This document shows, piece by piece, positions 1 through 20,000 of a stretch of DNA of 20,000 nt (position 1 is its first letter; every line of letters starts with the position of its first letter). Position numbers and translations under genes: made by a program. The notes under the pieces were generated by a model that saw only the letters and a program-made list of their open reading frames with translations, had not been told where the DNA came from and searched no databases. Origin of the DNA: Limisphaerales bacterium (GTDB lineage: Bacteria; Verrucomicrobiota; Verrucomicrobiia; Limisphaerales; SIBE01); contig JBGAIN010000024.1 of the NCBI GenBank assembly GCA_044225505.1, positions 52,351 to 72,350 of the forward strand, in the 5' to 3' direction.

Positions 1-1101
1 CCCGATGAAGCGAGTCGCCTGGCCTTGGCTCAGAAAGTGATGGCCATTTTCAAAGAAACGCGCGGCGTCGTTGATGCCGATTGGTACGTGGAAGCGGACC
101 AGCCAGAGACACGCTTCGTCATCGACAAGGAGAAAGCTGCCTTGAGCGGGATCAGCGCCGAGACGATCGCTGAAACCCTGCGCCTGGCCGTCGGCAGCTC
201 CGCGATCGATTTGCTCCATGACCCTCGCGAGAAGGAAGATGTGAACATCGTCTTGCACTTGCCGCGCGCGCTACGCAGCACGCCCGAGTCTCTGCTCGGC
301 TTGCGCGTGCGTTCGAGCCGCGACTCGTCCGGGCCGCTCGTGCCCCTGCGCGAGTTGGTTCGCGTCGAGACCACCACCGTGGACAAGAGCATTTATCACA
401 AGAACCTGATGCCGGTGACCTACGTGATTGGCGATGTTGCGGGGGTCGTCGAAAGCCCGGTCTACGCCATTCTCCAAATGAACCAGGCGCTGGCCAAATT
501 GGATACGCGTGCCTTCGGTGGGAATGGGGCGCCGTTCAAGATCTATAACGCCGCTCAGCCGTTCACGGATCACCAGCCTTCCATGAAATGGGACGGAGAA
601 TGGCACATCACGATTGAAGTGTTCCGCGACCTGGGCACGGCCTTCGCCGCCGTCCTGGTCCTGATCTTCGTCCTGATGGTCGGTTGGTTCCGTTCTTTCG
701 TCACGCCGCTGGTTGTCATGATGGCGATACCCTTTTCCCTGGTCGGCATTTTGCCGGCGCACGGGTTGATGGGCGCTTTCTTCACGGCGACGTCAATGAT
801 CGGGTTTATGGCCGGCGCGGGCATTGTCGTCCGCAACTCCATCATCCTGGTGGATTTTATCGAGCAACGGGTCGCTGAGGGAATGCCTTTAAGCGAAGCG
901 GTCGTCGATGCGGGCGCGGTCCGGTTCCGTCCCATGTTGCTCACCGCGCTCGCGGTGGTCGTGGGTGCTGCGGTGATTCTGGCGGACCCGATCTTTCAAG
1001 GGTTGGCCATTTCGTTGATGGCGGGCGAAATCGCGTCGCTCCTTATCAGCCGCATGGCGGTGCCCGTTCTTTACTTTATGACGCGGCGTCAACGCGCGTA
1101 A
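1..1101 (+). CDS. AcrB/AcrD/AcrF-family RND efflux permease, C-terminal part (gene starts upstream of the window)
   Basis: Frame is open from base 1. C-terminal TM block has RND motifs: '[14 protein letters not shown]', '[13 protein letters not shown]', '[11 protein letters not shown]', '[14 protein letters not shown]'. Confidence 0.93.
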
Positions 1102-1649
1102 GCGAGGCAAGTCTTTACGCCCGTGTTGCCCGGGCGATCCTTGGCTGTCGCTTGAATGGTCACGGTCTGACCGGCGCTCACATGGGTGGTCGCCACATAC
1201 ACCCAGTCGGTTCCGTCGGCCTGCGCGAGCCCTTCCTCAATCAGTTGCCCGGTCATGGACGTGATTCGCACCGATAATTGCGAGATCCCCGTATCGTCGC
1301 TGGCCGCTACCCGAATTGATTGTCCCACCCGACCGGCGTATTGGCTGGCATCGATTTCGTTCACCACCGGCGAATTCATAAAGTCGCGCACCGCTTTCTG
1401 ATAGGCACCCAGGCTCGGTTCGTGCGGCAACGCGAAATAGAACGCCTTCTTTTCGGGATTCTCGAGGACCGATCGCCAATAGGCAGCGGCCGCTTTGACC
1501 CGAGTCGGTTGCCGGTTCTGGCCGGGTTTGCGCCGGGCTTTTTTGGCTTGTTTCCGAATGACCTGTCGGTCCCCCATGCGTACGTAGGTGAGACCGGCGA
1601 TGGTCCCGCTGATAGCAACCATGTGAGGGGCGAGTTTAGCTGTAGCCAT
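1089..1649 (-). CDS. Hypothetical protein with basic N-terminal half and Ig-like/beta-rich C-terminal half
   Basis: 186-aa ORF with ATG start, convergent with the RND gene and preceded by an AT-rich region. C-terminus '[13 protein letters not shown]' resembles bacterial Ig-like domain ends. Confidence 0.7.
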
Positions 1650-1800
1650 AAAGACGTTTTGTTTAACCGATAGTACAACTACCGACGTTCTTCTTCCGCT
1701 AGACGACAGATATAGGATTAAAGTTACACCATAATTTCACTAAGAAAGAATACTGTAAACATAGTGGAACCATAGTGAAACGATACTTATTCAGTGCAAT
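1650..1800. promoter_or_regulatory. AT-rich divergent promoter region
   Basis: Marked AT enrichment between divergently oriented genes (1089-1649 - and 2104-4044 +). Individual promoter boxes not assigned. Confidence 0.4.
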
Positions 1801-2103
1801 ATCAGCGCGTCTGGTTCGGAACCGCGCTGGAGGGGCAACCGCACACCAAAATCTGGCCCAGCGCCATGGCGTAGTGCTTGCGCGGCAGAATCTTGGACGG
1901 TGCCCAACCTCTGGCGCTTTCCGGAAAGCGTGGGGAGTGATCCGTGCCGTCTATCCCTACCAACCCGGCGAGCTCGGGTAGGTGATCCGCTGCCCCACGT
2001 TCCAGGGAAACCCCGGTAGACGTCGATGGTCGATTTTGCCAGGGTGTTCACCCCATTGCCGCGTTTTAGTTTAGGCGGCGGCGTGGAACGACCGAACCTC
2101 AGC

Positions 2104-4044
2104 ATGACTTCTTCGCGACAGTTGAGCTGGCGTCGTCTGGTAGTGACGGCCTATGTAGGCATGGCCATTGCCGTTGGGCTAGACGCTGCCGAGCCGGCCA
2201 ACCTTCCCGACACGGTCGCGGCTTTAAAGCGGCTGCCCCTCGAAGCGCTGTTCCAGCAGGAAGTCACTTTGGTCTCGCGCCGTCCCGAGCCGCTCTTTGC
2301 TTCCCCCTCAGCAATCCAGGTGATCACGGCCGAGGATATCAACCGGTCAGGCGCTCTCAACTTGGCTGAAGCGCTCCGGCTGGCTCCCAATCTGCAAGTG
2401 GCCCAGCAAAATGCCCATGATTGGGCGATTAGCGCCCGCGGGTTCAACGGAGCGCCGCTGGGGAACAGTTCTTTGGCCGACAAGCTCCTGGTCATGATCG
2501 ATGGCCGGTCGGTTTATAGTCCGCTCTTTGGAGGCGTCTTTTGGGATGTGCAAAACGTGCTTCTGGCCAACATCGATCGGATCGAAGTGGTGAGCGGGCC
2601 AGGCGGAACATTGTGGGGGGCAAATGCCGTGAATGGGGTGATCAACGTGGTCACCAAGAGTGCGCGGGAGACGCAAGGCCTCTATGTCGCCGGCGCTGGC
2701 GGCTCGTTCTGGCAGGATTTCGGAGCGGTGCAGTACGGGGCTGGGAATGGTTCCAATCTATTCTATCGCGTTTACGGACAGCGCTTTGACCACAACAGCA
2801 CGGTGCACCCGGACGGGACAGAGGCGAACGACGCGTGGGACATGAGTCAGGGAGGCTTCCGCATGGACTATCTTCCGTCGACCGCGCACACCTTCACGCT
2901 GCAAGGGGACTTCTACAGCGGGAGCGAAGGCGATCCTCGCACGACGCGCATTGACGGCCAGAATATCCTCGGACGCTGGACGCGCACGTTCTCTTCCGAC
3001 TCGGATCTGAAGGTGCAAGCGTATTGGGACCGCACCTGGCGTCACTTATCTGATGTGCAGTTCGCGGACGACCTCAACACGCTCGATCTGGATGTCCAAC
3101 AACGGTTTGCCGCGGGTGAGCGGAACACGATCGTGTGGGGCGGCGACTACCGCCTCATGATCGATTCGGTGCGGAACAGTCCTGCCATCAGCTTCTTTCC
3201 CCGACACCGCAACTTGCAGCTGGGTAGTGCCTTTGTGCAGGACGAGATTGCGCTCCGACCGGACAGCCTGACCCTGACGCTGGGCACGAAACTGGAGCAT
3301 AACGATTTTTCCGGATTTGAACTCCAACCCAGCGCGAGGATCGCTTGGCTCCCGACCTCCAAACAGACGGTCTGGGCGGCCGTTTCGAGGGCGGTGCGCG
3401 CGCCAGCACGGTTCGACGCCGACGAGGTTAGCCCGTCCATCGTCACGCCGGGACATGACTTTGCGTCCGAGAAGGTGCTGGCTTATGAATTGGGCTATCG
3501 GCTGCGGCCGATCAAATCGCTCTCCCTCTCGCTGGCTGGGTTCTTCAATCAATATGACGAGTTGCGAAGCCTGAATTTGAACGAAACGCCGCCGCCGGTG
3601 CTGGTCTTTTCGAATGATCAAAAAGCGGAAACCTGGGGAATCGAACTTTCGGGCGAGGTTCAGGTAGTGGAAGGATGGCGAATGCGGGCTGGTTATACCT
3701 ACCTGCACGAGCACATTCGCGCGACCGATGCGGCGGTGCTGCCCGGAAGCGTGACGATCGAAGCAAACGACCCGCAACACCAATTCCTGGTGCAATCCAT
3801 GCTGGACCTACCCGGGCACTTCCGTTTCGACACGGTGGCGCGCTATGTGGATGCGCTGCCCGGCACGGCGGTGCCTTCGCCGCGGATCCCCGCTTACCTG
3901 ACCGTCGATGCGCGCCTGGCTTGGGAATTCAAAGGGGTGGAGTTGTCGTTAGTGGGCCAAAACCTGGCGGACAACCAGCATCCGGAGTTCTCCAGTCTTG
4001 AAATCCCTCGCAGCGTCTACGGCAAGATCACCTGGCGCTTTTGA
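2104..4044 (+). CDS. TonB-dependent outer-membrane receptor (plug + beta-barrel)
   Basis: Plug motifs 'VITAEDINRSGALNLAEALRLAPNL', 'LLVMIDGRSVY', 'IDRIEVVSGPGGTLWGANAVNGVINVVTK'. C-terminus 'PRSVYGKITWRF' ends in Phe. Start uncertain (2026, 2104 or 2161). Confidence 0.93.
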   Translation: MTSSRQLSWRRLVVTAYVGMAIAVGLDAAEPANLPDTVAALKRLPLEALFQQEVTLVSRRPEPLFASPSAIQVITAEDINRSGALNLAEALRLAPNLQVAQQNAHDWAISARGFNGAPLGNSSLADKLLVMIDGRSVYSPLFGGVFWDVQNVLLANIDRIEVVSGPGGTLWGANAVNGVINVVTKSARETQGLYVAGAGGSFWQDFGAVQYGAGNGSNLFYRVYGQRFDHNSTVHPDGTEANDAWDMSQGGFRMDYLPSTAHTFTLQGDFYSGSEGDPRTTRIDGQNILGRWTRTFSSDSDLKVQAYWDRTWRHLSDVQFADDLNTLDLDVQQRFAAGERNTIVWGGDYRLMIDSVRNSPAISFFPRHRNLQLGSAFVQDEIALRPDSLTLTLGTKLEHNDFSGFELQPSARIAWLPTSKQTVWAAVSRAVRAPARFDADEVSPSIVTPGHDFASEKVLAYELGYRLRPIKSLSLSLAGFFNQYDELRSLNLNETPPPVLVFSNDQKAETWGIELSGEVQVVEGWRMRAGYTYLHEHIRATDAAVLPGSVTIEANDPQHQFLVQSMLDLPGHFRFDTVARYVDALPGTAVPSPRIPAYLTVDARLAWEFKGVELSLVGQNLADNQHPEFSSLEIPRSVYGKITWRF

Positions 4045-4493
4045 ACAGGCGATAACGTCTCAAGTCCGGCGCCGTATCTGGGCAAACCGGCCATCCTGCC
4101 GCTCTTGATTTGCGCGGGCACGAATTCTCCTGCCGGACGGTCGATTGGCCTGATCCAGATACATTTGAGTGAGTTTCGACCGATCCTGGCCTCCGGAAGG
4201 GGCTCTCAGAAGCCGGGCAATACTAGCAGCAAGTTGGCGCAATGGGCGGAACACGCGGTCCAGAGTAAAAAGCGGCCGGGCAGGGGATGCAACGAGAAAG
4301 AGCAGTTCTGCTTTGATTTCTGACTGTGTCGGTTGAAGGCGGATCGATGAATTGCTCAATCGAAGTCCGCGTTCCTAATAGGCGGGGTCTGTTTGTTTGT
4401 AACCTTCCGGCACGGTCGCGGTGGAATAGGTCGGGTGGCGGAATCGCCACGAACACAAACCTGACGTTCCAACATCATTCACAAACAAACATC

Positions 4494-4964
4494 ATGAAAC
4501 TCAAAACAATCCTCTTCGCCGGCCTTTGCTTCCTCATGCTCACCCATGCTTCGCAAGCCGGTTGCCGCGTGCCTTTCATAGCCAGTTTCCACGGCTTTGC
4601 GGAGCCTGCCACGCCCACCGACGATCCGAACGTGATTGAGGTGGTGGTCCCACTGCGTGGGGTGGGAACACACATCGGCAAGTTCCGGGAGCGGTTGGTG
4701 CATCATATTAATACCCAGGATTTTTCATTTACCGGCTATGCCGATTGGACGGCCGCCAATGGGGATACCTTCAGAACGGTATTCGAGGGACACCTCATTC
4801 CGACCGACGATCCAAATGTGGTCACCTTTGAAGTCACCCATACCATCGTGAGTGGCACCGGACGATTTCGCCGAGCGACCGGCACGTTCAAAGGGATCAA
4901 CGGTCTCTACAACTTTGCCACGGGCGAGGATCAAGGCGGGTATATAGGCTTCATCTCGTTTTGA
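4494..4964 (+). CDS. Secreted hypothetical beta-rich protein with internal duplication
   Basis: Signal peptide 'MKLKTILFAGLCFLMLTHASQA'; 'PTDDPNV' occurs twice; 'GTGRFRRATG' motif. Confidence 0.8.
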   Translation: MKLKTILFAGLCFLMLTHASQAGCRVPFIASFHGFAEPATPTDDPNVIEVVVPLRGVGTHIGKFRERLVHHINTQDFSFTGYADWTAANGDTFRTVFEGHLIPTDDPNVVTFEVTHTIVSGTGRFRRATGTFKGINGLYNFATGEDQGGYIGFISF

Positions 4965-5208
4965 CCGTCTGACGAACCATCCGCTTCGGTCGCAAATCCA
5001 GGATCGCTTCGAGGCATCCTGGATGTCCCATTTCCTCGATAGGCCGGACGAATGGTGCCGAATCGTCAACTCACCGACCGCTCGTTCGGGATCCGCGTAT
5101 GGCCGCTCTCCCGGCCTCGGGAACTTCCACCTAAATGTCAGAGTCCTGCACAATCGTCTTGCCTTCCGACATATCCGAGGATGAATGATCGCCCTGCAAC
5201 TCAGGCCT

Positions 5209-8200
5209 ATGAGCTCTAACTCGGACACGATCGGCGTTTGCCAGCTCTGCGGAGCGAGTCTGCCGTCGACGACTCCAGAGGGACTCTGTCCAAAGTGTTT
5301 GCTTGCCCAAGTGCTGGCCCCCACCGAGTCCTTGCAGACTGAGATCACGGACGCGGGCGAGTCTTCAATCCCCGCATCGCCGTTTACCGGAACGCGCTTG
5401 CGCTATTTTGGCGATTACGAATTGCTTGACGAGATTGCGCGCGGCGGCATGGGGGTGGTGTTTAAAGCGCGGCAAGTCAGCCTCAATCGAGTGGTTGCCC
5501 TGAAGCTCATCAGCGCTGGCGCCCTGGCCACCACAGAGCTTGTCAAACGCTTTAAAGCTGAAGCCGAAGCGGCGGCCAGTCTTTCCCATCCGAACATAGT
5601 TCCCATTCACGAAATCGGGGAGCACCAAGGTCAGCACTTTTTCAGCATGGGCCTCGTGGAAGGCGGGGATCTTCGTGCCTTGATCGCGGATCGCCTGAAA
5701 GGAATCTCCAATCCGAGGCGGGCAGCGCAATTGGTCGCGACGACGGCGCGCGCCGTTCATTACGCCCATCAACGCGGGGTGCTTCACCGGGATATTAAGC
5801 CGAGCAATATCCTGGTCGACGCGGCTGGGGAGCCGCACCTCACGGACTTTGGTTTGGCCAAGCTGATTGCCAAGGAGAGCACGTTGACGCACACCCAGGC
5901 TATCCTTGGCACCCCGGCTTACATGGCCCCGGAGCAGGCCAGAGGCGATGCCCGGGAGGTCACGACCGCCGCCGATGTCTACGGTCTGGGAGCGGTCCTC
6001 TACGAAGCCTTAACCGGCTCCCCGCCCTTCGGCGGTGGCACCACCTTGGAGACCATTCGCCAGGTCTTGGAAGAGGAACCACGGCGTCCTTCGATCTTCA
6101 ACCCGGCGGTCGACCGGGATTTGGAGACAATTTGTCTCAAGTGTCTGGAGAAGGAACCGGCGCGACGCTACAATTCGGCGTCCGGTTTGGCCGCGGACCT
6201 GGAACGATGGCTGCGCGGCGAACCCATCATGGCCCGGCCAGCGAGCGGCCGAGAGAGGCTGTGGAAATGGGCGCGGCGGCGACCGGCGGTCGCAGCGTTA
6301 TCGGCGCTTTCGATATTCCTCCTCACGACGCTCGGGATTGCCGCAACATTGTACTCGGTCCGTCTTAGCTACGAAGCTAAGCGGCTTGAGGAACACCTTT
6401 ACGCGACCGAAATGGGCGTGGCCTTCGCGTCGTGGAATCGGGGTAATTCCACCCAGCCACGGGATCTTCTAGACAAGTATCGCCCGAAACGCGGGGGGCG
6501 GGAATTGCGCGGCTTTGAATGGTTCTACCTGGACGCACTCTGCCAGCCGCAAGAGCTTTTCACCTGTACCCCGGGCAATCAGGTTTTTGGATTGGCCTGT
6601 TCGCCCGATGGCCGTTTGGTTGCGGCGGGGCAGGCCTTTGGCGGGAGCGTGCGGTTGGTGGATCTGATCTCGCAACGAGATCTCGGCGCAATGCCCACGC
6701 CGCCGGGAAATGACGTTGCCTACTGCGTTGCCTTTGACCCAGAGGGGAGGCGCTTGCTGTCTTCAAGTATCCAGTTGAACTGCATCCGGGTGTGGGATAT
6801 GGAACGGAAAGTTCTCATCACGAATCTGGTCCACTCGCTGAACACGCTCTCGGCTGCGTTCAGCTCGGATGGGCAATGGATCGTTTCCAGTGCTTATCCC
6901 GCTATCCCAGCCAACGAGGCGGTGAACGTCGGCCTGTACGATCGGCATCGTCCCGGAGAATTGATCCTTTGGTCCGGCCAAACTTATGAGAGGCTGTTTC
7001 AGTTCCCCGAGACGACCGCGGCCTGGGAGACCGTTTTCTCAGCGGATAACCGTTGGTTAGCCACGGCCCATGCCGACGGCACGATCGCGCTCTGGGACAT
7101 GTCGACTCGAAAACTTGTCCGCTCGGTCAAGGCGCACGGCGATATCGTATCGGCCTTGGCATTCTCTCGTGACGGCCGCTGGCTGGCGAGCGGGTCTTTG
7201 GATCAGAAAATTTCGTTATGGAGCGTGCCCGATTTTCATGAGGAACCGTTAGGCTGGCAAGACCGCGTCGATTCGGTAGCCTTTTCCCGCGATGGTCAGT
7301 GGCTGGCTTCCAGTGCGCGGGACGCCACCATCAAACTTTGGAATCTGACCGTTCGCAACGCCGCCCCGACCGTTTTGCGAGGCCATAACGGCCGGATTTG
7401 GACGATCCAATTCACACCCGACGGCGAACGCCTCGTCTCCGGCAGCATCGACGGAACGATCAAACTCTGGGATTGGAAACGGTTGATCGACCAGGGGCGG
7501 CGCCCTGTCGAAACGGCGTTGGGCTTGAACTTCTCTACCAACGGCCAGCGCAACCTGAGTGAAACGGCAGAGAGGACTTTCGTTCGGGCCACCGCTTCAG
7601 AACAGGTCATTACGAATCTGCCGATCAGCAGTGCGGTTTATTCTCCAGATGGCCGCACGATTGTGGGGCTGAACGAAAACGCCCTCGAAGTCTATGATCA
7701 GGCGAGTTTTCAGCGCCTGGAGAGGATTGCCTTGGAGCGGCCGTTGGCTCCGCCTCTGCAGCTCTCACCTAAAGGAGACGCGTTGCTGGCACCGCGGCGC
7801 GGCGTTCCTGTCATTGAAATCCGCAATCCGAACCACGGATGGGCTCTGGAAGGAGAATGGGCAGCCGCGACCAACAAGGATGAATTGACGAGCTTCGACA
7901 TCTCTTCGGACGGACGCTACGCCGCCGCGCGGGCTGGGTTTCAAACCGTGGCTCTGTTCGACCTGCAACAGAAGCACTCGGGTCCCGTGTTGCAGCGACC
8001 GGACTTGAACGTGTCGCCCCTGGAAAGCTCCATCGTCTGGATCCCGCGCTCGCACCTGGTCGGCATCGGCAGCGCCAATGCCATCGTGCATTTATGGGAC
8101 GTGGACACGGGCGAAGTCCGTCTCCTGAAACTCGATGGCGGAAATGCCTGGGCTCTGGCGGCGTCTTGGGACGGCAAAACCCTGGCGGTGGGAACGCAAG

Positions 8201-8370
8201 ATGGGGTGATCAAACTGGTGAATGTGGCGGCATGGCGGGATATGGCGACTTTGAAAGGGCACCTCACCAACATTCAGCGCCTTTCATTTTCGCCTGACGG
8301 CCACATGTTACTCTCGACCGGGGGGGAGGGGCCGCGCCGCTGGAATGCTTCGATCTCGACCGACCTGTGA
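5209..8370 (+). CDS. Ser/Thr protein kinase: N-terminal Cys knuckle, kinase domain, TM helix, WD40 repeats
   Basis: CQLC...[37 protein letters not shown]; hydrophobic segment '[23 protein letters not shown]'; many 'H...FSxDG.WLASGS.D..I.LW' WD40 repeats. Start 5185 or 5209. Confidence 0.95.
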
Positions 8371-8505
8371 AACCTCGGGGCCGGACTCATCTAACGGGAT
8401 CCCGAAGCCATGGGTCGCCTGCCCGCTGCTCTGCCTTGTTCTATTCCGATTGAAGATTATTAAGCTCTGGCGTGATGATCAGCGGTTAGCGGAATCGAAG
8501 TAGGG

Positions 8506-8919
8506 ATGATTGGACTGACAAATCCTCTTCGGAGTCTGCTCGCAGTGGGGAGCGGCATGCTTTTGATGTTTGTGTGTGCCTTCCTCTTTGACCACCTCGC
8601 GCAGCTGCCGAGTCCAGTGGCTCAGGCCGTTGCGGGGAACAACCCCTATTTGGGCATGATCCTTTCTGCAGCGGCCGGATTTGGCGTGGCCCGAATCGCT
8701 CCCGACCGACGATTCGCACATGCGCTCGGACTGGTGGTCTTGTTCTGTGGAATATGCGCGGTGCAGTCATTGAACCGGATGTCTGCAGCCCCGTGGTGGA
8801 CGATTGTCTTTGGCCAAGTGCTTCCAGTTCTTGCTTGCGGTTTGGCGATTGGGGCGGGCGGTTGGCTGGGTAAATGCCACGCGGAGCTTGGAGAGCTTCG
8901 AATGGCCAACGCGCCTTAG
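8506..8919 (+). CDS. Hypothetical membrane protein (~4 TM helices)
   Basis: 137-aa ORF with four hydrophobic stretches and a purine-rich sequence (GTAGGG) just before the ATG. Confidence 0.65.
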   Translation: MIGLTNPLRSLLAVGSGMLLMFVCAFLFDHLAQLPSPVAQAVAGNNPYLGMILSAAAGFGVARIAPDRRFAHALGLVVLFCGICAVQSLNRMSAAPWWTIVFGQVLPVLACGLAIGAGGWLGKCHAELGELRMANAP

Positions 8920-9224
8920 CGCCCGCCAGGATTCCAGTGGAACAACCTCGCTGACAGAGGACGGCGTGCCGGGTGCGGCGATGGGATTGCGCACGCTCCA
9001 GCGCACATCCTGAAAAAACACACGGCCGTCGTTCAACGCCGCGTGAGCCGGAACTCTGGGGGACAGGTGAGCTGCCTCAATTCGAAGACAAATCACTTGC
9101 ATCCAGGAACAATGTCCGTCAATACACCCACGGGCTGTCTGGTGAAAGGCTCTCGACGGGTCAGGATGAGCAGGGCACGTTACCAGATCGGCCTGCTCGA
9201 CTAGTCGCCGTCCGGATGTATGCC

Positions 9225-9833
9225 ATGAACAATCTCATTAGTCTTGCTGGAACTGCCTGCCTACTCGTGACCGTTCCTGTCGGCCATGGTGCGGATCCGG
9301 TGTCAACCGTGGTGCCAATCCGAACCAACGCGACGGCTAACATTGGCGTGGGGTTTCGGAACGTCTATGCCACCGCTTCGAAAGAACAAGCTCAGGCTAA
9401 AATTGCCCGATTCCGCAAGGCGGCCACGCCGGTCACCTTCCAGGAATTTCTGGGTCAGCCGGTTTCGAGTATCTCGATTGTTTCGTGCCATGGGGACCCA
9501 GGGCAAGGTGCTGAATTGGTTCGCGACCTGCTTGATTCCGTCATTGTGCGACCAGGGAATCGGGGCGGTCCGACCCTGGAGGGTCCGCCGTGGGCCGAGG
9601 TGACCTCGATCACCGTGACGGCTTTCTTGCAGTATGGCAACGGTCGGGGGGGTGTCCTCGAGAGCAATGGAACTCATTTGTTCTTCCAGGACGGTGACGG
9701 CACGTGTTGGTGGCACCGTTGGGATGCGATGTTTCCCAGGGAATTGCGCCAGCCTGGGGGGGCAGCAGGCCAAGATCCACCAGTGGCTCCAAAGACCGAT
9801 CGAACCGCACCAACGCCGGGCTCCGCGCGCTGA
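9225..9833 (+). CDS. Hypothetical exported protein, probable former integron cassette gene
   Basis: Signal-like start 'MNNLISLAGTACLLVTVPVGHG'. C-terminal tail reads into an attC-like sequence. Start 9219 or 9225. Confidence 0.6.
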   Translation: MNNLISLAGTACLLVTVPVGHGADPVSTVVPIRTNATANIGVGFRNVYATASKEQAQAKIARFRKAATPVTFQEFLGQPVSSISIVSCHGDPGQGAELVRDLLDSVIVRPGNRGGPTLEGPPWAEVTSITVTAFLQYGNGRGGVLESNGTHLFFQDGDGTCWWHRWDAMFPRELRQPGGAAGQDPPVAPKTDRTAPTPGSAR

Positions 9834-9848
9834 CCGTATCGGTTCACC
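9746..9848 (+). other. Degenerate attC-like site
   Basis: GCGCCAGC (R''-like, AAC>AGC) ... GGGGCAGC (L''-like) ... GCTGACC (L'-like) ... GTTCACC (R'-like). Same layout as the attC sites downstream. Confidence 0.4.
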
Positions 9849-9910
9849 GTAGAATCACCTAGCGCAGCGGACGCTGAAATCGAGTGGCTGAAATCTGTCC
9901 TCCGCCAGTC

Positions 9911-11887
9911 ATGAGCTCGTCGCCCCGTCCATCACCCGGTCCTCAATCGGGGAGCCTCTGGGAGCCGCCTACGCTCCCGCAGGTGCAGGCGTTGCTGCCA
10001 GGGTACCAATTCCTCATGTTGCTTGGGCGCGGCGGCATGGGCGCCGTGTTCAAGGCCACGCAGATTGCACTGAACCGTCCCGTCGCCGTCAAAGTGCTTC
10101 CGAGTGACCTGATGCGGGATGCGGACACGAGCTTCGCCACGCGCTTCCGTCAGGAAGCGCTCACAATGGCCCGATTGAGCCATCCTGGAATCGTCAGTGT
10201 TTTTGAAGCTGGTGAGGCGGGCCGATTTCTCTACATCGTGATGGAGTTCGTGGATGGCACGGATCTGGCGCACCGGATCCGGCGCGAAGGCAAGCTTGCG
10301 CCGGAACTTGCTATCAACCTGCTGACCCAAGTCTGTGACGCCCTCCAGTACGCGCACCAACAAGGCGTCGTCCATCGAGACATCAAGCCAGCCAACCTGC
10401 TCCTCGCCCCCGACGGCACGGTAAAGGTCGCCGACTTCGGCCTGGCCAGGCACCTCGATGACGCGCTGCTCGGCCTGACGCAGACCAATGTCGCCATCGG
10501 AACTCCCGACTTTCTTGCGCCGGAAGCTTGGACCCCCGGCACTTTGCTGGACGCGCGCGCGGATGTTTACGCCCTCGGCGTGATGCTCTACCAGATGCTC
10601 ACGGGCGAGATTCCGCGCGGTTTGTGGGAAATGCCCAGTGCCCGCGTCGGGACGGATGTGCGCTTTGACGCCATCATCGAGCGCGCGATGCAGCCCAAGC
10701 CGGACGCGCGCTACCCGTCTGCCGCCGAGCTGGGCCGCGACTTGCAGAAGATTCGGACGGAACCGAGGACGATGGCGGATCTCTCGAATCGAAGTGACGA
10801 ATCAACGTCCCAGTCGTCTGGGTCTGGGCACGCCGTTCCAAGCCGCCAACCGCGTCGTTTTGCCAGCGGCTTGGCCATCGTGGCCCTGGCTTTCATGGTC
10901 GGGGTCCTTCCGCTGGCCTGGCCTCTCCTGCGCAGTCCGAACGCACGATCAATCGCCGAAAGCCTCCTGCCTGCTCGCACGCGCCGCCCTTCGTCCAGCG
11001 TGCATGACGCTGCCCGCTGGCTCGTCCGTGAAAAGGCCGATTTCAGAATCATCAGCGAGGGACGCGAATTCGAAGTCAAATCGGAGCGAGAGATCCCTGC
11101 GGGCGACTTCAGAATTGTTTATTTGTGGTTCGATCGCTGGGCTGCTTCGCCCCCTGAGCCTCCTCCTCTCGAAGCGGAGTTCGACGTGCTGCGGGCGGTG
11201 ACCACATTACGCTTCGCCTTCCTGCGCCTGCCCGGACTTTCCGACGCGGCGTTAGCGTTCCTGGCGGGCAATACAAACCTGACGAAACTGAGCATCGCCT
11301 GTCCCGAGGCGATTACTGACGGAGTGTTCGTTCACCTCGCAGGCCTAAAGAAGCTGGAGAAACTCGAGATCGCATTTTCGCCACGAATCACCGGACGAAG
11401 ATTCGCTGGCTCCGGTTGGCTGCCGACGATTCAAGAGGTGGACTTGATCAGGACCTCGGTGGATGACGACGTGCTCCGGGTGCTGGCAGATTGCCCTCGC
11501 CTCCGGGAGCTCAAGGTGGAAGGCACAGCGATCACCCACGAAGGATTGCGCGCCCTGGCCACGGCTCGCCGGCTGTCGCTATTAAACGTGGGCGGCTGCC
11601 CGAATCTCAATGAGGACGACTTTATCGAAATCATACCTCAGTTCGCCCGGCTGAGGAAACTGGAATTGCCCTTCGCACCGTTCGGGGATGAAGCCCTGGA
11701 GGCCGTCGCTACTTTGACCAATCTTACGGAACTCCGTCTGACCGGGACGAAAGTGACCGATGCCGGCTTGGCGAAGCTTGCGCCCTTAAGCCGGCTTGAA
11801 TTGCTGGAGGTTCAACACACGAGCGTCACCGATGAGGGTATCGAAACTTTCGAGAGGGGGCACCCACGCTGCCGGACCGAACGATGA
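9911..11887 (+). CDS. Ser/Thr protein kinase with TM helix and C-terminal leucine-rich repeats
   Basis: GRGGMGAVFKA, VAVK, HRDIKPAN, DFG, GTPDFLAPE; TM 'GLAIVALAFMVGVLPLAWPLL'; LRRs such as 'LTNLTELRLTGTKVTDAGLAKL'. Start 9884 or 9911. Confidence 0.95.
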   Translation: MSSSPRPSPGPQSGSLWEPPTLPQVQALLPGYQFLMLLGRGGMGAVFKATQIALNRPVAVKVLPSDLMRDADTSFATRFRQEALTMARLSHPGIVSVFEAGEAGRFLYIVMEFVDGTDLAHRIRREGKLAPELAINLLTQVCDALQYAHQQGVVHRDIKPANLLLAPDGTVKVADFGLARHLDDALLGLTQTNVAIGTPDFLAPEAWTPGTLLDARADVYALGVMLYQMLTGEIPRGLWEMPSARVGTDVRFDAIIERAMQPKPDARYPSAAELGRDLQKIRTEPRTMADLSNRSDESTSQSSGSGHAVPSRQPRRFASGLAIVALAFMVGVLPLAWPLLRSPNARSIAESLLPARTRRPSSSVHDAARWLVREKADFRIISEGREFEVKSEREIPAGDFRIVYLWFDRWAASPPEPPPLEAEFDVLRAVTTLRFAFLRLPGLSDAALAFLAGNTNLTKLSIACPEAITDGVFVHLAGLKKLEKLEIAFSPRITGRRFAGSGWLPTIQEVDLIRTSVDDDVLRVLADCPRLRELKVEGTAITHEGLRALATARRLSLLNVGGCPNLNEDDFIEIIPQFARLRKLELPFAPFGDEALEAVATLTNLTELRLTGTKVTDAGLAKLAPLSRLELLEVQHTSVTDEGIETFERGHPRCRTER

Positions 11888-12019
11888 GGTTTGGCTCCTT
11901 CCGGGCGCCAGGTCCGAATAGCAGAATTTCATGGAATTGGGTGTCTCCTATTCGCGCCCATACTACGACCTGTGGGATGTGAATAAACTCAGAGTTGCTT
12001 TCGCCGCATTACGAGGCGG

Positions 12020-12340
12020 TCCCAACCGCAGCGGCTGCACGATCAGGCGGGTGGGATAGCCGTGAATATCCTCGACCCGCTGGAGCAAACGCCTGGTCTC
12101 CTCTAAAGAAGGACAATCCCGAACGGTTTCAGTCCGTCGGGCCCGGAGAGCGTTGACTTGGCCCAGATCGATCCTCAAGCACTCGCGGTAGAGAAACAGC
12201 AGGGCGTTGAGGGCTTGGTTCTGTGTCGACGCAAATACGCCCGCTGCGGTCAGGTGGGTGGAGGCCTTCTCGGTCTTCAACGAGAGGCGTTTTCGCTTGC
12301 AAGTCTCGCGTAATAAATGGATTGCATCCAACAGGATCAT
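12020..12340 (-). pseudogene. intI: Integron integrase pseudogene (internal in-frame deletion, 3' truncation)
   Basis: 'MILLDAIHLLRETCKRKRLSLKTEKA...ASTQNQALNALLFLYR...GYPTRLIV' aligns with the N-terminus of the full IntI at 16929-17906. It lacks 31 aa internally and the whole catalytic domain. Confidence 0.92.
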
Positions 12341-12350
12341 TCCGTAATAG

Positions 12351-12366
12351 ACGAACCACGGTTCGT
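12351..12366. promoter_or_regulatory. Palindromic operator ACGAACC-AC-GGTTCGT (GAAC-N4-GTTC, LexA-like) upstream of the intI pseudogene
   Basis: Perfect 7-bp inverted repeat 10 nt upstream of the intI start; identical to 17917-17932. Confidence 0.55.
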
Positions 12367-12384
12367 TTAATAAAATAGTTGGGC
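12365..12384 (+). other. attI site of integron 1 (core GTTGGGC at 12378-12384)
   Basis: GTTTAATAAAATA-GTTGGGC immediately upstream of intI. Identity with the second integron ends right after the GTT crossover point. Confidence 0.8.
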
Positions 12385-12557
12385 GCAAGAGCGGTGTCGG
12401 CGTCGGAATCGGGATCGGGATCGAACGGATGCGGCATGGGATTTGGTCGTGAGCAGTTGGATGTGAACCACGCTGCCATTAACTACGTGGGCCGGTTCTA
12501 TCCAGGAACGATACCGATTCCGATACCGACCCCGAAGGAAGCATGCAGTCGGCAAAT
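12379..12557 (+). pseudogene. Four-helix-bundle remnant cassette, copy 1 (diverged allele, larger internal deletion)
   Basis: ATG 12436 'MGFGREQLDVNHAAINYVGRFY' is joined directly to the GATACC/GATTCC/GACCCC arm; flanking inverted hexamer repeats. Confidence 0.7.
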
Positions 12558-12616
12558 CGCCAACCAGGCGGTTCACCGAACGCGGCTCCGCCGCGTCGGT
12601 GACCTTATCGTTCGGC
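12558..12616 (+). other. attC (short 59-nt type A)
   Basis: CGCCAAC...GGT(T)CACCGA(A)CGCGGC-TCC-GCCGCGTCGGTGACC...GTTCGGC: hairpin with two extrahelical bases. Confidence 0.9.
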
Positions 12617-12652
12617 AAAAGCAATGATTCGTCTCACCCGTCTGATCGAAGA

Positions 12653-13153
12653 ATGAGAAAGCTCCTGTTACTCCTAGGATTTCTCATCGCGGCGTGCTCG
12701 ACGCGGGGAAGCGGCTTAGACTCATTGGTCCTCGAAGGACACGAACTGCACGCCTCACTTAAGACGTGCCAGATTGACGATTCGGATCAGCACATGCCCC
12801 GTGCCTTGATCCCCAAAAGCCCGCACGTCTCGACCAACACCGCGTTCGTTGCGGCCGTTGTGCGTAATGCGTCGCGAAGCAGTCTTGGGACAGAGGGGAT
12901 TCGCTCTGCGCTCTACGCCCTTTACCGCGAAAAAAACGATCTCGGTTTCTGCGGATTGGAGGCTGTGTCTGCGGCAGAGGCTGACCGGTGGGAGGAGGCG
13001 GTGCGCAAAATTTGGGCGCATAACGTGCGCCTAGGCCTCGCGCAAGTTCACCGCAAAGGCCTGGTCCTTGTCCTCGTATGGACTCATGGCGTATCACCAG
13101 AGTGCTGGGAGGCGGCGAATGCGAAAGTGGTCGAGCGACTGGCCATTCGCTAA
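12653..13153 (+). CDS. Cassette: putative lipoprotein/exported hypothetical protein
   Basis: 'MRKLLLLLGFLIAAC' lipobox-like signal. Bounded by GTTCGGC (12610) and its exact complement GCCGAAC (13228). Confidence 0.75.
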   Translation: MRKLLLLLGFLIAACSTRGSGLDSLVLEGHELHASLKTCQIDDSDQHMPRALIPKSPHVSTNTAFVAAVVRNASRSSLGTEGIRSALYALYREKNDLGFCGLEAVSAAEADRWEEAVRKIWAHNVRLGLAQVHRKGLVLVLVWTHGVSPECWEAANAKVVERLAIR

Positions 13154-13227
13154 GCGGACAGATTCGATCTCACGCTCGGCAAGACGTCGATTTCGATGAA
13201 AACTTTCCTACTCTTCGCGCCCCAGAT

Positions 13228-13320
13228 GCCGAACAAGCCGGCTGCACCGCATCCCGCGCGTGCGCCACGATTGCATTCCTCACCTCACCGGCGCGGGGTT
13301 GGTGAGTCGAATCGTTAGCG
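13228..13320 (+). other. attC
   Basis: GCCGAAC...GGCTGCACC...CCCGCGC/GCGCGGG...GGTGAGTC...GTTAGCG. Confidence 0.88.
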
Positions 13321-13573
13321 CAAACCGATTGGTGTCCACGTCGGGGTCGGAATCGGAATCGGAATCGAAAGGATGGTGCATGGGATTTGGTCATGAGCGC
13401 TTGGATGTGTCCCGCACTTCCGTCGATTACGTGGGTTGGACCGCATCGCGGCCATGCTGACGAAACTCGGACAGCGTGGGTATACGATCCACGAGGAATC
13501 GGATGATTACCGTGGACTCAGGAACGATACCGATGCCGATAGCGACCCCGACTCCGAACGCAGCCGGAAATGA
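13315..13573 (+). pseudogene. Four-helix-bundle remnant cassette, copy 2
   Basis: ATG 13380 'MGFGHERLDVSRTSVDYVGW' fused out of frame to 'LDRIAAMLTKLGQRGYTIHEESDDY...'; inverted arms ~13340-13368 and ~13525-13552. Confidence 0.8.
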
Positions 13574-13667
13574 GCGCTAAACCAGCAGTGAACCGAGCAG
13601 CGGCGAGGCAGCGCTCCAAGATTCGGCTCGTCGCGGACGCCGCTGTCGCTCAACTTCGTCGTTCGGC
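13574..13667 (+). other. attC (~94-nt type B)
   Basis: GCGCTAAAC...GAGCAGCGGCG...CGCCGCTGTCGCTC...GTTCGGC. Confidence 0.78.
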
Positions 13668-13709
13668 GGAAAAGCTGGCCAGTTAACGGCCGCTGGCTAT
13701 TCTGGGTGC

Positions 13710-13946
13710 ATGCCGAGGATTTTCGAGAAGGACGGGTACAGGTTCTTCTTCTACAGCAACGAGCATCGGCCAATTCATGTGCACGTACGCTACGGGAGCG
13801 GTGAAGCCGTGTTTAACATTGAACCAAGAGTTGAGCTTCGAGAGTCTCAGGGGCTGAAAGTCCGAGAACTCGCGAAGGCGGAGATGCTTGCCGAGGAGCA
13901 CCGGGAGCTTATTATTGAGAGGTGGAATGAGCATCTTAACCGATAA
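13710..13946 (+). CDS. Cassette: DUF4160-family protein (toxin-antitoxin module, first gene)
   Basis: 'MPRIFEKDGYRFFFYSNEHRPIHVHVRYGSGEAVF...IIERWNEH' is the typical DUF4160 pattern. Confidence 0.9.
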   Translation: MPRIFEKDGYRFFFYSNEHRPIHVHVRYGSGEAVFNIEPRVELRESQGLKVRELAKAEMLAEEHRELIIERWNEHLNR

Positions 13947-14199
13947 CGCACGTTCGGTGGTCTATCGTGACGGGGAGATCATCGTGTCCATGCAGAACGG
14001 AGTCGAGATCCGGTTCCCGGCCGCCGATAATCCCCGACTTGCCCGGGGCACTCCGGCTCAGCTTCAGAACGTCGAGATCTCCCCTTTTGGCGTTCACTGG
14101 CCCGACTTGGATGAGGACTTGTCCTTCCGAGGCCTGCTGGCAGGCGACCATGGACAAAACCAGAACGCCGAACCAGGCGCTGGACCGAACATCCGCTAG
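13927..14199 (+). CDS. Cassette: DUF2442-family protein (partner of DUF4160)
   Basis: 'PRLARGTPAQLQNVEISPFGVHWPDLDEDLSFRGLL' is the typical DUF2442 pattern. Overlaps the DUF4160 3' end; stop codon lies inside the attC. Confidence 0.9.
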   Translation: MSILTDNARSVVYRDGEIIVSMQNGVEIRFPAADNPRLARGTPAQLQNVEISPFGVHWPDLDEDLSFRGLLAGDHGQNQNAEPGAGPNIR

Positions 14200-14240
14200 C
14201 CACGGTGTTTGCGAACACGGTCTGGTCATTGGTGTTACGC
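14167..14240 (+). other. attC
   Basis: R'' GCCGAAC complements the cassette start GTTCGGC (13661). R' GTTACGC complements the next cassette's R'' GCGTAAC (14719). Inner stem imperfect. Confidence 0.75.
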
Positions 14241-14259
14241 GTCGGTGGCTCGTTGCAAA

Positions 14260-14288
14260 TCGACACTTTGTGAAATTCCGGGTATCTT
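14260..14288 (+). promoter_or_regulatory. Putative sigma70 promoter of the hicBA cassette
   Basis: TCGACA-17 nt-TATCTT, ending 9 nt before the ATG at 14298. Confidence 0.55.
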
Positions 14289-14297
14289 GCGGTTGTC

Positions 14298-14498
14298 ATG
14301 AGAATCGAGTTAGAGCAGGAGGACGACGGCCGTTGGATTGCTGAAATCCCGGATGTTTCCGGCGCGATGAGTTATGGAGAGACCCGAGACGAGGCTTTGG
14401 CACGCGTGAAAGCCCTCGTCTTACGAGTTTTGGCTGACCGACTGGAGCACGGAGAATCGATCCCAGAGCTGAGAGAGGTCTTCGAAATCGCGGCATGA
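14298..14498 (+). CDS. hicB: Cassette: short HicB-family antitoxin
   Basis: 'MRIELEQEDDGRWIAEIPDVSGAMSYGETRDEALARVKAL' matches the HicB N-terminal fold; ATGA overlap with the downstream toxin. Confidence 0.88.
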   Translation: MRIELEQEDDGRWIAEIPDVSGAMSYGETRDEALARVKALVLRVLADRLEHGESIPELREVFEIAA

Positions 14499-14711
14499 GT
14501 CATTGGCCGTCCACCCGTGCGAGTCGCGTGCTGGCAGCGCTGCTTCGGATCGGGTGGCGCATCAAGCGGCAGGCCGGTGGGTCGCACCGACTCTTGGCTC
14601 GAGAGGGTTGGCCGGATTTCGTCTTCGCCTTTCACGACAGCGTTGAAATCGGACCGCGAATGCTTTCCAGGATCAGCAAAGCGGACAGGATTGAGACCAG
14701 AAGATCTATGA
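14495..14711 (+). pseudogene. hicA: Cassette: HicA-family toxin with apparent +1 frameshift near 14675-14680
   Basis: 'LLRIGWRIKRQAGGSHRLL...FAFHDSVEIGPRMLSRI' carries the GSH motif. The expected end 'AKRTGLRPEDL*' (stop at 14711, just before the attC) is in another frame. Confidence 0.75.
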
Positions 14712-14718
14712 ACGGGAC

Positions 14719-14811
14719 GCGTAACCAACCGGGTGCAGTGAACGGGGGAACTGCGCTGTGGTTTCATGTCGGACACGCTTGGCCCGCCGTCACTGACCCG
14801 GAACGTTAGCG
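14719..14811 (+). other. attC
   Basis: GCGTAAC..CCGGGT(G)CAGTGA(A)CGG...CCGTCACTGACCCGG..GTTAGCG. Confidence 0.92.
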
Positions 14812-15074
14812 CAAACCGATTGGCATCCACGTCGGGGTCGGAATCGGAATCGGAATCGGAATCGAAAGGATGGTGCATGGGATTTGGTCATGAGCGGTTG
14901 GATGTGTCCCGCGCTTCCATCGATTACGTGGGTTGGACCGCATCGTGGCCATGCTGACGAAACTCGGACAGCGTGGGTACACGATCCACGAGGAATCGGA
15001 TGATTACCGTGGACTCAGGAACGATACCGATGCCGATAGCGATTCCGACCCCGAAGCAGAAGCCGCCGGCAAAT

Positions 15075-15133
15075 CGGCAACCAGACGGTTCACCGAACGC
15101 GGCGCCGCCGCGTCGGCGACCTTATCGTTAGCA
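15075..15133 (+). other. attC (type A)
   Basis: CGGCAAC..GGTTCACCGAACGCGGCGCCGCCGCGTCGGCGACC..GTTAGCA; near copy of 12558-12616. Confidence 0.82.
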
Positions 15134-15606
15134 AAGCCGCATCGTCGGGGTCGGAATCGGAATCAAATCGGCAACCAGATGTGTTCCGCACTTCCATCGA
15201 TTACGTGGGTTGGACCGCATCGTGGCCATGCTGACGAAACTCGACCTTATCGGATGATTAGCGCACGATACCGATTGGCATCCGACTTCCAGGAAGCCGA
15301 AGCCCGCCGGAATCGGAACGGTTCACCGAACGCGGCTCCGCCGCAACTCTGTGTTAGCGCAAACCGAGTGGCGTCCACGCAGGGTCGGAATCGAATCGAA
15401 AGGATGGTCATGGGATTTGGTGAGCGCTTGGATGTGTCCTGCGCTTCCATCGATTACGTGGGTTGGACCGCATCGTGGCCATGCTGACGAAACTCGGACA
15501 GCGTGGGTATACGATCCACGAGGAATCGGATGATTACCGTGGATTCAGGAACGATACCGATGCCGATAGCGATTCCGACCCCGAAGGAAGCAAGCCGCCG
15601 GCAAAT

Positions 15607-15665
15607 CGGCAACCAGACGGTTCACCGAACGCGGCGCCGCCGCGTCGGCGACCTTATCGTTCGCG
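15607..15665 (+). other. attC (type A)
   Basis: Same hairpin as 15075-15133, ending GTTCGCG. Confidence 0.82.
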
Positions 15666-15917
15666 CAAACCGATTGGCATCCACGTCGGGGTCGGAATCG
15701 GAATCGGAATCGAAAGGATGTGCATGGGATTTGGTCATGAGCGCTTGGATGTGTCCCGCACTTCCATCGATTACGTGGGTTGGACCGCATCGTGGCCATG
15801 CTGACGAAACTCGGGCAGCGTGGGTACACGATCCACGAGGAATCGGATGATTACCGTGGACTCCGGAACGATACCGATGCCGATAGCGATTCCGACCCCG
15901 AACGCAGCCGGAAATGA

Positions 15918-16011
15918 GCGCTAAACCGGCAGTGAACCGAGCGGCGGCGAGGCGGGCGCTACAAGATTCGGCTCGTCGCGGACGCCGCTGTCGGTCAGCT
16001 CATTGTACGCC
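15918..16011 (+). other. attC (type B) with non-canonical R' (GTACGCC)
   Basis: Near copy of 13574-13667; the conserved GTT reads GTA at 16005-16007. Confidence 0.7.
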
Positions 16012-16056
16012 GAAAGTCAGCTCGCCTCCTGCGTTCAGTCTTGGTAGCATGATTCC

Positions 16057-16248
16057 ATGAGGACGCGGTTTACGTATTGGAAAGAGGCCGACGGGCGCTA
16101 CTTGGGGTACCTGAACGACTACCCTGACCACTGGACGCAAGGCGAGAACCTCGAAGACCTCAAAGAGCACTTACGAGACTTGTTCCAGACATTCAGTTCC
16201 GAAGAGATTCCGGGAATCAGGAAAGTCGAGGAGTTAGAGGTCGTGTGA
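16057..16248 (+). CDS. hicB: Cassette: short HicB-family antitoxin
   Basis: 'YWKEADGRYLGYLNDYPDHWTQGENLEDLKEHLRDL' HicB-like pattern; GTGA overlap with the toxin. Confidence 0.85.
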   Translation: MRTRFTYWKEADGRYLGYLNDYPDHWTQGENLEDLKEHLRDLFQTFSSEEIPGIRKVEELEVV

Positions 16249-16430
16249 AGCGAATCGACCTGGTGCAGCGTTTGGAGCAGATGGGCTGCAAGTTGCTCAG
16301 ACACGGCAGCAGGCACGACATTTATCACAACCCCACGACGGGTCGGTCGGAACCAGTCCCGCGGCATCGCGAGATCAACGAGATCCTGGTCAAGAGGATT
16401 GTCCGCCGACTGAGTCCAAATGAAGAATGA
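16245..16430 (+). CDS. hicA: Cassette: HicA-family mRNA interferase toxin
   Basis: 'MKRIDLVQRLEQMGCKLLRHGSRHDIYHNPTTGRSEPVPRHREINEILVKRI' is a typical HicA. Confidence 0.92.
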   Translation: MKRIDLVQRLEQMGCKLLRHGSRHDIYHNPTTGRSEPVPRHREINEILVKRIVRRLSPNEE

Positions 16431-16433
16431 ATC

Positions 16434-16537
16434 CGCGAACCAGCCGCTGGAGCCAATGACGAGGAGCGGGTCACGCTGCTGTTCCAAATTGAACGCCTCT
16501 GGCGCGCTCCTCGTCATGGCTCAGCTCATTGTTAGTG
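16434..16537 (+). other. attC (last of array 1)
   Basis: CGCGAAC..GCTG(G)AGCCA(A)TGACGAGGAGCG...CGCTCCTCGTCATGGCTCAGC..GTTAGTG. Confidence 0.92.
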
Positions 16538-16928
16538 TTAGATAAAGCAGCTCAAGTATGAACGCAGACCGCGCGAGTTACTGCGATCAGCTCGGGACGC
16601 CACCCAAGAAGGGGCAATACATTGGCTTGCGCGTCATTTTCGACATTTTAGTGGTTTGGATCGCATCAGCTGTAGGCTGAGACAAAAGTCGTCAACTTTC
16701 AGACAGGTAACTGCCTGCAAACCGGACGACCGCGAGCTAGGCGCAACTCCTCAAACGAACAAAAGGAACGGTTCCGCCGCCAGATTCTCACACAAAACTC
16801 TCCAAGGGAGCTCTGAAAACCGCCCTACCGTTCATCGGATTGTAGTTGCTTTGGAATTCACGAAAGCGGCCGTCCCCCAATCGTCAGGAAGCAGACCGAC
16901 CAGATTGGGTCTTGGGCGGACCTGCTGG

Positions 16929-17906
16929 TCAGACGCCGGAGTAGCCAAACTGCTCGAGAGGGCTGCAGACCCGCTCGACCTCCGGATGGAGGTAGCCCAT
17001 TGTCGTCTCGATGTGGGAGTGTCCGAGCACGACCTGCACGTCCGGAACCAGCGCTCCGTGTTGGAGGGCATGGGTCGCAAACGCGTGTCTCAAACAGTGC
17101 GGGGTGATACCGTCCAAGCCGCACGAGGAAGCAGCCCTTCTCAGGGCTCGTTGAACGTTGGCTTCATGGCAACGCCATCGCACGACTTCTTTACTGCGAC
17201 TGTCGCGGCAGGTTGTTCTAGACGGGAAGAGCCAGGCCCAACGTTCCGAGTATCGAGCTCGGGGGTATTTGCGGGCCAGAAGCCCTGGCAGTGGCACAGG
17301 AATCCCATTCGCCCGGTCTGCTGCGGATACAGCTTTCGCCACGTTAAGCTGTTGTTCCAGTGCGGGGCGGAGGCAGGATGGGATTTTGACGACTCGATCC
17401 TTGTTCCCTTTGGCTTGATGGATGACCAGACGGTTGCTCGCCAAGTCGACATCTTTGATCCGGAGGTTCAGGGGTTCTGTGACTCGCAGCCCGCAACCGT
17501 AGAGCAGATGGACAATGAGGCGGGTTGGGTATCCGTGGAGGTCTTCGACTCGCCCCAGCAAAAGGCGCGTTTCATTCCAGGAGGGACAGTCTCTGACTGT
17601 TTCCGAGCGTTTGGCACGGAGGGCATCCACTTTACCCACTTCGACCCGGAAACAGGTTCGATAAAGGAACAAGAGGGCGTTGAACGCTTGATTTTGGGTG
17701 GAAGCGGAGGCACCTCTGGCGGCCAAGTGGGTGAGAAAGGCTTCCATTTTTCGCTCCCGGGTGGCGGAAGCCAACTGGGAGGAGCGCCCTTTGAGAAAGT
17801 GGCCAAAATGACTCACCCAGTGGGTGTAGGCCTTCTCGGTCTTGATGGAGAGGCGTTTTCGTTTGCAAGTCTCGCGCACTAAATGGATTGCATCCAAAAT
17901 ATTCAT
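16929..17906 (-). CDS. intI: Integron integrase (tyrosine recombinase), complete
   Basis: 'ASTQNQAFNALLFLY'; catalytic R (GCGLR), K (KGNKDR), HxxR (HCLRH), H (LGH), Y (TMGY); IntI-specific insertion 'VPLPGLLARKYPRA...WAWLFPS'. Confidence 0.97.
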   Translation of the reverse strand: MNILDAIHLVRETCKRKRLSIKTEKAYTHWVSHFGHFLKGRSSQLASATRERKMEAFLTHLAARGASASTQNQAFNALLFLYRTCFRVEVGKVDALRAKRSETVRDCPSWNETRLLLGRVEDLHGYPTRLIVHLLYGCGLRVTEPLNLRIKDVDLASNRLVIHQAKGNKDRVVKIPSCLRPALEQQLNVAKAVSAADRANGIPVPLPGLLARKYPRARYSERWAWLFPSRTTCRDSRSKEVVRWRCHEANVQRALRRAASSCGLDGITPHCLRHAFATHALQHGALVPDVQVVLGHSHIETTMGYLHPEVERVCSPLEQFGYSGV

Positions 17907-17911
17907 GCGGT

Positions 17912-17940
17912 AATATACGAACCACGGTTCGTTTAATAAA
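17912..17940 (-). promoter_or_regulatory. Putative intI promoter with LexA-like palindrome (17917-17932) in the spacer
   Basis: Minus strand reads TTTATT-AAACGAACCGTGGTTCG(17 nt)-TATATT-ACCGC-ATG. Confidence 0.55.
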
Positions 17941-17950
17941 ATAGTTGCGC
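17931..17950 (+). other. attI site of integron 2 (core GTTGCGC at 17944-17950)
   Basis: GTTGCGC is the exact complement of the first cassette's R'' GCGCAAC (18293-18299). Confidence 0.88.
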
Positions 17951-17961
17951 GTGGTAGCTAT

Positions 17962-18276
17962 ATGTCGCGGTTGTCGTCTTTTATTTGGGCCTTAGGCGGT
18001 GTCGAGCTGGTCGCCTTGCTCTCGATCTTTGGATACGCGGCTTCCATTGAGGGGAATCACACTGGATGGGAACCATTCGCATCGTTCTTCCTTTTCGTGC
18101 CGTTCGCAATAGGCGGGGGCGCCGCTGTGTTCCTTGGTCGTGGTCGACCGGCATTACGCTTGCCGGGTTGGATCCTTGCCGTTGTTGGCGTTCTTGGGGT
18201 GATCGCCATAATCTACCTCGACCAGTCAAACCGGTTGGTTCAATATGACCGCTGGGTGAAGCGAGGAATGCCGTGA
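17962..18276 (+). CDS. Cassette: 3-TM membrane hypothetical protein
   Basis: ATG 12 nt after the attI core, three hydrophobic segments, followed by attC. Confidence 0.82.
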   Translation: MSRLSSFIWALGGVELVALLSIFGYAASIEGNHTGWEPFASFFLFVPFAIGGGAAVFLGRGRPALRLPGWILAVVGVLGVIAIIYLDQSNRLVQYDRWVKRGMP

Positions 18277-18292
18277 AGATGAGCCGTAAACC

Positions 18293-18418
18293 GCGCAACC
18301 AATCCTTGGAAACGAACTGCCGCCGCTCGTCTGGAATCGATACCAACGGTGAAAACGAGGGCCGCGTTGACTCATTAGCTGACGTTCCCAGCGGCAGTCG
18401 CTCAAGTCAGTGTTCGCC
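18293..18418 (+). other. attC
   Basis: GCGCAAC..CTTGGAAACGAACTGCCGCCG...CAGCGGCAGTCGCTCAAG..GTTCGCC. Confidence 0.88.
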
Positions 18419-18888
18419 GTGAAGCATTTGCTCGCAACTGTGGTCCTGCTGTTCGGCGTGGCATGCGCATCAGATCGAGCACCGAAACCCTTCGCTTTGC
18501 CTTCGGACACCAGAGGACCTTTTCCGGCAGACTCGCTTTCACTTCCGCGTCTGGGGGTCAGTGGAGTTNNNNNNNNNNNNNNNNNNNNNNNNNNNNNNNN
18601 NNNNGGCTCCAAAGGGAAGAGGTGAAGACGCTTTCTTATGCATACAATCGAAAAATCATTGGAAATTGTGGCGGTCCCGAGCCGCCGAAGGAGAATGGGG
18701 ATTGGTGGACGGTTACCTGCGGTGATGGCTATATCTGGCACGAGGTCGGTCGGCTATGGTTATCGAAGAACGGAAGCAACGTGGTCTATGAGGTTACCGG
18801 AAGACATAAGAGCGATAAGACCCGGCGCGTAATGAGGAGTCTCCGCTATGAGTTCGGCGAACCAGCGGCTGGAGGGAACGCCGAGTGA
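18419..18888 (+). CDS. Cassette: putative lipoprotein interrupted by an assembly gap (N at 18569-18604)
   Basis: GTG start 'MKHLLATVVLLFGVAC'. Frame differs across the gap, so the true gap length is unknown. R' GTTCGCC (18412) matches R'' GGCGAAC (18856), so both sides probably belong to one cassette. Confidence 0.62.
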
Positions 18889-18946
18889 GCGCGCTTGTTC
18901 CAGTTTATCAGCATCGACTCGGCGTCCCTCAGCCGCGTTGTTAGCC
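18856..18946 (+). other. attC
   Basis: GGCGAAC..GGCTG(G)AGGGA(A)CGCCGAGT...ACTCGGCGTCCCTCAGCC..GTTAGCC. Confidence 0.93.
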
Positions 18947-18962
18947 CAGTACGCGTTCCGCC

Positions 18963-19406
18963 GTGAGCAAGCCCACCCTCATCGCAATTGATCACGACGA
19001 TGATCACGCCAGCCATATTGGGCACCTCTCAGACGGGCGCCAGTTCTTCCTCACCACGCCGTTTGTGCCCGCAACGGGTGGGAGTGCCGCCCGAGAATTC
19101 GTCGCGCTGTATATCTTCGACAGGAAGGGAGTATTGCTCGAAGCTCGGATTGATGACCTGGGCACCCGAGCATCGCTGGACCACGGTGCTGCTCACGCTA
19201 CGTTTGAGCAAAGGCTCGGAGAGCTTGGCACGGTGGAATATGGTCGCAGCCATGTGCAGCCATTTGAAATCGACCGGTTCGGCACCACTTTCGGCCTCGT
19301 GCCACGGGCGCCCGAAGAAGGAGACGACGATTGGTGGGTCGAAGTGCAACCTGGAAACTACATGGCCTTTCACGAACCATGGGACAGCGGAGAATATGAC
19401 ACCTGA
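18963..19406 (+). CDS. Cassette: acidic hypothetical protein
   Basis: 147-aa ORF (GTG start) filling the space between GTTAGCC (18940) and its complement GGCTAAC (19413). Confidence 0.82.
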   Translation: MSKPTLIAIDHDDDHASHIGHLSDGRQFFLTTPFVPATGGSAAREFVALYIFDRKGVLLEARIDDLGTRASLDHGAAHATFEQRLGELGTVEYGRSHVQPFEIDRFGTTFGLVPRAPEEGDDDWWVEVQPGNYMAFHEPWDSGEYDT

Positions 19407-19412
19407 ACCAGG

Positions 19413-19505
19413 GGCTAACGAGCCGACTGCACCGAACCCGGCGGTCACAGTCGGGTTCCAAATGGACCACCCCTGGCGCCGGGTCGGTGAGCGGCGTTGT
19501 TCGGC
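19413..19505 (+). other. attC
   Basis: GGCTAAC..ACTGCACCGAACCCGGCG...CGCCGGGTCGGTGAG..GTTCGGC. Confidence 0.9.
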
Positions 19506-19532
19506 TACATCGCACGGACGGGAAAGTTCACT

Positions 19533-19709
19533 ATGAAACAAATCAAGCGATTGCTTGCCTTATCGGCTGTTGCTGTTTTCCTTGGCGGATGCGCCACCGC
19601 GCCGCAGCACGAGTCGGTGGCCCAAACTCCTAATGAGCGGGCCGCGATTGATGCCGCCGCCGCAGACCGGAACAACTGGTTTGATCCAGCTTGGTTTAAA
19701 CCTTACTGA
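19533..19709 (+). CDS. Cassette: small 58-aa lipoprotein
   Basis: 'MKQIKRLLALSAVAVFLGGC' lipobox, directly after an attC. Confidence 0.75.
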   Translation: MKQIKRLLALSAVAVFLGGCATAPQHESVAQTPNERAAIDAAAADRNNWFDPAWFKPY

Positions 19710-19795
19710 AACGCGGATGCGCCCACCCGGCGATAGCGCCTCGGTTCCAGCTCGGATGGCGACGGGCGCTGGGCCGGCGTTACTGATCGTTAGGC
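19710..19795 (+). other. Degenerate attC
   Basis: R' GTTAGGC at 19789-19795 is preceded by L'-like GTTACTGA with a shortened spacer. No R'' matching GTTCGGC found. Confidence 0.45.
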
Positions 19796-19806
19796 CGCTT
19801 CACGCC

Positions 19807-20000
19807 ATGCGCACATTCAAGACCATTCTGGTATCATTAGCACTGATTCTGTTTATGGGTTGCCGGACGCCGCCGCCCACCCCAGCGCCTGCAAAAGCCG
19901 CTTCTCAAGCCGACAGTCGAGTTGATTTCACTGACCCGGTGCTCAACCAGCGGAAGATTTTCCTCTTTGGCCGGATTGATGCGCGCGCAGCGGAGCAAAC
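19807..20000 (+). CDS. Cassette (partial, not in ORF track): lipoprotein leading into a ClpP-like sequence
   Basis: Manual translation: MRTFKTILVSLALILFMGC-RTPPPTPAPAKAASQADSRVDFTDPVLNQRKIFLFGRIDARAAEQ..., open to the window end. Confidence 0.7.
   Translation, partial: MRTFKTILVSLALILFMGCRTPPPTPAPAKAASQADSRVDFTDPVLNQRKIFLFGRIDARAAEQ

Follow-up and report, generated by a model that had tools for sequence, protein, structure and literature searches.

Gene-less integron cassettes with conserved hairpin arms, apparently descended from a four-helix-bundle gene, in a Limisphaerales bacterium

The stretch of DNA analysed here (the window; 20,000 nucleotides, positions 52,351 to 72,350 of contig JBGAIN010000024.1, assembly GCA_044225505.1) contains a cassette array, array 1, with the layout of an integron: an array downstream of attI and intI. 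The intI gene at its head is a 5' remnant on the minus strand (12035-12340) that lacks the catalytic half; it matches residues 1-133 of the intact integrase by tblastn (58%) and gives a weak TIGR02249 match of 36.7 bits. It is followed by an attI-like site (12352-12379, plus strand) with the palindrome CGAAC-N4-GTTCG at 12352, found again at 17918, and a crossover point G|TT at 12378/12379; over 132 nt this site repeats, at 89% identity, the one that adjoins the intact integrase. The latter gene, which heads array 2 (16929-17906, minus strand; TIGR02249 268 bits, cut-off 265), lies 400 bp from array 1, is the sole full-length intact copy among 13 matches of its kind in the genome, and is likely to be the recombinase that serves array 1 in trans.

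Read by eye, array 1 comprises 10 cassettes between the attI-like site and its last attC (16434-16537), and six of these are related units. Three of the four other cassettes are toxin-antitoxin-like, and all four lie on the plus strand. The first (12611-13314) has an ORF that belongs to no Pfam family, probably begins at 12654 and stops at 13153, and an attC at 13228-13320. It is followed by a DUF4160 (DhiT-like) and DUF2442 gene pair (13710-14199), whose match to the DhiT model is below its cut-off, by a HicB-HicA cassette (14298-14811; attC 14719-14811), and by a second HicB-like/HicA cassette that ends with the last attC (16057-16537). (Two short contigs of one RNA run fall on this second cassette, at 16081-16444, among the matches listed.) Promoter-like sites are seen at 13888 and 14260, outside the units.

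In the assembly the six units begin at 12379, 13315, 14806, 15128, 15354 and 15660, all on the plus strand, and each consists of both ends of a four-helix-bundle gene with the core missing. They occur in two forms that differ in the deletion and in the attC. Copy 1 (12379-12610), the first cassette, is form B, with an 85-nt remnant between arms at 12397-12423 and 12509-12535 and a 59-bp attC (12558-12616, score 12.0). Copy 2 (13315-13661) is native form A, with arms at 13341-13367 and 13525-13557, a 157-nt remnant and a 93-bp attC (13575-13667, score 10.3); its RNA folds with paired arms (z -3.44). In copies 3 and 5, both mosaics, a form-A body carries a form-B attC tail. Copy 3 (14806-15127) has arms at 14832-14864 and 15022-15054, a start codon at 14877, a TTGG junction at 14933-14936 and its attC at 15075-15133 (score 9.8), while copy 5 (15354-15659) has a right arm at 15552-15584, an attC at 15607-15665 (score 9.8) and a head damaged by several small deletions that are absent from the other 7 form-A copies aligned. 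Copy 4 (15128-15353) is a scrambled patchwork with neither an intact right arm nor a scoring attC (2.8). Copy 6 (15660-16005), again native form A, has arms at 15686-15712 and 15869-15901 and an attC at about 15919-16011 whose R' is degenerate, with GTA in place of GTT. The attC scan did not pick up this site, which was read by its likeness to that of copy 2.

Every unit of array 1 except copy 4 is bounded by these inverted arms of TCG-N3 hexamers. In the window copies 17-27 nt separate the 5' end from the left arm, and 21-26 nt the right arm from the attC; shuffled genome sequence, 3 Mb in all, yielded 0 arm-bounded units. AAC/GTT ends with an inner stem, the features sought in an attC, are present in copies 1, 2, 3 and 5, which score 9.8-12.0 against a null maximum of 7.7 (250 windows) on a purpose-made heuristic that is not IntegronFinder. 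By eye, R'' is complementary to the cassette start, as in a circularised cassette, in copies 2 and 6; copy 1 shows this with one extra base, and mosaics 3 and 5 do not. The attC bottom strands of three of the four firm copies fold no better than shuffles, so these are not unusually strong sites.

A preliminary description of this DNA, made from the sequence by eye, had counted six copies among about ten cassettes. The count holds for the assembly, and the number of real copies is better put at four or more. Junctions were checked by a 31-letter rule against contigs from three DNA runs, each of a different study and one perhaps of the source sample itself (26 of 381 pieces, among the matches listed). 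Among these listed matches, the junction between copy 1 and the next cassette and the exit from copy 6 are bridged in all three runs, the junction from the mosaic tail of copy 5 into copy 6 in two, and the entry into and the exit from copy 2 in one each; the listed contigs extend 18-29 letters into copy 3, below the rule. As contigs of other runs bridge them, copies 1, 2 and 6 and one mosaic are real, which makes at least four units; six are not established. Copy 4 is probably a product of assembly: of the 206 21-mers in it, 160 occur nowhere else in the genome, and around one true block of 54 nt it strings together, out of order, 7-26-nt words that belong to the other copies.

That the units keep both gene ends without the core, as first described, is borne out by comparison with L045, an intact relative whose protein matches PF05635 at 65.5 bits. 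The 5' remnant (14877-14936) is identical to it at 16 of 20 residues (E 5e-12) and the 3' remnant (14933-15064) at 18 of 24 (E 3e-12). The remnants alone match nothing in Pfam or NCBIfam, PF05635/TIGR02436 profiles included, so the family assignment rests on the parent; the cut-off of these profiles is passed by both L045 and C99, a broken parent in this genome (PF05635 60.6 bits, stop at codon 20). Judged by sequence comparison, the units of array 1 are derivatives of a PF05635/TIGR02436 gene rather than members of that family, and the four-helix-bundle origin proposed earlier stands in this sense. Against C99, form A lacks 241 nt and form B (copy 1) lacks 313 nt, in agreement with the different, larger deletion noted before in copy 1, and both deletions shift the frame. 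The TTGG overlap reported at the junction was derived from composite parents and shrinks to 1 nt against C99 alone; junction overlaps are mostly 0-2 nt and once 5 nt. At least two independent losses, as had been proposed, follow from the remnants themselves, because form B keeps 5' codons missing in A and form A keeps 3' codons missing in B. Descent from a family gene is supported for form B by tblastn hits to its 5' remnants, and the start codon is lost or changed in five of seven form-B copies.

A search of the genome, which the preliminary description had suggested as a means to find an intact parent and count copies, gave 29 units in four forms (A-D) and the broken C99. Intact relatives occur elsewhere, and in this genome an intact family gene with TCG-N3 arms is present at C100. 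Forms A and B, separate deletions that both have cassette ends, account for 16 units on 10 contigs. Form A starts with GTTAGCGC and ends with GCGCTAAC, and form B starts with GTTGGCG and ends with CGCCAAC. Seven units are followed by attC sites that score 9.8-14.3 (null maximum 7.7, 250 windows), and in several A/B copies the attC is cut off after R'' (C114, C209, C132, C148, C252, C324). Forms C and D (13 of the 29) lie outside cassettes, without cassette ends and mostly in tandem, and form D has only the arms in common with the family. The unit was absent from all 60 relatives checked. As to a cognate RAYT gene of the REP/REPIN kind, the genome has 9 Y1_Tnp matches, none of them on the window's contig.

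Separate guttings of the same gene family occur in other genomes. Gutted cassettes with attC or attC-like tails are present in G468, G451 and L133. In G068 there are 34 gutted copies, and most of those examined lie between MITE-type ends (outer inverted repeats at 22 of 26 5' ends and 10 of 16 3' ends). Among intact relatives, GTT/AAC cassette ends of at least 7 bp flank 9 of 59, versus 1 of 216 shifted controls (Fisher p 5e-6, with kin that are not independent), and L048 has a 59-bp attC resembling that of form B. Since 13 of the 29 units and 50 of the 59 intact relatives are without cassette ends, the arms did not evolve for integrons. The conserved arms, the genome-wide family and its recurrence in other organisms had not been noticed in the preliminary description.

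Within the units, the arm cores differ less between copies than the loops do, in regions that were set by a regex, a choice that favours conserved cores. In form B the p-distance is 0.063 and 0.000 for the two arm cores versus 0.179 for the loop (3 of 30 versus 35 of 85 columns variable, p 0.0015), and in form C it is 0.18 and 0.056 versus 0.296; form A is too young for such a contrast. Twenty copies in G068 give a similar pattern, with a search pattern that excluded the right arm. Conservation sits on the periodic TCG/CGA triplets, and the middle base of the spacer seldom pairs (17% Watson-Crick among the units of this genome). Five to seven triplets per arm are found in 45 of 61 left and 47 of 61 right arms. 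The structured RNA envisaged earlier left no sign in the tests made: no excess of G-U over A-C is seen in the arms (50 versus 55 in intact arms, 15 versus 16 in this genome's units, inner register), Rfam gives 0 matches at E up to 1 within 12000-17000, and no promoter-like or terminator-like site was found inside the units.

Taken together, these results are best explained, with a probability of roughly 0.55, if the units are selfish gene-less integron cassettes that are spread by integrase copy-and-paste and in which a DNA hairpin is under selection; they suggest that the hairpin, rather than a protein, is the part that spreads. This agrees with the multiplication with attC kept, and the selfish, non-autonomous character, of the preliminary description. 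The ancestor would have been a cassette with a PF05635 gene between inverted TCG-N3 hexamer arms. Intact cassettes of this kind exist in other bacteria, a broken copy is found in this genome, and the middle of the gene was lost on two or more occasions here and on many separate ones in other genomes, to leave arm, remnant, arm and attC. By known integron chemistry, IntI would excise the bottom strand and reinsert it by copy-and-paste at attI sites, in arrays and at lone chromosomal sites; passages of PMC8024014 describe such a copy-and-paste bias, and PMC12614218 cites insertion at attG sites. Forms A and B may have spread in waves, A young and B older, recombination within the shared right arm would have produced the mosaics, and forms C and D, which have no cassette ends, would owe their numbers mostly to tandem duplication.

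Selection on the arm cores after gene loss is in part visible in the arm and loop distances. Its cause is more tentative: the likeliest, if short of an even chance, is that the single-stranded cassette folds back on its arms at the DNA level and that this favours excision. Such a fold would place both the upstream attC and that of the cassette itself no more than about 25 nt from the base of the stem, with a greater gain for a short loop. The vehicle in G068 is a MITE-type end, not an attC, so fold-back excision cannot fully explain arm conservation, and host-level selection on the hairpin may contribute.

Other explanations assign the hairpin a different role. In one, which we consider unlikely, it is a non-autonomous partner whose TCG-N3 arrays are bound in trans by an Avd-like pentamer that promotes copying or survival, as RAYT does for REPINs, and integrons, MITE ends and tandem duplication are vehicles only. 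The conserved triplets, with their mostly unpaired spacer base, look more like a binding code than a plain stem, their number is usually five to seven per arm, and an intact armed gene is kept at C100; a mini-hairpin lies near 14 of 80 intact loci, and PF05635 genes are kept in five of five mini-hairpin-rich genomes, a figure without a control set. The direct parent here, however, is broken, and the family is not known to have catalytic activity. Likeness of the family to a pentamer and to Avd is reported in sections of PMC4990558 and PMC10053308. Were this so, which is an unlikely prospect, the periodic hairpin would be the selfish unit, with gene-bearing units as the autonomous class and gutted units as the non-autonomous class of an undescribed, enzyme-less mobile family that uses integron integrases, transposase ends and tandem duplication to spread. 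It would explain how rRNA intervening-sequence genes travel and be a case in which a cassette aids its own recombination through its fold.

It is quite unlikely that the hairpin is retained because it serves the host as a cis-acting RNA element, either an RNase III site or an untranslated block, by which the toxin-antitoxin-rich array transcripts are damped or processed, especially from the first position. Toxin-antitoxin cassettes usually have their own promoters, and the promoter-like sites at 13888 and 14260 fit this. The pairing, Rfam and promoter/terminator results above also count against such an element, as does a form-C copy whose loop is, by eye, apparently inverted relative to its flanks. 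Units hold the first position in four of eight attI-like platforms, an excess that is not significant (p 0.06-0.11 for an assumed share of 20-25%). In favour are the fold z of copy 2, the toxin-antitoxin neighbours, and precedents in the literature: the related rRNA intervening sequence is cut out by RNase III and has a decaying ORF, with a 176-bp deletion in one strain (excerpts of PMC4990558), and poorly translated cassettes lower downstream expression (PMC11511950). Very unlikely is the idea of neutral debris, in which hairpins armed with tandem repeats slip, delete and duplicate without any role and the tandem run 14806-16005 is partly a product of assembly. It would accommodate the tandem arrays, which lie at C79, C34 and C53 and, in other genomes, next to intact genes, the patchwork of copy 4, the decayed start codons of form B and the short junction overlaps. 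It is already weakened by arm cores that are kept while adjoining spacer bases and loops change; in addition, a recombinase is needed for copies to be scattered over many contigs and yet begin exactly at the cassette start, and at least four units are bridged by other runs.

Selfish cassettes with a hairpin under selection, the reading we prefer, can be set beside several known systems. The DGR accessory protein Avd is a reported homolog of PF05635 (sections of PMC10053308); here the two RVT_1 genes, on contigs C140 and C83, sit apart from the listed units. Like the REP dimers, REPINs and REPtrons described in parts of PMC3733652, the units are palindromic, intergenic, single or in tandem clusters, and related to a hairpin-flanked gene, but that gene encodes a four-helix bundle rather than a RAYT transposase and the arms are periodic hexamers with regular mismatches. 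With MITEs, as portrayed in excerpts of PMC10969869, they share a short, non-coding, multi-copy (29 units with frameshifting deletions), hairpin-forming nature, presumed movement in trans and age-graded subfamilies. The MITE-like membership suggested earlier is not supported for this genome: the ends are integron crossover points rather than transposase ends, the inverted arms of the window copies lie inside them, and MITE-type outer repeats are found only in the G068 version. With the ORF-bearing 23S rRNA intervening sequences (S23p, PF05635/TIGR02436) of Coxiella and Leptospira, whose genes are of open origin and mobility (sections of PMC4990558), they share the protein family, a long stem of terminal inverted repeats, an ORF that decays, also by a large internal deletion, and a run of short tandem repeats ahead of its start codon. 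An intervening sequence proper was rejected, as the units sit in a cassette array without an Rfam match in 12000-17000; they lie outside rRNA, with hexamer rather than heptamer repeats, in dozens of copies and borne on attC. Integron cassettes are generally held to be free of pseudogenes (part of 10.1101/2023.11.21.568050). Gene-less cassettes are known, and no account of a gutted hairpin cassette lineage was found in the literature searched. In this family the change from an intact gene cassette into a gene-less one with many copies can be traced, and it recurs in unrelated genomes; the family points to the arms as the selected part, and its natural short and long versions bear on whether a cassette body raises its own excision and whether the PF05635 protein binds the arms. 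The ORF-less cassettes of Vibrionaceae, Treponema and Xanthomonas likewise have an attC and no usable gene, and some are said to come from degenerated genes (parts of 10.1101/2023.11.21.568050 and PMC8876359). Those cassettes serve as promoters or regulatory RNAs, whereas no promoter-like site was found in the present units, which are set apart by an identified parent gene, a body made of a hexamer-arm hairpin, and repeated loss of the gene.

Array 1 extends from an attI-like site at 12378/9, ahead of which lies a 5' integrase gene remnant, to its last attC at 16434-16537, and the intact integron integrase (16929-17906; TIGR02249, 268 bits with a cut-off of 265) heads array 2. Of the ten cassettes read by eye in array 1, six are related units, three are toxin-antitoxin-like pairs, and one carries an ORF of no family. 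The six units (copies 1-6, starting at 12379, 13315, 14806, 15128, 15354, and 15660) can all be aligned with one another. Copies 1-3, 5, and 6 share one order: a left arm built of TCG-N3 hexamers, a stretch resembling a ribosome site and followed by a start codon, the gene remnant, a right arm, and attC. In every unit except copy 4 the right arm is an imperfect reverse complement of the left, and no such arm-loop-arm unit occurs in 3 Mb of shuffled genome. (All attC scores come from a second heuristic; the first was dropped because it missed 7 of 12 sites in the window.)

Several other features of the window were observed. In both arrays the stretch that separates the integrase start from the attI-like site holds an identical palindrome, CGAAC-N4-GTTCG (12352-12365 and 17918-17931); we take it to resemble a LexA box of the Gram-positive type, and the integrase may thus be under SOS control. 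The run of N at 18570-18605, within array 2, marks one of the assembly's 41 scaffold gaps. Upstream of the integron, two genes that by eye are Ser/Thr-kinase-like (5185-8370 and 9884-11887) carry repeats, WD40-like in one and leucine-rich-like in the other.

The preliminary description had counted six copies of the unit here. The family is a real feature, but its local number was overstated and its scope, which takes in the whole genome and other genomes, understated. Contigs of three DNA runs span junctions at copies 1, 2, and 6 and at one mosaic unit (copies 3 and 5 being mosaics of a form-A body and a form-B tail). Four units can thus be taken as firm, with a fifth or sixth possible. In copy 4, a patchwork of 206 21-mers of which 160 are unique, words that stand at positions 266 and 314 in copy 3 turn up in the first half and the middle, and one from position 17 comes close to the end. 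Such a scrambled order can arise from automated gap filling or from read correction, while a biological deletion should preserve order. It is this patchwork, rather than depth of cover, that casts doubt on copy 4. Depth was not counted as evidence: the hole at 15220-15370 (0, 0, and 0 in the three runs) proves nothing, repeats are placed once, and the values at 15069-15219 (0, 0, and 0.88, against 5.5-8.7 on most unique stretches) were treated likewise; those at the junction from mosaic to copy 6 (9.9, 9.1, and 15.1) are not a copy number. An RNA run, X18, gave only two contigs, both on the last toxin-antitoxin cassette, and has no bearing on expression of the units.

The remnant had been assigned to a four-helix-bundle gene. 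Searched alone against Pfam and NCBIfam, neither the 5' nor the 3' fragment finds a match; set against an intact relative from elsewhere (L045), they are identical at 16/20 and 18/24 residues. A PF05635 search of the source genome gave five genes; one of them, which opens contig C99, is the direct relative of the units, with 87% and 81% DNA identity to the two ends. This gene has a stop at codon 20 and an attC that is at best weak (score 7.0). Of its sequence, 241 nt are missing from form A and 313 nt from form B, and neither form can be derived from the other; the claim that the gene was lost at least twice independently is therefore borne out. The TTGG overlap at which the two parts were said to be joined does not stand as a direct observation, having been deduced from composite parents. 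Two guides to deletion were considered. A general microhomology rule is not supported: overlaps with the nearest parents were 0-5 nt, and form C and loci L123, L125, and L127 fitted poorly. An inner stem between the ORF ends was rejected: 5 of 20 parents showed more pairing than codon-shuffled controls, with a mean of 4.1 against 7.4 pairs. Separately, a PF05635 gene at C56:6784-7077 of the source genome is boxed by inverted arrays of heptamers, not hexamers.

By junction motif, the source genome has 29 units, copy 4 among them: 9 of form A, 7 of form B, 7 of form C, and 6 of form D. A looser form-B motif gave 15 matches, of which the 8 outside the listed units were dropped unexamined and so are left out of the 29. 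Partial copies lie on C55, C82, C221, and C74 and at the end of C273. Most A and B copies have a G|TT start and a complementary R'' end; attC scores of at least 9.8 follow seven units, against a null maximum of 7.7, and attC is cut short in six. Forms C and D have no cassette ends (a score of 8.0 was reached by one D unit) and stand mostly in tandem runs (C34, C53, C79). Form D has only the arms in common with the family, and its descent from the four-helix-bundle gene is unproven. Loop divergence rises from A (0.046) through B (0.179) to C (0.296), as successive waves of spread might leave it. Eight attI-like platforms were identified by their likeness, and in 4 of them a gutted unit comes first, an excess that is suggestive only (p 0.06-0.11 at an assumed share of 20-25%); a chain census of cassettes (2/69) counts both strands, overlooks most gutted units, and is not a denominator. 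In at least six more attI-like platforms (C311, C292, C152, C330, C273, C162) the integrase is broken or absent; attC arrays follow most of them, and all may be served by a single intact IntI.

On C79 of the source genome, a 200-bp unit is repeated in tandem at two intergenic sites (6000-6900 and 8300-8760); it has the hexamer arms of the family around a loop of 63 nt, and the two runs resemble REP clusters. By eye, a form-C loop at C5:3253-3382 appears inverted with respect to its flanks, which are cassette-like, as though it had turned over between the arms. At C148:3620-3730 and C324:750-840, a second hexamer array, whose ATCGTA type resembles the arms of the intact family gene on C100, starts just past R'' of form-B copies and cuts attC. 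Another dispersed repeat family adjoins the form-B copy on C252 (19921-20152, with 17 matches on 14 other contigs), and the stretch 3' of the C132 and C252 copies has, judged by eye, the look of a remnant of a RAYT-type transposase gene. At C309:1-200 the end of an ORF, which we assume to be of the GxxExxY family, is followed by a short repeat arm and then by the 59-bp attC type of form B.

In 60 relatives the unit is absent, and the only three arm-sized matches are all in one genome (G032). The exact form-A junction has no locus in a metagenome set from which records of the source genome may be excluded. The broader gutted-gene pattern finds 13 metagenome loci, 10 without three duplicates, with nine junction types, one doubtful; since the pattern itself fixes loop length, the sizes of these units are uninformative. 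The cassette ends of L123 are those of form A, and L133 carries a full attC. Intact loci in other genomes were found with the open part of the C99 gene, and among the best 80 of 561, both arms are present in 54, a mini-hairpin (an arm-loop-arm unit) lies nearby in 14, and an attC-like score of at least 8 lies 3' of the gene in 9. Cassette ends occur in 9 of 59 intact loci among the matches listed, against 1 of 216 controls. Mini-hairpins occur in 15 of 401 genomes of the phylum and in none of the reversed control, these counts being overlapping and not copy numbers.

Gutted copies are also present in other genomes. G468, of the same order, has four in two forms, three with the same GTT cassette start and all four with a similar attC-like tail, two of which score as attC; G451 has one with a full attC. 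G475 and G689, two of the three other genomes with a match in the search that found G468, were rejected as apparent chance matches, the reversed control also having given four. In G068, a four-helix-bundle unit that was gutted separately has 34 starts; in the 30 examined (L150-L179), 22 of the 26 available 5' ends carry MITE-type outer inverted repeats, as do 10 of 16 3' ends. These repeats are about 20 bp and of IS type, and most of the 30 sit between them with traces of cassette ends: this unit is a cassette turned MITE. Together with the metagenome loci, these genomes show that gutting and multiplication recur, with differing vehicles.

What the arms do can be approached through their variation. 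In G068, as in forms B and C, the TCG/CGA triplets vary less than the loop, with variable bases between them, in a comparison where arm limits were set by regular expression and copies are non-independent; slippage alone should homogenise whole hexamers. The middle spacer base of the arms is mostly mismatched. G-U pairs are no commoner than A-C in the arms, and so there is no sign that one RNA strand folds; Rfam, promoter, and terminator scans within the units are blank. Partner covariation of the arms is absent among the gutted units and clear in intact genes (0.56 vs 0.35). Since the majority of intact relatives lie outside cassettes, and since G068 uses ends other than attC, the arms may have a broader role: binding in trans by the Avd-like protein is a candidate that we consider unlikely, and RNA processing seems less probable still.

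The reading we prefer is that of selfish gene-less cassettes, spread by IntI and selected as hairpin DNA. The cassette anatomy, the repeated deletion, the dispersal, and the conservation of the arms are direct observations. The units would be copied by IntI copy-and-paste, a process described in PMC8024014, and would insert at lone chromosomal sites, as in work cited in PMC12614218. In the most speculative step, fold-back of a single strand would place the flanking attC sites close to each other, and hairpin cassettes with short loops would outcompete others.

In a literature judged mostly by titles and abstract openings, with subscription journals largely outside, no account of hexamer-armed four-helix-bundle cassettes or their gutted derivatives was found. 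Earlier papers already describe gene-less cassettes (PMC8876359; 10.1101/2023.11.21.568050) and decay of the ORF in intervening sequences (PMC4990558), and others allow comparison with Avd (PMC10053308), MITEs (PMC10969869), REPINs (PMC3733652), and poorly translated cassettes (PMC11511950). By the features tested, the units belong neither to the MITEs, nor to the rRNA intervening sequences, nor to the PF05635 family genes. They behave like non-autonomous selfish elements, and on every feature testable by sequence here they qualify as gene-less integron cassettes.
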